This document shows, piece by piece, positions 1 through 64,000 of a stretch of DNA of 64,000 bases. Source of the stretch: an uncultured Opitutia bacterium (lineage in GTDB: Bacteria > Verrucomicrobiota > Verrucomicrobiia > Opitutales > Opitutaceae). Where the stretch lies: contig CAIJFT010000286.1 in NCBI GenBank assembly GCA_903820035.1, forward strand, positions 102 through 64,101, written 5' to 3'. The notes below the pieces were generated by a model, which was not told the origin of the DNA, made no database searches, and was given only the letters and a program-made list of their open reading frames with translations. The position numbers were made by a program, and so were the translations under genes. How positions within the stretch are numbered: position 1 is the first letter of the stretch; every line of letters begins with the position of its first letter.

Positions 1-1233
1 AGTCGGCGCACCATTCGCGCCCGTGCTGAACGCCCACTGCAAATCCCGCGTGTTGTCGTGGTAGTAACTGGTCTGGGCCGAGAGGGTGAGAACGGAACCG
101 GGGCGCACGCGCCAATCCGCCCGGATACTGAAGGCGTCGCGCTGGGTATGGCGGGGCGCCTCGTCGAGGGTGAAGCCGGAGAGAAACGGCCGCGCGATCG
201 AACCGCCGGTCCCGACGTTGGTGTTGTCATACGTCATCCGCGTGATGTTTTGCGGGACGAATTCCAGTGACGCCAAACCGGTGATGACAAAGCCCAGATT
301 TTTGTTCACCGGCAGGGTGTAGTCGAAATCGAAAGCCGGCAGGACGTTGTGGACCATCTTGTCGTCGGGGAAAGGCGTCTTGTGCAAGGTGAGCGCGTCG
401 CTGTTGGCGGCGAGGTAGAGCCGGTAGTTGAACTGGCTCTTGCTGCGCTCGAACGCGCTCTTGCTCACGATATTCACCGAACCGCCGAGCGAGTCCGCCG
501 GATTGGCCGGGGTCGGCACCTTGTAGAGCTCGATGCGCGACGCGTTGTTCATCGAGATCTGCTTGAACTGAAAATTCCGGCTCTGGCCCTGGCTCACCGA
601 GTTCGCCGCCTGGGCGCCGTCGACCGAAACCGCCGTCATGCTGCTGCCGATACCCCGGACCGACACGGAAATCGCCTCGCCGCTTTCGAGGTCAAGGGCG
701 AGGCCGGGCAGGTACTTCAGGAATTCGGCGATGTTGCCGCCGCTGATGTCGCCGAAGGCGTCGGCCGACACGACGTTCTTGATGTTGGCGGCGTGGCGCT
801 GCTCGTTGGTGGCGAGGGCCTCACCCTCGTTGAGCTTGGACGTCACCACCACGAACGGATCGAGCTTCACCGCCGCCTCGGCGGAGCCGTAGCGACCGCG
901 ATTGGTCAACCCGACGTCCCGCTCAAGGGTTTGGCCCGCCGTCGCGTTGAGGGAAATTTGCTCGGCGTCGAGACCGGTGTAGGAGACCTCCAGCACCATG
1001 GGCCCGCTCGGCGCCCGCGGGATGCGATACACGCCGTCCTGATCGGAGAAGACGACAACCTCGGTGCCCTTGACCGCGATGCGCGCGTTGCCGAGGTAGT
1101 TGCCCGTCGCGACATTTTGCACGCGGCCGGAGATCGCTGCGGTGGCGGGCGCCTGCGCGGAAAGCGACTGCGCCGCGGCCAGCAAACCGGCGACGAGAAA
1201 ACGGGAAATGAATGTAACGAGGCGGCGGTGCAT
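1..1233 (-). CDS. TonB-dependent receptor with N-terminal carboxypeptidase-regulatory-like domain (5' part; runs off window start)
   Basis: Not in the ORF track (no stop in window). Manual translation from ATG at 1233: MHRRLVTFISRFLVAGLLAAAQSLSAQAPATAAISGRVQNVATGNYLGNARIAVKG..., then plug signature GEALATNEQRHAANIKNVVSADAFGD...EFLKYLPG...RIELYKVPTPANPADSLGGSVN, matching the other three receptors here. Confidence 0.9.
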   Translation of the reverse strand, partial: MHRRLVTFISRFLVAGLLAAAQSLSAQAPATAAISGRVQNVATGNYLGNARIAVKGTEVVVFSDQDGVYRIPRAPSGPMVLEVSYTGLDAEQISLNATAGQTLERDVGLTNRGRYGSAEAAVKLDPFVVVTSKLNEGEALATNEQRHAANIKNVVSADAFGDISGGNIAEFLKYLPGLALDLESGEAISVSVRGIGSSMTAVSVDGAQAANSVSQGQSRNFQFKQISMNNASRIELYKVPTPANPADSLGGSVNIVSKSAFERSKSQFNYRLYLAANSDALTLHKTPFPDDKMVHNVLPAFDFDYTLPVNKNLGFVITGLASLEFVPQNITRMTYDNTNVGTGGSIARPFLSGFTLDEAPRHTQRDAFSIRADWRVRPGSVLTLSAQTSYYHDNTRDLQWAFSTGANGAPT

Positions 1234-1625
1234 GGTGATAACGGCGAGACGTCGAGCGCACGCAGGACGTTGCGCGGTGGTTCGACTTAGTGTGTTACGT
1301 TGCCGTGCCGGATTCCCGTGCTGGCGTCGGCGAACGCCAGCACGCGCCACAGGGCGGAGCGGTCCGCGCGGCTTCGATCCGCCGGCGCCTCTCCTGCACG
1401 GAGCGGCAGCCTCGGGTGCCGGGCGATCCTGCAACAGAAGAGGCCTGGATCTCTGGCCGCTGAAGTCGGTCCTCACCCAGCGCGAAAGCGGGGCAATGAC
1501 GCCGCGACGTTTTGCGATAGTAGGCGGATTGCTCGCGTGGCAAACCACGCGCACCGCCGCGGGTTTGCGCAACGGTCATGATCCTAGGTGGACGAGTGGG
1601 CTGCGCCCCGCCTCCCCTTCCCCGC

Positions 1626-3680
1626 CTAGTTGCGCAAACGCTCCAAGCCGGCCCGCGCCGCGGATAATTTCGGATCGAGGCTCAGCGCCCTCACGTAGTG
1701 CACCTCCGCCTCCGCTTTTGTCTCCGGCCAAAGTTCGAGCTGTCGGGCCAGAGTAAGATGAACGGTGGGATTATCGGGCAAAAGACGAGCCGCCTCCCTG
1801 TAATGCGCCAAGGCTTCCGCTTGCCGGGCCGGCAGGCTGACCAGCAGGTTCGCCAGATTATAATGCGCCTGGGCGAAATCGGGCCGGATGCGCAACGCCT
1901 CGAGATAATGGGACAGCGCGTCCGCCTGCCGCGCGGGCGTGCCGGCGAGCAGAACGGCGAGATTGTTGTGCGCCTCGGCATAATCGGGTTTGGCCCTGAT
2001 CGCCTCGGCATAATGCGCAATCGCCTCCTGCTGGCGGCCAGGGAGCGCACTCACGACGAGAGCCAGATTATATCGTATCTCCGGACTATGCGGTTTGAGC
2101 CGCAGGGCCTCGGCGTAATGCCCCAGTGCCTCCGCCTCCCGACCGGGCCAACGATCCAGCAGCGTGGCCAAATTATTGTGCACCTCGGCAAAGTCCGCCT
2201 TGAGCCGTAGCGCCGCGGTATAGTGAGCCTCCGCTTCGGCGTGCCGACCAGGCATCTTCGCCAACAGGAGGGCCAAATTATTGTGCGCGTCCGCAAAGTC
2301 AGGCTTAAGCCGCAAAGCCGCCGCATAATGCGCCAGCGCCTCGGCCTCGCCGCCGGGGATCTTGGCCATAATGAGCGCGAGATTGTTGTGCGCTTCCGCG
2401 TAGTCCGGCTTGAGCCGCAGCGCCTCGGTGAAGTGCAACCGTGCGTCCGCCTCCCGGCCGGGCGTCTCAACCAACCAGAGTCCAAGGTTGTTGTGCGCGA
2501 TCACCAGCGGAGACGCCGGCGACCATAGATTGTCCACCTGCCGGGACGTCGCGCCGACCACGTGCCAGGCCGGCACGAGCCATGCGATCGCAGCCAGGGC
2601 GGGGGCCACGTGATAATGGCGCCACCACGTCGTACGCGCCGCGATCATCCAGCCGAGCGGCACCACGGGAATCAGCAGCACCATCGAGCGGCTCATATCC
2701 AAAGCGGTAAACAACCCGACCAGGCCGGTGAGCACGACGCCGACTGCCAGCAGCCCGGATTCGATGCGCCGGGGCGCAGCGCCGGCGCACTTCGTTCCGA
2801 CCAGCGCCACTAACACCAAGAACCAACCGGCGTGCAGCCCCTCCCAAACGCCCAAGAGTCGCTGACCAACTGAAATCTGCCCGGAAAAAACAAACTGGTT
2901 CAGATACTGCCCCATCGTTTGGGAGCCCCCGGACCCACCCAGGTTCAGCCGGAGAAGGGTGTAGCCCAGCACCAGACAGGTCGGCGGCAGGGCCTGTTGT
3001 TTCAACCAACTCCAGCGCGAGGCCACCGTATTGGAATCGCCCATCCGGCGCACACAGAGCGCGAGCGGCAAACCGATGACAAAACGTTCGTCCACCCAAG
3101 GTGCCAACACGCAGGCGAGCCAAACGACCGGGCGAGGCCGGACAAAGGCCACCGCCAGCAACGCGAGCGCCAACCACGAGTCGTAATAACCCAACAAGCC
3201 CATCGAGGTGAAAAACGGCGCGCTGGCCCCGGCGATCACCCCGAGCCAGATCGCGTCGCCGGTCGGCCGCCCCGCGGCCCGGGCCTGATGGTAGGCCATC
3301 GCGACCAGCACCGTGACGAACACCCAACACCCGATCTGCGCGAGCCCGAGGATCACCCAGCCCGGCAATTTCAAAATCAGCCCCAAGGCCGGCACCAATA
3401 GCCGCCAGCGCACAATCTTGTGGTTCGCGTCATCGATTTCCGCGTTCAGGTCCCGCGCCTGCTGCAACACGTAGTAACCCCGCGCCGAATACGCGCTGAA
3501 AATCGCCTTATCGATCGCCGCATCCTGCGCGACACTGGTCACGTTCACCCTGGCGTCGCGCAACCCGTAATAGAACGCGGCCCAGTTGGGCGAAAACCGC
3601 ACCGTCAAGAGCGCGAAGGCCAAAAGCCCGAGCGCGATGATTCGCGTCGCCGGATGCCGAAGGCCTGCGGGAAAATTCAT
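1626..3680 (-). CDS. Polytopic membrane protein with C-terminal TPR array (GT-C/TMTC-like architecture)
   Basis: 684 aa from ATG 3680 (track ORF starts 3707). About 400 aa of hydrophobic segments with motifs YYDSW and WVDERF, followed by eight 35-aa TPR units. Confidence 0.8.
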   Translation of the reverse strand: MNFPAGLRHPATRIIALGLLAFALLTVRFSPNWAAFYYGLRDARVNVTSVAQDAAIDKAIFSAYSARGYYVLQQARDLNAEIDDANHKIVRWRLLVPALGLILKLPGWVILGLAQIGCWVFVTVLVAMAYHQARAAGRPTGDAIWLGVIAGASAPFFTSMGLLGYYDSWLALALLAVAFVRPRPVVWLACVLAPWVDERFVIGLPLALCVRRMGDSNTVASRWSWLKQQALPPTCLVLGYTLLRLNLGGSGGSQTMGQYLNQFVFSGQISVGQRLLGVWEGLHAGWFLVLVALVGTKCAGAAPRRIESGLLAVGVVLTGLVGLFTALDMSRSMVLLIPVVPLGWMIAARTTWWRHYHVAPALAAIAWLVPAWHVVGATSRQVDNLWSPASPLVIAHNNLGLWLVETPGREADARLHFTEALRLKPDYAEAHNNLALIMAKIPGGEAEALAHYAAALRLKPDFADAHNNLALLLAKMPGRHAEAEAHYTAALRLKADFAEVHNNLATLLDRWPGREAEALGHYAEALRLKPHSPEIRYNLALVVSALPGRQQEAIAHYAEAIRAKPDYAEAHNNLAVLLAGTPARQADALSHYLEALRIRPDFAQAHYNLANLLVSLPARQAEALAHYREAARLLPDNPTVHLTLARQLELWPETKAEAEVHYVRALSLDPKLSAARAGLERLRN
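1671..2510 (-). repeat. Eight tandem 105-nt coding repeats (35-aa TPR units)
   Basis: Units such as DYAEAHNNLALIMAKIPGGEAEALAHYAAALRLKP and DFADAHNNLALLLAKMPGRHAEAEAHYTAALRLKA; the DNA motif (a/g)ttgtgc recurs at about 2175, 2280 and 2385. Confidence 0.9.
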
Positions 3681-3826
3681 CCGGCGAAGAAAGAAGCCGG
3701 GGCGCAATCGGTCAATAGGGCGCCGACCCGGCGGGGCGCGCGGACACCCGGCTTGGCCTCGACCCGCCCGACTTCCAGGATTGAAACCTCGGCCCCGTCC
3801 ACGCCACCTTCGCCCCCCATTCCTCC

Positions 3827-4984
3827 ATGCTGCGCCGCTGCTTCGCTTCCCTGCCCGCTCTCGCCTCGACGTTTCTGATCTTGCTGACGTCCGCCGGCGC
3901 CGCGCCGGTCACCTTTGTCTTCACCTCCGATCTGCATTTCGGACTCACTCGCAGCTACTTTCGTGGTGCGGCCAACGTGGCGGCGACGGAAGTCAATGCG
4001 GCGCTCGCCGCTGCGATCAACCGCGTGCCGGCCGCGCGGTTTCCGGCCGACGCTGGACTGCGGGCCGCGCAATCGGTCGGCCCGCTGGACTTCGTCATGG
4101 TCACCGGCGACATTGCCAACCGGCAGGAAATGCTTCCGCTGCGCATCCAACCCGCCGCCGCTTCGTGGGCGCAGTTTGAAACGCACTTCGCGCAACGCCT
4201 CGCCGTGACCAACGCCGCCGGTGCGGCGACCCCGCTCCTGCTGGTGCCCGGCAACCACGACGCCTCCAACGCCATCGGCGCCCCCGTCCCGATGCTGCCG
4301 GCCACCGACGCCACCGCGATGGTGGCGATCTACAACCGCATGATGCGCCCCGCGGTGCCCAAGACGAATTCAGATTACCGGTACACCAGCGATCCGGTCC
4401 GCTATATCCGTGAATTCGGCGGCGTGCTGATCGTCGGCTGCACCATCTGGCCCGACAGCGCCACGCGGACCTGGCTGGAGGAAGTCCTCCGCGCCGCTCC
4501 CGCCACGCAACCCGTGCTGCTCTTTTGCCACGACCAACCCGACATCGAGGCCAAGCACCTGCGCAATCCCAACGGCGACCACGGCATCAACGCGAAGGAC
4601 AAGTTCGAGAACCTCGTCGCCGACACCCTGCACGAAGGCACCAGCACCGACGCGCCGACGACCGTCGAACAACGCGCGCTCGCGAACTTCTTCAAGCAGC
4701 ACCGCAACATCGTCGGCTACTTCCACGGCAACGCCAACTGGAACCAATTCTACACGTGGGAGGGTCCCGACCGCGACCTCGCCCTCGCCACCTTCCGCGC
4801 CGACTCCCCCATCAAGGGCCGCAACTCCGGCAAGGAAGAACCGCTGCTCTCATTTCAAGTGGTCACCTACGATCTGGAACTCGGGAAACTGACCGCCCGC
4901 GAATGCCGTTGGAACGCCACGCCCACCCAAGAACCGACCTTGCAGTGGGGCGAAAGCACCACGCGCAGCCTCCGGTTCAAATAG
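3827..4984 (+). CDS. Secreted calcineurin-like metallophosphoesterase
   Basis: Signal peptide; motifs DLHFG, GDIAN, GNHD, CHD and a variant final motif FHGNAN. Confidence 0.85.
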   Translation: MLRRCFASLPALASTFLILLTSAGAAPVTFVFTSDLHFGLTRSYFRGAANVAATEVNAALAAAINRVPAARFPADAGLRAAQSVGPLDFVMVTGDIANRQEMLPLRIQPAAASWAQFETHFAQRLAVTNAAGAATPLLLVPGNHDASNAIGAPVPMLPATDATAMVAIYNRMMRPAVPKTNSDYRYTSDPVRYIREFGGVLIVGCTIWPDSATRTWLEEVLRAAPATQPVLLFCHDQPDIEAKHLRNPNGDHGINAKDKFENLVADTLHEGTSTDAPTTVEQRALANFFKQHRNIVGYFHGNANWNQFYTWEGPDRDLALATFRADSPIKGRNSGKEEPLLSFQVVTYDLELGKLTARECRWNATPTQEPTLQWGESTTRSLRFK

Positions 4985-5677
4985 CGCGTACTCAACGCCG
5001 GCTGACACCGAGCCTCTCCCCTAGACTCTGCCGCGACGAATCCGCGGGACGGAAGCGCGCCCAGCGCCGCGACCCGTACCTTGAGGGTCCGGAATAACTT
5101 CAGTGCTTTCCGCGTTCTCGGCTTGGGGCAAAATATCAGAGAGAGCCGTGCCCGTCGCACGAAGGGGTTGGCGTTATATTCACTGAACGTCTGGTGGATT
5201 CCGCTTCCGATCCAGCGGCGGCTATTTCGTGCGCCAGGTACATGCGAGCAGTGAACGGGGAGCCACCTCCGCTCGTTCACAAATCCGCGGCGTCGGACCT
5301 CGTTCAAGCAATCAGGCCAATGACGCGAAAAACCCAAACTACAAAGCCACTGACAGCTTCGAGCCGAACTGAAATTCATCGTCCTCCGGGAGGACATTTT
5401 TGCGCCTTTTCGCGGCTGATTCTCGACCATCTGCGCGTTTTGGAAAAGCGGCCGCTTTCAATCCCCACTGGTGCTGCGTGGGCGCAGGTTTAACCGCAAA
5501 CTTCGCGAAGAGGGTGAGCGCTCAAACGGGACGGCCCAAACAGTCCCAACCCGCGCTTGCCATTCGAACATTCCCGGCTGAATTACCATTTTGGCGGTTA
5601 AGCTCGCCGCTCTTCCCCCTCTGCCACCCGGGTCGTTTGTCCACTCGCGCCGTTTTCCCCACCCTTCTCTCCCGACG

Positions 5678-6160
5678 ATGAAATACACGCTCAACCTCAA
5701 CGGCCAGTCCCGTACCGTAGACGTGCCGGCCGACACCCCGATGCTCTGGGTGCTGCGCGACCACCTCGATCTCCCTGGCACCAAATTCGGCTGCGGCGTC
5801 GGCCAATGCGGCGCCTGCACGATTCACCTTAACGGCGTGCCTACCCGCGCCTGCATGACGCCCGTCTCCACCGTCGGCCGCATGAAGGTCACCACGATCG
5901 AAGGCCTCGCCGCGAGCGCCACCGCGCTGCATCCGTTGCAGCAGGCGTGGACCGAACTCGACGTCGCGCAATGCGGCTACTGCCAAGCCGGCCAGATCAT
6001 GACCGCCGCCGCCCTGCTCAAGGACAACCCGAAGCCGACCGACGACGACATCGACGGCGCCATGGCCGGCAATTTGTGCCGTTGCGCCACCTACCAGCGC
6101 ATCCGCGAAGGCATCAAACGCGCCGCCGTCATCGCCGGCACCAAGGAGGCCGCCAAATGA
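5678..6160 (+). CDS. (2Fe-2S)-binding small subunit, IorA/CoxS-like (xanthine oxidase family)
   Basis: ATG 5678; [15 protein letters not shown] and QCGYCQAG...GNLCRCATY 2Fe-2S motifs; stop overlaps the next start (ATGA). Confidence 0.95.
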
Positions 6161-8385
6161 ACACCCCCACGCTCTCCTCGCCCGTCAACCGCCGCGACTT
6201 CCTCAAACTCACCGGCCTCGCCGGCGGCGGGCTCGCGCTCGCGTTCTACATCCGCTCCGGCTCCGACGCCTCGGCCGCTACCGCGCCCGCCGACTTCACG
6301 CCCAACGCCTTTATCCGCATCACCCCCTCCGGCGCGGTCACGATCGTCTCGAAGCAACCCGAGATGGGTCAGGGCGTGAAAACGTCCCTGCCCATGATCA
6401 TCGCCGAGCAACTCGAGGTACCGTGGGAAGGCATCACGATCGAGCAGGCCGACTTCAACGAAAAGCTGTACGGCAATCAGAGCGCGGGCGGCAGCCGCTC
6501 CACCCCGAACAACTACGACAACTTCCACCTGGTCGGCGCCACCGCGCGCACCATGCTCGTCGCCGCCGCCGCCCAAACTTGGGGTGTGCCCGCGTCCGAG
6601 TGCCGCGCCGAAAAAGCGACGGTCGTCCATACCTCCGGCAAAAAACTCGGCTACGGCCAACTCGTCGCAAAGGCCGCCTCGCTGCCCGTGCCCGCCAAAG
6701 AGTCGGTCATGCTCAAGGACCCGAAGAACTACACGCTCCTCGGCCGGCGCATCGCCCAAATCGATACGCCCAAGATCGTCACCGGCCAGCCGCTGTTCGG
6801 CATCGATATGAAGCTACCCGGCATGCTCTACGCCGTGTACGAAAAGTGTCCGGCCTTCGGCGGTAAAGTCGTCAGCGCCAACCTCGATCTCATCAAGACG
6901 CTGCCCGGCGTCAAAGACGCCTTCATCCTCGAGGGCAACGGCAAGGTGAAGGAACTCGTGCCCGGCGTCGCCATCGTCGCCGACTCCACCTGGTCTGCGC
7001 TCAGCGCCCGCAAACAACTCAAGGTCACCTGGGATGAGGGCAAGGTCGTCAACGAGAGCTGGGACACCTTCGTCGCCGAGGCCCGCGCCAAGGCCGCCCA
7101 GCCGGGCCAACGCGTGCTGCGCAAGGACGGCGACGCCGACGCCGCGCTCGCGGCCGCCGCCAAGACCGTCACCGCGGAGTACGTGTATCCCTTTATCTCC
7201 CACGCCAACCTCGAGCCGCAGAACACCACGGCGCACTGGCACGACGGCGTGATGGAGATCTGGTCGCCCACCCAAATCCCGAGCATCGGTACCGGCATGG
7301 TGAACCGCGTCCTGGGCATCGCCCCCGAAAAGATCAAACTCCACCTCAACCGCGCGGGCGGCGGCTTCGGCCGGCGCATCGGGGCCGACTACCTCATCGA
7401 GGCCGCGGCCATCGCCATGAAGGTCAACGCCCCCGTGAAGCTCACGTGGACCCGCGAGGACGACCTCAAGCACGACCAGTACCGTCCCGGCGGCCTGCAC
7501 TTCCTCAAGGGCGGCGTCGACGCCGCCGGCAAGGTCGTCGCCTGGAAGAACCACTTCTTCACGTTCGGCGAAGGCGGCGCCCCCGGCAGCGGCGGCGCGC
7601 TGAGCGGCGATGAGTTCCCTGGCCGCTGGATCGCGAATTATCAGGCGGAGCAGACGATGTTTGAAACCGGCTGGCCGATGGGCCCCTGGCGCGCACCGGG
7701 CAGCTGCGTGTTCGCCTGGGTCATCCACAGCTTTATCGACGAACTCGCCCACGCGGCGGGACGCGACCCGTTGGAACTCCGGCTTGAGTTGCTTGGCACC
7801 CGCGACGAAATGCCCGCGGGCAGCAGCGGCGCAGCGAAGGGCAAACAGGGCGGCGGCTACAACGTCGCGCGCATGCGCAACGTCCTGAAGTTCACCGCGG
7901 AAAAGGCGGGTTGGGGCAAAAAGAAATTCGCCAAGGGCTCCGGTGCCGGCATCGCGTTTCACTTCAGCCACAGCGGTTACTTTGCGCAGATCGCCGAAGT
8001 CACCGTCAGCCGGGAAGGCCGGCTCAAAGTCGATCGCTTCATCACGGGCGGCGACATCGGGGCGCAGATCATCAACCCCAGCGGCGCAGAGAACCAAGTC
8101 GAAGGTTCCGTCATCGACGGCCTCGGCGTGCTCCTGACGCAGGAGTTGAACATCGAGCGCGGCCGGGTGGTGCAGAGCAACTTCAACGACTATCCGTTGA
8201 TCCGTATCACCGACGCGCCGGCGAAGATCGAGACGTACTTCCTCAAGACCGACTATCCGACCACCGGCCTCGGCGAGCCTGCCCTGCCAGCCGTCGCCCC
8301 CGCGATCTGCAACGCGATCTTCGCTGCCACCGGCAAACGCGTCCGCCAGATGCCGCTGACGCGCACGGATCTCCGCTGGACCTGA
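6157..8385 (+). CDS. Molybdopterin-binding large subunit, IorB-like aldehyde/isoquinoline oxidoreductase, Tat signal
   Basis: ATG 6157 after AAGGAGG; twin-arginine NRRDFLK; [20 protein letters not shown] and GLGEPALP motifs. Confidence 0.93.
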
Positions 8386-8399
8386 GCTCCATTCCGTCT

Positions 8400-8423
8400 G
8401 TAGCCCTGCGCGTAAGCGCAGGG
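8400..8423. repeat. GTAG-type REP-like palindrome (family A)
   Basis: GTAG CCCTGCGC GTAA GCGCAGGG; related copies at 51671-51694, 51799-51822 (inverted) and a degenerate one at 32619-32641. Confidence 0.8.
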
Positions 8424-8517
8424 TCCAAGCCCTTCCCGACTTTAGCTGCACTCAGCCGCAGTGGTAGCTGCGCGGGCCAGAGAGTGGCAGCTGGTTGTTT
8501 TGCCCGAAGATGAGTCG

Positions 8518-8599
8518 CACGCGGAGCCGCGGAGATCGAGGGGGGCGCGGAGACTGGCTTGATGTTCGCCCCGCGCCCTCCGCGCCGCCGCGTGAACCC
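8518..8599. repeat. Inverted-repeat element of the CGCGGAG periodic family
   Basis: Left arm cacgcggagccgcggaga is identical to 10958-10975; right arm ctccgcgccgccgcgtgaaccct resembles 11018-11040. Confidence 0.8.
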
Positions 8600-8697
8600 T
8601 TGCATCGTTCCGCCCGAACAATCCGCGCAGCGACAATCCCGCTTTCTGCCGCAACCAATCCCCCCGCGCTGCGTATGGCTGACGCACCCCACCTGCC

Positions 8698-10665
8698 ATG
8701 ATTTTCGTCCGCCACCTCCGTCCGCTCCTCCGCTTCGCCTTCGCCGTGCTGGCCGCCACCCTCGCCGGCGCCGCGCCGGCCCCGCGGCAGATGGAGACCC
8801 TCGGGCGCGGCGTCGTCGCCCTCAAAGCGGAAGACCACAAAATCTTCATCAGCTGGCGCGTCCTCGGCACCGACGCCCCCGCGCTCGCGTTCAACCTTTA
8901 CAGCGCCGCCGACGGCTCGGCTCCGGCCAAACTCAACGCCGCCCCGATCACCGGCGCCACCCACTTCTCCGACACCACCTTCGATCCCGCCCGGGCCAAC
9001 GCCTATTTCGTGCGCCCCGTCCTCGGCGGCGTCGAACAACCCGCGAGCGCCCGCTTTACCGTCGCGGCCGGCGCTCCGGTCCGCCCCTACCTCTCGATCG
9101 CGTTGCAGACGCCCCAAGGCTACACGCCGAACGATGTCTCGGTCGGCGACCTCGACGGCGACGGCGAGTACGAGATCATCCTCCACCAAACCGGCCGCGC
9201 CCGCGACAACTCCCAAGCCGGCGTCACCGACGAGCCGTTGCTCCAGGCCTACAAACTCGACGGCACGCGGCTCTGGACCATCAACCTCGGGAAAAATATC
9301 CGCGAAGGCGCGCATTACACGCAGTTCCTCGTGTACGACCTCGACGGCGACGGCCGCGCCGAAATCGTCTGCAAGACCGCCGACGGCACCGTCGACGGGA
9401 CCGGCCAGGTGATCGGGAACGCCGCCGCCGACTGGCGCACCCAAGGCGATGCGCCGGTCCCTTCCGCGGACAAGACCGGCAGCCGCACCACGCCCGACGG
9501 CAAGCGCGTGGCCTCCCGCGCCGGCTACGTCCTCGCGGGCCCGGAGTACCTCACCGTCTTCGACGGCCGCACCGGCCGCGCCCTGGCCACGACCGACTAC
9601 CTGCCCGCCCGCGGCGACATCAACAACTGGGGTGACGGCTACGGCAACCGCGTCGACCGCTTCCTCGCCTGCGTCGCCTACCTCGACGGCGTGCGCCCGA
9701 GCTTCGTCATGTGCCGCGGCTATTACACGCGCACGACGCTCGCCGCCTGGGATTGGCGTGACGGCAAGCTCACACCTCGCTGGTTTTTCGATAGCGATAA
9801 GTACGGTCCCGCGGATCGCTCCAACCCGTACCGCGGCCAGGGCAACCACAACCTGAGTGTCGCGGACGTCGACGGCGACGGGAAGGACGAGATCATCTAT
9901 GGCGCGATGTGTATCAACAGCGATGGCACGCCCCGGTACACGACCAAGCTCGGTCACGGCGACGCGCTGCACGTTTCCGATCTCGACCCGAACCGCCCCG
10001 GCCTCGAGGTCTTCGACATCCATGAAAACCCGCGCCATCCCTTCGGCCTCGAGTTCCGCGATGCCAACACCGGCGCGCTGATCTGGGGCAAACCCGACGG
10101 CGCGGAGAACGCCCCCGACGTCGGCCGCGGTTGCGCCGTCGACCTCGACCCGCGTTATCCCGGAGCGGAGATGTGGGGCTCAGGCGGACCGCGCGTCCGC
10201 GGCCTTTACAACGTGAAGGGCGAAAAGATTTCCGAGCGCAATCCGTCCTCCTGCAACTTCGCGGTGTGGTGGGACGGCGATCTCCTGCGTGAACTGTTGA
10301 ATTCAAACCGCATCGACAAGTGGAACTGGACCGACGGCACGGAGACCCGCCTGCTCACCGCCGAGGGCTGCACGTCCAACAACGGCACCAAGTCCACGCC
10401 CGCGCTCAGCGCCGATCTCTTCGGTGACTGGCGCGAGGAAGTGATCTGGCGCACGACCGACAACCAGGAACTGCGCATCTATTCCACAACGATCCCCACC
10501 GAACACCGCTTGTATACGCTGATGCACGATCCGCAGTACCGACTGGCGGTCGCCTGGCAAAACGTCGGTTACAACCAACCGCCTCACCCCGGCTTCTTCC
10601 TTGGCGACGGCATGAAGCCCGCCCCCCGACCGAACATCGTCACGGTCCCCGTCAAGGCCCCCTAG
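8698..10665 (+). CDS. Rhamnogalacturonan lyase, PL11 (YesW/YesX-like), secreted
   Basis: Signal peptide; repeated DxDGDG Ca-binding loops; REGAHYTQFLVYDLDGDGRAE, GQGNHNLSVADVDGDGKDEI, NNGTKSTPALSADLFGDWREEV, TLMHDPQYRLAVAWQNVGYNQPPH. Confidence 0.95.
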   Translation: MIFVRHLRPLLRFAFAVLAATLAGAAPAPRQMETLGRGVVALKAEDHKIFISWRVLGTDAPALAFNLYSAADGSAPAKLNAAPITGATHFSDTTFDPARANAYFVRPVLGGVEQPASARFTVAAGAPVRPYLSIALQTPQGYTPNDVSVGDLDGDGEYEIILHQTGRARDNSQAGVTDEPLLQAYKLDGTRLWTINLGKNIREGAHYTQFLVYDLDGDGRAEIVCKTADGTVDGTGQVIGNAAADWRTQGDAPVPSADKTGSRTTPDGKRVASRAGYVLAGPEYLTVFDGRTGRALATTDYLPARGDINNWGDGYGNRVDRFLACVAYLDGVRPSFVMCRGYYTRTTLAAWDWRDGKLTPRWFFDSDKYGPADRSNPYRGQGNHNLSVADVDGDGKDEIIYGAMCINSDGTPRYTTKLGHGDALHVSDLDPNRPGLEVFDIHENPRHPFGLEFRDANTGALIWGKPDGAENAPDVGRGCAVDLDPRYPGAEMWGSGGPRVRGLYNVKGEKISERNPSSCNFAVWWDGDLLRELLNSNRIDKWNWTDGTETRLLTAEGCTSNNGTKSTPALSADLFGDWREEVIWRTTDNQELRIYSTTIPTEHRLYTLMHDPQYRLAVAWQNVGYNQPPHPGFFLGDGMKPAPRPNIVTVPVKAP

Positions 10666-10734
10666 CCTTGGCGTCGCGCAGACTGATTCGCTTGGTTCAC
10701 TTCAGGATAGGGTGCGTTTCGCAGTCCATTACCC

Positions 10735-11178
10735 ACTCCGTGCAATCGGTGGTCTAATCCGGGCGACCCGTTTTAAGGCCGGATCATTTTAACCACAGCG
10801 CGCACCGAGTAGACGGAGTGGATAATACCTCGGACGGCGACGCCCATCAGTCAAAAGCCCCCCGGGCCGGAACCACGACCGCGGCCTTTGGTGTGTTTCG
10901 GGTATTTCTTGGTCCACCCTTCCGACCGGTTCCATCCGCCCTCCGACCAATCCATTTCACGCGGAGCCGCGGAGAACGCGGAGCCCAAGCCACCTGCTCC
11001 CCCGCGGTCTCCGCTCCTCCGCGCCCTCCGCGTGAACCCTTTTTACGCACTGGAGTCCCCACCCCCACTACCACGCCCCCCGCCCGGTCTTCTTCCGTGT
11101 TGTTCCGTGTGTTCCGTGGCCCCCCGGCTTGGTCCGCCGCCTGTCTCCGGCCTTTCGTGTATTTCGTGTGTTTCGCGG
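10735..11178. repeat. Cluster of triple-9-mer repeat arms and hairpins between convergent genes
   Basis: Arms at 10735-10753/10791-10819, 10886-10912, 10956-10983/11009-11036, 11092-11120 and 11152-11178. Confidence 0.85.
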
Positions 11179-11199
11179 TTTCTCCCGGGGTGGAGAAAC
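11178..11199 (-). terminator. Hairpin just downstream of the TBDR stop (possible terminator)
   Basis: gtttctcc-cggggt-ggagaaac, 8-bp stem; no clear U-tract. Confidence 0.4.
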
Positions 11200-11216
11200 A
11201 CCGACCGCGCCTCGCC

Positions 11217-14210
11217 TCAGAACCGACCGTTGATGCCGCCACTGATCGTCACGAAGTTGACGAGGGTGCGCTGGGTGCGGTCCTTCGGACCGCGGTAGAA
11301 GACTTGGGGCTCGTTGAAGATGTTCGCGGCATCGAGGCTCAGGCTCACACTCGGACGCACCTGGTAGGAGACGCCGACGTTCGTGGTCTTCATGGATTGC
11401 CGATAGAGACGCAGCGCCGGGGTGGCGTTATAGCTCGTGATGTATTCTCCCGTGAAGTTGTAGAGGATACGCGTGCTGAAATTACGATGGCGCCACGACA
11501 GCGAGGCGTTGGCCGCATGCGGGATGAATCCGGCCACATCGCGGCGAGTGAGGTAGGTCGTGCCGGTGTAGTTGCCGTGCGTGTCGATCCAGGTGTAGTT
11601 GAACGAACCGGCCAACCCCTTGAGCACGCCGGGCAAGAAGGTGAACTGCTGCCGGTAGGAAAATTCCCAGCCCTGCGCGATCGCGGAGTTGGCGTTGACG
11701 GAGCTGATTTCGGTCCAGCCCCCGTACTCGCCGTCGTAGCCGTTGCCCGGCCCGGTGCCGATGACGCCGACCTCTTGGTTACTGATAATATAGTCGCGGA
11801 TTTCTTTGTGGAACCAGCCGAGCGAGATCTGACCGACGGGCTCGAAATAATACTCGAGGCCGAGGTCCCAGGTGCGGGCGGTTTGCGGTTTGAGGCCGGG
11901 GTTGGCGATGGTCACGCGGCGGTTGGCCTCGTCGGGCGTCTCGGCGGGCAGGAAGTTGCCGAGGTCGGCGCGGCCGAAGCTCGTCGAGTACGCCGCGCGG
12001 AACTTGAGGTTGGTCGTGAGATCGTGAAACGCGTGGATGCTCGGGAACGCCTTCCGGTAGTCGGCGCTGAGCTTGCGGTCGTTGTTCGCGTAATCGCGTT
12101 GGGCGGAGCCCACGGGATCGGCCACCTGTTGCGCCGCGCTGCTCAACACCCGCGCGCGGACCCAGCCCCAGCTGTCCACGGTGGTGTCCTCCACGCGGAC
12201 GCCGCCGAGAAAGCCGGTGCGGCCCAGAAAGCCCTCGGTGCCGAGCCGGCCCTGGGTCATGGCGTAGGCGGCGGAGGCCGTCTCGGTCAGCCCGCGGGTG
12301 GCGGTGAATTTCTGCGTCTCGTTATAGTAGCGATCCTCCACCCAGAGCGAGGAGTTGAGGGGCCGGCGCTGGTCCATGAACGCATTGGAATACCAGCGGG
12401 GAAACACGAAGCCGGTCTCGCGGGCGTTGTAGATGCCGATCGTGGGATCCGTGGGGAGCGCGGGCCCGTTGGCGAGGTAGGACCAGCGGTGGTTGTCCTT
12501 GCCCCAGATATCGAGCACCTGCTCGCGCCAGGAGACGCCGGCCTTGAGATAGAGGGGCGTGGAGACCGGCAACTGGTAGCGGGCATTGAAACGAGCCTGC
12601 GAGAGCTGCTGGTCGTTCTGGTTGTTGCCATTGACCAGACCGTTGGCGATCGGGCGGTAGAGGCTGCCGTCGCGGATATCCGGCCCGCCGTTTTGCGTGA
12701 AGCGAGGGAACAGGTCGGAGTTGGTCCGATCGATGATCCAGCCGGCGCCGGCGAGGCGCATCGTGAGAGAGCCCGAGGTGCCGTCGCCGTTGTTGAGATG
12801 CGTGTAGCCGATACCGGCGGTGTAATCGATCTGCCAGTTGCGGTACTCGTGGTCGCCGGTAAAATCAGCCCGGCGCGTACGCACGACATAATTGCGCGGG
12901 CCGTCGATCAGGATGTCGACGTTGTTGGCGGCGACGGGCCGGATCGTGGTCACGCGATCATTGAAGGCGCCAGGCACGACGCCGGTGGTGGCGCTCGGGA
13001 CGGTGGTGGCGCTGCCGGTGTAAGCGCGCGCCTCCATGCGGCGGCGGAAGCGCTCGATATTGTTGTTGCCGAGCAACGTCACCGAGAAGCGCGAGGTCGG
13101 CGACCAGCGGTAGTCGGTGCGGAGACTGAGGCTCGACTGCTTGCGGTTGTTGAAATTATCCCAGACGCGGTAGTCCCAGATATAGGCCTCGGGTGCGGGC
13201 GTATTTTGGTAGTCGAAAGTCGTGCTGGTGCCGCCGACGGCGTTTTCGCTGTAGAAGGCGTTAACCGCGACGGCGAGGTTGCGCGTGCCGCCGAAGACAT
13301 CGAATAGTTCCTGGTGGGCGATGTTGGCGAGCGGATGGGAGCGGTGCTGCTCGCGGATGGGAACTTGTTCAAAGAAGGGCGGCGCCCAACGTCCGGTCAG
13401 ACTGTAGGTCGTGCGGCGCTTTTCGCGCATGCTCAGGGGCGAGCGGGTCTTCAGGTTGAGCGTGGCACCCAGCGAATCGGCGCCCTGGTCGGGCCGGTGG
13501 CCCTTGGTGAGTTCAAGTGCCTCGAACATGGTGCCGGTGATGCTTTGCAGCTCGAAGGCCCGACTGGTGCCGAGGCTTGGCATCAGACCGCCGTCGACCG
13601 TCACCGTGTTCAGTCCCGGGGCCATGCCCCGCATGTTGAACTGATAGTTGAGACCCTCGTCGGTCGGGCTGCCGGCGACGCCGGGGAGGCGCATCACGAC
13701 TTCGCCCGCGCTCATGTTCGGCAGGTTGCCGAACGAATCCATCGCGACCACATTCTTGAGCGTCTCCGAGTTGCGCTGGCTCGTGAGCGCGACGGCTTCG
13801 CCTTCGCGGGCGCCGGTAACCTTGAAGGCCTCCAATTTGTAGATCCCGGTCGTGAGGTCAAAGTTGCGGTCGGCGCGCGCGCCATCGGCGAGGGTCACCT
13901 GCACGCGCGCGGCGTCCAGGCCGATGTAGGACACCAACAGTTCATGCGTGCCGGCCGGCAGGCCGCTGAGCACATAACGGCCGGTCTCGTCCGCGAGCGC
14001 CGAGCGGCCGAGCGCGGGCACCTGCACGCGCGCGCCTTCCAGCAGGTTGCCGGTGGCGGCATTGCTGACGGTGCCGGCAATGACGCCGTTGTCGGCGGCG
14101 AATGCGGTCGGGCGGGCGCCCAACACCGCGCAGGCGGCGAGCAGGACGGCGAACGCGGCGGAGCGCACACGCACGGCGGGACGGGAACACAGGAAGGCAC
14201 GGGGATTCAT
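11217..14210 (-). CDS. TonB-dependent receptor with carboxypeptidase-regulatory-like N-domain
   Basis: 997 aa from ATG 14210 (MNPRAFL...AADNGVIAGTVSNAATGNLLEGARV); EGEAVALTSQRNSETLKNVVAMDSFG plug motif; NPGLKPQ; C-terminal INGRF. Confidence 0.93.
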   Translation of the reverse strand: MNPRAFLCSRPAVRVRSAAFAVLLAACAVLGARPTAFAADNGVIAGTVSNAATGNLLEGARVQVPALGRSALADETGRYVLSGLPAGTHELLVSYIGLDAARVQVTLADGARADRNFDLTTGIYKLEAFKVTGAREGEAVALTSQRNSETLKNVVAMDSFGNLPNMSAGEVVMRLPGVAGSPTDEGLNYQFNMRGMAPGLNTVTVDGGLMPSLGTSRAFELQSITGTMFEALELTKGHRPDQGADSLGATLNLKTRSPLSMREKRRTTYSLTGRWAPPFFEQVPIREQHRSHPLANIAHQELFDVFGGTRNLAVAVNAFYSENAVGGTSTTFDYQNTPAPEAYIWDYRVWDNFNNRKQSSLSLRTDYRWSPTSRFSVTLLGNNNIERFRRRMEARAYTGSATTVPSATTGVVPGAFNDRVTTIRPVAANNVDILIDGPRNYVVRTRRADFTGDHEYRNWQIDYTAGIGYTHLNNGDGTSGSLTMRLAGAGWIIDRTNSDLFPRFTQNGGPDIRDGSLYRPIANGLVNGNNQNDQQLSQARFNARYQLPVSTPLYLKAGVSWREQVLDIWGKDNHRWSYLANGPALPTDPTIGIYNARETGFVFPRWYSNAFMDQRRPLNSSLWVEDRYYNETQKFTATRGLTETASAAYAMTQGRLGTEGFLGRTGFLGGVRVEDTTVDSWGWVRARVLSSAAQQVADPVGSAQRDYANNDRKLSADYRKAFPSIHAFHDLTTNLKFRAAYSTSFGRADLGNFLPAETPDEANRRVTIANPGLKPQTARTWDLGLEYYFEPVGQISLGWFHKEIRDYIISNQEVGVIGTGPGNGYDGEYGGWTEISSVNANSAIAQGWEFSYRQQFTFLPGVLKGLAGSFNYTWIDTHGNYTGTTYLTRRDVAGFIPHAANASLSWRHRNFSTRILYNFTGEYITSYNATPALRLYRQSMKTTNVGVSYQVRPSVSLSLDAANIFNEPQVFYRGPKDRTQRTLVNFVTISGGINGRF

Positions 14211-14490
14211 GCTTTGCACGGGGGGTTGGGGTGAAATAACCGAGCAGCCGGAGGAAAAACCAGGGGGAAGAAAAACCGGCTGAGACGCGAGGGAAGGTCC
14301 TCTGCGGGAGATGTTTCTTTCCCAAAAACTCGCAAAGCTAAACTGCGCGAACGATTCCCGCTCGGGCCGTGACGGGGTGCGCGAAGCAGAAAGCGTGGTC
14401 GGTGGGCGAACCGTTTTGACCCAAGCCGGCGTACTCACTCGATCTACTCCCAGGCCGCGTCGCTTCCCTGTATTCCGCTGAACGATCCGG

Positions 14491-14583
14491 CACTTGACCC
14501 TTGTCACTTGCCCCCTCGCCCCCACCCCTCTCCCCTTCCCCTTCCCCTTCACTCGCGCTTTCCCCTTCACTCGCCCTTTCCCT
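14491..14583. repeat. Pyrimidine-rich tandem repeats upstream of sbcD
   Basis: 7-mer triplet cacttga-cccttgt-cacttgc (14491-14511); 18-nt direct repeat ttccccttcactcgc(g/c)ct twice (14542-14577). Confidence 0.7.
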
Positions 14584-14590
14584 CCCCGTC

Positions 14591-15823
14591 ATGTCCACCC
14601 GCATTCTCCACACCGCCGACTGGCATCTGGGTGCGCGGCTGATCGAGTGCGACCGGCACGCGGAGCATGAGGCGTTCGTCGCGTGGCTGTTGCCCCAACT
14701 CGTCGCGTTGCGGCCGGATCTGTTAATCATCGCGGGCGACATCTTCGATAGCGCCAATCCGCCACAGGAAGCCCTCACGCTTTACTACACCTTCCTCAGC
14801 GAACTCGCGCGCAAGGTGAAGTGCCGCACGCTGATCTTGGGTGGCAACCACGACTCGCCGGCCACGCTGCACGCGCCGCGCGAGATCCTGCGCGCCCTCG
14901 ACGTGCACGTCGTCGCCGCGCCGCCGGCTGATCCCGCGGCGGCATTGTTGGAGTTGTCCGACGCCGTGGTCTGCGCCGTCCCCTACCTCCGCGAACGCGA
15001 CGTCCGCACCGCCCAGCCCGGGCAGTCCGCCGATCTGGTCGCCGCCGCCATCCGCGAGGGCATCGGCCGGCACTACGCGGACATCCTCGCGCGCGCCCGG
15101 GCGATCGCGGGCGACCGCGTCATCGTGGGCACCGGCCATCTCACGGCGACCGGCAGCACCGCGAGCCCGAGCGAACGCACCATCCACATCGGCAACCTGG
15201 GCGCGGTCGACGCGGCGTGTTTCACCGGCTTCGCCTACACGGCGCTCGGCCACATCCACCGGCCGCAACGCGTCGGGGCCGGCAACTCCGTGCGCTACGC
15301 CGGCTCGCCGATCCCGCTGAGTTTCTCCGAGGTCGACCTGCCCAAGGAGTTTCGCGTGATCGATATCGCCGGCGGACAACTCACGCAGCACGCCGTCGCC
15401 ATCCCGGAATTTCGTCCGCTCCGCCGGCTCACCGCGAGCGTGGCCACGCTCGCGGCCGAACTCGCGCGCCACCAGGGCACCGCCGGCGGTGTGCTCGAGC
15501 CATGGGTGGAATTGACGGTGACGGACGGCCGCACCTGTCCCGATCTCGACCGCCAGGTCCGCGAGGCCGCCGCCCCGCTCCGGCTGCGCGTCCTCAAGGT
15601 CCTCACCCCGGCGCCCGCCGCCGGCGCCGGCGGGGCCGACGCCGCGCCCCCCCCGCGCTCGCTCACCGAGCTCCGCCCCGAAGACGTATTTGCCGAACGC
15701 TTACGACGCGAAACGATCGATCCGGCGTCCCCCGAGAGCATCGCCCTCACGCAGACGTTTCACGAACTCCTCGGCGGATTGTACGACACCGCGCCCGCCA
15801 TCCCGCCGGAGGCCGCGCCGTGA
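14591..15823 (+). CDS. sbcD: SbcCD nuclease subunit D (Mre11-like)
   Basis: HTADWHLG, AGDIFD, GNHDS, LGHIHRPQ, YAGSPIPLSFSE; ATG 14591; GTGA overlap with sbcC. Confidence 0.95.
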   Translation: MSTRILHTADWHLGARLIECDRHAEHEAFVAWLLPQLVALRPDLLIIAGDIFDSANPPQEALTLYYTFLSELARKVKCRTLILGGNHDSPATLHAPREILRALDVHVVAAPPADPAAALLELSDAVVCAVPYLRERDVRTAQPGQSADLVAAAIREGIGRHYADILARARAIAGDRVIVGTGHLTATGSTASPSERTIHIGNLGAVDAACFTGFAYTALGHIHRPQRVGAGNSVRYAGSPIPLSFSEVDLPKEFRVIDIAGGQLTQHAVAIPEFRPLRRLTASVATLAAELARHQGTAGGVLEPWVELTVTDGRTCPDLDRQVREAAAPLRLRVLKVLTPAPAAGAGGADAAPPPRSLTELRPEDVFAERLRRETIDPASPESIALTQTFHELLGGLYDTAPAIPPEAAP

Positions 15824-18800
15824 AAATTCTCCGCCTGCGCCTGACCAACCTAAACTCGTTGCGCGGCAGCAACGAGGTCGATTTCACGCAGCCACCGCTC
15901 GCGCACGCGGGACTCTTCGCGATCACTGGGCCGACCGGGGCGGGCAAGAGCACGTTGTTGGACGCGATCACGCTCGCACTCTACGGCCGCGTCGCGCGCT
16001 ACGGCTCGATGCCGAGTCCCGATGCCGTGATGAGCCGGCACACCGGGGAGTGCTCCGCCGAAGTCGAGTTCGCCTGCGCGGCCGGCGAGTTCCGCAGCGT
16101 CTGGCAACTGCAGCGCGCGCGGAAGAAGGCCGATGGCAAGATCCAGCAGGCCAAGCGCCGCGTAATCGCGTTGCCCGCGGAAACCATCATCGCCGAAAGC
16201 ATCAAGGAGACCGACGCCACGATCCTCGAGTTGACCGGCCTCGATTACGACCGGTTTCTCCGCTCGGTGTTGCTCGCGCAGGGCGACTTCGCGACGTTTC
16301 TCAAGGCGGGCGCCAAGGAGCGCACCGATCTCCTGCAACAGGTAACCGGCACTGTCGTTTACGAGGACATCTCCCGGGCCGCGTTCCGCCGCGCCGCCGA
16401 CGCTGAACAGGCCCTCGCCACTCTGCGCCGCGAACAGGACGCGGTGACCCTCCTGGACCCCGAACAACGCCGGCAGCACGAGGCCCACCTTGCCACGCAA
16501 CTTGAGCGCCTGCGGCAGTTACAGGAACTCGCCCCGACCCTCACCCGCAGGATCGACGAAGCGCGCCGGTGGCTCGACGTGGAACGCGCCACGCGACAGC
16601 TGCAGGCGGATCAAGCCGCGCACGATCAAGCCTGTCAGGACGACGCCCCGAACCTCGCACGCCTGACCCAACACGAAAAGGCCGCGCCGTTTATCGCCGA
16701 CCTCACCACCCTCGATCACTTCGCCCGCGACGATGAAAAGGACGTGACCGCACGCCGCGAACTCGACGCCAACGCGCCGCAACGACTCCAGACCGTTCAA
16801 ACCGCCCAAACCGCCGCGCAGGAGGCCCATGACACTCTGACGCGGGAGACGGAGCAGATGACCGGGCTCCGCGTCCTTTGGACCGAAGTCATTGAACTCG
16901 ACCGGGTGCTCGCCACCGCGCGCGAGGCGCTGCGCCAAGTGGAAAGCCAACACGCGGAAGCCGGAACCCGACTCACCGCAACGTCCACGGCCCAGGCGGC
17001 GTCCGCCGCGGCCTTACAGCGTACAACCGCCGAGCACCTGACCGCGTCCGGCTGGCTCAACCAACATCCGCTCGACGCCACCCTGACCGCGCAGTTGCCG
17101 GAGATTCAGGCGGCGCACGCCCGCTGGCAGGCCGCCGAAGAGGCCGGCGTGGGTACAGACAAGAAACTCGAGCTCGGGCAGGCGGAGCTCAAACGCGTAG
17201 AAATCGCCGTCGGCCGAATCGAGGAGATCCTCGCGCCGCTGCGCACCGCGCTCGCCAAGGCTAACACGGCCGTGACGACCGCAGTCGCGGCCGTCGAGGT
17301 CGCCGGCGAGCAGCAGCCGCTCAGCGAATTGGAAACCCGGCGCGATCGCACCCGCGACCGCCGGCAGGCGCTGGATAAACTCGCGGGCGAAGCCGCGCAC
17401 CTTCGCAAACAAACGGCTGAGCTGGCGACGGTTCGCCGGAACGCCGGCGTCACGACTGAACTGCTCCGTCAGGGCGCCGCCGCCATCACTCAACTCACGC
17501 AGAATCAGGACGCCGCAGCGGCTCTGCTGCAGGCCCATCGCGTGACGTTATCGTTCGCCGAGAAGGTCCAGTCGTTGGAAAGTCACCGGACCACCCTGCG
17601 CGACAACGAACCGTGCCCCCTATGCGGTGGAGTCCATCACCCGTATGTCAGCACTTCGGATACGCCGGCCCGCAGCGTGGCCGCGGTCCGCGGGCAGGTG
17701 GCAGCGGCCGAAGCGGCGTGCCTGGAAACCCGGCAGCAGCTGGGCGCCGCGGAGAATCTGCGCGCCTCGCACCTCGGAACCGAAAAGCGCCACGCGGCCG
17801 ACGACGCCAAGCTCACGGCCGAAATCACCCGTCTCACGACCGACTGGAATTCAGCCGCCGAGCCCCACGGGCTTGAGGGCCAATGGCAGGACGAAGCGCG
17901 CCTGACCGCCGAAATCGCGACCGCCCGAACGGAGGAGAGCCGCCGGGACACGCAGCTCCTCGCGGTGCGCACCGCCGAGAACCTCCTCACGGCCGCGCGC
18001 CGGGAAGCCCAGAACGCACTAACCAACTTTGTGGAGCAGGACACCGAGGGCCAGAAACAGTCCACGCTGCTCAAGCACCTGCGGGAGCAGTGGCCGTCCC
18101 TTGAAGACGCCCTCGCCGAGCAACGCCGGCGCGCCGTCGCCGCCAGAGATGCGTTGGCGCAATTGACCTCCGCTTATGTCCCGTCGGAGCCAGGCGCTGC
18201 GCCCACGGCCGGACTGCTTGCCACGTTGAACGAACGGGCCACCACGTACACCCGCCACCAGCAAGCCGTCAGCGATCTGTTCGCTAAAGTTGAAAAATTA
18301 CGCGCGACGTTCGACGGCTGCGCCCAGCAGTTCGAGCAGGCGCAGGCCAGCGTCGAGGCCGCGGCGCGCAAGGTCGCCGCGGCCGGGCAAGAGGTCGAGC
18401 GACAGGACCGCCAGCGTCAGGAGAAGTTTGGCCAACGCGTCGTCGCCGAGGCGCAGCGCATTGCCGACACCGCGCTGCAAAACGCCCGGAGCGCGGCTGA
18501 CTCGAAACGAAAGGAGTCCGAAGCCTGTCGCCAGAAGCAAGAGTCGGCCGCCAAGGAGCAAGCCCGCCTCACGGAGGCGATCGCTGCCCGGAGCGCGCCG
18601 CGCGCGCAGATCGCGGCGCGCCTGCAAGCCGGCGCCGTCGCGGCTGGCTTCGGCGACGGGTCGGCCATCCGGTCCGCCCTACTCGATCCGACGGCGGTCA
18701 CCGTACTGGGGGCCCGCCGCGCCCACTTGGATGACCGCCGCACCGTGCTCAAAACCCAAGCGGAAGGCCTCGCCACCCAGCGCCGCCAACTGCCGCCGGC

Positions 18801-19494
18801 CGCGGCCGCAGATGCGGGCAACCTCTCCCATCTCGCGGCGGAAAAGGCCGCCGGCGAAACCGAACTCACCGCCGTGCACGCCGCGGTCGCCGACTCGCGC
18901 GCGATCCTCAAACACGACGACGGGCTGCGCGGGCGCCACGCCCTGGTGGCGGAGCAGATCCAGGCAGCGGACCGCGAGTTTGTCCGCTGGCACCGGTTGC
19001 GGGTGCTCATTGGCTCGGCCGACGGCTCACTGTTCGCCCGGTTCGCGCAGGGCCTTACGCTCGAGCATCTGACGGTCCTGGCGAACCGGCATCTGCGGCA
19101 GCTCAATCCCCGTTACACGATTCGACGGGCTACCGACGGCGCAGCCGACGATCTCGAACTGGAGATTGTTGACCACTATCAAGCCGACGTGACCCGGCCG
19201 ATGCGCAGCCTCTCCGGCGGCGAGAGTTTTCTCGTGAGTCTCGCGCTGGCGCTCGGGCTCTCGCAGTTGGCGAGCGGCCGGACGAGCATCGAGTCGCTGT
19301 TCATCGACGAAGGGTTCGGTTCGCTCGATGCGGAAACGTTGGAGGTCGCGATGTCGGCGCTCGAAAACCTCCAGGCCGGCGGCAAGGTCATCGGTGTGAT
19401 CTCGCACGTGCCCGCGATGCAGGAACGGATTACCGTGCAGATCAACGTGACCAAGGAAACCGGCGGTTGCAGCCGGATCACGCTCCGGTCCTGA
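15820..19494 (+). CDS. sbcC: SbcCD ATPase subunit C (Rad50-like)
   Basis: GTG 15820; Walker A GPTGAGKST; coiled coil with zinc hook CPLC; LSGGESF signature; LFIDEGFGSLD Walker B/D-loop. Confidence 0.95.
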   Translation: MKILRLRLTNLNSLRGSNEVDFTQPPLAHAGLFAITGPTGAGKSTLLDAITLALYGRVARYGSMPSPDAVMSRHTGECSAEVEFACAAGEFRSVWQLQRARKKADGKIQQAKRRVIALPAETIIAESIKETDATILELTGLDYDRFLRSVLLAQGDFATFLKAGAKERTDLLQQVTGTVVYEDISRAAFRRAADAEQALATLRREQDAVTLLDPEQRRQHEAHLATQLERLRQLQELAPTLTRRIDEARRWLDVERATRQLQADQAAHDQACQDDAPNLARLTQHEKAAPFIADLTTLDHFARDDEKDVTARRELDANAPQRLQTVQTAQTAAQEAHDTLTRETEQMTGLRVLWTEVIELDRVLATAREALRQVESQHAEAGTRLTATSTAQAASAAALQRTTAEHLTASGWLNQHPLDATLTAQLPEIQAAHARWQAAEEAGVGTDKKLELGQAELKRVEIAVGRIEEILAPLRTALAKANTAVTTAVAAVEVAGEQQPLSELETRRDRTRDRRQALDKLAGEAAHLRKQTAELATVRRNAGVTTELLRQGAAAITQLTQNQDAAAALLQAHRVTLSFAEKVQSLESHRTTLRDNEPCPLCGGVHHPYVSTSDTPARSVAAVRGQVAAAEAACLETRQQLGAAENLRASHLGTEKRHAADDAKLTAEITRLTTDWNSAAEPHGLEGQWQDEARLTAEIATARTEESRRDTQLLAVRTAENLLTAARREAQNALTNFVEQDTEGQKQSTLLKHLREQWPSLEDALAEQRRRAVAARDALAQLTSAYVPSEPGAAPTAGLLATLNERATTYTRHQQAVSDLFAKVEKLRATFDGCAQQFEQAQASVEAAARKVAAAGQEVERQDRQRQEKFGQRVVAEAQRIADTALQNARSAADSKRKESEACRQKQESAAKEQARLTEAIAARSAPRAQIAARLQAGAVAAGFGDGSAIRSALLDPTAVTVLGARRAHLDDRRTVLKTQAEGLATQRRQLPPAAAADAGNLSHLAAEKAAGETELTAVHAAVADSRAILKHDDGLRGRHALVAEQIQAADREFVRWHRLRVLIGSADGSLFARFAQGLTLEHLTVLANRHLRQLNPRYTIRRATDGAADDLELEIVDHYQADVTRPMRSLSGGESFLVSLALALGLSQLASGRTSIESLFIDEGFGSLDAETLEVAMSALENLQAGGKVIGVISHVPAMQERITVQINVTKETGGCSRITLRS

Positions 19495-19512
19495 GGTCGC
19501 ACCTTCGGTAAA

Positions 19513-19540
19513 GTCGCCCGGCGCGGGAACGCCGGGCGAC
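19513..19540. terminator. Hairpin between convergent sbcC and TBDR
   Basis: gtcgcccggcg-cgggaa-cgccgggcgac, 11-bp perfect stem; followed by TTT on the minus strand. Confidence 0.65.
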
Positions 19541-19560
19541 GGAATCAATTCCCGCAGGGG

Positions 19561-22500
19561 TCAAAAACGCCCGCGGACCCCGATGGTCCAGACCGCGCCA
19601 AATACGGTATTGGATAGCAGAATACCCGTCTCGTTCATATAGGTGCGGATGGGGGAATTGCCGATGTTTCGACCGCTGAGCGTGAGATCATAGGTCTGGT
19701 TGATTTTGTAGCCACCGCTCAGGTCGAACATCAACCGCTCATATTGCCACACGGTCTGCGTGGCGGAAGTGGACGTCATGCGGGCGGCCGCCCAGGTCGA
19801 GCGCAATTGCAGGTTGAATCGGTGATTGCTGAAACGAATCCCGCCGTTCGCGGACTTCGGCACGACGCTGGCCGCCTGGGTGTCCGGGACGGCGCGCGAG
19901 ACGGAGCCAAAGAGGCTGAGGCCGCGGGCGAAGCCCGGGAGGAAGACGAGTTGCTGGCTGTACTCGACCTCCACGCCCTTGATCTTCCGGACCCCGGAAA
20001 GGTTCGTGGGCCGCAGGAAGCGATACCCGTTGTACTCGGGCTCGTCGGCGTAGCCGGCGGCCTCGGCGGAAATTTCCGTGTTCGCGGTGCCCATGTTTTT
20101 AACTTCGAGCTGATACGCGGAGACGCTGATATTGCCGGCCGGCTCGATGTAATACTGGACGCTGGCGAAGTACTTGTTCGAGGTCTCGGGCTTGAGATCA
20201 GGATTGGGCAGGGTGACGGTCAGGTTCGTCGCATTGACGCTGATGGCGCCGGCGAGGTTGTTGTAATCCGGTCGGCTGATCGACTGGTTGCCGGCCAGCT
20301 GCAGGCTGAGGTTCTTCGTCATGGAATACCTCAGGCCACCGCTGTAGAAAAGGTTCTCGTAACCGCCGTATTTATTCCGCCGTTCGAAATTACGATACTG
20401 GTACGCGAGATACGGGATGGTGTTAGGCGTGTAGCCGGCGGCCCGCACGAGGGCATCGGGAATGAGGTCAAAGGTCCGGCCGATGGTGCGGGTACGCTCG
20501 TCGCGGATACCCAGATTCAACCGCAGGCGGTTCCAGCGGGTGTTGGCTTCGACATAGCCGGAGTCGATCTGCTCCTTGATGCCGCGTCCGGTCGTATTGA
20601 GGATGCTGTAATTGCCAAAATCGTTCGGGGCGAAATAGTCGGGATGCAAGTGATAGAGATCCAGCATCGCGGTGGCATTGGGAATCGGGATGTTGAGCGC
20701 GGGGAGATTGTCGCCCTGCTTCGGATCAAACAGCCCCGGCTCCAAGTGCGGGATCATCACCGCGCTCGGGTCGAGCTGGTTCTTGGTCGCGCCAACATAG
20801 GTCCAAGAGACGGAACCGGTCCGGTTCAGATCGTACGTCGTCAGCCGGGCCTTCCCGCCGGCCTGGATCGTCACCGGCAGCCCGAGATTGAAGGTCTTTT
20901 TCGCGTCGAGATAGCCGAGATAAACCTGGCTCTTACCCGTGCGGGCGACGCTGGTGATGTTGTTCGGATCGGCGTCGATCCGGTCGTAGTTGGCCAGGTT
21001 GTTCCACGGGGCGCCGGACAGCTGGGTCAACTGCCAGTCCGTCGAGGTCGAGCTGCTCCGGCGGGCGCTCCAGCTCATGCGGGTGAGCCGGCTGATGGTG
21101 TTGGCAAAATAGCCGGACCGCATGTCTTCGTAATGGGTCCGGCTGCGCGAGTAGCCGCCGCTGGCGGTGATGACGATGTCGTTAAGTTTGTATTCGAGCT
21201 TGGGCGTATAGGTGGCCGTGTCGTTGAACTTGTGGCTTTGGCCGATGTTCTGCTCGAGCCGGGTGTTGATATTGGCCGTAGGAAGGGCGAGCAGGTAGGT
21301 CTGCGTCGAGGAGGGATCGATCTGGGCCGTGGCCGCGCGAAAGGCCAGGGTGCGGGCATTGATCTCGTCGTTGAGGTGGGAAGCCGCGGTGCGCAGCGAA
21401 ACGACCAGTTCGCGGGTGATGCGATAGTCGAAATTCAAACCCATCGCGGCACGGGTCGTGATCTTGGGGTTGTCGCGAAAGGTGAGTACATTGATGACCG
21501 GACCGCGCGCGGCGATCGTGTTGTCGATGGTCTCCGTGACGGCCGCCTGCTCGTTGAAGAGGCTGTTCGCCGAGAGGCTGAGCTGGACCCCGAACCGCCC
21601 GTTGAAGGAATCGGCATAGCTGAACATCAGGCCCGGACCGATCTTCCGGTGCGCACCGTCCCCGGGGCTCGGGGTTTTGCGGAGCGTGAACTCGTAGGGA
21701 TTGGCCGTCAGGCTGGCCTGCACGATGACCTCGCGCCCCTTGCGCTCGAAGGCATTTTTGCTCCGCATGTTCACGGTGCCGGCCGGTGCGTCGGCGTCCA
21801 TGCTGGCGGTGAGGGTCTTATTCACCTCGATCGACTCGATGCTGGTGATCGAAGCCTGTTCGAACTCGAACTGGCGGGTCGTGCCGCCAAAAGAAGCGGA
21901 GGCGGCGGAGGCCATGCGCATGCCGTCGACGCTCACGGCGGCATATTTCGGATCGAGGCCGCCGATGCGCACGGCGCGGGCGTCGGCATTGTTGTAGTCG
22001 ATTTCAACGCCCGGGATGTACTTCATGAACTCACCGACATTACCGCCGGTAATGTCGCCGAAATTATCCGACGCGACGACCCGCTTCAGGTTCAACGCCG
22101 CGCGCTGTTCCATCAGGGCCTTCGCGTTGCCCTCGCGCTCGGATGAAACTTCGAACTTTGCGAGCTGCATGATGGAGTCCCCGGCGACCGCCGTACCCGG
22201 CCGGAACGTCGCCCCCTTGAGGTCAAAGTCCCGGGTGGCGGTCTGGCCGGCTTGCAACGTCACAGGGCTGACCGCGTGATCGTAACCCGTGTAGGTAACG
22301 GAAACCGAAACCGTACCGGCGGCGACGTTGGACAGAACGTAGGAACCGTCGTCGCCGGAGAAAACGACCAGATTGGTGCCGTCGACCATGACCTCGGCGT
22401 GACGGACAAATTCCTTCGTGGCGGGATTGAACACCCGCCCGACGATGGTGCCGGTGCCAGGCGCCTGCGCTTGGACCGGCCGGGAAAACCCGAGAATACA

Positions 22501-22644
22501 AATGCCAGCGAGCAGGATGCGCCCCGCGGCGAGCCGGAGTCCGGTGCCACGCGCGCCGCTCCGGCAATCCAGACGAGGTGGCGTCTTCGGCGGAATGGCA
22601 AAGTAGGATCCGGGTTCGGTGCAATAAACGGGGTTTGGCTTCAT
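19561..22644 (-). CDS. TonB-dependent receptor with carboxypeptidase-regulatory-like N-domain
   Basis: 1027 aa; EGNAKALMEQRAALNLKRVVASDNFGD plug motif; NPDLKPE; C-terminal VRGRF. Start codon uncertain. Confidence 0.92.
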   Translation of the reverse strand: MKPNPVYCTEPGSYFAIPPKTPPRLDCRSGARGTGLRLAAGRILLAGICILGFSRPVQAQAPGTGTIVGRVFNPATKEFVRHAEVMVDGTNLVVFSGDDGSYVLSNVAAGTVSVSVTYTGYDHAVSPVTLQAGQTATRDFDLKGATFRPGTAVAGDSIMQLAKFEVSSEREGNAKALMEQRAALNLKRVVASDNFGDITGGNVGEFMKYIPGVEIDYNNADARAVRIGGLDPKYAAVSVDGMRMASAASASFGGTTRQFEFEQASITSIESIEVNKTLTASMDADAPAGTVNMRSKNAFERKGREVIVQASLTANPYEFTLRKTPSPGDGAHRKIGPGLMFSYADSFNGRFGVQLSLSANSLFNEQAAVTETIDNTIAARGPVINVLTFRDNPKITTRAAMGLNFDYRITRELVVSLRTAASHLNDEINARTLAFRAATAQIDPSSTQTYLLALPTANINTRLEQNIGQSHKFNDTATYTPKLEYKLNDIVITASGGYSRSRTHYEDMRSGYFANTISRLTRMSWSARRSSSTSTDWQLTQLSGAPWNNLANYDRIDADPNNITSVARTGKSQVYLGYLDAKKTFNLGLPVTIQAGGKARLTTYDLNRTGSVSWTYVGATKNQLDPSAVMIPHLEPGLFDPKQGDNLPALNIPIPNATAMLDLYHLHPDYFAPNDFGNYSILNTTGRGIKEQIDSGYVEANTRWNRLRLNLGIRDERTRTIGRTFDLIPDALVRAAGYTPNTIPYLAYQYRNFERRNKYGGYENLFYSGGLRYSMTKNLSLQLAGNQSISRPDYNNLAGAISVNATNLTVTLPNPDLKPETSNKYFASVQYYIEPAGNISVSAYQLEVKNMGTANTEISAEAAGYADEPEYNGYRFLRPTNLSGVRKIKGVEVEYSQQLVFLPGFARGLSLFGSVSRAVPDTQAASVVPKSANGGIRFSNHRFNLQLRSTWAAARMTSTSATQTVWQYERLMFDLSGGYKINQTYDLTLSGRNIGNSPIRTYMNETGILLSNTVFGAVWTIGVRGRF

Positions 22645-23098
22645 AAAAGGGGCGGAATCTCCAGCGGTGTTTAAGTCGGATACGGAACGTGGTCTCTAAA
22701 GGGGCGCCGGGGCGGGCGGGGGTGAGAACAGACGGGTTGAGAAGTAGCCTTGGAACCGCTGGGCATAAAGCCCCAAAAGGGGGAAGCGTGGACTTTATTT
22801 TTCGGCCGCTCGCCCCGTGGCTATCCGATGGCCCGCGCGGTAGTTAGCCCGGACCTCGCGTGCGCTGCGGCCTAGCCAAGACCGCGGCGACGGGCACGGG
22901 GTAGCACCAACGACGGAGGATTGCCTGACCGCGATGCGCTCACCTCCCCGGTTGGCAGCGGAGTGCCACAAGCGGCACGTTCTCGGCGATGGCCAAGTTG
23001 CGCGCAGTCTGATTTTGTTTTTAAGTGCAGCCGGCCTTAGTAGCTCGTCAGCTGTCATCGCCGCCCCACGCTCCGCACCGCACTCTCGAAGAAAAAAT

Positions 23099-24022
23099 AT
23101 GTCATCCCTCGCTCCCCTCCTCGTCCGAATCAGCTTCCTGTTTGCACTGCTCCTCAGCCCCGCTGTCACCCGGGCCGAGCTCGGAGTGATTCGGGATAAC
23201 GGCGCGTTTTTCTCCGAGTCGGCCAAATCCGAAGCCAGCCGGCATATCGGAGAAATCGGGGGCCGTTTCAAAAAGGACCTCGTGGTCGACACCTTCAAGG
23301 GCATCCCCGACGACATCAAGCAGGGGGTAAACCTGCAGGACCGCGCGGCCGTGAACCGCATGTTTGAACAGTGGACGGTCCGGCTGGCGCGCCAGCAGCG
23401 GGTCAACGGCATCTACATCCTCCTGACCAAGGAACCAGCCCATCTCCAGATCGTCGTCGGCAACGAAACCCAGGTCTCCCTCTTCACTTTGAAGGATCGT
23501 GACGCACTCGTCAGCTCGATGCTGGCCCGGTTACGCAATAAACAAAATGACGAGGCCCTGCAGGACGGAGTAAACTTTGTCTCCGCCACAATGAAGGCAC
23601 GGGCGGTCGCACGCAACGCCCGCCCGACTCCGGCGGCGAGCAGCGCCCCCGTTGAAGCGACCAGCCCGTGGGGCTGGGTTGTCGCCGCCTTGATCGGCTT
23701 CGTGGTGGCGTGGATCGTCGTGGGACTCATCCGTTCCATGATGCAGCGCTCCGGAAGCGCGGCGACGCCCGGAGCGGCGCCCAGTTCCGGCGGCGGATTC
23801 CTCTCCTCACTCCTCGGCGGCATGCTCGGCGCCGCCGCCGGTATGTGGCTGTATGACCAGTTCTCGGGTCATAATGACTCCGATCACAACCGGGGATCAG
23901 CGGACGACGCCGGGAACTCCCGGAGCGACACCGACTACTCGAGTTCCGGTGATAGCTTCAGCGACGACTCGAGTGGCGGCGATGCGGGCGGCGGCGGGGA
24001 CTCAGGCGGCGGCGATTTTTGA
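23099..24022 (+). CDS. TPM-domain (YgcG/Psb32/MOLO-1-like) membrane protein with Gly/Asp/Ser-rich tail
   Basis: ATG 23099; signal peptide; VIRDNGAFFS...GIYILLTKEPAHLQIVVG...NDEALQDGV TPM pattern; TM helix; low-complexity acidic C-terminus. Confidence 0.75.
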   Translation: MSSLAPLLVRISFLFALLLSPAVTRAELGVIRDNGAFFSESAKSEASRHIGEIGGRFKKDLVVDTFKGIPDDIKQGVNLQDRAAVNRMFEQWTVRLARQQRVNGIYILLTKEPAHLQIVVGNETQVSLFTLKDRDALVSSMLARLRNKQNDEALQDGVNFVSATMKARAVARNARPTPAASSAPVEATSPWGWVVAALIGFVVAWIVVGLIRSMMQRSGSAATPGAAPSSGGGFLSSLLGGMLGAAAGMWLYDQFSGHNDSDHNRGSADDAGNSRSDTDYSSSGDSFSDDSSGGDAGGGGDSGGGDF

Positions 24023-24481
24023 GGCCCAAAAAACCGCACGGCCGCGGGTCATTCCGTTCGCAAGCCTCGCGGCCTGAGTTGAGGTAAGAACACCACGAAA
24101 TCCCCTCCAGCGCGGTGAAGCGCGGCGGTGAACTGTCGTTACGGGCAGACGAAGGCGCTACGGACGGACCAGAGTCCAGCCGAGCGGATAAGCCGATATC
24201 GCGCTGCCCCGCGCGGCTCGGTTCCCAGAGAGCGACGCTGCCGCTTTGCCGTCACCGACCATCTGCGCGCACAGCCGGGACGCGCAGCCCGTCGTGAATT
24301 TGGAAATCTCCGGTAGAAAAGCCCGAAAAACACCCCCCTATTATTGGGGGGCTCATCCGTTCGATAATAGATTGAAACGCACGAACCGAGGCCGTCCATA
24401 GTCGCCGCTCCCCACGCCCTTGAACGAGTTCGATGCCAGCCAACGCCAACGGCTAGCGAGGACTCAAACGGTGATTTCCGC

Positions 24482-24742
24482 ATGCTCGCACCCATATCAT
24501 TAGCTCCCGCCGGCCAAATATTCCTCAGCGGAAAGCGCTGGTGCGAATTCCACTTCTTCGACTCGGCCGTCTCGCTAGAACAGTGGCTGGCGACCAATCA
24601 CGGTGAAGACGCTTTCAGCTACGGATGGTTCGACAACGACGGAAACGCCTTCGAGGTCTGCGTGCGAAAAGTGAAGCACGGCGATCTGACACTCTACGTC
24701 AGCTCCGAAGCAACCAACACAATCGGCTCCTGGAACGACTAA
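24482..24742 (+). CDS. Hypothetical 86-aa protein
   Basis: Non-GC-biased, aromatic-rich, protein-like composition (WCEFHFFD...YGWFDNDG); stop overlaps the convergent RHH gene by 4 nt. No family recognised. Confidence 0.5.
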   Translation: MLAPISLAPAGQIFLSGKRWCEFHFFDSAVSLEQWLATNHGEDAFSYGWFDNDGNAFEVCVRKVKHGDLTLYVSSEATNTIGSWND

Positions 24743-25032
24743 CGCCGCAACCGCTGCTTCACTTGGTCGGCACGCAGCATCTTCTTTGCAGCGGCGAGTT
24801 TCTCCGCCAAGAGAGCCGGCTCCCCGCCGCCCCCGAGTTCCGACCTCACGTGATCCCTCAGCACCTTGCGCACATAATCGCTGAACACCCGGTCATTGGC
24901 TTCCGCGAGCGTCCGCAGTGCATCTTTAACCTCTTGATTGATCCCGATGGTCAACGACACGACCCCCTCGGCGCGTTGATTGTGTCGCGTGCGAGCCGGT
25001 AATTTTTGTTCAGCACCCTTGAGGTCGGCCAT
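24739..25032 (-). CDS. Ribbon-helix-helix (CopG/Arc/MetJ-like) DNA-binding protein
   Basis: From ATG 25032 (track ORF starts 25092): VSLTIGI strand, NQEVKDALRTLAEAN helix, FSDYVRKVLRDHV helix. Confidence 0.7.
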   Translation of the reverse strand: MADLKGAEQKLPARTRHNQRAEGVVSLTIGINQEVKDALRTLAEANDRVFSDYVRKVLRDHVRSELGGGGEPALLAEKLAAAKKMLRADQVKQRLRR

Positions 25033-25430
25033 AAATTTTCGTGTCGGTTTCTTAGGGCGAAAGATTTTCGGTAAAGTAGTCCTTGCCAACACTTTTTGTG
25101 GTATCTTATATCCTTCAGTTACTATGGTTTATCTATTATCTATCCGCTTTTGATTGAAGCGCAAACGAGTGGGCAAAAGGAACCATCCCGGTGAGCAATC
25201 GCGGCTCGGCTGCCGCCCACACCGATGGAGCGAAACGCAGGACGAAGGCGGTTGGTTCCAGCTCCCCGCGCGTCACCCGCCAGTGCCCTCCGGCCCGCGA
25301 CGCCCCCGAGCAGCCACCGGTAAATATCAACATGTATAAAGACTAATGGGTAATAAACAGGCGTAAGTATGAATATTGTTAAATCTTTATACGCTCGTTC
25401 CTGCCGACGCAGGTCACTCCCATCAATCGA

Positions 25431-26117
25431 ATGCCACTCGAGCAAGCCTACCCAGAAAATCCGGTAACGCTCGTGAAGTCGTTGCGCCACCTGCTGGATA
25501 ACCTTGAGCATTCCTGCGCAATCACCGGCGCGGACGGTTTATTTATTTACGTCAATCCCGCCTTTTTTGCACTTTACCATTATAACGAAGCGAATATCAT
25601 CGGAGTATCCAGCAGGATATTACTACCCGGCTCCAGCGGATCGCCCGCAACCAGCGTCGCCCAGCAGTCGACCGCTTTAAACCACAGGGCATGGGAGGGC
25701 GAAGTAACCCACGTCGACCGCGCAGGAAGGCCCCTCGCCCTGTACCTCTTCAATCTGCCGATCCTCTTCTCCCCGACGCCCCGACCCGCTTGCCTCTTGC
25801 ATCTCAGCTGCCCCATCGAGGCCCGGCATCAACTCATGCGGGATTTCGCGGCGAGGCTATGTGCAGCATTGATTGAATGGCAGATTAACCTGCCACCCGA
25901 GCATCAAGTGATAAGCCCACCGCAGAGCGGGGATCGTCAGCGGCAAATCAGTAAGCTGACCCAGCTGGGTTATAGGACGAAAGAAATAGCCGCGCTGATG
26001 AGAATTTCCATCAGCACCGTTAATGTGGTGAAATGGAAAATCCGGAAGCATTCGGCTCGTCGGCTCACACCGCCGACCGCCGAAATGGATTCGGCGCAGC
26101 AAGTCGCGCAGCGTTGA
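25431..26117 (+). CDS. PAS-domain plus LuxR-type HTH transcriptional regulator
   Basis: PAS pattern ITGADGLFIYVNPAFFALYHY...WEGEVTHVDRAGRP; LuxR HTH GYRTKEIAALMRISISTVNVVKWKIRK. Confidence 0.85.
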   Translation: MPLEQAYPENPVTLVKSLRHLLDNLEHSCAITGADGLFIYVNPAFFALYHYNEANIIGVSSRILLPGSSGSPATSVAQQSTALNHRAWEGEVTHVDRAGRPLALYLFNLPILFSPTPRPACLLHLSCPIEARHQLMRDFAARLCAALIEWQINLPPEHQVISPPQSGDRQRQISKLTQLGYRTKEIAALMRISISTVNVVKWKIRKHSARRLTPPTAEMDSAQQVAQR

Positions 26118-26629
26118 TCCCAGGGAGCGGGCGGCGGCATCAATCCAACTGGAGTGACCTATCCGGACCTTGGCGCTTCCCGCAGTGCCATGCGCCATCG
26201 GGTTAAGTTCCGCGATCACGAGATGGAGCACGACGGACGCCGCGACAGGCAGCCCTGAGGCACGGGGAAGCGGGCGTGGGGCGCACGATTCACACGATGC
26301 AGCGAAGCGCCCGCGCGTCCAGGTTAACGCCCAACCACCATTTTACGTACAAGGAACTCGAGCCACTCGCACCGGCAATCGGGTCCGCCAAGGGTGCAGA
26401 GGGAGAATTCGGGATCGGCTGATGGCGCTGGAATGTTCCTCGGGTATGCGCAAAGCCTTCGGTGGGACCGCTGAACCGATAGCTTGGTGAGGCAAGTCCT
26501 ACGACCTTCGGATGGCTCCTCTACCTTCAATCAAGACCACCGGTTCGCTTCCGCGACCTGCCCGTGAATCGTTTGCCCGCCGCCCCGGCGGAATTGATTC
26601 CGTTCGTGACCGCACCCTCAAATGGGCCC

Positions 26630-26659
26630 AAAAAAGGGCACCGGTAAAGGTGCCCTTTT
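26630..26659 (-). terminator. Intrinsic terminator downstream of tRNA-Glu (potentially bidirectional)
   Basis: aaaaaa-gggcacc-ggtaaa-ggtgccc-tttt. Confidence 0.85.
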
Positions 26660-26704
26660 CAAAATGGGACGGATCCTGTGCTGCGTCAGGGTCTACGCTT
26701 TCTC

Positions 26705-26776
26705 TACCACCACGGAGAATCGAACTCCGATTTACTGAATGAGAATCAGTCGTCCTAACCGTTAGACGATGGCGGC
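26705..26776 (-). tRNA. tRNA-Glu (anticodon CTC), CCA not encoded
   Basis: GCCGCCA TC GTCT AACGGTT AGGAC G ACTGA TTCTCAT TCAGT AAAT CGGAG TTCGATT CTCCG TGGTGGT A folds as a full cloverleaf. Confidence 0.95.
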
Positions 26777-27117
26777 AAAAGAAAATCCTTACGGAAAAAC
26801 CTGCAGAAATTTAACTATCTCCTGTCCTAACCGATCCTCGCTGAGGCCGAAAATCGGGACGGCGAGCGTCGCGGTTTCCTTCCACGGGTCAAGCGTCTTT
26901 CCGCAGATCACCTTGTCCCGGGTCGGCTCCCGGCAAAAGCGACAACCTCACCGGCCGGCGGCGCATCCCCATCTCCGTCCCAGCTCCTTTCCGTAACACC
27001 GGGCACTTGGGCCAATGGCCCGCGGCTGTTTTGCCGGTGCCGTACACCCCGTTCCCCGGACCGGAAGCCCGCCCAGCGGGCGGGCCTGCAACGGTCGCGG
27101 GGGTGGCAGGGTGCCAC

Positions 27118-27765
27118 TTACTTCTTGATCGTAAACGGCAGCGAGAACTGGGTCGCCTCCCACTGAATGTTGATCACGCCGGTCAGGCTTTGCGCCGGCG
27201 TGTTCGCGATCGAGATCGTCAACTGCTCCACGGCCTTGGGCAGCGACTCTTTCTTCAGGTCGACGCGGGCCTGGTCGGTGGCTTCATCGACGGGCACGCC
27301 CCACTTGCCGATGCTCTTCGAAAAAGCGAGCTTCGAGCCCTGCCCCTCCTGCGGGATGATATAGAGGGTGTAAACTCCGGCCGGAATCGTGGTGCCGCCA
27401 GTCTCGATCGGATGCTGCAAAATGATGCTCGTGGCCTCGTCCGCACCGAGGCGGTCGGCTTTGCCGAAAGGTACGAGGCCGCCCCATATCTTGCGCGGCT
27501 CACCGCCCTTGCGTGGGTGCACCGCCGTAGGCCTGCCGTAGCTGATGGTAACGGTGCTGCCGTCGCGGCGATTTGGTCCAATGACCGCGCTCGTGGTGGC
27601 GTGTGGCGTATTACCACCGGTGCCGGTCCCGGGCAACGGAGGCGGCGGCGGAGCCTTTTTCGCCGCGGCCGGCTGGCCTTTCTCGGCAGTTTGGGAAACG
27701 AGCGGCGCGGCACAGATCAGCGCCGCGACCACGGCAATCAGGGTTGTCTTGAGGGTATTATTCAT
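27118..27765 (-). CDS. DUF2911-family secreted protein
   Basis: Signal peptide, Pro/Ala linker, then VTISYGRP...IWGGLVPFGKADRLGADEAT...IPAGVYTLYIIP...KWG pattern. Confidence 0.8.
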   Translation of the reverse strand: MNNTLKTTLIAVVAALICAAPLVSQTAEKGQPAAAKKAPPPPPLPGTGTGGNTPHATTSAVIGPNRRDGSTVTISYGRPTAVHPRKGGEPRKIWGGLVPFGKADRLGADEATSIILQHPIETGGTTIPAGVYTLYIIPQEGQGSKLAFSKSIGKWGVPVDEATDQARVDLKKESLPKAVEQLTISIANTPAQSLTGVINIQWEATQFSLPFTIKK

Positions 27766-27922
27766 GGGTTCGTGGGTAAAAGCCTCACCCGCACGGCAAC
27801 ACGATCGCCCGCGCCGGAAGGCCCTTCAGAATTGAGCCACCACACCGCGAAAAGCGAGCCTCCGAAAACTCGGCCGCGCATCTGCCTTGCGGGGCACTGG
27901 ATCGCCCGCTTCATCCTACGTC

Positions 27923-29059
27923 GTGAAGTTCCCCCGCCTTCCCCTGACCTGCCGTTGCGTCGGCCTCTTCGCCGTCGCCAGCGCACTCACCGCCACCCTT
28001 TCCTCCGGCCTCGCCGCGGATAACCTTCCCGCCGGGATCCAGCGGGCCGTCTTCGGCCAATCGGCCGACGGTGCGACCATCGAGGCTTTCACGTTGACCA
28101 ACCCGCGGGGCACGACGGCCAAGATCCTCTCGCACGGGGCGACCCTTGCCGATTTGCAAGTGATCGACGACCGCGGCCAAAAAGTCAGCGTCGTGATCCC
28201 CGTGACCACCCCGCCGGGGCCGCAGGGCGGATTTTCGACCGCCGGCTCGGTCTTTGGGCGGGTGGCCAACCGCATCGCCCGAGGCCGATTCAGCCTCGAT
28301 GGCAAGGTTTACCAAATCCCCGTCAACAACGGCCTCCACTCACTCCACGGCGGACGCCGGGGTTTTAATCGCGTCACCTGGCAGGCCGAGCCCGTTGCGT
28401 CCGCGGCCGGGCCCGCCGTGAAACTGACCTACGTGAGCGCCGACGGCGAAGAAGGTTTTCCAGGCCGGCTCACCGCCACGGTCGTCTACACGCTGACCGC
28501 CAACAACGTCCTGCGGCTCGACTACACCGCGACGACCGACCGCGCCACGCCGGTCAACCTCACCAACCACGCCTACTTCAATCTCGCGGGCGGCGGCGAC
28601 GTGCTGGACCACGACCTCACGATCGACGCCGCACGGTACACGGTGTTCGACGCCGATCTCATTCCGACCGGCGAGATCCGTCCGGTCACGGGCACCGCAC
28701 TCGACTTCACAAAGCCCTCCGCCGTCGGCGCTCACCTTGCCCGACTCGCTCCGGCGCGGCGCTACGACCACAACTTCGTACTCGATGCCGGCGGCACCAC
28801 CCTCGCCCGCGCCGCGCGGGTGACCGAGCCGCGTTCCGGTCGCGCGATGGAAGTGTGGACGACCGAGCCCGGCATGCAGGTTTACACCAGCCCGCTCTCG
28901 GCACCGACCGCCAAGGAGGCCACGCCGCGCCAAGGCTTCTATTGTTTCGAGACCCAGCATTACCCCGACTCGGTGAATCACGCGAATTTCCCGACGACCA
29001 TTCTCCGCCCGGGCGAAATGTACCGCTCGACCACGGAGTTTCGGTTCACGGCGAAATAA
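27923..29059 (+). CDS. galM: Aldose 1-epimerase (mutarotase), with signal peptide
   Basis: GRVANRIARGRF, LHGG, NLTNHAYFNL, YDHNF, FETQHYPDS; probable GTG start at 27923 (track ORF starts 27887). Confidence 0.9.
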   Translation: MKFPRLPLTCRCVGLFAVASALTATLSSGLAADNLPAGIQRAVFGQSADGATIEAFTLTNPRGTTAKILSHGATLADLQVIDDRGQKVSVVIPVTTPPGPQGGFSTAGSVFGRVANRIARGRFSLDGKVYQIPVNNGLHSLHGGRRGFNRVTWQAEPVASAAGPAVKLTYVSADGEEGFPGRLTATVVYTLTANNVLRLDYTATTDRATPVNLTNHAYFNLAGGGDVLDHDLTIDAARYTVFDADLIPTGEIRPVTGTALDFTKPSAVGAHLARLAPARRYDHNFVLDAGGTTLARAARVTEPRSGRAMEVWTTEPGMQVYTSPLSAPTAKEATPRQGFYCFETQHYPDSVNHANFPTTILRPGEMYRSTTEFRFTAK

Positions 29060-29196
29060 CCGGGGCCGCGCGTCCGAACGAAGGCAGCGGGGCGTCACTA
29101 TCCCGCGAGCATGATTGATGTGCGACCGGCCGGCAGGATCAGTTTGTCGCACCTTTTCCGCGGGTCGGAGACACCCCGCTCCATGGTTCGGACGAC

Positions 29197-29223
29197 AAAA
29201 AAGCGCCGCGAAAGGCGGCGCTT
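29197..29223 (-). terminator. Intrinsic terminator after ndk
   Basis: Minus strand aagcgccgc-ctttc-gcggcgctt followed by TTTT. Confidence 0.85.
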
Positions 29224-29252
29224 GAAAGCAGGGTCGAGGGCTGCAACGCGGA

Positions 29253-29669
29253 TCAGGCGAACAACTCGTCGGGCTTGAAAAAGCGGGCGAGCTCGGCCTG
29301 ACCGTTTTCCACGCTGTCGGAGGCGTGGACGATGTTCTTCATCATGTCGGTACCGAAGTCGCCGCGGATCGTGCCCTTGGCGGCCTTGCGGGAGTCGGTC
29401 GGCCCGAGCAGGTCCCGCACGCGCTTCACCACGTCGACGCCCTGCAGGCCGATCATGATGACCGAACGGGCGCTCATGAAGCCCTCGATCTCCGGATAAA
29501 ACGGCTTGTCCGCCACGTGCGCGTAATGCTGGCGCAGCAGAGCCGGCGAGAGCCGGCTCATCTTGCAGGCAATCACGTCGAAACCGGCCGCCTCAAAGCG
29601 GCTGAGGACCGTGCCCACGATGCGCTGATCCATAGCGTCGGGCTTAAAGATGATGAACGTTTTCTCCAT
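29253..29669 (-). CDS. ndk: Nucleoside diphosphate kinase
   Basis: MEKTFIIFKPDA...KGTIRGDFG...NIVHASDS; 138 aa from ATG 29669. Confidence 0.97.
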   Translation of the reverse strand: MEKTFIIFKPDAMDQRIVGTVLSRFEAAGFDVIACKMSRLSPALLRQHYAHVADKPFYPEIEGFMSARSVIMIGLQGVDVVKRVRDLLGPTDSRKAAKGTIRGDFGTDMMKNIVHASDSVENGQAELARFFKPDELFA

Positions 29670-29710
29670 AGGTTTTGGAGAACGTAGCCCCCGCTCCGGC
29701 TTTGGAAAGC

Positions 29711-31093
29711 CTAGAGTTGGCGCCCCAAACCATCCGCCAGCGCCGCCGCTAATTGCGGGTGCCGGAAGCGGTAGCCGGTCGCCAGCAACGCCGCCGGCAC
29801 GACCCGTGTGCTCGCCAACAGGGTCGCGTCCGCCATCTCGCCGAACACCGCGCGGAGCACGATGGCCGGCACCGGCAGCACCGCGGGCCGATGCAGGGTT
29901 CGCGCCAGCGTTTGGGTGAACTCGCTGTTCGTGACGGGCTCCGGCGCCACGACGTTCAAGGGTCCGCGACACCGGGGCTCCAACAACGCATGATAAATCG
30001 CCCCGACGACATCATCGCAACTGACCCAACTCATCCACTGCGTCCCGCGCCCCACCCGACCACCGAGTCCGGCGTTGAACAGCGGGAGTAATTTACCCAA
30101 CGCGCCACCCGCCGGCGTCAGAACCACGCCAAAGCGCAGCAGCACCGGGCGCACGCCCTGGTCCGCCGCCCGTTGCGCCTCGGCCTCCCACACGCGGCAC
30201 ACCTCGGAGAGGAAGTCACCACCGGGCGCACCTGCCTCCGGTAAAATCGTGTCGCCGCAATCGCCGTAAATCCCGACTGCCGATGCGTTCAACAACACCG
30301 CGGGTTTCACCGCCGCACGCGCGATCGCGGCCACCAGGGTGCGGGTCGCATCGATGCGGCTGCGCAGAATCGCGTCACGGCGCGCGGCCGACCAGCGTCC
30401 GGCGGCGATACTCTCTCCCGCGAGGTTCACGACGGCGTCGATCCCATCCAGCGCAACCGGATCGATCGAGCCGGCCGACGGATTCCAAGTCCGCTCCGAG
30501 TCGCCGCGCGCCGGACGCCGGACGAGTCGCACAACGCGGTGTCCCTGCGTCTGCAGAAAAGCCTCCAGCGCACGCCCGACCAGCCCCGAACCGCCCGCGA
30601 TAAGTATCCGCCTTGCTGCGACGGCGCCGTAGCGCGCGGTCGACTCCAGGTCAGCCTTCGTGGTCGCGTGACGCCAGGCAAAGAGCTGCGCCAACTTGCC
30701 CGCAACGAACCGCCCTGCCGCCCACTGGCCGAGCGGCCCGCCCGGCAGCCGATACGAAATCTCATCCGTGAGCGTGCACGCATCGGCGCCGTCCGGGGCG
30801 ATGCGGTGCAGGTGTTCCCAGCGGGCGAACGGGCCGCTTACCTGGACATCGCGAAACTGCACGCCTGGGATATAATCGCGGTGTTCGACTTCCCACTGCT
30901 GCCAGAAGGGGCCGAACTTGTTGCGCACGGTCACCCGCGCGCCGTCGCGCACGCCGCCGGTGGCGGCGACGAGCTCCACGCGCTCCCAAGGCGGGCAGAG
31001 CCGCGCCAAGGCGCCGGGTCGCTCGTGCCAGGCGAAAACGTCCGGCGCGGGTCGGGCAATCCGGGTGGTGAGGGAAAAAGTTTGGACACTCAC
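29711..31093 (-). CDS. SRPBCC domain fused to TIGR01777/YfcH-like NAD-dependent epimerase family domain
   Basis: N-terminal VFAWHERPGALARLCPPW...FRDVQVSGPFARWEHLHR; C-terminal IAGGSGLVG, VNLAGESI, NASAVGIYG, LRFGVVL, GRGTQWMSWV. Confidence 0.88.
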   Translation of the reverse strand: MSVQTFSLTTRIARPAPDVFAWHERPGALARLCPPWERVELVAATGGVRDGARVTVRNKFGPFWQQWEVEHRDYIPGVQFRDVQVSGPFARWEHLHRIAPDGADACTLTDEISYRLPGGPLGQWAAGRFVAGKLAQLFAWRHATTKADLESTARYGAVAARRILIAGGSGLVGRALEAFLQTQGHRVVRLVRRPARGDSERTWNPSAGSIDPVALDGIDAVVNLAGESIAAGRWSAARRDAILRSRIDATRTLVAAIARAAVKPAVLLNASAVGIYGDCGDTILPEAGAPGGDFLSEVCRVWEAEAQRAADQGVRPVLLRFGVVLTPAGGALGKLLPLFNAGLGGRVGRGTQWMSWVSCDDVVGAIYHALLEPRCRGPLNVVAPEPVTNSEFTQTLARTLHRPAVLPVPAIVLRAVFGEMADATLLASTRVVPAALLATGYRFRHPQLAAALADGLGRQL

Positions 31094-32553
31094 GCGTTAT
31101 CAGCGGGCAAGGCCCGGAGTTCCTTCAGGGCGGCCAGTGCCGCGTTGCGCGCCCGCGTGTGGTCCACGATCGGCCGCGGATAAGTCTCGCCCAGCCGTAC
31201 ACCGGCGGCGGCGAGCACGTCGGGCGGCGCCTCCCACGGGGCATGGATGTGCTCGGCCGGCAGTCGCGCGAGTTCCGGTACCCAGCGGCGGACGTAGTCG
31301 CCGTTGCCGTCGAACTTCACGCCCTGGAGCACCGGCGCGAAGATCCGGAAGTACGGCGCGGCGTCCGCGCCGCAGCCGGCAGTCCACTGCCAGCCCAGCG
31401 TGTTGCTCGCGAGGTCGGCGTCGACGAGCGTGTCCCAAAACCACGCGGCCCCGTGGGTCCACGGCAGCCGGAGGTGTTTCACGAGAAACGAACCGGCCAC
31501 CATGCGCACGCGGTTGTGCATCCAACCCACCTGCCAGAGTTGGCGCATGCCCGCATCGACCATCGGATAACCCGTTTGCCCCCGCTGCCAGGCGCGCAAT
31601 TTCACGCCGCCCGGATCGTCCGCCCACGGAAACCGGCCGAACTCCTCCCGCAAAGGCCGCTCGGGCGTGTAGGGAAAATGATAAAGGAGGTGGTGCGCGA
31701 ACTCGCGCCAGCCAACCTCGCTAAGAAAAACCCGCGCCCCGTTGTTCGGGGGAAAAACCCCCGAGGACCGGGACGCGTTCTCGACGGCGGCCCAGACCTG
31801 TCGCGGCGACAACTCTCCCGTGTGCAGCCAAGGTGAAAGCATCGACGTGCCATCGCGGTCCGGGAGATTGCGTGTGTCGGCGTAGTCCGCCATCGCGCCG
31901 GCGACGAAGGTCTTCAAGCGCCGCGCGGCGCCAGCCTCCCCCGGTTCCCACTGGGCGGCAAAACCGGCATCCCAGCGCCTGGTCGGCAGCAAGCCCAGAT
32001 CGCCCAGCGCGAGCGAGCGCGGCCAGCGGTCCGGCGCCGGAAGTGCAACCGCGCCCGACTTCACCGGCGGGCTCGTCGGCAGGGTAAGGCAATGCCGCCA
32101 GAACGGCGTGAAAACCTGAAACGGTTTCCCCTGCTTGTTCGCAATCGTGTGCGGTTCGTGCAGGAGCGCGGCGTTGCTACTCTTCACCTCGAGTCCGGCG
32201 GCCGCGAACTCGGCCTTGAGCTTGGCGTCGCGCGCCATCACCGCCGGCTCGTAGCGTCGGTTCCAAAACAGGGCTCCCGCGCCCGTCGAGCGCACCAGCT
32301 CCCGCAAGACTTCCGACGCATCGCCCCGCGCGACAATCAAGCGCGAACCACGCTCGCGCAGCGCCGCATCGAGTGCGCCCAGGGAGTGGTGCAGCCACCA
32401 GCGAGCGGCGCCGCCAGCGACCCAACGCCCCTCGCCTGCATCGTCCAAAATATAAACGGGAATGACCGCGGCGCCACGCGCGACGGCGGCGAGCAAGGCG
32501 GGATTGTCCTGCAGGCGCAGGTCTTGGCGGAACCAAAGGAGGGAAGGCTTCAT
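31090..32553 (-). CDS. phrB: Deoxyribodipyrimidine (CPD) photolyase
   Basis: WFRQDLRLQDNPAL, TSMLSPWLHTGELSPR, EVGWREF, GQTGYPMVDAGMRQLWQVGWMHNRVRM, WQWTAGCG. Confidence 0.95.
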   Translation of the reverse strand: MKPSLLWFRQDLRLQDNPALLAAVARGAAVIPVYILDDAGEGRWVAGGAARWWLHHSLGALDAALRERGSRLIVARGDASEVLRELVRSTGAGALFWNRRYEPAVMARDAKLKAEFAAAGLEVKSSNAALLHEPHTIANKQGKPFQVFTPFWRHCLTLPTSPPVKSGAVALPAPDRWPRSLALGDLGLLPTRRWDAGFAAQWEPGEAGAARRLKTFVAGAMADYADTRNLPDRDGTSMLSPWLHTGELSPRQVWAAVENASRSSGVFPPNNGARVFLSEVGWREFAHHLLYHFPYTPERPLREEFGRFPWADDPGGVKLRAWQRGQTGYPMVDAGMRQLWQVGWMHNRVRMVAGSFLVKHLRLPWTHGAAWFWDTLVDADLASNTLGWQWTAGCGADAAPYFRIFAPVLQGVKFDGNGDYVRRWVPELARLPAEHIHAPWEAPPDVLAAAGVRLGETYPRPIVDHTRARNAALAALKELRALPADNA

Positions 32554-32732
32554 GAGGCGGCGAGAGCCGGCGCAAGTACTACGCCCGACGGAGCCCGGCG
32601 GATGCCAAACCGCTGGTCTTAGCCCTGCGCTTGGACGCAGGACCCATGAGAATAGAGAATTTCCCTGCGCTCACGCGCCGGACTGCAAGCCACGGCTTTC
32701 AAAAGGGATCGCACCCACGCCGACGAACCGTT

Positions 32733-34175
32733 TCACAGCGAATCCTGATAGAGGCTCTCGTATCCGGCAGCGGCGACCTGCCAGCTGAAGTCGCGCGCCA
32801 TCGCACGTTGCTGCACGGCCGCGTAGCGCGGCTTGTCGGCGTACAGCGTCAGCGCGCGCTGCAACGCATCGCGCAAGCTCGCCGTGCTCGGGTCGCACAT
32901 CAGGCCGGTGCCCAGCAGCGGGCTCTCGTCCGCGTCGATCACCGTGTCCGCCAAACCGCCGACCCGGCTTACGATCGGGAGCGTGCCATAGACCTGGGAA
33001 TACATTTGATTCAAACCGCAGGGTTCAAAGACCGACGGCATGATGAAAAAATCGCCGCCGGCCTCGATGAGGTGGCTCATCGCTTCGTCCAACTGCGCGC
33101 TCAAGTAGACCCGCTGCGGCGCCATGCGTACGATCTCCCGCAGATCCTCTTCCATGCGCCGGTTACCGGAGCCGAGGACCACCAGGCGGCAGTCGTGCTC
33201 GAAGAAAAAATCGCGGTTCGCGAGGATGAAATCGATCCCCTTCTGTTCCGCGAGACGCGCGACGACGCCGAAAACCGGCCCCTTGCAGTCGGGCGCAAAC
33301 CCGCAGCGCTTGAGGAGTTCCGCGCGGCAGCCGGCCTTGCCCGCGAGGTTACTCGCCGAGTAACGCGCCGGCAGCAGCGCATCGAGCGCGGGGTTCCAAA
33401 CCGAGTTGTCCACGCCATTGAGCAGGCCGACAATATCATCGGCCCGCGTCTGCACCACGCCGTCGAGGCCACAGCCGAACTCGGGCGTCTGGATTTCCTG
33501 CGCGTAGCGCGGGCTCACCGTGGTCACGCGGTCGGCGAACAGGATGCCGCCCTTCATCAGATTGATCTGAGAATAGTATTCGAGCCCGTCCATGTGGAAG
33601 AGCTCGTCCGGCAGATTCGTGCGCGCGAAGGCCTTGGCCGGGAAAACGCCCTGATAAGCGATGTTGTGGATCGTGAAGATCGTCTTGAGCGCCAGCGTGA
33701 CGCTGTGGCGCCGCTCGGTCTCGCGCAGCAGAATCGGCAACAACGCGGCCTGCCAGTCGTGGCAGTGCACGACGTCAGCCTGCAGGTCGCCGAGGCGCAA
33801 CATTTCGACCACGGCCTTGCAGAAGAAAATGAAACGGTCCGCATTATCCTCGTAATCACGATCGCCCGTGCCGTAGGGCGCGCGCCGGTCGAAGAACTCC
33901 TCGCGGCAGATCAGGAAGACGCGGAGGTTTTTCCGCGGAGAGAACACGCGTACGTCGCCGGAGAGGAAATCGTTCGCCATGTCGACTTTGAGCCGCAGCC
34001 GGCGCTCGGCCCCGGCCGCGTCCTTGTGTTCCAGCACCGCACGATACCCCGGAAGGAACACGGCGACCTCGTGACCGTTGTCCGCCAGGGCCCCGCAAAG
34101 GGCGCCCACGGCGTCCGCCAAGCCACCGGTCTTCACATAGGGGAATAGCTCGCTCGCCACGTGGACGATTTTCAT
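32733..34175 (-). CDS. glgA: Glycogen synthase
   Basis: KTGGLADAV, VVHCHDWQAAL, TIHNIAYQG, MPSVFEPCGLNQMYS, VGGLADTV. Confidence 0.96.
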   Translation of the reverse strand: MKIVHVASELFPYVKTGGLADAVGALCGALADNGHEVAVFLPGYRAVLEHKDAAGAERRLRLKVDMANDFLSGDVRVFSPRKNLRVFLICREEFFDRRAPYGTGDRDYEDNADRFIFFCKAVVEMLRLGDLQADVVHCHDWQAALLPILLRETERRHSVTLALKTIFTIHNIAYQGVFPAKAFARTNLPDELFHMDGLEYYSQINLMKGGILFADRVTTVSPRYAQEIQTPEFGCGLDGVVQTRADDIVGLLNGVDNSVWNPALDALLPARYSASNLAGKAGCRAELLKRCGFAPDCKGPVFGVVARLAEQKGIDFILANRDFFFEHDCRLVVLGSGNRRMEEDLREIVRMAPQRVYLSAQLDEAMSHLIEAGGDFFIMPSVFEPCGLNQMYSQVYGTLPIVSRVGGLADTVIDADESPLLGTGLMCDPSTASLRDALQRALTLYADKPRYAAVQQRAMARDFSWQVAAAGYESLYQDSL

Positions 34176-34249
34176 CGCCGCAAAGTAAGGTGGACTGTTT
34201 CGTCAGGCCAATCCCAAAGCGCGAGCCCCGCTTCGTGCGCCAACCCATC

Positions 34250-36757
34250 ATGCCACTTCGAGACCGCCTGCTCGCGCTGATACGCGATCCCGCGTATGCC
34301 CCCGGTAACGAATTTGAGCTCTCGCGCCGGCTCGAACTCAAGAAAAAGGACCGCGCCAACCTCGCCCATGAGGTGCGAATGCTACTGAAGGACGGCAAGC
34401 TCACGCGGGCCCGGAACGGCCGGCTCGCCCCGCCCGCCGGCGCCGCCGGTGTCCCGCCCGCCCCGCGGGCCGCGGAATCCCGCCCGGTCTTCGTTCCGAC
34501 CCGCCGCGGCCCCACGATGCCGGCCCCAAGCTCGAACGCCAGCACCCCGTTTGCCGCGGTGGCTCCGGTATCCACTCCGGCGCGTACGCCGGCCCGGGGG
34601 AAAGCGGAACGCCCCAAGCGGACCACCGCCGCGCAACCGATCCCGAAAGCCGCCCCGGCGCCCGCGGCGGCACCGGCCCGCGCGCCTCGCGAGCTCTCCC
34701 ACGATCTGCGTCCCGGCGAATTGATCGGGCGCATCCAATTTCGCGCCGGCGGCTCCGCCTTTGTGGTCCGCGAGGCGGTCGAGGGTGAGCCCGCGGAGGC
34801 GGCGCTGCAGGTTTTCCCCGAGGACACCGGCGTCGCCCTGCCCGGCGACCGCGTGATCGCCCGCGAGTATCCCGGGCGTACCGGGCGCCGCGCCGGAGAA
34901 AAGGTCGGCGCCGTGGTCCGCGTACTTGAACGGGGCCGCGACACCATTGTCGGCGACCTCCGCGCCGGGCGCCGCGGCTACGTGGTCCAACCCGACGATC
35001 CGCGCTTTATCCACGAGATCCACGTCGATAATCCGGCCGACTCAGACCTGAACCCGCCACCCCGGACCGGCGACAAGGTCGTGGTCAAGCTCGGGGAATG
35101 GCGTCGCCGCGAGCAACCGCTGGGCGGGGTGATTACCTCCCGCCTCGGCCGCACGCATGAGCCGCGCGCAGAGTTGCTCAGCATTTTTCTGAAGTACGAG
35201 CTGGCGACGGAGTTCCCCGCCGACGTCGAACTCGAGGCGGCGGCGATTCCGCCCAAGGTGCAGGCGAAGGAAATCACCCACCGGCTCGATTACCGCGCGA
35301 AAGCGGTTTTCACGATTGATCCCGACGACGCCAAGGATTTCGACGACGCGCTCTCCTACGAAATCTCTGATAACGGCGATGTCCGGGTCGGTATTCACAT
35401 CGCGGATGTATCGACTTATGTCCGCCCCGGCACCGCGCTTGATCGCGAGGCCCAGCGCCGCGGCAACTCCACCTACCTCGTCGGCGTGGTGATCCCGATG
35501 CTGCCCGAAAAGCTCTCGAACGGCCTCTGCTCGCTCGTCGAGGCCCAGGACCGGCTGTGCAAGGCGGTCTTCCTCGTGTTCGACAAGAAGGGCCGTCTCA
35601 CCGACACCACCTACGCCAATACGGTCATCCGCAGCCGCAAGCGGCTCACCTACAAACAGGCGTACGCCTTCATGTTCGAGGACAACCTCGACCGCATTCG
35701 CGACCTGCCGTTGCCGCCGAAGCACCAGACCGGTTCGACCGGCCGCGCCCTGCGCGACCTGCCCGAGACCGAACTCCGCGACCTGCAGGGTTGGATCCGG
35801 GCCTTGTGGAAAATCGCGGCCAAACTGCGCCACGACCGCATAACCCACGGGAGCCTCGACCTCGACATGCCGGAGACGAAAATCTTCGTCGACGAAAAGG
35901 GCTACGCCGACCGCCTGGAGCGGATCGAACATGACGAGAGTCACCAGCTGATCGAGGAGTTCATGCTCGCGGCCAACGAGGCCGTCGCGCGACTGACGCG
36001 CACGCACAAGCTGCCCTCGCTCTACCGGGTGCACGACGAGCCCGACGTTGAGAAACTTCAGGAATACCGCGACCTCCTCGGCTCGTTCCACATCAAGGTC
36101 GGCGACCTCACGCGCCGCGAAGAACTGGTCCGCCTCCTGCATACGCTGCGCACCCACCCGCAGGGTTACACCCTGCGCACCCAACTGCTGCGCAGCCTGA
36201 AGAAGGCGGCGTATCGGTCCTCCGCGGACGGGCACTTCGGTCTCCACAAGAAGGACTACACCCACTTTACCTCGCCGATCCGCCGCTACTCCGACCTCGT
36301 GGTCCATCGCGTGATCGAGCACCACCTCGCGCAGCAAGGCGGGCCGAAGGCGGCCGCGCCCCGCGGCGCCGGGTACGACCTGCCGCGCGTCGAACGCCTC
36401 GGCGAACATCTGAGTCTGACCGAGATCAACAGCACCGAGGCCGAACGCGACAGCGTGAAAGTGAAGCTGCTGGAATATTTCGAACGCGAACTCGACCGGA
36501 AGCCCCGCACCCGTTTCGCCGCGGTCATCACCGATGTGCGGGCCAACGGCTTCTTCATCGAACTCGTCGAATCGATGACGTTCGGCTTCGTGCCGGCCGC
36601 GGCCCTGGGCGACGATTACTATACGCTCAACCCCGCGGGCAATGCGCTCGTCGGCAAACGTCACCGCCTGAAATACGAGCTCAACGGCCGGCTGGAGGTC
36701 ACCGTCGAGTCGGTCGACCGCTACAAGCGCCTGATCGACTTCCGTCCGGTGCATTGA
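34250..36757 (+). CDS. rnr: Ribonuclease R (RNB family)
   Basis: ATG 34250; N-terminal HTH, cold-shock domains, catalytic TIDPDDAKDFDDA, IEEFMLAAN, YTHFTSPIRRYSDL, C-terminal S1. Confidence 0.93.
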   Translation: MPLRDRLLALIRDPAYAPGNEFELSRRLELKKKDRANLAHEVRMLLKDGKLTRARNGRLAPPAGAAGVPPAPRAAESRPVFVPTRRGPTMPAPSSNASTPFAAVAPVSTPARTPARGKAERPKRTTAAQPIPKAAPAPAAAPARAPRELSHDLRPGELIGRIQFRAGGSAFVVREAVEGEPAEAALQVFPEDTGVALPGDRVIAREYPGRTGRRAGEKVGAVVRVLERGRDTIVGDLRAGRRGYVVQPDDPRFIHEIHVDNPADSDLNPPPRTGDKVVVKLGEWRRREQPLGGVITSRLGRTHEPRAELLSIFLKYELATEFPADVELEAAAIPPKVQAKEITHRLDYRAKAVFTIDPDDAKDFDDALSYEISDNGDVRVGIHIADVSTYVRPGTALDREAQRRGNSTYLVGVVIPMLPEKLSNGLCSLVEAQDRLCKAVFLVFDKKGRLTDTTYANTVIRSRKRLTYKQAYAFMFEDNLDRIRDLPLPPKHQTGSTGRALRDLPETELRDLQGWIRALWKIAAKLRHDRITHGSLDLDMPETKIFVDEKGYADRLERIEHDESHQLIEEFMLAANEAVARLTRTHKLPSLYRVHDEPDVEKLQEYRDLLGSFHIKVGDLTRREELVRLLHTLRTHPQGYTLRTQLLRSLKKAAYRSSADGHFGLHKKDYTHFTSPIRRYSDLVVHRVIEHHLAQQGGPKAAAPRGAGYDLPRVERLGEHLSLTEINSTEAERDSVKVKLLEYFERELDRKPRTRFAAVITDVRANGFFIELVESMTFGFVPAAALGDDYYTLNPAGNALVGKRHRLKYELNGRLEVTVESVDRYKRLIDFRPVH

Positions 36758-37100
36758 GGCCGAAGCGGCCGTTGAAAGCTTCGGGTGGCACGGTGAAGGA
36801 CCGGAGCCGGTGGCGAGCGGTACACGGCTCCGCTCGAATTACTCCGGCGCAGTCAAGTCCGGCTCGGAATAGTTGCGGCATACCCCGAGAGCTGCGCGCA
36901 TCCGCCGCCGGGGCTTGAAACCCGCGCTGACCGGGTCACACCCGCCGAGACTCGAGTATCTTTTGCGGGTGATGCCGGACGACCTGGCGGCAATGGTACC
37001 CAAAAGGAATCACTACCCGCCGGTTGCACTTTCCCTCCGCTGACCGCCCCTTCGAACCTCGCCGCACGGCCGCGGCCACGCTCAAACCCTGCTCAAACCG

Positions 37101-40100
37101 ATGGAACCCTTCCCGCCCCTCGCCCGACTGCATCGCCTCGCACTCGCCGTCCTCCTCCCGCTCGCCCTGCTGCTCGCTCCCGGCCTTCGCGCCCAAAACG
37201 CGACCGGCACCGTCGAGGGCCGTGTGTTCAACGCCGCCACCGGCAACGCTCTGACGAACGCCCGCGTCACCTTGGAAGGGACCGCGCGCGAGGTGCTCAC
37301 CGACGAGAGCGGCTCCTACCGGCTCACGGGCGTGACCGCCGGCCCGGCCCGCGTGACGGTTTCGTACCTCGGTCTTCAGCGCCAGACCGCCGAGGTCACC
37401 GTAGCCGCCAACGGCAACGTGAAGCGGGAGTTTGAACTGGTGCGCGAAGCTGCCACCGGCGAGACGGTAAAGCTCGACGCCTTCACGGTCGCGGTCGACC
37501 GCGAGATGAGCGCCCAAGCGGTCTCAATGAACGAACAGCGCGCCGCGCCAAACCTCAAAAATGTCGTCGCAATCGACGAGTTTGGCGACCGCGGGGCCGA
37601 AAACATCGGCGAATTCCTGCTCTTTCTCCCCGGCGTTTCGGTCACGACCTCCGGCTCCGAGCCAACCACCGTCGCGATGCGCGGCTTCCCCGGCAACAAC
37701 ACGGGTCTCACCATCGATGGCGCGGAGACCACTGCGACGTTCAACGGAAACAGCCGCGCCCTCGACCTGCGCGAAGTTCCGTTCAACAATGTTTCACGCG
37801 TCGAGATCACCAAGGTCCCCACACCCGATATGCCCGCCTCGGGTCTGGGCGGCTCAATCAATCTGATCACGCGCAACGGCTTCGAATCGCGCAAGCCGAA
37901 GCTCACGCTCAACGCCTACACCATGTTCCACAACCGCAACGGCCCGACCTTCGACGGCGGCCCGCGCAATGCTTCTGGCGTCACCTCGTCGCGTTACACC
38001 GAGCCGTCGTTTGACTTCAGCTACCTGCGGCCCGTGAACTCGAACCTAGCCGTGACCGTCGGCGGCTCGCGCACCTGGCGCGCCAAGCCGATGGAAACCG
38101 GCACCAAGGACACCGACGAGTCTCCGACCTGGGACCAGGTTCGTCTCGTACAAACCACGAGCCAGTGGAACAGTCTCGCCCAGCAGTTCAAGACGCTCCA
38201 AGGCCAGATCGGCGTCGACTGGCGCTGGCGCGAAGCCGACACGTTCTCCGTCAGCGCCCAGTACCGCAGCTACGCGCTGCCGATCACCCGCAGCGTCCTC
38301 GGCTTCGCCTACGGCGCCGGCGCGACCGGCGGCCCGACGTTCACCCAGGGCGCGGCCACCGCGGTCGGCACCGTGACCATGAACGGCAGCGGCGAAAACG
38401 TCGATATCCTCACCCAGACGAAACTCTATAATTTCAAGTATCGCCACCGCGGTGACACCTGGCGCGTCGACTTCGGCAGCTACTTCTCCACCTCGGGCAG
38501 CAACCGCGCCGATGTCGACGCAGGCTTCTTCAACACCACCCCCGCCACCATCTCGAATGTCATTTTGCGCGGCGACGGCATCCCCGCGTCGGGCGGTACG
38601 ATCCCCACGCAATACTCCGCCACCAACGCGGCCGGCGCTCCCGTCGACGTCTACGACGGCGGGAACTACTCGCTCGTCAGTGGCAACACCAACCAGCCCG
38701 ACTGGAATACCCAGCGCTATAACTTCAAGGTCGACCTCGCCCGCGACTTCCGCGGCGCGGTGCCGTTCGCGTTGAAGGTCGGCGGCCTCGTCGACACCCT
38801 GCAGAACGACCAGCGCCGCTACGCCAGGACGTGGACGTTCCGCCCGAACGGCGCGACCGATGCCACCTCGCGCCAGGCGAAGAATTTCGACGTCTTCGAC
38901 AGCGCCTTCAACGACGACGGCCCCACCGTCTTCGGCCGGAAGGTCCGCTGGATCAGCGGGGCGAAGTACTACCAGCTGTACCAAAAGAACCCCTCCTGGT
39001 TCACCTCCGACGACGCCCAAGTCTGGCAAGACTACGTGAACAACTCCCGCGCCCTCGCCGAACAGGTGGCGGCCGCCTATCTCCGGACCGACGTGCGGTT
39101 GTTCCATAACCGCCTCTGGCTCGTGGGCGGCGTCCGCTTCGAGCGCACCCACGACAAGGGCAGCGGCCCGCTGAACGACATCAACGCGCAGTATCAGCGC
39201 AACGCCGACGGCTCTTTCGTCGACGGCAACCCGGCCCTCGCCGGGGTCCAGCGGGTGCAGCTCACGAACGACGCGCTCGCCCTGCGCAAACTCCGCTACG
39301 TGGAGCGCGGCGCCACCTCAGACCAGCACTACGGCGGCCTCTACCCCAGCCTGAACGCCAGCTTTAACCTGACGGAAAACCTGATTGTGCGCGCCGCCTA
39401 TGCCCAGACGCTCGGACGGCCCAACATCAATAACATCATCCCGAGCACCTCGATTTCCGACGCCGCCGCGGCCAACCCCACGATCACCGTCAACAACTCC
39501 GGCCTCAAGCCGTGGAGCGCCCGGAGCTACGATCTCTCGATCGAGAGCTACCAGATCAAGGACGGCTTCGGCTCGATCGGCGTCTTCCAAAAAGAGATCA
39601 AAAACTTCTTCACCTCGGTCACGACCGCCGCCACCCCGGCACTGCTTGAACTCTACGGCCTCGAAAGCGACCAAGCCCTGCTCGGTTACAACGTCACCAC
39701 CCTCGCCAACGGCGGTGACGCCAAAATCCAGGGCGTGGAATTCACCTACCGGCAATCACTCACCTTTCTGCCGCACTGGGCCCGCGGCCTTCAGATCTAC
39801 GCCAATGCCACGAAGCTCAACCTCGGAGGCACCCGCACGTCGGACTTTTCCGGGTACAATCCCAAGTCCGTTTCGGGCGGGGTGAACTTCGTCCGCGGCC
39901 GCGTCGCGCTGAAGTGGACGATCAGTTACAGCGGCGACGTCAACACCGGCGCCGTGGCCGCCAGCGCCACCGTGGCGCCAGGCACGAGCAATTTCCAGGC
40001 GAAGCGCACCCGCATCGGCGTGAACGCGACCTACAGCCTCACCCAGCGTTACTCCCTGTACGCGTCCCTCGTCGACTGGGGCGGTTTCGTGCAGAACCTC

Positions 40101-40196
40101 CAACGCTACTCGGCCACGACGCCGGCCTACGCCCGCCCGACCCGCTGGCAGGAACTCGGTTACTACACGAACGTTGGCGTGCGCGCGACGTACTGA
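37101..40196 (+). CDS. TonB-dependent receptor with carboxypeptidase-regulatory-like N-domain
   Basis: 1031 aa; signal peptide; SAQAVSMNEQRAAPNLKNVVAIDEFGD plug motif; NSGLKPW; C-terminal VRATY. Confidence 0.93.
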   Translation: MEPFPPLARLHRLALAVLLPLALLLAPGLRAQNATGTVEGRVFNAATGNALTNARVTLEGTAREVLTDESGSYRLTGVTAGPARVTVSYLGLQRQTAEVTVAANGNVKREFELVREAATGETVKLDAFTVAVDREMSAQAVSMNEQRAAPNLKNVVAIDEFGDRGAENIGEFLLFLPGVSVTTSGSEPTTVAMRGFPGNNTGLTIDGAETTATFNGNSRALDLREVPFNNVSRVEITKVPTPDMPASGLGGSINLITRNGFESRKPKLTLNAYTMFHNRNGPTFDGGPRNASGVTSSRYTEPSFDFSYLRPVNSNLAVTVGGSRTWRAKPMETGTKDTDESPTWDQVRLVQTTSQWNSLAQQFKTLQGQIGVDWRWREADTFSVSAQYRSYALPITRSVLGFAYGAGATGGPTFTQGAATAVGTVTMNGSGENVDILTQTKLYNFKYRHRGDTWRVDFGSYFSTSGSNRADVDAGFFNTTPATISNVILRGDGIPASGGTIPTQYSATNAAGAPVDVYDGGNYSLVSGNTNQPDWNTQRYNFKVDLARDFRGAVPFALKVGGLVDTLQNDQRRYARTWTFRPNGATDATSRQAKNFDVFDSAFNDDGPTVFGRKVRWISGAKYYQLYQKNPSWFTSDDAQVWQDYVNNSRALAEQVAAAYLRTDVRLFHNRLWLVGGVRFERTHDKGSGPLNDINAQYQRNADGSFVDGNPALAGVQRVQLTNDALALRKLRYVERGATSDQHYGGLYPSLNASFNLTENLIVRAAYAQTLGRPNINNIIPSTSISDAAAANPTITVNNSGLKPWSARSYDLSIESYQIKDGFGSIGVFQKEIKNFFTSVTTAATPALLELYGLESDQALLGYNVTTLANGGDAKIQGVEFTYRQSLTFLPHWARGLQIYANATKLNLGGTRTSDFSGYNPKSVSGGVNFVRGRVALKWTISYSGDVNTGAVAASATVAPGTSNFQAKRTRIGVNATYSLTQRYSLYASLVDWGGFVQNLQRYSATTPAYARPTRWQELGYYTNVGVRATY

Positions 40197-40481
40197 GTCG
40201 CGCCGGTGCGATCCGCCCCCCCTCGGGTCGTTGCGGTGCGACCGCCACTTCAATCCAGCGCGATGGGACGTCGGGCCCCGCCCCACTCAGGTGTTTAGGC
40301 TCGCCGGTTCCAGCCTGCCCCTGCACCGAGGCCCGGCGCTGAAGCGGTTCCGCAATCTCTGTCGCCTCGTTTGAGCCGGAGGCAAAAACGTGGGCCCGCC
40401 AGAGCACACCTTGATCGCTGCGCTCCAACGCGGATACGCTAAACCTGAAACGGTGCAGCCCGGAAAACTGCCCTACCCGCT

Positions 40482-41294
40482 TCAGGCAAACGTCCGCCGC
40501 AAATACTCTAGGCTCCGGGTCGCGATGGCCTCGGGGCCTTCTTCAAAGGTAAAAACCTCGACCGACACCGTGCCGTTGTAGCCGGTCTCGCGCAACGCCG
40601 CGGCGATGGGCTTGAAGTCGACGTCACCAAAACCCGGCCCCTTGAGATTCTTGTCGTTGGCGTGCACATACGCGAACTCCCCGCGGCTCTCGCGCAGAAT
40701 CTGCGCCACCGGTTTCGCCTCGTGGCTCATCGCGCGCACATCGAGGATTACCTTGAAGTTCGGCGAATCGAGCCCGCGGGTGAAGCGGATGGCATCCGCC
40801 GCGGTGTTGATAAAATCCGTGTCCTCGAGCGGCAGTGGTTCGAAGCAGATCGTCACGCCGCGTTGCTCGGCCAACTTGACCGCCGGTCGGAATACCTCGG
40901 CCGCCCAGGTCCAGGCCTGTTCGAGGGTCACGCCCGGCAACAGGCTCCGCTGCTTCGGCGATCCGACGATGATGCTCTTGCCGCCCAGGTCGGCGCAGAA
41001 GTCGGCGAGGTCGCAAAAATACTGAGCCGTCCGCGCGCGCGTCGCGGCGTCGGGTGACGTCACGTACATCCCCTCGGCCTGCACCAGTACCCAGTGGATC
41101 CCGGAAATCGCGATGCCCGCCCGCGCCGCGGACTCGCGGATGCGGACACGTTCGGCGGGGGGGATGTCGGTCACGTACTTCGCGAGCGTGAACGGGGCGA
41201 TTTCCACCGCATCGTAGCCGATCCGGGCGCAGTAGGAAAAGACGTCGTCGATTTTCCAGTCCTTGAAAATCTCGTTGCAGATGCCGAATTGCAT
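40482..41294 (-). CDS. Sugar phosphate isomerase/epimerase (xylose-isomerase-like TIM barrel; ketohexose 3-epimerase-like), cytoplasmic
   Basis: ATG 41294; metal-ligand pattern FEPL, ILDV, VHAND, SVEVF. Confidence 0.88.
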   Translation of the reverse strand: MQFGICNEIFKDWKIDDVFSYCARIGYDAVEIAPFTLAKYVTDIPPAERVRIRESAARAGIAISGIHWVLVQAEGMYVTSPDAATRARTAQYFCDLADFCADLGGKSIIVGSPKQRSLLPGVTLEQAWTWAAEVFRPAVKLAEQRGVTICFEPLPLEDTDFINTAADAIRFTRGLDSPNFKVILDVRAMSHEAKPVAQILRESRGEFAYVHANDKNLKGPGFGDVDFKPIAAALRETGYNGTVSVEVFTFEEGPEAIATRSLEYLRRTFA

Positions 41295-41352
41295 GGAATC
41301 AGAGAAGGGAGGATTGCGCGCCGGCCGCAATCAAACAACCGGCGGAGTTTGG

Positions 41353-41590
41353 CCCACGGAACACACGGAGAACACGGAAGCGGAAGCCAACCTTCGAAAG
41401 CCGGTGGCTACGAGCGCTCGCGGGCGGCGAATGTGGCCATTCCGATCGATGCAAAGGTTCACGCGGAGCAGCGGAGGTCGCGGAGATTGATCCTGCCCTC
41501 CCTTCCTGCCCCCCCCCGCTTTTCACCTCACCCGCCGCCCTGAACAAGGGAGCCTCGGCGCACTTCCGTGTCTTCCGTGTGTTCTGTGGG
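41353..41590. mobile_element. 238-bp MITE/REPIN-like element with 28-bp terminal inverted repeats
   Basis: 41353-41380 cccacggaacacacggagaacacggaag vs reverse complement of 41563-41590 cccacagaacacacggaagacacggaag: 25/28 identical; no internal ORF. Mobility is inferred only. Confidence 0.55.
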
Positions 41591-41614
41591 CTACTGGATT
41601 GCCGGGCCCGGCAC

Positions 41615-43150
41615 TCAGTGCGCGAAGCCCTTTTCCTCTTCCGGCAGCGGCTGTCCCTTCGTCTCGGGCGCGAACGGCAGCACCATCAACCCGAGCAGAA
41701 AAATCCCGCACATCGTCACACCGGCGTAGCGCATCGGTTCGGGCTGGTCTTTGTAGACTTCGCTGGTGAGCAAGCCAAGGACCGCCGGGCCCGAGGCGGC
41801 GGCAAAGCGGCCGACGTTGTAGCAAAAGGAAATGCCCGTGCTGCGCAGGCGCGTCGGAAACAACTCCGGAAAATACACCGCGTAGCCGCCGAACAGCGAG
41901 AGCTGGCAAAAGCCCATGATCGGAATCATCCAGAACACTTGGCTCCGGTCCTTGAAAAACAGGAATACCATCGCCGTGCTCAGCATCGCCGCCACGAAAC
42001 TCAACGCGAACGTCGGGCGGCGGCCAAGGCGTTGCGAGAGGTAGCTGAAACTCGCGATGCCCGGGAAAGCGCCGACATTGATCATGATCGAGGTCACGCC
42101 GGCCCAGAAGGTCACGGCGCCCGGCACCCGCGCGGGATCCATACCCTCGGCCAGAAAGGCCTTGGTGAACACCGAGCGCATGAGATCGATCGTGAAGAAC
42201 CCGATGCCCCACAGTCCGATGATACCCGAAAGCGCCAACAGCAACCCGACGACGGCGCGGCGGCGCCAGCGCGTGTCGCCTTGACCGCCGAACACACTCC
42301 ACAGCCCGGCCGCGAGCGCGCCCGCCGCCAAGACGATGCCGATCTTTAGTTTCGGCAAACCGGCCCCGCCGAAGAAGGCCACGGCGACAATCGCCACGAT
42401 GAAGCCCGCCGCGAGGAACGCCGGCCTCTGCCATTTATCGTTGCCGAAGAGTTCGGCGTACGAGCCGAGGCTCGCGCCCTTCTTCGCCGGCGCCGCCGCG
42501 GCCGCCTTCCAGCGGTCGGGCTCCTGCAGCCGCGAACGAATCAACAGGGCCAAGAACGCCGGCAGCGCACCAATCACAAACATCCAGCGCCACGCCGAGC
42601 CCACCGCGCCCGATTCCTCGAGCCGGCCGAGCCCCATGCTGATGAGCGCCGCCGACACATTGCCCACGACAGAAAGCGCCTGCAGGAGGCCGAGCGCGTG
42701 CGGCCGGGCGCGGTCCGGCATGACTTCCGCCACAAGCGAGACGCCGACCGCAAACTCACCGCCGACGCCCAGGCCCGTGAGGAAACGAAAGAACGCGAAA
42801 TCCCAAAACCCGGAGGACAGCGCGCTCAGGCCGGTGCAAACGGAGTAGATGAGAATCGTCCACATCATCGTCTTTGCCCGACCGATCCGATCGCCCAGCA
42901 CCCCGAACGTCAGGCCGCCCGTGGCCCAGCCGAGGAGAAAAATGGCGGTCGCGTAACCGCTGTAGAGCGCAACGTCGTCGCCGGGCTTGAGCAACGCCTT
43001 CATCGCCGGCACGCGGGCCAGGTTGAAGAGCTGCTGGTCCATCGTGTCGAAGAGCCAGCCGAGGGCGGCCACCACGAGAACGAACCAGTGGTAACGGTTC
43101 AATTCAGTCCACCACGCGCCGGTGACGCGGGTCGGTTGGGAGGATGTCAT
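41615..43150 (-). CDS. MFS transporter (metabolite:H+ symporter-like)
   Basis: LGWLFDTMD, FGVLGDRIGR motif A, FRFLTGLGVGGE, ELFPTRLRSTG. Confidence 0.92.
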   Translation of the reverse strand: MTSSQPTRVTGAWWTELNRYHWFVLVVAALGWLFDTMDQQLFNLARVPAMKALLKPGDDVALYSGYATAIFLLGWATGGLTFGVLGDRIGRAKTMMWTILIYSVCTGLSALSSGFWDFAFFRFLTGLGVGGEFAVGVSLVAEVMPDRARPHALGLLQALSVVGNVSAALISMGLGRLEESGAVGSAWRWMFVIGALPAFLALLIRSRLQEPDRWKAAAAAPAKKGASLGSYAELFGNDKWQRPAFLAAGFIVAIVAVAFFGGAGLPKLKIGIVLAAGALAAGLWSVFGGQGDTRWRRRAVVGLLLALSGIIGLWGIGFFTIDLMRSVFTKAFLAEGMDPARVPGAVTFWAGVTSIMINVGAFPGIASFSYLSQRLGRRPTFALSFVAAMLSTAMVFLFFKDRSQVFWMIPIMGFCQLSLFGGYAVYFPELFPTRLRSTGISFCYNVGRFAAASGPAVLGLLTSEVYKDQPEPMRYAGVTMCGIFLLGLMVLPFAPETKGQPLPEEEKGFAH

Positions 43151-43210
43151 GTGGGAAGGGGATAGTCAGTTTCAGGTGGAGCCCGATGAGATCTTCGGGC
43201 TTGCCAGCCG

Positions 43211-43290
43211 GTTGAAAGTCATCCGTTGAAAGTTGAAAGGCACGGACGGCAGAAGCCCCGGCTTTAAACGTTCAACCATCAACGTTCAAC
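43211..43290. repeat. Inverted pair of 7-mer tandem arrays (STRR-like hairpin)
   Basis: gttgaaa-gtcatcc-gttgaaa-gttgaaa ... tttaaac-gttcaac-catcaac-gttcaac. Confidence 0.75.
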
Positions 43291-43313
43291 CGCCCGGCCC
43301 GACCGGGCCGGGC

Positions 43314-44228
43314 TTACAGCAGACCCTGATAGGCGAGCCAGAGCGCCCGGAAATATTTCATCAGCCGCACCGGATCTTTGCTCTCGGGAATTTCGGCGAA
43401 CGTGTAGCCCTTGAACCCGCTCGCGCTCAGACTCGTCAGCAGTTTCCGGAAAGGATACTCCTCGAGGTAGAGATCCCGCAGGTGGACCGTGAAAATCTTG
43501 CCCTTGAGGGCGGCGAAATTGCGATCCCAGCCGTCGCCCTGCAGGTCGGTCTGGTTCGAATTCCAGCACGCACCCACGTTCGGGTGGTTGGCGAAGTCGA
43601 GAATCTGCTTCGCGTTGCTCACGAGCTGCGTGCCGTTGCCGTGTACCTCCATCCGAATCTGCTGACCGTGGCTTGCGCCAAACTCGCCCAGTTCCCGCAA
43701 CGAACGGCCGATTTGCTCGAGGGTTTTCTCCACGGGCACGCCGTTCGGCAGGCCGTTCGGGCGCACCTTTACGCCCGTTGACCCGACGTCCTGCGCAAGC
43801 ACGATGTACTCCTTCGTCAGCTCGATGTCCTGCCGGAGCTTTGCCTGATCGGTCGTATGATAGTCGAACGCGCTGCCCATGCTCGCTAGTTCCACCGGGG
43901 AATCGGCAAAACGTTTCTTCACCTCGGCCCGCTCGGCCTTGCTGAGCGTGACCTCGACGCCGTGCTTGTGCGAGGTGCGCAGCTCGACGCCGTCAAACTT
44001 CGCCTCCGCACAATTCTTGATGATCGTCGCGATGTCCCAATCCATTGCGATATTGTACGTCACCGTGCCAAGCTTCATCGGCGACTTGCCGGCGAAGCTC
44101 GGTTGCGGCGCGGACGGCGCCTTGGCCTTGTCTTTTTTGTCCGCGGCGAAAGCCGCGGTGGATAGGGCGCCAAGCGCGCCGAGGCTGACAGACGCGGTCC
44201 TGAGGAACTGACGACGGGATGAGTTCAT
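43314..44228 (-). CDS. Tat-exported sugar phosphate isomerase/epimerase family TIM-barrel protein
   Basis: ATG 44228; SRRQFLR twin-arginine; GVELR, MEVHG, VHLRD, FAEI. Confidence 0.85.
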   Translation of the reverse strand: MNSSRRQFLRTASVSLGALGALSTAAFAADKKDKAKAPSAPQPSFAGKSPMKLGTVTYNIAMDWDIATIIKNCAEAKFDGVELRTSHKHGVEVTLSKAERAEVKKRFADSPVELASMGSAFDYHTTDQAKLRQDIELTKEYIVLAQDVGSTGVKVRPNGLPNGVPVEKTLEQIGRSLRELGEFGASHGQQIRMEVHGNGTQLVSNAKQILDFANHPNVGACWNSNQTDLQGDGWDRNFAALKGKIFTVHLRDLYLEEYPFRKLLTSLSASGFKGYTFAEIPESKDPVRLMKYFRALWLAYQGLL

Positions 44229-44482
44229 ACGGGGTAAAGCCAACAACGCCGGCGCCGTGCCGGTGAAAGGAAAACCTCACGCGCCGCGGCGAGGCTGTCG
44301 AGGGTGGAAAGCGAAAGTCTCGCTCCCCTGCACGTCCTCCGACCCCGGCGGCGCCAACGGTGTCCCGGTCAGCCAGCGCCCCGGCTGGCGCGCACCAGCA
44401 CAAAGCGGAGAAACGGGCCGTCCGGGGCGAATCCGGTCGCACTTGAAACGGCGGCGCCCCTGCCCTCGTCTCTCCTGACGCC

Positions 44483-46999
44483 ATGGCCCTCCCCGCCCCC
44501 TGTTGGATTCTCGCCGGTCTGTTCCTCGCTTCCGCCGCGCGCCTGTTGGCCGCCGAACCGCTCCTCGACTGGTCCGATTGGGAGAAATACCGCGGGACCG
44601 TGCAGCACCCGAGCGGCGCCTTCAAGGCCGCCGACTTTGAACGGGCCAAGGAAAACATCGTGCGCTACCCGTGGGCGAAGTCCTACGCCGCCGCCATCGA
44701 GCGCAATGCCAAGGCGGCCGCGGCCAAGATCACCCCGGGCTACCTCGCGGCCATGATCCCCGAGACGACGCCCGGCGACAGTAAGTTTACCCCTTGCCCG
44801 GCCTGCCGCGATCAGGGCCAACCCGTCCACCCGCACGGCCTCTGGTCGTGGCGCGAGAGCCGGCCGGAGGAGCTCACCTGCGACATGTGCCGCACGGTTT
44901 TCCCCAACGCGAAGTATCCCGAGTCAGTCGTGCTGCAGACCACTTGGGGTAAACCACAACAGCTGACCTACTGCGGCGGCGAGCCCTTCGTGATCTTTGG
45001 CTACAAGACGGGGCGGCCGAGTTTTTCCGCCAACCTCCGCGCGCGCAAAGTCGGACACCTCTCGTCGCTCGCACGCACCCTCGGGGAAGCCTGGGCGCTC
45101 ACGGGCAACGTCGAGTACGCCCGCGCCGCGCGCGCGATTCTGCTGCGGTTCGCGGCCGTGTATCCGAATTATTTGGTACACGTCGGCTACGGCGAGTTCG
45201 CCGACATGGATCCGCGCGTCGCCGCCCAGGCGATCCAAAGCCTCCCCGCACCGGAACTCTGCCCGCCGCCGAACCGGCCCGACCGCAAACTGCACACGGG
45301 CTACTGGACCGCGGGCCGCGCGAGCGGCGTCGGTCAGGAATCCGGCTTCGTCCGCCACGTGGTCGAAGCGTACGACTTCACCTGCACGGCCCGCGAGGCC
45401 GGCGGTCGGCCGGTCTACTCCGACGCCGACCGCCGGCTCATCGAACGCGACTTGCTGCTCGAAAGCACCCTCCTCCTCGTCTGTGACAAGGGCATCAACA
45501 ACAAGTCCGTCGGCAACCGCACCGCCGCCGCTCTCGTCGGTCTCGCCGTCGGCCATCCCGGGCTCGTCCGCTTCGGCTGGGAAGGCTTCGAGCAGACCGT
45601 CGCCGACTGGTTTCTGCCGGACGGCACGACATCGGAATCACCCGCCTACGCGACAATGACCTTGGGCAACACGTGGGACATGCCGCAGGCTTTGCGCGGT
45701 TATTCGGATCCGGAGAGTTACCGCGACGTCGCGGGCCAACGCCGCACGGCCGTCGACCTGTATCATGGCACCGCGTACGGCAAGGTATGGGAGAACATGT
45801 ACCGCGGACTGCAGGGCAACCTCCTCTATCCGGCGTATGCCGACTCCTACCGCACGTCCGGCCTCGGCAGCAATTTTGTCGAGCTCATGGTCGCGAACTA
45901 CCCGGAACGCCCCGAGTACCTCGCCCTGTTGAAGGAACAAATCGGCCCGGAGCTCGACCATGGCTACGCGCCGCTCGCCCTTTATTACCGCGAGCCCGGT
46001 CTGGAAAAAAAGCCCGCGCCGACGATCACACTGCCCGATTGGGTGTCGGCTGATCTGCGCATCGGCCACCTCCGCTCCGGTCGCGACGGCCGGGAAAGTT
46101 TACTGCTGCTCAGTGCGAGCCATTGGGGCGGGCATCATCATCAGGACAGCCTGAACCTCACGTACTGGAAGCAGGGCGCCGAGGTGCTGTCGGACCTGGG
46201 CTACCTCTGGGATCACCCGCGGAAGCACGAGACTTTGCGCACGCTGGCACACAACACCGTGCTCCTCGACGAACAGGAGCAGCTCACGAAAGAACGCGGC
46301 GGGGACGTGCAATTCTTCCGGGCCACGCCGCACGTCAAGGTGATGCAGGCGTCGTCGCGGGCCTACGCCGCGGCGAAGACCTATCGCCGCACCTCGGCCG
46401 TGGTCGATCATGGCGACGGCAAGACCTACGTCGTGGATTTCTTCCGCGTACAGGGCGGACGCCAACAGGACTACGTTTTCCACGCGTCGGCGCCGACGGT
46501 CGCGGTGACCGAAGCGACGACCACGCCGGCGGCGGCGAAGCTCTATGATTTCACCAACGTCCGCGCCATCACCAGCCACGCCGCCTGGCGCGCCACCTGG
46601 CGCAACAGCGACCAGACCTGCGTCGCGTGGAATTTGCCGCAATCCGGCGAAACGGCGTTCGTTGGCGACGGCTGGGGCCAGCGCGATTGGAAAAATTCCG
46701 ACGTCGGCGCGACCCTTCCGTACCTCGTACGCCGCACCACCGGCGACGGGGAGAAAGTATTTGTCACGGTCTTCGCGAGCCACCCCGGCGACACGGCCTA
46801 CGTGCGCGGCGTGCGCGCAGTCGACGCCGCGGGGATCATTGCGATCGAGACGGTCGACGGGACGGATTTCGTACTCTCGGCGGCGGACACGGGTAACTTG
46901 CGGGCGCCGGGCGCACCTACGCTCACCGGGCGTTTCGGCGTGACCTCCGTACAGCAGGGCAAGCTCGCGTGGAGCTTCGTCGAACCGGAAAAACCCTGA
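44483..46999 (+). CDS. Heparinase II/III-like polysaccharide lyase, secreted
   Basis: Signal peptide; helical N-half; DGTTSESPAY; C-terminal GGHHHQDSLNL...LSDLGY...LAHNTVLLD pattern. Substrate unknown. Confidence 0.8.
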   Translation: MALPAPCWILAGLFLASAARLLAAEPLLDWSDWEKYRGTVQHPSGAFKAADFERAKENIVRYPWAKSYAAAIERNAKAAAAKITPGYLAAMIPETTPGDSKFTPCPACRDQGQPVHPHGLWSWRESRPEELTCDMCRTVFPNAKYPESVVLQTTWGKPQQLTYCGGEPFVIFGYKTGRPSFSANLRARKVGHLSSLARTLGEAWALTGNVEYARAARAILLRFAAVYPNYLVHVGYGEFADMDPRVAAQAIQSLPAPELCPPPNRPDRKLHTGYWTAGRASGVGQESGFVRHVVEAYDFTCTAREAGGRPVYSDADRRLIERDLLLESTLLLVCDKGINNKSVGNRTAAALVGLAVGHPGLVRFGWEGFEQTVADWFLPDGTTSESPAYATMTLGNTWDMPQALRGYSDPESYRDVAGQRRTAVDLYHGTAYGKVWENMYRGLQGNLLYPAYADSYRTSGLGSNFVELMVANYPERPEYLALLKEQIGPELDHGYAPLALYYREPGLEKKPAPTITLPDWVSADLRIGHLRSGRDGRESLLLLSASHWGGHHHQDSLNLTYWKQGAEVLSDLGYLWDHPRKHETLRTLAHNTVLLDEQEQLTKERGGDVQFFRATPHVKVMQASSRAYAAAKTYRRTSAVVDHGDGKTYVVDFFRVQGGRQQDYVFHASAPTVAVTEATTTPAAAKLYDFTNVRAITSHAAWRATWRNSDQTCVAWNLPQSGETAFVGDGWGQRDWKNSDVGATLPYLVRRTTGDGEKVFVTVFASHPGDTAYVRGVRAVDAAGIIAIETVDGTDFVLSAADTGNLRAPGAPTLTGRFGVTSVQQGKLAWSFVEPEKP

Positions 47000-47014
47000 T
47001 GGTCGGCCGTGTCT

Positions 47015-47047
47015 GGTTTTAGCCCGATGTCCCATCGGGCTAAAACC
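47015..47047. terminator. Perfect 15-bp hairpin between convergent genes
   Basis: ggttttagcccgatg-tcc-catcgggctaaaacc. Confidence 0.75.
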
Positions 47048-47094
47048 GCACCCCTTACCGAACAAAGGCCGATGGGGGCAGCGGGCCCCACGGC

Positions 47095-47430
47095 TCACGA
47101 GCCGGGCTTGGGTGCCGTCGACTTCTCCGCGCCGTAGGTCTTCACCAGGTAATCGACGATCGGAGCAATCGCCTCGTCGGGCACGGGCGCAGCGAAGGTC
47201 TTCTGCATCTTTGTGACCGTTGCCTGCCAGTACGCGCGCGCCGACGTCGGCTGCATTTTGAAATAATCCACCGAGTGGCAGGTGTAACACATTCCCGTCG
47301 CCAGCGCGTAGCCGGGCAACGGCGATTCGATCAGCCGCGCCGTCTCGGCCGGCAACTGGATCTCCAAGGCCGTGACGCGCACGACGGCGCCGAGGGCAGC
47401 AACCAACGCGATAAATTCCCCCTTCCTCAT
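47095..47430 (-). CDS. sorB: SorB-like c-type cytochrome subunit of sulfite dehydrogenase
   Basis: ATG 47430 overlapping the sorA stop; signal peptide; IQLPAET...LPGYALATGMCYTCHSVDY (CxxCH)...WQATVTKMQKTFAAP. Confidence 0.85.
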   Translation of the reverse strand: MRKGEFIALVAALGAVVRVTALEIQLPAETARLIESPLPGYALATGMCYTCHSVDYFKMQPTSARAYWQATVTKMQKTFAAPVPDEAIAPIVDYLVKTYGAEKSTAPKPGS

Positions 47431-48653
47431 ACGGCCTCCACGTGGACGGTTTCGACGACGTTGCGGAGATAGCCCGCGGGATTCCACAGCGGCTCGAGCG
47501 GCTGCGATTCGCCGATGCGGTTCAGCGCGCGCGCCATCAACGTGTGCGACCCGCGCTGCGTCGGCGTGAAGGCGATCTTCCACTCGCGAAACGAATATCG
47601 CCCGAGGTCCTCGCCGAGATTCGCCGCGCGCCAGGTACGCCCCCCGTCGCTGGAGAACGCGACCTCCCGGATGCCCTGCCCGCTATCGAAGGCGATGCCG
47701 CGCACGACGGTCTCACGGCCGACCGTGACGGTCGCCTGGTCCGTCAGGCTCGTGATGAACGACCGGATCGTGAACCGCTGGATCGGCTCGGTCTTCTTCG
47801 CCGTCGTGCCGGGCGCCACGCTCCGGCCGGGTGTGTCGGGCGTGCGGTAGGCCGCGCTCATCCAGAAACCGGTGAAGACGCTGTCGAGCACCTCGATGTC
47901 GTCGACATGCTTGACCCAATACGTGCCGTAGTAGCCCGGCACCACCAGCCGCAGCGGGTAGCCGTTCAGCATCGGCAGGTCCTCGCCGTTCATCGCCCAC
48001 GCGAGCATCACTTCGCCGTCGAGCGCGTGGTCGACATCGAGCGCTTTCACGAAGTCCGGCGTGCCCGGCAACGGCGGCTTGTCGAGGCCGTTGAACGCCA
48101 CCTGCCGCGCCTCCTTGGCGAGGCCGGCCTTTTCGAGAATCGTCTTCACGGCCACGCCGGTCCACCGCGCATTGCCCATCGCGCCGTGACCGAGTTGTCC
48201 GCCATTCACGCGCGGCTTGAAGAAACCACGACTGTTGCCCGAGCACTGGTTGACCGCCACGACCTCGACGGGCGGGGCGAGTTTCTTGATGTCGTCGAGC
48301 GAGAGCGTGAGCGGTGTCGCGACCTTCCCGTGGATCTTGAGTCGGAACGCGCCCGGATCAACCGACGTCGGGATGTCGGACAAATGGTACCGCACGAAGA
48401 ACGCATCGTTCGGCGTGAGCAGGCCCTCGTTGAAAACGGCGAACGGCGTCTCGAGCTGCGGCGGCCGCGCGGTCATGCGGATGAGTGGACGCTTCTGCGG
48501 GTACGCCACGAGGTCGCGTTCGCCATTCTCAAACGGCATCAGCACGGTATCCGCGGCGCCGAGGAGGCGCGAGAGCGGACCCCCGAGGGCGGCACCGGTG
48601 GCGAGCATCGCGCTAGTTTGGAGAAAGCGACGGCGGTCAGGGGCGGACTTCAT
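47427..48653 (-). CDS. sorA: SorA-like molybdopterin sulfite dehydrogenase, Tat signal
   Basis: DRRRFLQ; FFVRYH; Mo-ligand QCSGNSR; GAMGNARWTGV; LNGYPLRLVVPGYYGTYWVK. Confidence 0.92.
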   Translation of the reverse strand: MKSAPDRRRFLQTSAMLATGAALGGPLSRLLGAADTVLMPFENGERDLVAYPQKRPLIRMTARPPQLETPFAVFNEGLLTPNDAFFVRYHLSDIPTSVDPGAFRLKIHGKVATPLTLSLDDIKKLAPPVEVVAVNQCSGNSRGFFKPRVNGGQLGHGAMGNARWTGVAVKTILEKAGLAKEARQVAFNGLDKPPLPGTPDFVKALDVDHALDGEVMLAWAMNGEDLPMLNGYPLRLVVPGYYGTYWVKHVDDIEVLDSVFTGFWMSAAYRTPDTPGRSVAPGTTAKKTEPIQRFTIRSFITSLTDQATVTVGRETVVRGIAFDSGQGIREVAFSSDGGRTWRAANLGEDLGRYSFREWKIAFTPTQRGSHTLMARALNRIGESQPLEPLWNPAGYLRNVVETVHVEAV

Positions 48654-48736
48654 CGACGGCCAACGCTGCCGACGATAGCGCGGAGCGCAACGATGTTTGA
48701 GTGGTGGGCGGGACCGTGGTCCGCGTCCGTCCGGTT

Positions 48737-48862
48737 GTAGGCCAGCGCGCTTGCGCGCGCCCCACGGAGCGGCGCTTTCCGAAGCGGCGCTTCACGTAAA
48801 GCCGGCGGTTGGGAAACCGCCGCTCCGACCGGCAATCCGCGCTCGCGAGCGAGCTGACCTAC
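48737..48862. repeat. Nested REP doublets (outer GTAG pair enclosing an inner inverted pair)
   Basis: Outer 48737-48760 vs reverse complement of 48839-48862: 20/24. Inner 48765-48791 vs reverse complement of 48801-48827: 21/27. Confidence 0.85.
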
Positions 48863-48944
48863 GCCACGCCGCGCGGGGCGGTTTCGATTGCCAACGTCCG
48901 CGCTGTAACCACAGGGTTACCTCGCCCCTTCTTATCTTATCTCC

Positions 48945-50321
48945 ATGCAATCGCCCTCCCCTGCCACCCGTCGCACGTTCCTGAAAACCCTCGGCGCCGC
49001 TGGCGTCGCCGCCCCGTTCATCGCCCGCAGCCTCCGCGCCGCGGCACCAAGCGGCGTCCTGCGCCACGTCAGCTTCGGCTCGGCCGGCATGGCCTGGGCC
49101 GACCTGCAGGCGATCACCAGCAATCCATTTGTGAAGCTCGTCGCGGTCGCCGACGTCGATCTCAACCGCACGAAGCAGGTGAAGGAGGCGTTCCCCGATG
49201 TGAAGGTCTATCAGGACTGGCGCCAGTTGCTCGACAAGGAGAAGAACAACTTCGACTCCGCCAACGTTTCCACCCCGGACCACATGCACGCCGCCATTGC
49301 GATGTCCGCGATGCAACTCGGCAAGCACGTCTACTGTCAGAAGCCGCTCGCACACGACATCTACGAGACGCGCATGCTCACCAACTACGCCCGCGAGAAG
49401 AAGCTCGTGACGCAGATGGGCATCCAGATTCATTCTTACAAGGTGTACCGTCAGGCCGTCGCCCTCGTGCAGAGCGGCGTCATCGGCAAGGTCAAGGAAG
49501 TCCACACCTGGAGTAACAAGAAATGGGGCGACCTCGGCGCACCCGTGGTCAAATACGACCCGGTACCGTCGAATCTCGACTGGGATATTTGGCTCGGCGG
49601 CGCGGCGGCGCGGCCGTTTGTCGGCGGCGGTTATTATCACCCGAGCAACTGGCGCAAGCGGCTCGACTTCGGCACCGGCACGTTCGGTGACATGGGCTGC
49701 CACATTTTTGATCCGGTGTTCGAGGCGCTGGCATTGACGTCGCCACTGTCCCTCCGCTCCGAGGGTCCGGCACCGGACCAGTGGAATTGGGCGGTCAACG
49801 CGAAGATTCACTACGTCTTCCCGGGCACGAAATTCACCGAGGACAAAACGGTGCCGATCACCTGGTACGACGGCGACGAGCGTCCGCCGGCGGAGATCCG
49901 CGCGCTGATCGAAACCCCGGCCGCCGAGGCCGCGGCCAAGTCGGGCAAACGCAAAGGCGGCGAAGCCGACAATCAGGGTTCGATCATCATCGGCACGCAG
50001 GGCGTGTTGCACATCCCGCACGTCGCGGCGCCGAAGCTGTTCCCGATCGCCAAGTTTAAGGACTACAAGCTCCCCGAGTGCGAACAGGGGCACCATTGGA
50101 CCGAGTGGGCCGAGGCGTGCATGAAGGGTGGCAAGCCCGGCGCGAACTTCGATTACTCGGGCCCGCTCACCGAAGCGGTGCTGCTCGGCAGCGTCGCGGT
50201 GCGCTTCCCGAAGACGAAGCTCGAGTGGAACGGCGCGAAGCTGCAATTCGACAACGAACGCGGCGCGAACCAGTTCCTCCGCCGCACTTACCGCAAGGGT
50301 TGGGAAGTCGCAGGCTTGTAA
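48945..50321 (+). CDS. Tat-exported Gfo/Idh/MocA oxidoreductase
   Basis: TRRTFLK; NVSTPDHMHA, KHVYCQKPLA, GTFGDMGCH. Confidence 0.93.
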   Translation: MQSPSPATRRTFLKTLGAAGVAAPFIARSLRAAAPSGVLRHVSFGSAGMAWADLQAITSNPFVKLVAVADVDLNRTKQVKEAFPDVKVYQDWRQLLDKEKNNFDSANVSTPDHMHAAIAMSAMQLGKHVYCQKPLAHDIYETRMLTNYAREKKLVTQMGIQIHSYKVYRQAVALVQSGVIGKVKEVHTWSNKKWGDLGAPVVKYDPVPSNLDWDIWLGGAAARPFVGGGYYHPSNWRKRLDFGTGTFGDMGCHIFDPVFEALALTSPLSLRSEGPAPDQWNWAVNAKIHYVFPGTKFTEDKTVPITWYDGDERPPAEIRALIETPAAEAAAKSGKRKGGEADNQGSIIIGTQGVLHIPHVAAPKLFPIAKFKDYKLPECEQGHHWTEWAEACMKGGKPGANFDYSGPLTEAVLLGSVAVRFPKTKLEWNGAKLQFDNERGANQFLRRTYRKGWEVAGL

Positions 50322-50439
50322 GCCCGGAGCTTCAGCGTCGGGCGCGGGTTCAGTCCCGGCCCGACAGCGTCGGCGCGATTCAGCATCGCGTCTTTCTGCT
50401 CGCCGCACCTTCCCTGCCCGCGGCACGCTTCGCCTGAGC

Positions 50440-51657
50440 ATGAAGAACGGACTCCACCCCGGCCAGACCGGAGATCTGCTTTGGGTCGTCGATCCAACGA
50501 TGACAATCACCCTCGGCGGACTCCCGGCCGCGACCGTGTTTTCAACGCCGTTCATGATCATGCTCATGGAACGGGCGGCCCGGGAGGCCCTGCGGCCGTT
50601 TCTCGAGGACAGCGAGGAATCGGTCGGCGTCGAAGTTCAAGTGGAGCACCTGGGGCCCGCCGCCCTCGGCGACACCGTCCGGGGCTTAGCCCGCGTCACC
50701 GCCGTGGACGGACGCCGCGTGCATTTCGCCGTGCAGGCCTTCGCCGGTGACCGCGAAATTGGCCGCGGCACCCATCGTCGGGCCGTCGTGAATCTCAATC
50801 GGATCGTCGAAAACGTGGAAAAACTCTGTGGCGATCAGGGTCGGGCTCTCGCGCTTGAACCCAATCCTGGCAACCTGCCGCCCCTCGAAACGCTGCGCGT
50901 GGCGACCAAGGACCGGGTGACCACGGTGACGTTTCGCCGGCCGGATGCACTCAACGCGGTCAACGTACGGATGACCGGTGAATGGGAACAGGTCATGAGT
51001 TGGCTGGCCGGTCATCCCGAGGAGGTCCGCGTGGCCATCCTGACCGGTGCCGGTAGCGCCTTTTGCGCTGGCGACGACGTGAAGGAACTGGCGTCGCTTT
51101 CGCTCGACGAGGCGCGCCGCCTCAGCCTGCGGCAGGCGAACCTTTGGCTGGCGGCCGAACGGTTGCCGCAGCCCGTCATCGCGGCAGTCAACGGCCCGGC
51201 CCTTGGCGCCGGCTGCGTGGCCGCCTACTCCTGCGATTTCCGCGTCGCCGCGCATGCCGCAACCTTCGGGATGCCCGAAATCAAGCTCGGCTGGCCGCCG
51301 GGTTACGGCGTGGCGCAACTGACCGCGATCGTGGGTAAGGCCCGCGCGTTGGAACTCTGCCTGCTTGGCGAATCCATCCCGGCGACGAAGGCGCTGGAGT
51401 GGGGTCTCGTGCACGAGGTTGTGCCCGGCGCGATGCTGCTCACCCGCGCGCAACACCTTGCCGACCGCCTGCTCGCGTTGCCCGCCGAAGCCCTGCGTGC
51501 CACCAAACGGCTCGTGCATGCGGACGAAGGTCAACTACCCAAGATCACGCATCGCGCCGACACCGAGGCGTACATCCGTTGCCTCGCCCTACCCGATGCG
51601 CAGGAAGGGATCGCCGCTTTCGCCGCGAAACGAAAACCACAGTTCCGCGGAAAGTAG
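50440..51657 (+). CDS. FlK-type hotdog thioesterase fused to crotonase (enoyl-CoA hydratase/isomerase) domain
   Basis: ATG 50440; VFSTPFMIMLME and VEHLGP (FlK Thr/Glu/His pattern); FCAGDD, NGPALGAGC, FGMPEIKLG, DAQEGIAAFAAKRKPQF. Confidence 0.85.
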   Translation: MKNGLHPGQTGDLLWVVDPTMTITLGGLPAATVFSTPFMIMLMERAAREALRPFLEDSEESVGVEVQVEHLGPAALGDTVRGLARVTAVDGRRVHFAVQAFAGDREIGRGTHRRAVVNLNRIVENVEKLCGDQGRALALEPNPGNLPPLETLRVATKDRVTTVTFRRPDALNAVNVRMTGEWEQVMSWLAGHPEEVRVAILTGAGSAFCAGDDVKELASLSLDEARRLSLRQANLWLAAERLPQPVIAAVNGPALGAGCVAAYSCDFRVAAHAATFGMPEIKLGWPPGYGVAQLTAIVGKARALELCLLGESIPATKALEWGLVHEVVPGAMLLTRAQHLADRLLALPAEALRATKRLVHADEGQLPKITHRADTEAYIRCLALPDAQEGIAAFAAKRKPQFRGK

Positions 51658-51670
51658 GCGGAAGTCGCCT

Positions 51671-51822
51671 GTAGTCCTGCGCGTGAGCGCAGGGAATCCG
51701 TCGCCTTCCGCTCATAGTCGACCCGGCCGCCTGGCGGGCGCCCGCCACGGGGCGGGCCTATTTCGGAAAATCCGGACCGCACGTCCGAGCCACATGCGCC
51801 CTGCGCTCACCCGCAGGGCGAC
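51671..51822. repeat. REP family A doublet enclosing a degenerate inner inverted pair
   Basis: 51671-51694 vs reverse complement of 51799-51822: 21/24. Inner units at 51717-51739 and 51740-51761 (ATAG GCCCGCC CCGT GGCGGGC on the minus strand). Confidence 0.8.
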
Positions 51823-51837
51823 GTGCAGCCGGCGCCC

Positions 51838-54105
51838 TCACTTCTTCATGATCGCGTACACGCTCGCGAAGTCATCCGTCCAAAGCACGCCGGGTTTCTT
51901 ACTGGTCTCGGGGCCTTCCGCGATCTCGCGAATGCGCTCCTTCTCAAGCAACGCCTTGTTCTTCGTCACGAGCATCCACGAGGTCGCATAGATCCACCAA
52001 TCGGGCTCGTTGTCGTCCGACATGTGCACGACCTCGAGACCGAAGTGCGAGGCGAGCTTTTCCACGACCGGGCGCAGATCGAGATAACGGTTGGAAATAT
52101 GCACCGCGAGCACCCCGTCCGGCTTCAGCTGACGCAGGTAGATTTCAAACGCCTCCTTGGTCAACAAGTGCACCGGAATCGCATCGCTGCTGAACGCGTC
52201 GAGTGCCAGCAGGTCGAATTGCTGCGACTGTTTCTCCTGCAGTTCGCGTTCCATCATCAGGCGCGCATCACCCATCACGACATCGAGCTTGGCTTGGCAG
52301 TACTCGAGGTACTTGAAGTGCGTGCGCGCGAGTTCCTGCACGACGGGGTTGATCTCGTAAATGCGCAGGTAGTCGCCCTTGCGGCCGTAAGTCGCGAGCG
52401 TACCGGTGCCGAGACCGACGAGACCGAGGCGGCGCGGCGCCTCCGGCAGTGAACTGATCGCACGACCGACGCCGCTGGTGTCGCAATAATAGGTCGTTGG
52501 GGTCATCGCCTTCTCCGGCTTCACAAACTGGATGCCGTGGGTGGTCGCACCGTGCAGCAGGAGGTGGTAGTTATCCTCGGCATCGTCGGGGTAGTAGTTG
52601 AAGACCTTCAGCGTGCCGTAGAAGTTACGCGTCGAGCTGAGCGTCGGGACACTACTGCGCTCACCCCACTGCATCACGAAGACCGCACCGACACCGACGC
52701 AGAGGATCATGACAAAGAGGCCCGCGCGCGGCAGCCACTCGCGGCTCAGCGCCCGACGGCGGAGGTCGAACAGACATCCGATAATCAGCACCAGGCCCGC
52801 GACGATGTAGGGTGCGCGGTCGCGAAAAAAGGCCGTGCCCTCCGCGAGCAGACCGGGGCTGTCCTCAAAATTCGAGCGCAGCCACGGTAAGCCGACCGTC
52901 GTGAGCAGCGCGCCCACCGCGGCGGCCAGCGCCAGCTCGCGGCTCCGATGGCGGAAACACAGGACGCCGAGCGCGTAGCTGAGCAACCAGAGCCCGAGCT
53001 GAAGTTCGCGGTAGTCGCGGAACAGTGCCGGGGCCACGATGGCGACGAGGAAACCGCCCAGCGCCCCGCCGGCGGAGATAAAGAGGAAGTACGAGGTCAG
53101 TTGCTGGGGCGGCGGCTTCAGCCGGTAGAGTTCACCGTGACAAACCATGCAGGCCACAAAGAGGGTCGCGGTGTAAGCGATGATCTGCAGGCGCATCGGC
53201 GCGTCGTTACCGACGGGCAGCAACTGGCAAACGAACGCGGTGCCGATAAAAAACAACGCCGTGAAAATCCCGCGGTGGTACCAGCGCGCGTGGTCAAAGC
53301 AGACAATGAAGGTGACCAGATACAGGCTGAGCGGGAGCACCCAAAGGAAGGGAATGACGGCGACCTCCTGACAGAGCTTATTGGTCGTGGCCAGCAGCAG
53401 CACCGAGGCGATGGCCGGCAGCGCGACCCAAAGCAGTTTATCCACGGCTTGCGGCGACTCTCCGGCCGGCGCGGCCGCGGGCGGAGTGGCGGTCGCAGCG
53501 GAAGCGATCGGCACCGTTCCATCACCCTTGCGCCAGACCAGAACGGCGCAGTAACCGCAGACCAAGACAAAGAAGCCCAACCCCACCGACCACATCGTCG
53601 CCTGGGTCTGCCGGGGGAAATTCACCTCGAAGAACAACGGATAGCTGAGCAGGGCGAGCAGCGAACCGACATTGGATAACGCGTACAAGCGGTACGGTGA
53701 CACCCCCGGATTCGTCCGGCTGAACCATTGCTGCATCAGCGGGCCGGTCGACGACAACACGAAGTACGGGAGGCCGATCGTGGCCAGCAAAAGAAGGAGG
53801 ATCTGCAGGTTCGGGTCGCCCGATACCTGCACGTGCCAGCCGGCCGACGGCGTGATCGGCAGCATCGCCAGCGACAGGGCCATCAGAATGAAGTGCACGA
53901 TCACCTGCCGCTTCGGCGTGAGCCGCGTCGACGAAAAGTGCGCGTACGCATAGCCCCCGAGCAGCACCATCTGAAAGAACAGGAGGCAGGTGGTCCATAC
54001 GCCCGGGCCGCCACCGAACCAGGGCAAAATATATTTACCAATCAAGGGTTGGACCTGAAACAGCAGGAAAGCTCCCGTGAAAATCGTGAGCGCGAAGGGC
54101 AACAT
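51838..54105 (-). CDS. Fused membrane domain / spermidine-synthase-like SAM-dependent transferase
   Basis: ATG 54105; many TM segments (FQVQPLIGK, PYRLYALSNVGS); LHGATTHG, VGLGTGT, YEINP, LDAFSSDAIPVHLLT. Confidence 0.88.
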   Translation of the reverse strand: MLPFALTIFTGAFLLFQVQPLIGKYILPWFGGGPGVWTTCLLFFQMVLLGGYAYAHFSSTRLTPKRQVIVHFILMALSLAMLPITPSAGWHVQVSGDPNLQILLLLLATIGLPYFVLSSTGPLMQQWFSRTNPGVSPYRLYALSNVGSLLALLSYPLFFEVNFPRQTQATMWSVGLGFFVLVCGYCAVLVWRKGDGTVPIASAATATPPAAAPAGESPQAVDKLLWVALPAIASVLLLATTNKLCQEVAVIPFLWVLPLSLYLVTFIVCFDHARWYHRGIFTALFFIGTAFVCQLLPVGNDAPMRLQIIAYTATLFVACMVCHGELYRLKPPPQQLTSYFLFISAGGALGGFLVAIVAPALFRDYRELQLGLWLLSYALGVLCFRHRSRELALAAAVGALLTTVGLPWLRSNFEDSPGLLAEGTAFFRDRAPYIVAGLVLIIGCLFDLRRRALSREWLPRAGLFVMILCVGVGAVFVMQWGERSSVPTLSSTRNFYGTLKVFNYYPDDAEDNYHLLLHGATTHGIQFVKPEKAMTPTTYYCDTSGVGRAISSLPEAPRRLGLVGLGTGTLATYGRKGDYLRIYEINPVVQELARTHFKYLEYCQAKLDVVMGDARLMMERELQEKQSQQFDLLALDAFSSDAIPVHLLTKEAFEIYLRQLKPDGVLAVHISNRYLDLRPVVEKLASHFGLEVVHMSDDNEPDWWIYATSWMLVTKNKALLEKERIREIAEGPETSKKPGVLWTDDFASVYAIMKK

Positions 54106-54387
54106 GGTGATGCGGGCTGGGATGGGATGGGGGAAGTCTGGACGAATCCGGAAACCGTGCATGACGGACGACATCGGGAATCGATGCAATGCTGCGCGTG
54201 GGCGGCGCGACCGTTGGCCGAGGATTCGTCCCGCGTTTGCCGGTTCACCCGACGAGGCAGACGGGAGTCGCTTGCAGAACGCCCGGTCGACGGCAGGCCG
54301 ACCGGACAATTTCACCCCGCGGCCCCGAATCGCGGAACCCACCCGATTCGGCGTGAGTCCGACGGGCTCGTGCTGCAACCTCCGCCC

Positions 54388-55029
54388 ATGCTTCCCGGTT
54401 TACGCCTCTGGTTGGCGTTTTGCCTACTTTGGACCTGCGCGTCCGGGGGCGACGCCGTCGAACCACGTTTCTCCCAGATCCTCGGCAAGGCTGACCGTGA
54501 GGCGGCGGGAATCGTGCGGCTGAACTCCGATGAAGTCGCCGTGATCGACGCCCTCGTCCGCCGCGACACCGTGGCGCGCCTCAACGCTAACGCCGCTTCA
54601 AAGCTGGCCGAGCAGTTCTCCCAACGCCTGACCCCAGGCGAACGCCAAACCTCCGGCATCGGCAAACTCAGCCCCACGGAACTCACGCAACTCGACGGTC
54701 TGGTGGACCGCCATCAAAACGCCCGCCTCGCCCGTACGCTCCTTGCGCCGCCCGCGTACCTTTCCCGCAGCGGTCCGGTGCGAACCACTGAAACGAAACG
54801 GGAACGGGAAATCCACGGCACCTTCTCCCTCAGCTACGGGATCGGCAGCGGCGGCTACAGCGAGAAGTCGGGCTCCACCACCCTCACCCTCGAGGATCCC
54901 GCGAAGGGTTACTCCGTGACGCTCGGCTACAGTGAGACGCACACAAAGGGCGGGCCGGTTTACCGCGACCCGAGATACGATTACTCCCGCGGGATGCCGC
55001 TGGACCTCGCCGCCACCCCGCGTCCTTGA
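54388..55029 (+). CDS. Hypothetical secreted protein with an internal ~35-aa duplication
   Basis: ATG 54388; signal peptide; FSQILGKADREAAGIVRLNSDEVAVIDALVRR vs FSQRLTPGERQTSGIGKLSPTELTQLDGLVDR. Confidence 0.7.
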   Translation: MLPGLRLWLAFCLLWTCASGGDAVEPRFSQILGKADREAAGIVRLNSDEVAVIDALVRRDTVARLNANAASKLAEQFSQRLTPGERQTSGIGKLSPTELTQLDGLVDRHQNARLARTLLAPPAYLSRSGPVRTTETKREREIHGTFSLSYGIGSGGYSEKSGSTTLTLEDPAKGYSVTLGYSETHTKGGPVYRDPRYDYSRGMPLDLAATPRP

Positions 55030-55277
55030 TCGACCGTGGTTATCGGATGGCGCAGGCTGGAGACCAACCCACGTGCCAGCCTCCCGACAGGAGTAATGCC
55101 GTTGAAGGTTTCAGGTAGAGCGTTGAAAGCCCCGGTCCAGGGGCGCAGTTGGCCCAAGTTCCAACCGAGGCGCCCATTTCCCCGAGCCGGCCACGTGGGG
55201 CAGAAAGAGAACCCGCCCCCGCGTCAGTCGGTTTGCCTGCCACCGCAACCAAGCTCCTTAAAACCGCCTGAGCCGGC

Positions 55278-56465
55278 TTAGCTCAGCTGCTGAATGATGC
55301 TCACCAGCGGGAGGAACAGTGCGATAACGATCGTACCGACCATCACCGCCATGAACACGATCATGATCGGCTCGATGATCGACGTGAGGCCGGCGACGGC
55401 GTTGTCGACCTCTTCGTCGTAGGTGTCCGCGATGCGGGTCAACATGTCGGGCAAGGCACCCGTTTCCTCGCCGACCTCGATCATACTGGTGACCATGCCG
55501 GGGAAGATGTGCGTAGACTCGAGCGGCTTTGCGACATTGTCGCCCTCCTTCACGCGGTCGTGCACAACGTTGATCGCATCCGCGACGTGTACGTTGCCGC
55601 TCGTATCGCGGGTGATAATCAGCGCCTGCAAAATGGGCACGCCCGACGACAGCAACGTACCGAAGGTACGGGTGAAGCGAGCGATCGCGCCCTTGAGAAA
55701 CAAATCGCCCAAGATCGGCATGTGGATCATGAGCCAGTCGTAGATCCGGCGACCGACCTTCGTCTTGCCGAAGAGATTGAAACCCACGTAGGCCCCGATG
55801 GCGCCGGCGGTCGCAAGCAGGTAGTGGTCCTTGACGAAATTACTGACGTCCATGAGCCCCTGCGTCAGCGCCGGCAACGGCTTACCCTTGAGCAGACCGG
55901 AGAAGATGTCCTGGAACTTCGGGACGACGACCACCATCAGGACGGATACAATCGCCATCGCGACGCACACGATGATGACCGGGTAGATCATCGCGGACTT
56001 CACCTTGCCGGTGAGCTTTTGGGCCTTTTCGGAAAACACGGCGATGCGCTCCAAGACGACCTGGAGCACGCCGCCGGCCTCGCCGGCTTTCACCATGTTG
56101 ACATAGAGCCGGTCGAAGACCTTGTCATGCGCCGCGAGTCCGTCCGAAAAATTGCCGCCGGAGCGGATGGTGTCGGCGACATCTTCAATCACCTGCTTGA
56201 ACTTCGGTCGCTTCTCCTGGCGGGCCAGCACCTCGAGGCAGCGGAGGATGGGCATGCCCGCCTTGGTCAGCACGGCAAGCTGGCGGGTGAATACGGCGAG
56301 CCCCTTGCCGTTGATGGCCCGACCGAAGGAGCGGCGGCGTTTGCGGGCGGCGGAATCGCCCATCGCAAACGTAGTGGCCGCCGCCTTGCCGACCGCCTTG
56401 GCGGTGAAGGTACCGGGCGTTGGAGCGGTCGCTGGGGCAGCGGGGCGAACGGAGAGCTTGGCCAT
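55278..56465 (-). CDS. pilC: Type IV pilus/T2SS inner-membrane platform protein (PilC/GspF)
   Basis: [54 protein letters not shown]. Confidence 0.93.
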
Positions 56466-56581
56466 ATTAGATGGAAGATTTCAGGAGCCGGATTCCAAGG
56501 GGCAAGGACGAGCCAGAGGTTATCGGCGGCGCGTTGGTTACTCGGGGCTTGTCCCTGATTGCGTGAGCCGGCGGGTCGACC

Positions 56582-58282
56582 TCAGGTGTACTTGACGACC
56601 TCTTCAATGGACGTATTGCCGTCGAAGATCGCGCGCAAGCCGTCGTCGCGCAGCGTGCGCATGCCCTGCTCGATCGCCTTCTGGCGGATCGCCAGTGTCG
56701 GGGCCCGCTCGGTCACGAGATCTCGGATCGCCTCGCTCATCCGCAGCCACTCGTAGATTCCGAGCCGGCCCTTGTAGCCCGACTGGCTACAAGTCGGACA
56801 ACCCTTGCCGTAGAAGAACTCGCGGCTCCCGATGCTTTCCTTGGCAATATTCAGCTGCGACAACAAGTCCGAGTTCGGAATGTAGGACGTTTTGCACTGG
56901 GTGCAGACCCGGCGCACCAAGCGCTGCGCGAGCACCGCCTCGAGCGAGGAAGCGATGAGGAACGGCTCGACCCCCATATCGACAAGACGCGTGACCGCGC
57001 CGGCCGAATCATTGGTGTGCAAGGTCGAGAGCACCAAGTGACCGGTCAGCGACGCCTGAATGGATATCTGCGCCGTCTCGAGGTCGCGGATTTCTCCGAG
57101 CATGATCACGTCGGGGTCCTGCCGGAGGAAGGAACGCAGCGCCGCGGCGAACGTGAGCCCGACGAGCGGATTCACCGGCACCTGCATGATACCCTCGATC
57201 TCGTACTCGACCGGATCCTCGGCGGTGAGGATTTTGAGGTCGACGGTGTTCACGATGCGCAGGCCGCTGTAGAGGGTCGTCGTTTTCCCGGAACCGGTCG
57301 GGCCGGTGACGATGAAAATGCCGTTGGGCCGGCGGACGATATCCTGGATGCCGTTCAACACGTCGTCGGGCATACCCAACTGGGTGATATCGAGCCGCAC
57401 CGCCGACTGGTCGAGCACGCGAAGCACGATGCTCTCGCCGAACTGGGTCGGCAGCGTGGACACGCGCAAGTCGACGGCCCGACCGGCGATGTTAATCTTG
57501 ATGCGGCCGTCCTGCGGGACGCGCCGTTCCGCGATGTTGAGCCCGGCGAGCACCTTGACGCGCGAGAGGATGGGTAGCGCCAGCTGCTTCGGTGGGGGCG
57601 CCATCTCGTACAGCGAACCGTCGATGCGGTAGCGAATCTTGAACTCGTGTTCGAACGGCTCGAAGTGGATGTCGCTCGCCTTGTCGCGCACCGCCTGACC
57701 GATGACCAAATTAACAAATTTGATGATCGGCGTCTGCTCGGCCATCGACTCGATGTCGCGTTCCGAGAGTTCGCGATTGCCCGGATCGGCCGCAACCTTG
57801 TTGCCCGTGCTGATCTCCTGCAACAGGTCATCGATACTCTCCTCATCCTCGCCGTAGTGCTGCTTGATCTGGATATCGACTTTGTCGGGATCGGCAAAAT
57901 AGAGCCGGACATTACGGTCGAGCGCGAAGGTCAGGTCATCGACGGCGTGCGTGTTGAACGGGTCGGCGACGACGAGGTCGATATTCTGATCATCGGCCTG
58001 CAGCGGCATGACCCCGTAATCGCGCGCCAGCTTACCGGTGAGCGCGGCGATCGCCTCCCCGGGAAACTGCACCGGCAGTTCCGCGAGATAGTCGTAACCG
58101 AGGTGCTCGGCGATGCGCTTGAGCAACTCCTCCTTCTCCACAATGCCTAGATCCACGACGACATCGGCCAACGGCTTGCCCGTGGCCTTGTGCTCCTCGT
58201 TGAGCTCGTCGAGCTGCGCGGGGTCGACCAGCCGCTGCTCTTTGAGGAATTCGTAGATCGCGGGGCTGTGACTGGGGAACAT
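56582..58282 (-). CDS. pilB: PilB/GspE-family assembly ATPase (copy 2)
   Basis: [45 protein letters not shown], Cys4 zinc motif (CTQC...CPTC). Confidence 0.92.
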   Translation of the reverse strand: MFPSHSPAIYEFLKEQRLVDPAQLDELNEEHKATGKPLADVVVDLGIVEKEELLKRIAEHLGYDYLAELPVQFPGEAIAALTGKLARDYGVMPLQADDQNIDLVVADPFNTHAVDDLTFALDRNVRLYFADPDKVDIQIKQHYGEDEESIDDLLQEISTGNKVAADPGNRELSERDIESMAEQTPIIKFVNLVIGQAVRDKASDIHFEPFEHEFKIRYRIDGSLYEMAPPPKQLALPILSRVKVLAGLNIAERRVPQDGRIKINIAGRAVDLRVSTLPTQFGESIVLRVLDQSAVRLDITQLGMPDDVLNGIQDIVRRPNGIFIVTGPTGSGKTTTLYSGLRIVNTVDLKILTAEDPVEYEIEGIMQVPVNPLVGLTFAAALRSFLRQDPDVIMLGEIRDLETAQISIQASLTGHLVLSTLHTNDSAGAVTRLVDMGVEPFLIASSLEAVLAQRLVRRVCTQCKTSYIPNSDLLSQLNIAKESIGSREFFYGKGCPTCSQSGYKGRLGIYEWLRMSEAIRDLVTERAPTLAIRQKAIEQGMRTLRDDGLRAIFDGNTSIEEVVKYT

Positions 58283-58324
58283 CGGGCGAAGATTAGCGGG
58301 ACGATGGAGCGGGGCGGGCTGGAA

Positions 58325-59407
58325 TCAAAGATCGCGCAGCTTGACGCCGAGCGCGTGGAATTTTTCCCGCATGACGTTCGGGTCCTGCGCCTTTTCCAGC
58401 GCCTCGTCGGCGGACACAAGCTCGCGGTTGACCAGACTCATGAGGTGGGTGTCGAGCGTGATCATGCCCAGGTTCGCCCCGGTCTGGATGTCGGAGGCGA
58501 TGCGGAAGGTCTTATTCTCGCGGATGAGCGCGCCGATCGACGTCGTGTTGACCATGATCTCGTAGGCGGCGATGCGCCCGCCGCCGGTCTTCTTGCAGAG
58601 CACCTGCGAAATGACCGCCACCAGCGACGACGCCAGCTGGGTGCGGATCATGTCTTTCATATTCGCCGGAAAGGCGTCGACGATCCGGTCGATGGTCTTC
58701 GCCGCGCCGTTGGTGTGCAGCGTGCCGAACACGAGGTGACCGGTCTCGGCGGCGCTGATCGCCGCCTCGATCGTCTCGAGGTCGCGCATTTCACCGACCA
58801 TGATGACGTCGGGGTCCTGCCGGAGCGCCCGCCGGATGGCCTCCGAGAAATTCGGCACATCGACGTGCACCTCGCGCTGGGTCACCACGCACCGCTTGTG
58901 GTCGTGGTAGTACTCAATCGGGTCCTCGATCGTGATGATGTGACCGTCGCGCGACTCGTTGATGTAATTCACCATCGCGGCCAGCGTGGTCGATTTGCCG
59001 GAGCCCGTCGGACCCGTCACCAAAATCAGCCCCCGCGGCCGGAAGAGTAATTCGCGGATTTTATCGGGCAGGCCGATATCGCGCAGCCCGAACATTTTGC
59101 TCGGAATCAAGCGGAGAACCAAACCGTAGTTGGTCTTGGCGCGGAGCACCGAGACCCGGAAGCGGGCCTTCTCGCCGAAGGAGAAGCCAAAGTCGGCACC
59201 GCCGTTCAACTTCACGTTGCTCACGTGACCATCGGGCGTAACGGCGAGCATCAGCCGCTCGGTGTCTTCCGGCTTCAGCGCCGGTCCGTCGATGGGCAAC
59301 ATACTGCCACTGACGCGCAGGGTCGGAGGCTGCCCCACCTGCAGATGCAGGTCCGACGCCCCCTGCTCGACCATTAATTCCAAAAGATCGTTCATTTCGT
59401 AGCTCAT
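58325..59407 (-). CDS. pilT: Type IV pilus retraction ATPase
   Basis: [49 protein letters not shown]. Confidence 0.94.
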
Positions 59408-59440
59408 GGGCAGGTGGGTTGAGGTTGGAGAACGAAAGAC

Positions 59441-61207
59441 TTAAACGGCGTCGCCGACGGTGATTGAGACCACCTCGTCGATGGTGGTGAGGCCGGCGAC
59501 GACCTTGCGGGCGCCGTCTTCGCGCATCGTCCGCATGCCGAGGGCGCGGGCGCGCTCCCGGAGCTTCGCGGTGCCGACATGCTCGTAGATCAGCTTCTGA
59601 ATTTCCTCGTTCACGACGAAGATCTCGAAAATGCCCATCCGCCCGCGATAACCCGTGGCGTTGCAGTCCGCACAACCCTCGCCCTTGGCAAAGGTGGCGC
59701 TGGCGGCCTGCGACGGGTTGATATTCAGCGAGCGCACCTCGTTCGCATCGGCATTATACGGGCGCTTACAGTGCTTGCAGATCTTGCGCACGAGCCGTTG
59801 CGCCATAATCGCACGCAGTGACGTCGACACGAGGAACGGCTTCACGCCGATGTCGATGAGACGCGTCACTGCGCCCGGCGCGTCGTTGGTGTGCAGCGTA
59901 GAGAACACCATGTGACCGGTCAGCGAGGCGTTGATGGCAATCTCCGCGGTTTCCAAATCGCGAATTTCACCCACCATTACAATATTGGGCGCCTGGCGGA
60001 GCATGGCGCGCAGGGCCTTGGCAAACGTCATACCAACGTCGTGCCGCACCGGCACCTGATTGATCCCGTTGAGCTGGTACTCGACCGGATCCTCGACCGT
60101 GATGATCTTGCGGTCCGGCTTGTTGATGAAGTGGAGACAGCCGTAGAGGGTCGTGGTCTTGCCGGAGCCCGTCGGGCCGGTGACGAGGAGAATGCCGTCG
60201 GGTAAAGAAATCAGTTTCTCAAACGTCGCGGCGTCGTCGCTGAGAAAACCGAGCTCGGGCAGACCGAGCGTGAGGCCTTCCTTGTCGAGAATACGCATCA
60301 CGATGCTCTCGCCGTGAGCCGTCGGCAGCGACGACACACGCAGGTCGAGCTGCTTCGCCCCCGCCGTAATCTGAATGCGACCGTCCTGCGGGATGCGCTT
60401 CTCGGCGATGCTGATATTCGCCATGATCTTCAACCGCGACAGGATCGACAGCTGCAGCCGCTTCGGCGGGTTCTCAACCTCGATCAGTACGCCGTCGATG
60501 CGGTAGCGGACGCGAAACCGTTTTTCGAGGGGCTCGATATGGATGTCGGACGCGCGCCGCGCGATGGCCTCGAGGATAATCTGGTGGACGAGCTTGACGA
60601 TCGGGGCGTCCGCCTCGGTGTTCTGCGGATCAACCGCGGCTCCGGGCTCGGTCGTGACTTCCGCGGCCTCGCCACCGGCGCCGCCACCCGAGAGGTTATT
60701 CAGCAGGTCGTCGATCGAGTTGGCATCCTTGCCGTAAAAGCGATCGATCGCCGTAGTGATCTCCTCCGGTGTCGCCACCATCGGCTCGACCGGCATCTTC
60801 ACAATGTATACCAGGGCGTCGATGCCCTCCGTGTCCAACGGATCGGCAATGGCCACGCGCAACTTGTTTCCGTCGCGCACCAGCGGCAACAACCGGTAAC
60901 GCGCTGCAATCGCTCGCGGCACGAGTTCCAGAATGTCTCCGGGGATGCGCAGGTTCACGAGATCCGGCGCCATCGGCATCCCGAATTCCGTGGCGAGTAA
61001 TTCGGCCACCTGCTGGCTCTGGATGATCCCCTGCTGCACCAGCAGTTCCGCCACCCGCGGCACCGGGGTCGACGGATCCGTGTGCCTCGCCGCCATGGCC
61101 CGAGCCGCATCCACCTGCGCCGGGTGCAACAGGCCGCGCTCCAACGCGAGCTGGAGAATGAAGTCGTCCGCGGCGGTCGAAGGCAGTTGGGGGGAAGTCG
61201 GGGTCAT
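59441..61207 (-). CDS. pilB: PilB/GspE-family assembly ATPase (copy 1)
   Basis: ASDIHIEP, GPTGSGKTTT, LRQAPNIVMVGEIRD, LHTNDA, Cys4 motif (CKHC...CADC). Confidence 0.92.
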   Translation of the reverse strand: MTPTSPQLPSTAADDFILQLALERGLLHPAQVDAARAMAARHTDPSTPVPRVAELLVQQGIIQSQQVAELLATEFGMPMAPDLVNLRIPGDILELVPRAIAARYRLLPLVRDGNKLRVAIADPLDTEGIDALVYIVKMPVEPMVATPEEITTAIDRFYGKDANSIDDLLNNLSGGGAGGEAAEVTTEPGAAVDPQNTEADAPIVKLVHQIILEAIARRASDIHIEPLEKRFRVRYRIDGVLIEVENPPKRLQLSILSRLKIMANISIAEKRIPQDGRIQITAGAKQLDLRVSSLPTAHGESIVMRILDKEGLTLGLPELGFLSDDAATFEKLISLPDGILLVTGPTGSGKTTTLYGCLHFINKPDRKIITVEDPVEYQLNGINQVPVRHDVGMTFAKALRAMLRQAPNIVMVGEIRDLETAEIAINASLTGHMVFSTLHTNDAPGAVTRLIDIGVKPFLVSTSLRAIMAQRLVRKICKHCKRPYNADANEVRSLNINPSQAASATFAKGEGCADCNATGYRGRMGIFEIFVVNEEIQKLIYEHVGTAKLRERARALGMRTMREDGARKVVAGLTTIDEVVSITVGDAV

Positions 61208-61250
61208 CGCGAAAGCAGGACGGGGGCGGTTCAGGCGAGGTGATCGGGGG

Positions 61251-63380
61251 TCATTTCGGCGCCAAGCTCATCAGGAACTCGGCGTTCGACTTGGTCTTCT
61301 TGAGCCGCGTGATGAGCATCTCCATCGACTCAATCGGGCCCAGGCCCTGCATCGCGCGCCGCAGGCCGTAAATGCGCTGCAACTCGTCGGGATGGTAGAT
61401 CAGCTCTTCCTTGCGCGTGCCGGAGCGGTCGATGTTGATCGCCGGGAAAATGCGGCGCTCGACGAGCCCGCGGTCGAGGTGCAGCTCGGAGTTACCCGTG
61501 CCCTTGAATTCCTCGAAGATGATTTCGTCCATCCGGCTGCCGGTGTCGATCAGCGCACTGGCGATGATCGTGAGGCTGCCGCCGCCTTCGATGTTGCGCG
61601 CGGAACCGAAGAAACGCTTCGGCTTTTGCAACGCGTTCGACTCAAGGCCGCCCGACATCGTCTTGCCGCCGTTACCGGCGAGCGCGTTGTAGGCGCGAGC
61701 GAGGCGGGTGATGGAATCCAGCAGGATCACAACATGCTCGCCCTGCTCGATGCGCCGACGCGCAATTTCGATCACCATCTCCGCGCAATGCACATGACTC
61801 TCGGGGGTCTCGTCAAAGGTCGACGACACCACTTCTCCCTTCGTGTGACGCTTGAAATCCGTCACTTCCTCGGGACGCTCGTCGATGAGCAGCAAAATCA
61901 ACTTCACGTCCGGGCTGTTCGCACTGATCGAGTTCGCAATATTCTGCAGCAGGACGGTCTTGCCGGTGCGCGGCGGCGCGACGATCAGGCCGCGTTGGCC
62001 GAAACCGATCGGGGTGAGAATGTCGACGGCGCGCATGGAGACGTCCTTCACGACGTCCGCATCCTCGAGCAGGATGCGCTTCAACGGATAGTACGGCACC
62101 AACTCCTCGAACGGGGTGACCTTCGAGATCTCGTCCGGCGCCATGCCCATCACCGTATCGATGCGGATAACCGACGGGCAACGCTCGCCCTCCAAAGGAG
62201 GCTGCAGCGTCACCTCCAAAAGGTGACCGCGCTTGAGCCCGTAGCGTTTCACGAGGGAATCGGGGAGGAAGCCGTCCTCGGGATAGAGGCGATAGTTCAC
62301 GTGCGTGTGCACGAGGAACGAGCCACGGTCGTTCTGGTCGATGTAACCGCGATCGCGTAGCGCGCGCTTGCTCTCGGTGGCGAACTTGAAGATCTCGCCG
62401 AGCAATTGCCGCCGGTTGGGCGCACCCTCGAACTTGATGCCGAGGCCGCGGACAAACCCCGTCAGTTCAAACAGGGTCTTGGCGTAGATCTCGTGCAACC
62501 AGAGCGGCTCACCGCCGGTCGCAGCCAGACCCGTCGCCAAGGTATCGAGCGCCGCCAGGTCGTTGAAACGGCTCGGGTTTGGCAGATCGCCAAAGACCGG
62601 CGCGTTGCTCGGCGGCGGGGGCTGCGGGGGATGCTGTTCGCGTCCGGCCGGTTGACCACCACCACCTCCTCCTCCACCAGGGCCGCCTCCACCGCCGCCA
62701 CTCGGCTGCCAGTGCCCACCACCACCACCGCCACCGCCACCACCGTGGCGGCCGCGCTTGCGCTTGCCGTGTTTCCAGAAACCGCGGTCCTGGCCACCAC
62801 CCTGAAATCCACCACCGCCACCGCCGCCGTGGCCGCCCTGCTGCCCCTGCCAGTCGCCACGACCGCCGCCACCCCCTTGAGGTTGGCCGCCTGGGTTTGA
62901 GCCGGACTGGACGGTCCGATCACCTTCGGCTCCCCGATCCCGCTCGGGTTCCTGGCCCGATGGGCGCTGGTCCGACTCACGGGTCGGCGCTTCAGCTCCG
63001 GCGGACTTGTCGCTAACGTGACCACCGCGATCGTGGTCCGAAGACTGGGCGCGCGGAACATCCGCCACCGCCGCAGGGGCCGGGGCGGGCGCCGGCCGCT
63101 CTTCGCGGGGCGCGGGAGTCGGGGCGGGTTCAAAACGAAACTCGGGTTCGCGCACGACCGTAGCCGCGGGCGGCGCCGAACGCTCTTCGCGCGGAGCCGA
63201 GGCGCGGGGCGCGGGCGCAGTCTCACTCGCCGCAACCTTGGCCGTCGGCTTGCGCGTGCGACTCTTGGTCGCCTTTTCGGCAACGGGCTTGGCCCCGCGC
63301 GCGGTCAGGCGCGGGCGGCGGGTTTTCTTTTCGCCGGCAGAGGCGGACGTGTCGTCGTCGGATTTGGGAGGAAGGGCCAT
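61251..63380 (-). CDS. rho: Transcription termination factor Rho with long N-terminal disordered extension
   Basis: ATG 63380; IGFGQRGLIVAPPRTGKT, LIDERPEEVTD, STFDE, LDSITRLARAYN, RFFGSARNIEGGGSLT, FEEFKGTGN. Confidence 0.96.
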   Translation of the reverse strand: MALPPKSDDDTSASAGEKKTRRPRLTARGAKPVAEKATKSRTRKPTAKVAASETAPAPRASAPREERSAPPAATVVREPEFRFEPAPTPAPREERPAPAPAPAAVADVPRAQSSDHDRGGHVSDKSAGAEAPTRESDQRPSGQEPERDRGAEGDRTVQSGSNPGGQPQGGGGGRGDWQGQQGGHGGGGGGGFQGGGQDRGFWKHGKRKRGRHGGGGGGGGGGHWQPSGGGGGGPGGGGGGGGQPAGREQHPPQPPPPSNAPVFGDLPNPSRFNDLAALDTLATGLAATGGEPLWLHEIYAKTLFELTGFVRGLGIKFEGAPNRRQLLGEIFKFATESKRALRDRGYIDQNDRGSFLVHTHVNYRLYPEDGFLPDSLVKRYGLKRGHLLEVTLQPPLEGERCPSVIRIDTVMGMAPDEISKVTPFEELVPYYPLKRILLEDADVVKDVSMRAVDILTPIGFGQRGLIVAPPRTGKTVLLQNIANSISANSPDVKLILLLIDERPEEVTDFKRHTKGEVVSSTFDETPESHVHCAEMVIEIARRRIEQGEHVVILLDSITRLARAYNALAGNGGKTMSGGLESNALQKPKRFFGSARNIEGGGSLTIIASALIDTGSRMDEIIFEEFKGTGNSELHLDRGLVERRIFPAINIDRSGTRKEELIYHPDELQRIYGLRRAMQGLGPIESMEMLITRLKKTKSNAEFLMSLAPK

Positions 63381-63448
63381 GTCAGGATTATCGGAAAAAG
63401 AGGACGGCGGGCACGCTCTGCGTCTGACGCGGCGGCTCCCGCGAAGTT

Positions 63449-64000
63449 TCAGGCCACCGCGAGGGCGTCGGCCAAGCGATCGACCTGAGCCTCGAGAAAC
63501 GCGGGTGTTCCCTCGTTCCACAAGACAAAGTCGGATAGCTCGATCTTTCGCGCCAGCGGCAGTTGCTTGGAGATTCGCTGCCCGGCGAGCACGCGCGGAA
63601 GGCCGCGTTGCTCCAGTCGGACGAGTTGCTGGTCCGGAGCACACGCGACGCACACGGTGAAATCAAACCAATTCTCCAAACCTTTCTCGAAGAGGAGCGG
63701 CACCTCCACCACCCAACGCGCGGTCGGATCCGTCGCGAGTATCTCCTGCCACAAAGCGAAGACGCGCGGGTGCGTGAGATCCTCCAGCCAAAGCCGCTCC
63801 GCATCGTCGCCGAAGACCCGCTTGGCCAACGCCGGCCGGTTCACGCCAACGTCTCCCGCCGGGCCCATCGCCAGCACCTCATCCCCGAAACGGGCACGCA
63901 ACGCCGCGAGCACCGCAGGATCGGTAAGGACGCGCTCGCGCACCAACTGATCGGAATCGATGCGCTTGAACCCCCGCATTTCGAGGGCCCGTGCGACCGT
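63449..64000 (-). CDS. coaE: Dephospho-CoA kinase (3' part; start beyond window end)
   Basis: TVARALEMRGFKRIDSD...NRPALAKRVFGD...LEDLTHPRV...VEVPLLFE...LEQRG. Confidence 0.92.
   Translation of the reverse strand, partial: TVARALEMRGFKRIDSDQLVRERVLTDPAVLAALRARFGDEVLAMGPAGDVGVNRPALAKRVFGDDAERLWLEDLTHPRVFALWQEILATDPTARWVVEVPLLFEKGLENWFDFTVCVACAPDQQLVRLEQRGLPRVLAGQRISKQLPLARKIELSDFVLWNEGTPAFLEAQVDRLADALAVA

Follow-up and report, generated by a model that had tools for sequence, protein, structure and literature searches.

A REP doublet nested within a doublet of another family between divergent sorA and oxidoreductase genes in an Opitutaceae genome: probably one copy of a composite mobile repeat

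The nested element and its locus

The window, a stretch of 64,000 nt from an uncultured Opitutia bacterium, belongs to a genome of 6.05 Mb in 469 contigs with a G+C content of 65% (G000; the window lies in contig C286). In this window, a sulfite-oxidase-like gene (sorA) and a TAT-signal Gfo/Idh/MocA oxidoreductase gene are divergently oriented and share an intergenic region of 291 nt. The relatives of the oxidoreductase are proteins of Opitutaceae (Verrucomicrobiota), with a top match from Horticoccus sp. at 83% amino-acid identity. The element analysed here is located within this divergent region, at a distance of 83 nt from sorA and 82 nt from the oxidoreductase gene. The features of the locus are the following:

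47427-48653, minus strand: sulfite-oxidase-like gene (sorA), flanking the 291-nt intergenic region
48737-48760, plus strand: outer REP unit, left arm, GTAGGCCAGC followed by the stem GCGCGC/GCGCGC; member of a family of about 170 units
48761-48765, no strand: short junction that separates the outer left arm from the inner unit (b side, from the alignment of nine composites); 0-8 nt long in the other composites
48766-48791, plus strand: inner REP unit of the GCTT type, GGAGCGGCGCTTTCCGAAGCGGCGCT
48792-48800, no strand: central spacer, the loop of the long hairpin as obtained by folding
48801-48827, minus strand: inner REP unit of the GGTT type, GGAGCGGCGGTTTCCCAACCGCCGGC on the minus strand
48828-48838, no strand: long junction, GGATTGCCGGT on the minus strand, in common with the composites at C80:1928 and C356:31274
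48839-48862, minus strand: outer REP unit, right arm, GTAGGTCAGC followed by the stem GCTCGC/GCGAGC
48887-48921, plus strand: conserved upstream motif of the oxidoreductase gene, ATTGCCAAC ... GTAACCACAGGGTTACC, kept in G017, G046 and G008
48945-50321, plus strand: TAT-signal Gfo/Idh/MocA oxidoreductase gene, flanking the 291-nt intergenic region

The initial annotation had described two inverted pairs, one inside the other, and our recount returned the same structure. The outer arms, GTAGGCCAGCGCGCTTGCGCGCGC (48737-48760, plus strand) and GTAGGTCAGCTCGCTCGCGAGCGC (48839-48862, minus strand), agree at 20 of 24 positions, and the inner arms (48765-48791, plus strand, and 48801-48827, minus strand) at 21 of 27; a repeat finder delimited the inner arms as 25 nt with 84% complementarity. 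A 141-nt stretch carrying the element was predicted to fold into one long hairpin, with a free energy of -82.5 kcal/mol as RNA (z = -4.46, with none of 200 shuffled sequences as good) and of -48.6 kcal/mol as DNA (z = -3.92). Each of the four units also folds singly, the GCTT-type inner unit by itself reaching -12.4 kcal/mol as DNA, and the four hairpins together amount to about -36.5 kcal/mol (DNA) or -54.1 kcal/mol (RNA). Of the two states named in the initial annotation, one long hairpin or four short ones, both fold, but they are not isoenergetic: the four-hairpin state is 12-28 kcal/mol weaker, and the long hairpin is preferred.

The flanks of the element (CCGTCCGGTT / element / GCCACGCCGC) show no target-site duplication, which is the criterion for MITEs. 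Transposition of the single-strand IS200/IS605 type leaves no target-site duplication, and the flanks of this 126-nt element fit such a process.

Two REP families and their RAYT genes

The outer units have the consensus sequence GTAGGYCAGC-NCGC-NN-GCGN-GCGC, with a 6-bp stem and the GT[AG]G-type head by which REPs are recognized. Using fuzzy matching, we found 179 units in this genome with up to 3 mismatches to GTAGGYCAGCNCGCNNGCGNGCGC, as compared to 12 in the reversed-genome control; an nhmmer search with a 36-nt profile of the unit returned 146 matches and was less useful than the fuzzy pattern. Eight exact copies of the right outer arm of our element are present in the genome. The family includes 51 convergent doublets, mostly of 52-79 nt with a mode of 73 nt, which is the REPIN arrangement. 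Additionally, the variable position of the stem is paired in 123 of 135 units, when 57.5 would be expected if both sides were independent, and the compensatory pairs are G-C (52), T-A (45) and C-G (22). Counted with up to 1 mismatch, this genome has 95 units, G001 has 102 and G007 has 223, and the family is essentially missing from the other 28 relatives sampled in the genus; G003 has just 1 unit.

In G007, a RAYT gene of 169 codons is located between clusters of outer REPs on both sides (G007:C792). Its translation scores 85.8 bits against the NCBIfam model NF047646 (REP_Tyr_transpos, cut-off 80) and contains an HUH motif, PDHLHLL, and a tyrosine motif, NFYEHRL, with the predicted catalytic residues. 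Orthologues in G037 (C260, 79% identity to the G007 protein) and G033 (C468, 71%) also have outer REPs on both sides. In the assembly of this genome, no orthologue of the outer-family RAYT was found, the best tblastn match being a truncated remnant in C141 with 37% identity. The gene could have been lost from this genome or could be unassembled, since a gap is possible among 469 contigs, and the present-day mobility of the outer family here can thus only be inferred. In genomes that lack the RAYT, REPIN populations have been reported to become smaller and to lose their master sequence (RAREFAN, 10.1101/2022.05.22.493013); the diverged outer copies of this genome would fit that pattern if its RAYT was truly lost.

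Other candidates for the outer-family transposase were considered and rejected. The C141 remnant (C141:11238-11640, 70.4 bits to NF047646) is flanked by another family, with GTAGGYCCGGCCGG hairpins on both sides, of which the genome has about 68 units versus 5 in the control. Around the RAYT-like genes in G007:C24, G001:C269 and G003:C172, the REPs belong in each case to families other than the outer one. The Y1-transposase gene of C126 is multi-copy, occurs in 24 of 31 relatives irrespective of the presence of either REP family, and has no flanking outer REPs; the Y1-transposase-like protein encoded at C126:4357-5301 has a C-terminal extension of about 180 residues, with up to 20-25 matches in G003 and G016.

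Nearly every RAYT paralogue of the genus that we examined (loci L085, L086, L090, L113, L116, L120, L122, L125 and L127, in G001, G003 and G007) has its own hairpin family with a GTAG or GTGG head, and at least eight such families were observed. As each paralogue is accompanied by a distinct REP family, the REP-RAYT systems of this group are diverse, which points to a large undescribed REP-RAYT diversity in Opitutaceae.

The inner unit is formed by a GGAG head, instead of the textbook GT[AG]G, followed by the hairpin CGGCGSTT-loop-AASCGCCG. A loose hairpin filter recovered 49 matches versus 40 in the reversed-genome control; since this is barely above the control, we kept only matches with 0-1 mismatch and a TTTCC loop. 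The family occupies about 17 loci in this genome. In a comparison with relatives, 12 units were counted in this genome, 31 in G001, 110 in G003 and 75 in G007. Seven of these loci have no outer unit nearby (C10:7052, C412:1802, C416:2751, C428:1000, C58:230, C58:1590 and C66:89298), and one, in C331, adjoins a complete outer doublet. The 20 inner copies fetched from G001, G003 and G007 are all free-standing doublets of 50-95 nt without outer arms, a form also present in this genome. In G003, the inner doublets (L160-L166) are accompanied on one side by a conserved small hairpin similar to ACGATTTTGATCGT, by which the mobile unit in that genome may be larger than the doublet.

A RAYT-like gene is linked to the inner family. 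In this assembly it is split over C10:7108-7475 and C210:1-380, two contigs that overlap by about 119 nt. Inner-family sequence is present at both ends of the gene, as a doublet on the 3' side (C10:7052-7100) and as one unit on the upstream side (C210, approximately 377-400). The encoded protein scores 54.9 bits against NF047646, under the cut-off of 80, and 28.9 bits against Pfam Y1_Tnp, over the cut-off of 23. In its assembled form, the reading frame contains a TAG shortly after the overlap and lacks a stop codon around the usual end, which could reflect decay of the gene or else an artefact or branch of the assembly at the join.

The two pairs of our element were initially assigned to different families, and their separate distributions bear this out: the GGTT-type inner unit has 110 copies in the sister genome G003, which, with 1 outer unit, is without the outer family. 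The genome-wide search located the units both apart and together, neither of them being unique to 48737-48862. Given that both families are independently distributed, the structure arose by one doublet entering another.

A dispersed composite and its probable origin

The nested form is present at about nine loci of this genome: C286 (48737-48862), C80, C204, C356 (twice), C307, C111, C106 and C131. At C80:1928-2047, C204:3757-3874, C356:23893-24018 and C356:31274-31385, the inner pair is located between outer arms, and in C307, C111, C106 and C131 the outer arms are decayed or truncated. The C286 copy shows 75-85% full-length BLAST identity to four other composites. When the composites are aligned, they have a fixed layout, which consists of an outer arm, a junction of 10-12 nt, the GGTT arm, the spacer, the GCTT arm, a junction of 0-8 nt and the second outer arm. 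The asymmetry, with the long junction on the side of the GGTT arm and the short one on the side of the GCTT arm, is found in 9 of 9 composites. Three of them (C286, C80 and the C356 copy at 31274, hereafter C356b) also have the junction GGA(T/C)TGCC(G/-) in common, and their flanks are unrelated. Apart from these three composites, the GGATTGCCG part of the long junction is found next to outer-family sequence just once, beside the solo outer REP C418:31290, where it appears as GGGTTGCCG.

Nine of the approximately 17 inner loci are nested, and a random intergenic placement would produce 0.03 (the probability of five or more is about 3e-10). A pattern made from the outer-to-inner junction matched 8 times in this genome and was absent from G001, G007, G003 and G016. 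A looser version of the same pattern, applied to all 61 species genomes of the genus, matched in this genome and at one isolated site in G061, which looks like a chance match.

There are thus two independent families, each of them linked to a RAYT, and a composite of both that is repeated with a common architecture, is restricted to this species and is absent from the syntenic site of its relatives. The lack of composites in the relatives, together with the common junctions and the fixed layout, favors one capture followed by multiplication. Based on these observations, we consider it probable that we are dealing with one copy of a non-autonomous, composite mobile repeat, in which an inner REPIN was captured in the spacer of an outer REPIN and was then multiplied with it as a unit, and that this copy is a passenger at the locus. 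In the proposed sequence of events, a REPIN of the inner family (GGAG-CGGCGSTT) would have entered the spacer of an outer-family REPIN (GTAGGYCAGC), probably once and in the lineage of this species. The composite of 118-126 nt would then have been copied whole to new intergenic sites, which would have been possible because the outer REP hairpins stayed intact. The likely agent would be a RAYT-type single-strand DNA transposase that recognises those hairpins. The composites without a clear common junction, i.e., all but three of the nine, could be old diverged copies or the product of separate events. The initial annotation had proposed sequential insertion of one doublet into another; the doublet within a doublet is indeed what we found, but the nesting probably did not take place at 48737-48862 itself, given that the composite is dispersed over about nine loci of one species.

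A further reading, to which we give somewhat less than an even chance, is that the inner family has been propagated in this genome mainly as cargo of another RAYT-REPIN system, considering that its own RAYT looks decayed and that 9 of about 17 loci are inside outer REPINs. If this is true, the cargo-carrying REPIN is a new replicating lineage confined to one species, and REPINs can carry payload.

Alternatively, inner REPINs could have been inserted into resident outer REPINs in situ, independently at each composite locus, with spacers or loops as preferred or tolerated targets. Nested pairs of other families are present in the same genome. At 51671-51822 of the window, a GTAGYCCTGCGCGTNAGCGCAGGG pair encloses a GTAGGCCCGCC-type palindrome, the enclosing GTAGYCCTGCGCGTNAGCGCAGGG family having 115 copies in the genome and 0 in the control. 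At C275:6602-6721, a 120-nt pair of the outer family encloses a GTAGGCCCGGCCGG-type unit, not one of the inner family, making a third kind of nesting. These pairs indicate that insertion into REPIN spacers has happened more than once, and to that extent they speak for insertion in situ. The GGAGCG form of the GCTT arm, common to the composites and to the unit beside the RAYT-like gene of this genome, could come from a recent burst of inner-family copies; nevertheless, because of its presence beside that gene, the variant is uninformative between such a burst and descent from a single composite. Against independent insertions, G001 and G007 are richer in both families and yet have no composites, which makes it unlikely that the inner family generally prefers outer spacers, and, the G061 match aside, none was found elsewhere among the 61 genomes of the genus. 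Additionally, the junction GGA(T/C)TGCC, which is common to three composites, occurs in 0 of 51 ordinary outer doublets, and the asymmetric layout is identical in all copies. We therefore regard repeated insertion in situ as unlikely.

Another possibility, in place of transposition to new sites, is that gene conversion or template switching exchanged the composite among resident outer REPINs, with the 24-nt outer arms as homology. Outer arms are plentiful in this genome (about 170 units), the outer RAYT was not found in its assembly, and the truncated or hybrid outer arms of C356b, C131, C106 and C111 are such as sloppy recombination might leave. Nevertheless, the truncated arms are equally explained by decay, and the outer arms, being short and diverged, provide poor homology for gene conversion, an explanation that we find highly improbable.

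With regard to the copy between sorA and the oxidoreductase gene, this gene pair is also adjacent in G017 (Horticoccus), G001 and G048, where the syntenic intergenic region is about 154-163 nt shorter and has neither outer nor inner units. An intergenic alignment with five relatives did not define a base-exact empty site, because their intergenic regions are too diverged. The conserved upstream motif (48887-48921) is outside the element, between it and the oxidoreductase start codon, and it consists of ATTGCCAAC followed by the palindrome GTAACCACAGGGTTAC(C), which occurs at just 3 sites in the genome; this motif is a likely operator or promoter element. A scan of positions 48600-49000 for consensus promoters and terminators found nothing, and the Rfam search of the element returned no match at gathering score (the best was Atu_C4, 24.5 bits versus 80).

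The location between divergent starts, which had been taken as unusual for REPs, proved to be ordinary for the outer family. According to our own rough gene calls, in which 87% of the genome is coding, 64 of the 96 outer-family loci are in predicted intergenic regions, 39 of them tandem, 16 divergent and 9 convergent. By intergenic length, the background from the same rough calls is 57% tandem, 21% divergent and 23% convergent, so that the divergent share of the outer family is close to what the genome offers.

The least likely of the explanations, with very little probability in our view, is that of a locally selected regulatory structure co-opted from a repeat, whether a cruciform, a protein-binding site, an insulator or an RNA hairpin, that couples or separates the divergent promoters: the hairpin is very stable and central in the divergent region, and enterobacterial REPs affect mRNA stability and bind IHF or gyrase, but the element is missing from the relatives' syntenic regions, the conserved motif is outside it, its copies occur in tandem, convergent and divergent contexts alike, it has no Rfam match at gathering score, and the four-hairpin state is much less stable than the long hairpin. 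The initial suggestion that a cruciform or conformational switch affects both promoters finds no support in these data. Returning to the composite mobile repeat, the copy at 48737-48862 would be a neutral passenger between two divergent promoter regions, and its ability to form a hairpin would be a property of the repeat family and not a device evolved for these two genes. In terms of annotation, the hairpin at 48737-48862 is repeat DNA, and a regulatory label would be appropriate only with experimental evidence.

Comparison with known repeat systems

A substantial literature deals with REPs, REPINs and RAYTs (Bertels and Rainey 2011, PMC3116915; PMC3337134; RAREFAN preprint, 10.1101/2022.05.22.493013). 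As in known REPIN-RAYT systems, both families analysed here are made of short units, imperfectly palindromic and with a conserved head on the 5' side, arranged mostly as inverted doublets that form hairpins. Their extragenic copies number in the tens to hundreds, and their distribution among related species is patchy. Each family is found on the flanks of a single-copy RAYT gene of its own, which for the outer family is the case in sister species. In contrast to known REPINs, a doublet is here located inside a doublet of another family, and about nine copies of this composite exist. The host is also different, a verrucomicrobial member of the Opitutaceae instead of a proteobacterium, as are the GGAG head of the inner family, which is not GT[AG]G, and an outer RAYT that was not found in this assembly. 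Several REP-RAYT systems are now documented in Verrucomicrobiota (Opitutaceae); the REPIN studies consulted here are mainly on proteobacteria. The usual view of a REPIN is that of a minimal replicator that has no cargo and is bound to a single RAYT gene. A multiplying composite would show that REPIN spacers can carry foreign sequence and that repeat families can interact within a genome.

In strain SBW25, five unordered REPIN clusters have been described, and co-localised REPINs are no commoner than expected by chance (PMC3337134). The likeness to our case is that of one REPIN within or beside an unrelated REPIN. The difference is that here 9 of about 17 inner loci are nested, as compared to the 0.03 expected, with one fixed layout and common junctions.

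In the BIMEs of E. coli and Salmonella, the Y and Z variants of REPs from a single system are joined by defined linker motifs and mostly alternate in tandem. BIMEs are similar to our composite, by analogy only, in being a repeated mosaic of different palindromic units in a fixed order, and differ from it in that the composite contains a nested doublet from a second RAYT-linked family.

IS elements have also been reported to use REPs as targets for insertion (Tobes and Pareja 2006, PMC1525189). In both cases, a mobile element landed inside a REP structure; nevertheless, the insert in those REPs is a full insertion sequence with its own transposase, whereas here it is a non-autonomous REP doublet. 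In comparison with these systems, what differs here is that the nested product is itself repeated in a fixed layout, accounts for approximately half of the inner loci and is confined to one species.

Follow-up and report, generated by a model that had tools for sequence, protein, structure and literature searches.

A single gene in the DNA analysed here (a 64,000-nucleotide stretch from an uncultured Opitutia bacterium, hereafter the window) encodes a genuine two-domain protein, a FlK-type thioesterase fused to a crotonase. Both halves come from well-studied superfamilies, but no protein combining them has been characterised, and each half breaks with the rules by which its superfamily is usually read. 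Among some of its carriers, the gene is tied to rhamnose/fucose catabolism via a bacterial microcompartment, and this operon context is the first lead to the role of the fusion. Judged from its sequence, the protein probably modifies a small acyl-CoA and then releases the acyl group from the coenzyme. From pathway logic, our best guess at the substrate is lactyl-CoA or some comparable oxygenated acyl-CoA of small size. The acidic pattern at position 212 of the crotonase domain, the rare and patchy distribution and the rhamnose microcompartment link are new.

The frame (Table 1) runs uninterrupted from an ATG. We take this ATG as the correct start because every homologue begins at the same MK(P/N/S)GL; an alternative upstream GTG at 50128 would run into the preceding gene. 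Pfam matches are FlK (PF22636, residues 17–118, 109 bits) and ECH_1 (PF00378, residues 157–404, 181.5 bits), each with a cut-off of 27. ECH_2 (PF16113, 3-hydroxyisobutyryl-CoA hydrolase type) scores 93 bits over the same residues as ECH_1 (181 bits). The AlphaFold2 model of the fusion has a pLDDT of 94.5 and a pTM of 0.85, and pLDDT drops to 70–85 solely at the domain junction (around residues 119–150). Homologues differ in both the length and the sequence of the linker, and their alignments show no terminal extension outside the two domains that might serve as an encapsulation peptide.

Table 1. Features of the fusion gene and its flanks (window positions)
Feature	Position	Strand	Basis or remark
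Terminator-like hairpin with T-rich tail	50372..50392	+	Between upstream Gfo/Idh/MocA gene and fusion gene
FlK-like thioesterase + crotonase CDS	50440..51657	+	405 aa + stop codon; ORF, Pfam, homologues
FlK-family hotdog domain (aa 17-118)	50488..50793	+	PF22636; alignment to FlK 3kv7
Thr36	50545-50547	+	Codon checked
Glu44	50569-50571	+	Codon checked
Gly63	50626-50628	+	Codon checked
His70	50647-50649	+	Codon checked
Arg114	50779-50781	+	Codon checked
Helix closing hotdog domain (aa 119-130), then flexible linker (aa 131-150)	50794..50889	+	AF2
Crotonase-fold domain (aa 151-405)	50890..51654	+	Pfam, alignments, Foldseek
Asp212, in first oxyanion segment F208-C-A-G-D212-D213	51073-51075	+	Codon checked
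Val260 (Glu144 position), in second oxyanion segment G256-A-G-C-V260	51217-51219	+	Codon checked
Glu280 (Glu164 position)	51277-51279	+	Codon checked
Trp285, family hallmark	51292-51294	+	Codon checked
Nested REP-like inverted repeats	51658..51822	.	180-bp gap ahead of convergent downstream gene

The same architecture occurs in more than 120 sequence clusters at 66–89% identity, nearly all exactly 405 residues long, and in about 30 more distant full-length clusters. The architecture and the aligned site residues given below are retained in at least 120 listed clusters, two alignments, 80 genome loci and 80 metagenome loci. An assembly or gene-calling artefact joining two genes can be set aside with near certainty, given the unbroken frame, the confident structural model, the recurrence of the 405-residue form in independent assembly sources (NCBI, JGI, ENA and Logan) and a separate metagenome contig (L089) that is 100% identical over residues 39–405, junction included. 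This answers the doubt that the preliminary description had raised about the junction. Its remark that the architecture lacks a characterised example also holds: Foldseek and structure comparison found no solved structure spanning both domains, and literature searches on the fusion, FlK homologues and lactoyl-CoA thioesterase returned nothing relevant. COG5496 received a passing mention only, in a tropolone paper. The distribution of the gene is sparse and patchy: it occurs in about 95 of 185,579 species, and a same-genus genome lacks it.

The N-terminal domain aligns to FlK structures (3kv7, E = 4e-16) over about 95 residues, ungapped and with an offset of 6. Thr36, Glu44, Gly63, His70 and Arg114 correspond to Thr42, Glu50, Gly69, His76 and Arg120 of FlK, and all five are invariant across 27 divergent fusions. 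In FlK, Thr42 and His76 are the catalytic residues, the active site owes its shape to Glu50, and fluorine is recognised by Arg120 and the Gly69 amide (PMC2903362). The above-cut-off PF22636 match and the Thr/His/Glu site place the domain in the FlK family. As for fluoroacetyl-CoA specificity, the Arg120/Gly69 pair is present and the hydrophobic gate loop with Phe36 is absent. FlK has 33-FAEFP-37 in this loop; the window protein has GLPAA, with Ala30 at the position of Phe36, and homologues vary here with indels. The fusion thus resembles FlK of Streptomyces cattleya (3kv7; PF22636) in hotdog fold and five residues, but has an added crotonase, a variable gate loop and no fluorometabolite context.

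The C-terminal domain belongs to the crotonase superfamily by its PF00378 profile and its fold (Foldseek TM 0.95 to 5zai). Both oxyanion segments are present, F-x-x-G-x-D as FCAGDD (208–213) and G-x-G-G/A-G as GAGC (256–259). In alignments to 5zai, 6lvp and EchA8, GAGCV (256–260) falls on GGGxE and MPEIKLG on LPEIxLG, so Val260 is the Glu144 equivalent and Glu280 the Glu164 equivalent. In hydratases (rat ECH), Glu144 serves to activate water. Glu280 is invariant in the fusion family, and Glu is absent at 260 in 26 of 27 aligned divergent fusions; the window protein lacks the two-glutamate pair of enoyl-CoA hydratases sensu stricto (EC 4.2.1.17). No NCBIfam equivalog cut-off was reached: all 25 families listed score below theirs, the best being EchA19 (194 bits vs 400).

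A second carboxylate, when present, sits on an oxyanion-hole residue, not at the Glu144 position. Position 212 (Ala98 equivalent) is Asp or Glu in ~90% of family members. It is acidic in 23 of the 27 divergent fusions, all 23 without Glu260, and the sole divergent fusion with Glu260 carries Ala212. Stand-alone crotonases from the same search (n = 61) have Ala212, Glu260 and Glu280; none of the canonical two-Glu crotonases that came up with the fusions is acidic at 212. Of 121 close homologues, 10 (~8%) have Val or Ala instead of Asp212, and three of these 10 (L014, L020, L071) belong to the rhamnose-linked clade described below. A catalytic role for Asp212 is therefore unproven, and the idea that it is an essential relocated catalytic residue is weakened. 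Arg231, in the acyl-pocket helix, is conserved, and in one sub-clade Asp212-to-Val is accompanied by Leu283-to-Arg.

The preliminary description had read from the sequence an FlK-like Thr/Glu/His site, two intact oxyanion segments with the PE glutamate, and Val in place of Glu144. The alignments bear out all of these, and add the retained equivalents of Arg120 and Gly69, the alpha-fluorine readers of FlK. Its description of a one-glutamate crotonase was right about the missing Glu144 equivalent but gave an incomplete picture, because the family has its own acidic residue at the Ala98 position.

Short-chain enoyl-CoA hydratases and 3-hydroxypropionyl-CoA dehydratase (5zai, 3h81, 1dub) have the same crotonase fold (TM 0.95, rmsd 1.5 A, 36–40% identity) and share the oxyanion segments and the Glu164 equivalent in PE(I/V)xLG. 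The fusion differs from them in Val for Glu144, Asp for Ala98, the extra N-terminal domain, and LGWPPGYG in place of LGxxPGxGGTQR. Delta3,delta2-enoyl-CoA isomerase is a one-carboxylate crotonase. As in such enzymes, the Glu164-equivalent carboxylate is the only universal one in the fusions, which fits proton-shuttling chemistry over hydration. The likeness to isomerases seen here is one of residue pattern, and it is not obvious that an isomerase product would need a thioesterase of its own.

PVM-type microcompartments for L-fucose/L-rhamnose have been described in Planctomycetes/Verrucomicrobia (PMC4207490). The terms ‘enoyl-CoA’ and ‘thioesterase’ do not occur in the text of that paper, and the fusion is not among its core or ancillary genes. 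A literature search pairing the PVM microcompartment with enoyl-CoA hydratase gave no relevant paper. Within one Acidobacteriota/Verrucomicrobiota clade the fusion gene lies between class II aldolase and rhamnose isomerase, or beside RhaT or a GH78 rhamnosidase. Three PVM-type loci (L013, L015, L020) contain it directly after the signature class II aldolase. L013 and L015 have the order BMC-T, PduS-like, DeoR, BMC-H (three), EutN (three), aldehyde dehydrogenase, class II aldolase, fusion gene, MFS, FGGY kinase, with 20 and 9 bp, respectively, between aldolase and fusion gene. L020 has aldolase, fusion gene and RhaA (4196–5449), with gaps of 7 and 6 bp. These 6–20 bp gaps indicate co-transcription. 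The BMC-locus tally also includes L022, with the fusion gene ~2 kb outside the locus, and two metagenome loci. A C-terminal RhaA remnant lies immediately upstream of the fusion gene in L097, and GH78 alpha-L-rhamnosidase adjoins it in L011 and L071. RhaT is near it in eight genome loci and six metagenome loci, adjoining or one gene off in seven of the eight genome loci and ~9 kb away in L006. Throughout this clade the rhamnose genes are constant and the opposite flank varies. Carriers with the gene in a rhamnose microcompartment operon include soil and lake bacteria. Nearly all operon and adjacency evidence comes from this single clade of ~10 genome loci in the tree, and so amounts to one or two independent events.

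Planctomycetota loci do not have the fusion gene in a BMC locus, and neither ~60 of these loci nor the window shows a conserved neighbour. When neighbours from 81 loci were clustered all-against-all, every family was confined to 12 loci or fewer; the commonest (DUF1501, PQQ propeller, Ser/Thr kinase, sulfatase) are paralogues that are numerous in Planctomycetota anyway.

BMC shell genes are present in 46 of 50 carrier genomes. We rejected Planctomycetota-wide co-occurrence (46/50 vs 30/100) as evidence: the marker PTAC is found in 75 of 80 genomes of the Planctomycetaceae, the family of carrier genome G025, and a near-universal microcompartment makes co-occurrence there uninformative. For Verrucomicrobiota and Acidobacteriota carriers only, microcompartment genes are present in 17 of 18 genomes, against a PTAC base rate of 3–13% (26/201 Verrucomicrobiota, 5/150 Acidobacteriota). 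Non-Planctomycetota carriers thus nearly always have the organelle, but most PVM loci are without the fusion gene. It is missing from 24 of the 26 microcompartment-bearing genomes in the Verrucomicrobiota sample and all five in the Acidobacteriota sample. In the genome that the window comes from, a complete PVM-type locus is found on other contigs, and the fusion gene is not part of it. PTAC is present in L013, L015 and L022, so CoA recycling needs no thioesterase; we rejected a role as PTAC substitute.

We tentatively favour a bifunctional acyl-CoA enzyme that serves as an optional accessory of the rhamnose/fucose PVM microcompartment and acts on lactyl-CoA or a close 2-hydroxyacyl-CoA. The crotonase domain would take a short acyl-CoA and polarise its thioester in the intact oxyanion hole. 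Glu280, the single universally conserved acid/base, would then perform an enolate-type step, possibly assisted by Asp/Glu212. This step could be an isomerisation, an epimerisation or a hydration no longer requiring the Glu144 carboxylate. The FlK-type domain, as a dimer, would offer its Thr/His/Glu site and an Arg/Gly pocket for a polar C-alpha atom, and would hydrolyse the crotonase product to free acid and CoA. The gene itself would be a horizontally mobile addition to L-rhamnose/L-fucose catabolism. To our knowledge, lactyl-CoA (2-hydroxypropanoyl-CoA) is the sole CoA ester of this pathway, which makes it or a close 2-hydroxyacyl-CoA the most likely substrate. Hydroxyl and fluorine are isosteric, which would explain the use of an FlK-type pocket. 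Counting against lactyl-CoA, we know of no crotonase reaction on a 2-hydroxyacyl-CoA.

We infer both activities, their order and the substrate; modifying an acyl-CoA and then releasing the free acid is the most economical reading. Two known enzyme pairs follow the same logic: crotonase and 3-hydroxyisobutyryl-CoA hydrolase in valine/propionate catabolism, with a crotonase-fold step and then hydrolysis, and 4-chlorobenzoyl-CoA dehalogenase with 4-hydroxybenzoyl-CoA thioesterase, where a hotdog enzyme hydrolyses. Both pairs are separate proteins of other subfamilies, whereas the fusion is one polypeptide with an FlK-type thioesterase. The suggestion at the outset was a detoxification or biosynthetic step; the context favours breakdown or disposal of a small oxygenated acyl-CoA over biosynthesis. 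The fusion may be an unlisted accessory of the rhamnose/fucose organelle, handling lactyl-CoA or a by-product. If so, it would be relevant to how these abundant degraders of polysaccharides cope with reactive C3 intermediates and avoid tying up their CoA.

A somewhat unlikely alternative is a hydratase plus hydrolase for toxic short enoyl-CoAs (acryloyl-, methacrylyl- or crotonyl-CoA). Glu280 and a water activated by Asp212 or another group would yield a 3-hydroxyacyl-CoA, which the FlK domain would hydrolyse to the acid, much as in the pairing of crotonase with 3-hydroxyisobutyryl-CoA hydrolase mentioned above. The nearest relatives are indeed short-chain enoyl-CoA hydratases and 3-hydroxypropionyl-CoA dehydratase (5zai, E = 2e-46, TM 0.95; EchA8; Clostridium crotonase), yet no hydratase equivalog is reached. 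Both oxyanion segments and Glu280 are intact, but the water-activating Glu144 is missing in all members but one; Glu260 and an acidic residue at 212 alternate between family members, but the latter is dispensable in the ~8% of close members noted above. Besides MenB, the window's genome encodes a single further plain crotonase, leaving no obvious enzyme for the job. Acyl-CoA dehydrogenase and 3-hydroxyacid dehydrogenase are not among the conserved neighbours, and enoyl-CoAs are not produced in the rhamnose context. A MenB/DHNA-CoA thioesterase role was rejected, as a true MenB (466 bits) is encoded separately in the genome and the fusion matches hydratases far better.

We consider it unlikely that the fusion serves general CoA-pool housekeeping or metabolite repair, with the rhamnose adjacency as inherited synteny. 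A malonyl-type ester, for example, would be decarboxylated and then hydrolysed; one-carboxylate crotonases include decarboxylases (MMCD, ECHDC1). This reading draws on the solitary gene, on the lack of a conserved neighbour in most loci, and on Arg231 and the sub-clade substitutions at 212 and 283, which suggest polar or charged acyl groups. The hairpin upstream weakly suggests that the gene is transcribed alone in the window; such sites are no more numerous than in shuffled sequence. Inherited synteny sits poorly with rhamnose genes that stay while the opposite flank changes, with the co-transcription implied by the short gaps to aldolase and RhaA, and with strong co-occurrence in two phyla where the microcompartment is rare. 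Nor would a housekeeping enzyme be absent from a same-genus genome.

It is improbable that the fusion unites a whole CoA-dependent glyoxalase system in one polypeptide. CoA and methylglyoxal (or glyoxal) would form a hemithioacetal, which the crotonase domain would isomerise to lactyl-CoA (or glycolyl-CoA) via an enediolate in the oxyanion hole, with Glu280 moving the proton from C1 to C2. Triose-phosphate isomerase and glyoxalase I likewise move a proton by means of a catalytic Glu. As the glyoxalase II equivalent, the FlK-type domain, with its Arg/Gly pocket for a polar C-alpha atom, would free lactate and CoA. Such a system would fit a solitary, patchy gene, a pathway that makes DHAP and lactaldehyde, and the loss of the Glu144 water-activator. 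It would also fit the window's genome, which has a methylglyoxal synthase match above cut-off (188 bits) and, by profile search, no above-cut-off match to glyoxalase I, GSH-type glyoxalase II or glutathione synthetase. Relatives without the fusion gene probably share the same gaps.

A true fluoroacetyl-CoA thioesterase for resistance to environmental fluoroacetate, incidentally fused to a crotonase, is highly improbable: the five FlK residues of the active site and of fluorine recognition are all present, but the gate loop is replaced, fluorometabolite genes were not found nearby, and the fusion partner and sugar-catabolic context are unconnected with fluoroacetate. The same residue set is widespread in PF22636 proteins of non-producers. 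An FlK-type site with the ‘fluorine-reading’ Arg/Gly pair, in organisms unconnected with fluorometabolites, suggests an FlK pocket that originally served alpha-oxygenated acyl-CoAs and was afterwards turned to fluoroacetyl-CoA.

The 405-residue product of the fusion gene (see table) joins an FlK-type domain to a crotonase domain. Both superfamilies are known; the fusion family itself is uncharacterised, and its crotonase site is altered. No NCBIfam equivalog cut-off is reached (top score 194 bits against a cut-off of 400). All homologues aligned share the N-terminus MK(P/N/S)GL, so a longer start at GTG 50128, which would run into the preceding Gfo/Idh/MocA gene, is backed by no homologue. The AlphaFold2 model (input 83 sequences) is confident (pLDDT 94.5, pTM 0.85), with confidence dropping only at the linker (aa 131-150) and a loop at about aa 361-370. 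Foldseek matches are confined to the crotonase half (top match 5zai, TM 0.95, rmsd 1.5 A); no structure spanning both domains is among the matches listed.

Features of the fusion gene, its product and the adjoining window sequence
Feature	Position	Strand	Description
Gfo/Idh/MocA gene	48945-50321		Immediately precedes the fusion gene
Fusion CDS	50440-51657	+	Single open frame, 405 codons, ATG start
FlK domain (PF22636)	aa 17-118		Pfam, 109 bits
ECH_1 domain (PF00378)	aa 157-404		Pfam, 181 bits
Nested REP-like inverted repeats	51658-51822		24-nt arms 104 nt apart, inner palindromes; occupy the gap between fusion and convergent genes
Convergent neighbour	51838-54378	-	846 aa, polytopic-membrane-like; no Pfam match at E <= 1e-3

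A search of 5.8 billion proteins listed at least 120 clusters that are 66-89% identical to the product. Almost all have a length of exactly 405 aa, and their source assemblies (NCBI, JGI, ENA and Logan) carry the labels Verrucomicrobia, Planctomycetes and Acidobacteria. The independent metagenome contig L089 is 100% identical over residues 39-405. The fusion is thus real and not an assembly artefact, a concern raised in the preliminary description, and among known sequences it is not uncommon. An exhaustive search of representatives added about 30 full-length fusions at 34-53% identity. Two FlK + ECH clusters are present in the ESM Atlas (135 and 70 members), mostly from Planctomycetota; the Atlas also has a distinct hotdog-crotonase architecture, in which the hotdog partner is a MaoC dehydratase domain (one cluster of 150 members, mainly Bacteroidota).

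Scanning 185,579 species genomes for the sequence pattern yielded 95 matches, from which 80 loci were kept, all in MAGs: a majority from Planctomycetota, with some Verrucomicrobiota and Acidobacteriota. Even samples had the gene in 2 of 201 Verrucomicrobiota, the window genome being one, and in 0 of 200 other Planctomycetota; it is absent from one genome of the window's own genus. A quick maximum-likelihood tree (midpoint root only, SH-aLRT) places the window with Opitutaceae MAGs and nests the Verrucomicrobiota and Acidobacteriota group among Planctomycetota branches. Because the gene is rare, patchy and 66-78% identical across phyla, these comparisons point to an accessory gene spread horizontally. 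The lake MAGs with loci L007, L008, L017, L023, L024, L039, L045, L047 and L050 have implausible-looking record titles (e.g. 'Akkermansia muciniphila', 'Candidatus Kuenenia', 'Chitinophaga', 'Pirellula staleyi DSM 6068 isolate'); they group with freshwater Planctomycetota and Verrucomicrobiota on the gene tree, and their taxon labels are not trustworthy.

In a phmmer search against PDB sequences, residues 31-124 align without gaps to FlK residues 37-130 (E 4e-16), which equates Thr36, Glu44, Gly63, His70 and Arg114 with Thr42, Glu50, Gly69, His76 and Arg120, respectively. FlK catalysis uses Thr42 and His76, Glu50 shapes the site, and the substrate fluorine is read by Arg120 and the Gly69 amide (PMC2903362). 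An alignment of 27 fusions, at identities down to 34%, shows no variation at any of the five positions. The hydrophobic gate loop of FlK (33-FAEFP-37) is not retained in the fusion, which has Ala30 at the Phe36 position, and this region differs in sequence and length among fusion homologues. Judged by sequence, the N-terminal hotdog domain retains the whole FlK-type site, together with the pocket for an alpha-substituent.

The crotonase domain was aligned with 3-hydroxypropionyl-CoA dehydratase (5zai), HyECH (6lvp) and M. tuberculosis EchA8. In all three alignments GAGCV (256-260) matches GGGxE and MPEIKLG matches LPEIxLG, placing Val260 at the Glu144 site and Glu280 at the Glu164 site; the earlier claim that one catalytic glutamate is missing therefore stands. 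Counted on the ECHS1 sequence, Asp212, in F-C-A-G-D212-D, corresponds to Ala98, the first oxyanion-hole residue. Among 27 divergent fusions, position 212 is Asp or Glu in 23, Asn in 2, Ser in 1 and Ala in 1, and position 260 is Glu solely in the Ala212 member, P0154. The same search recovered 61 stand-alone crotonases, which have Ala212 and Glu260 together with Glu280. An acidic residue 212 together with Glu260 occurs in none of these fusions or stand-alone crotonases, and such mutual exclusion suggests relocation of the carboxylate from 260 to 212. P0154, a very divergent fusion recovered in the representatives search, retains the hydratase pair in its canonical form, with GAGFE and with Ala at position 212; it either arose by a separate fusion event or preserves the family's ancestral state.

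Because Val212 occurs in 10 of 121 close homologues, and Val or Ala in three loci of a rhamnose-linked clade, residue 212 is probably a substrate contact rather than an established catalytic residue. Most of the Val212 homologues also have Arg for Leu283 and Thr or Ala at 260. The paired change at 212 and 283 reverses the charge in what is presumed to be the acyl pocket, possibly signalling a substrate shift; the sub-clade carrying it comprises P0058, P0099, P0101, P0107, P0108, P0113-P0115, P0119, P0120 and locus L020. Throughout the family Glu280, Trp285 and Asp266 show little or no variation. In the alignments the crotonase domain keeps its oxyanion hole intact, and the Glu164-type residue is its sole universally conserved carboxylate.

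In the rhamnose-linked clade (SH-aLRT 100; 10 genome loci from Acidobacteriota and two 'Verrucomicrobiia' MAGs), some loci have the gene in an operon with rhamnose-catabolism and microcompartment genes. Loci L013 and L015 read BMC-T, PduS-like flavoprotein, DeoR, three BMC-H, three EutN, CoA-acylating aldehyde dehydrogenase, class II aldolase, fusion gene, MFS transporter and FGGY sugar kinase, with aldolase-fusion gaps of 20 and 9 bp, respectively. In L020 the gene sits between the aldolase and L-rhamnose isomerase (RhaA, 677 bits), with gaps of 7 and 6 bp, and in L022 it adjoins RhaT, about 2 kb outside the BMC locus. RhaT is near the gene in eight genome loci (neighbouring or one gene off in seven, about 9 kb off in L006), and a GH78 alpha-L-rhamnosidase directly adjoins it in L011 and L071. 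The pattern recurs among metagenome loci in this identity class, of which six have RhaT, three GH78 and two BMC genes. In metagenome locus L097 only the C-terminal 150 residues of L-rhamnose isomerase are recognisable (L097:8554-9006), 22 bp upstream of the gene, apparently the vestige of an earlier arrangement of RhaA next to the fusion gene. The clade layout is that of the PVM-type L-fucose/L-rhamnose microcompartment, with class II aldolase as signature enzyme and lactaldehyde as aldehyde intermediate (PMC4207490). That description mentions no crotonase and no thioesterase. The family now has a concrete physiological lead, open to ordinary enzymology and genetics.

BMC shell genes occur in 46 of 50 carrier genomes, a co-occurrence whose statistical weight is limited by shared ancestry and by the possibility that gene and locus were transferred together. 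In Planctomycetota it is confounded by phylogeny; BMC shell genes occur in 30 of 100 genomes phylum-wide, and the marker PTAC in 75 of 80 Planctomycetaceae, the family of genome G025. In Verrucomicrobiota and Acidobacteriota 17 of 18 carriers have the organelle, though it is uncommon in both phyla: PTAC is found in 26 of 201 Verrucomicrobiota including the window genome (both carriers among the 26) and in 5 of 150 Acidobacteriota (the gene in 0 of those 5). The organelle is close to necessary for the gene and, since most organelle-bearing genomes lack the gene, far from sufficient. Rhamnose and microcompartment queries had no matches within the window, and neighbour clustering over 81 loci gave no overall conserved neighbour. 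Away from the window's own contig, the window genome (G000) has a complete PVM-type locus (contigs C15 (L087) and C334 (L088)): acetate kinase, BMC-H, three EutN, aldehyde dehydrogenase, class II aldolase and an Ldh-like gene are present, and a short contig adds PTAC and two more BMC-H genes.

The preliminary description proposed a bifunctional enzyme that modifies an acyl-CoA and then releases the free acid. Its sequence observation was confirmed; this interpretation is partly supported, and both activities are still putative. The crotonase half would perform an enolate-based step on an acyl-CoA, and the FlK half would free the product from CoA. The PVM pathway has a single CoA ester, lactyl-CoA, and the isosterism of OH and F would account for the use of an FlK-type pocket; for these reasons lactyl-CoA or a 2-hydroxyacyl-CoA is tentatively ranked first as substrate. 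The main weakness of the lactyl-CoA reading is that we know of no crotonase reaction on a 2-hydroxyacyl-CoA, and the PTAC already in the microcompartment loci also counts against it. The alternative in which a short enoyl-CoA is first hydrated and then hydrolysed seems rather unlikely, and a repair enzyme independent of context, possibly a decarboxylase, is slightly less likely again. A CoA-dependent analogue of glyoxalase I plus II is speculative and improbable, if compatible with G000, where methylglyoxal synthase is present (188 bits, above cut-off) and glyoxalase I, GSH-type glyoxalase II and glutathione synthetase have no match over cut-offs (genome 98% complete). Genuine fluoroacetyl-CoA detoxification is the least probable reading, and very improbable.

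G000 has only two other crotonase-fold genes (L002 = G000:C408, L003 = G000:C314), a true MenB (466 bits) and a plain hydratase-like gene divergent from a CaiB-type CoA-transferase gene; the ordinary beta-oxidation set appears to be missing. Neighbours of the fusion gene in the window seem unrelated to it, and include a TAT-signal Gfo/Idh/MocA oxidoreductase, a Mo-cofactor oxidoreductase, a heparinase-like protein, a large membrane protein and pilus/T2SS ATPases.
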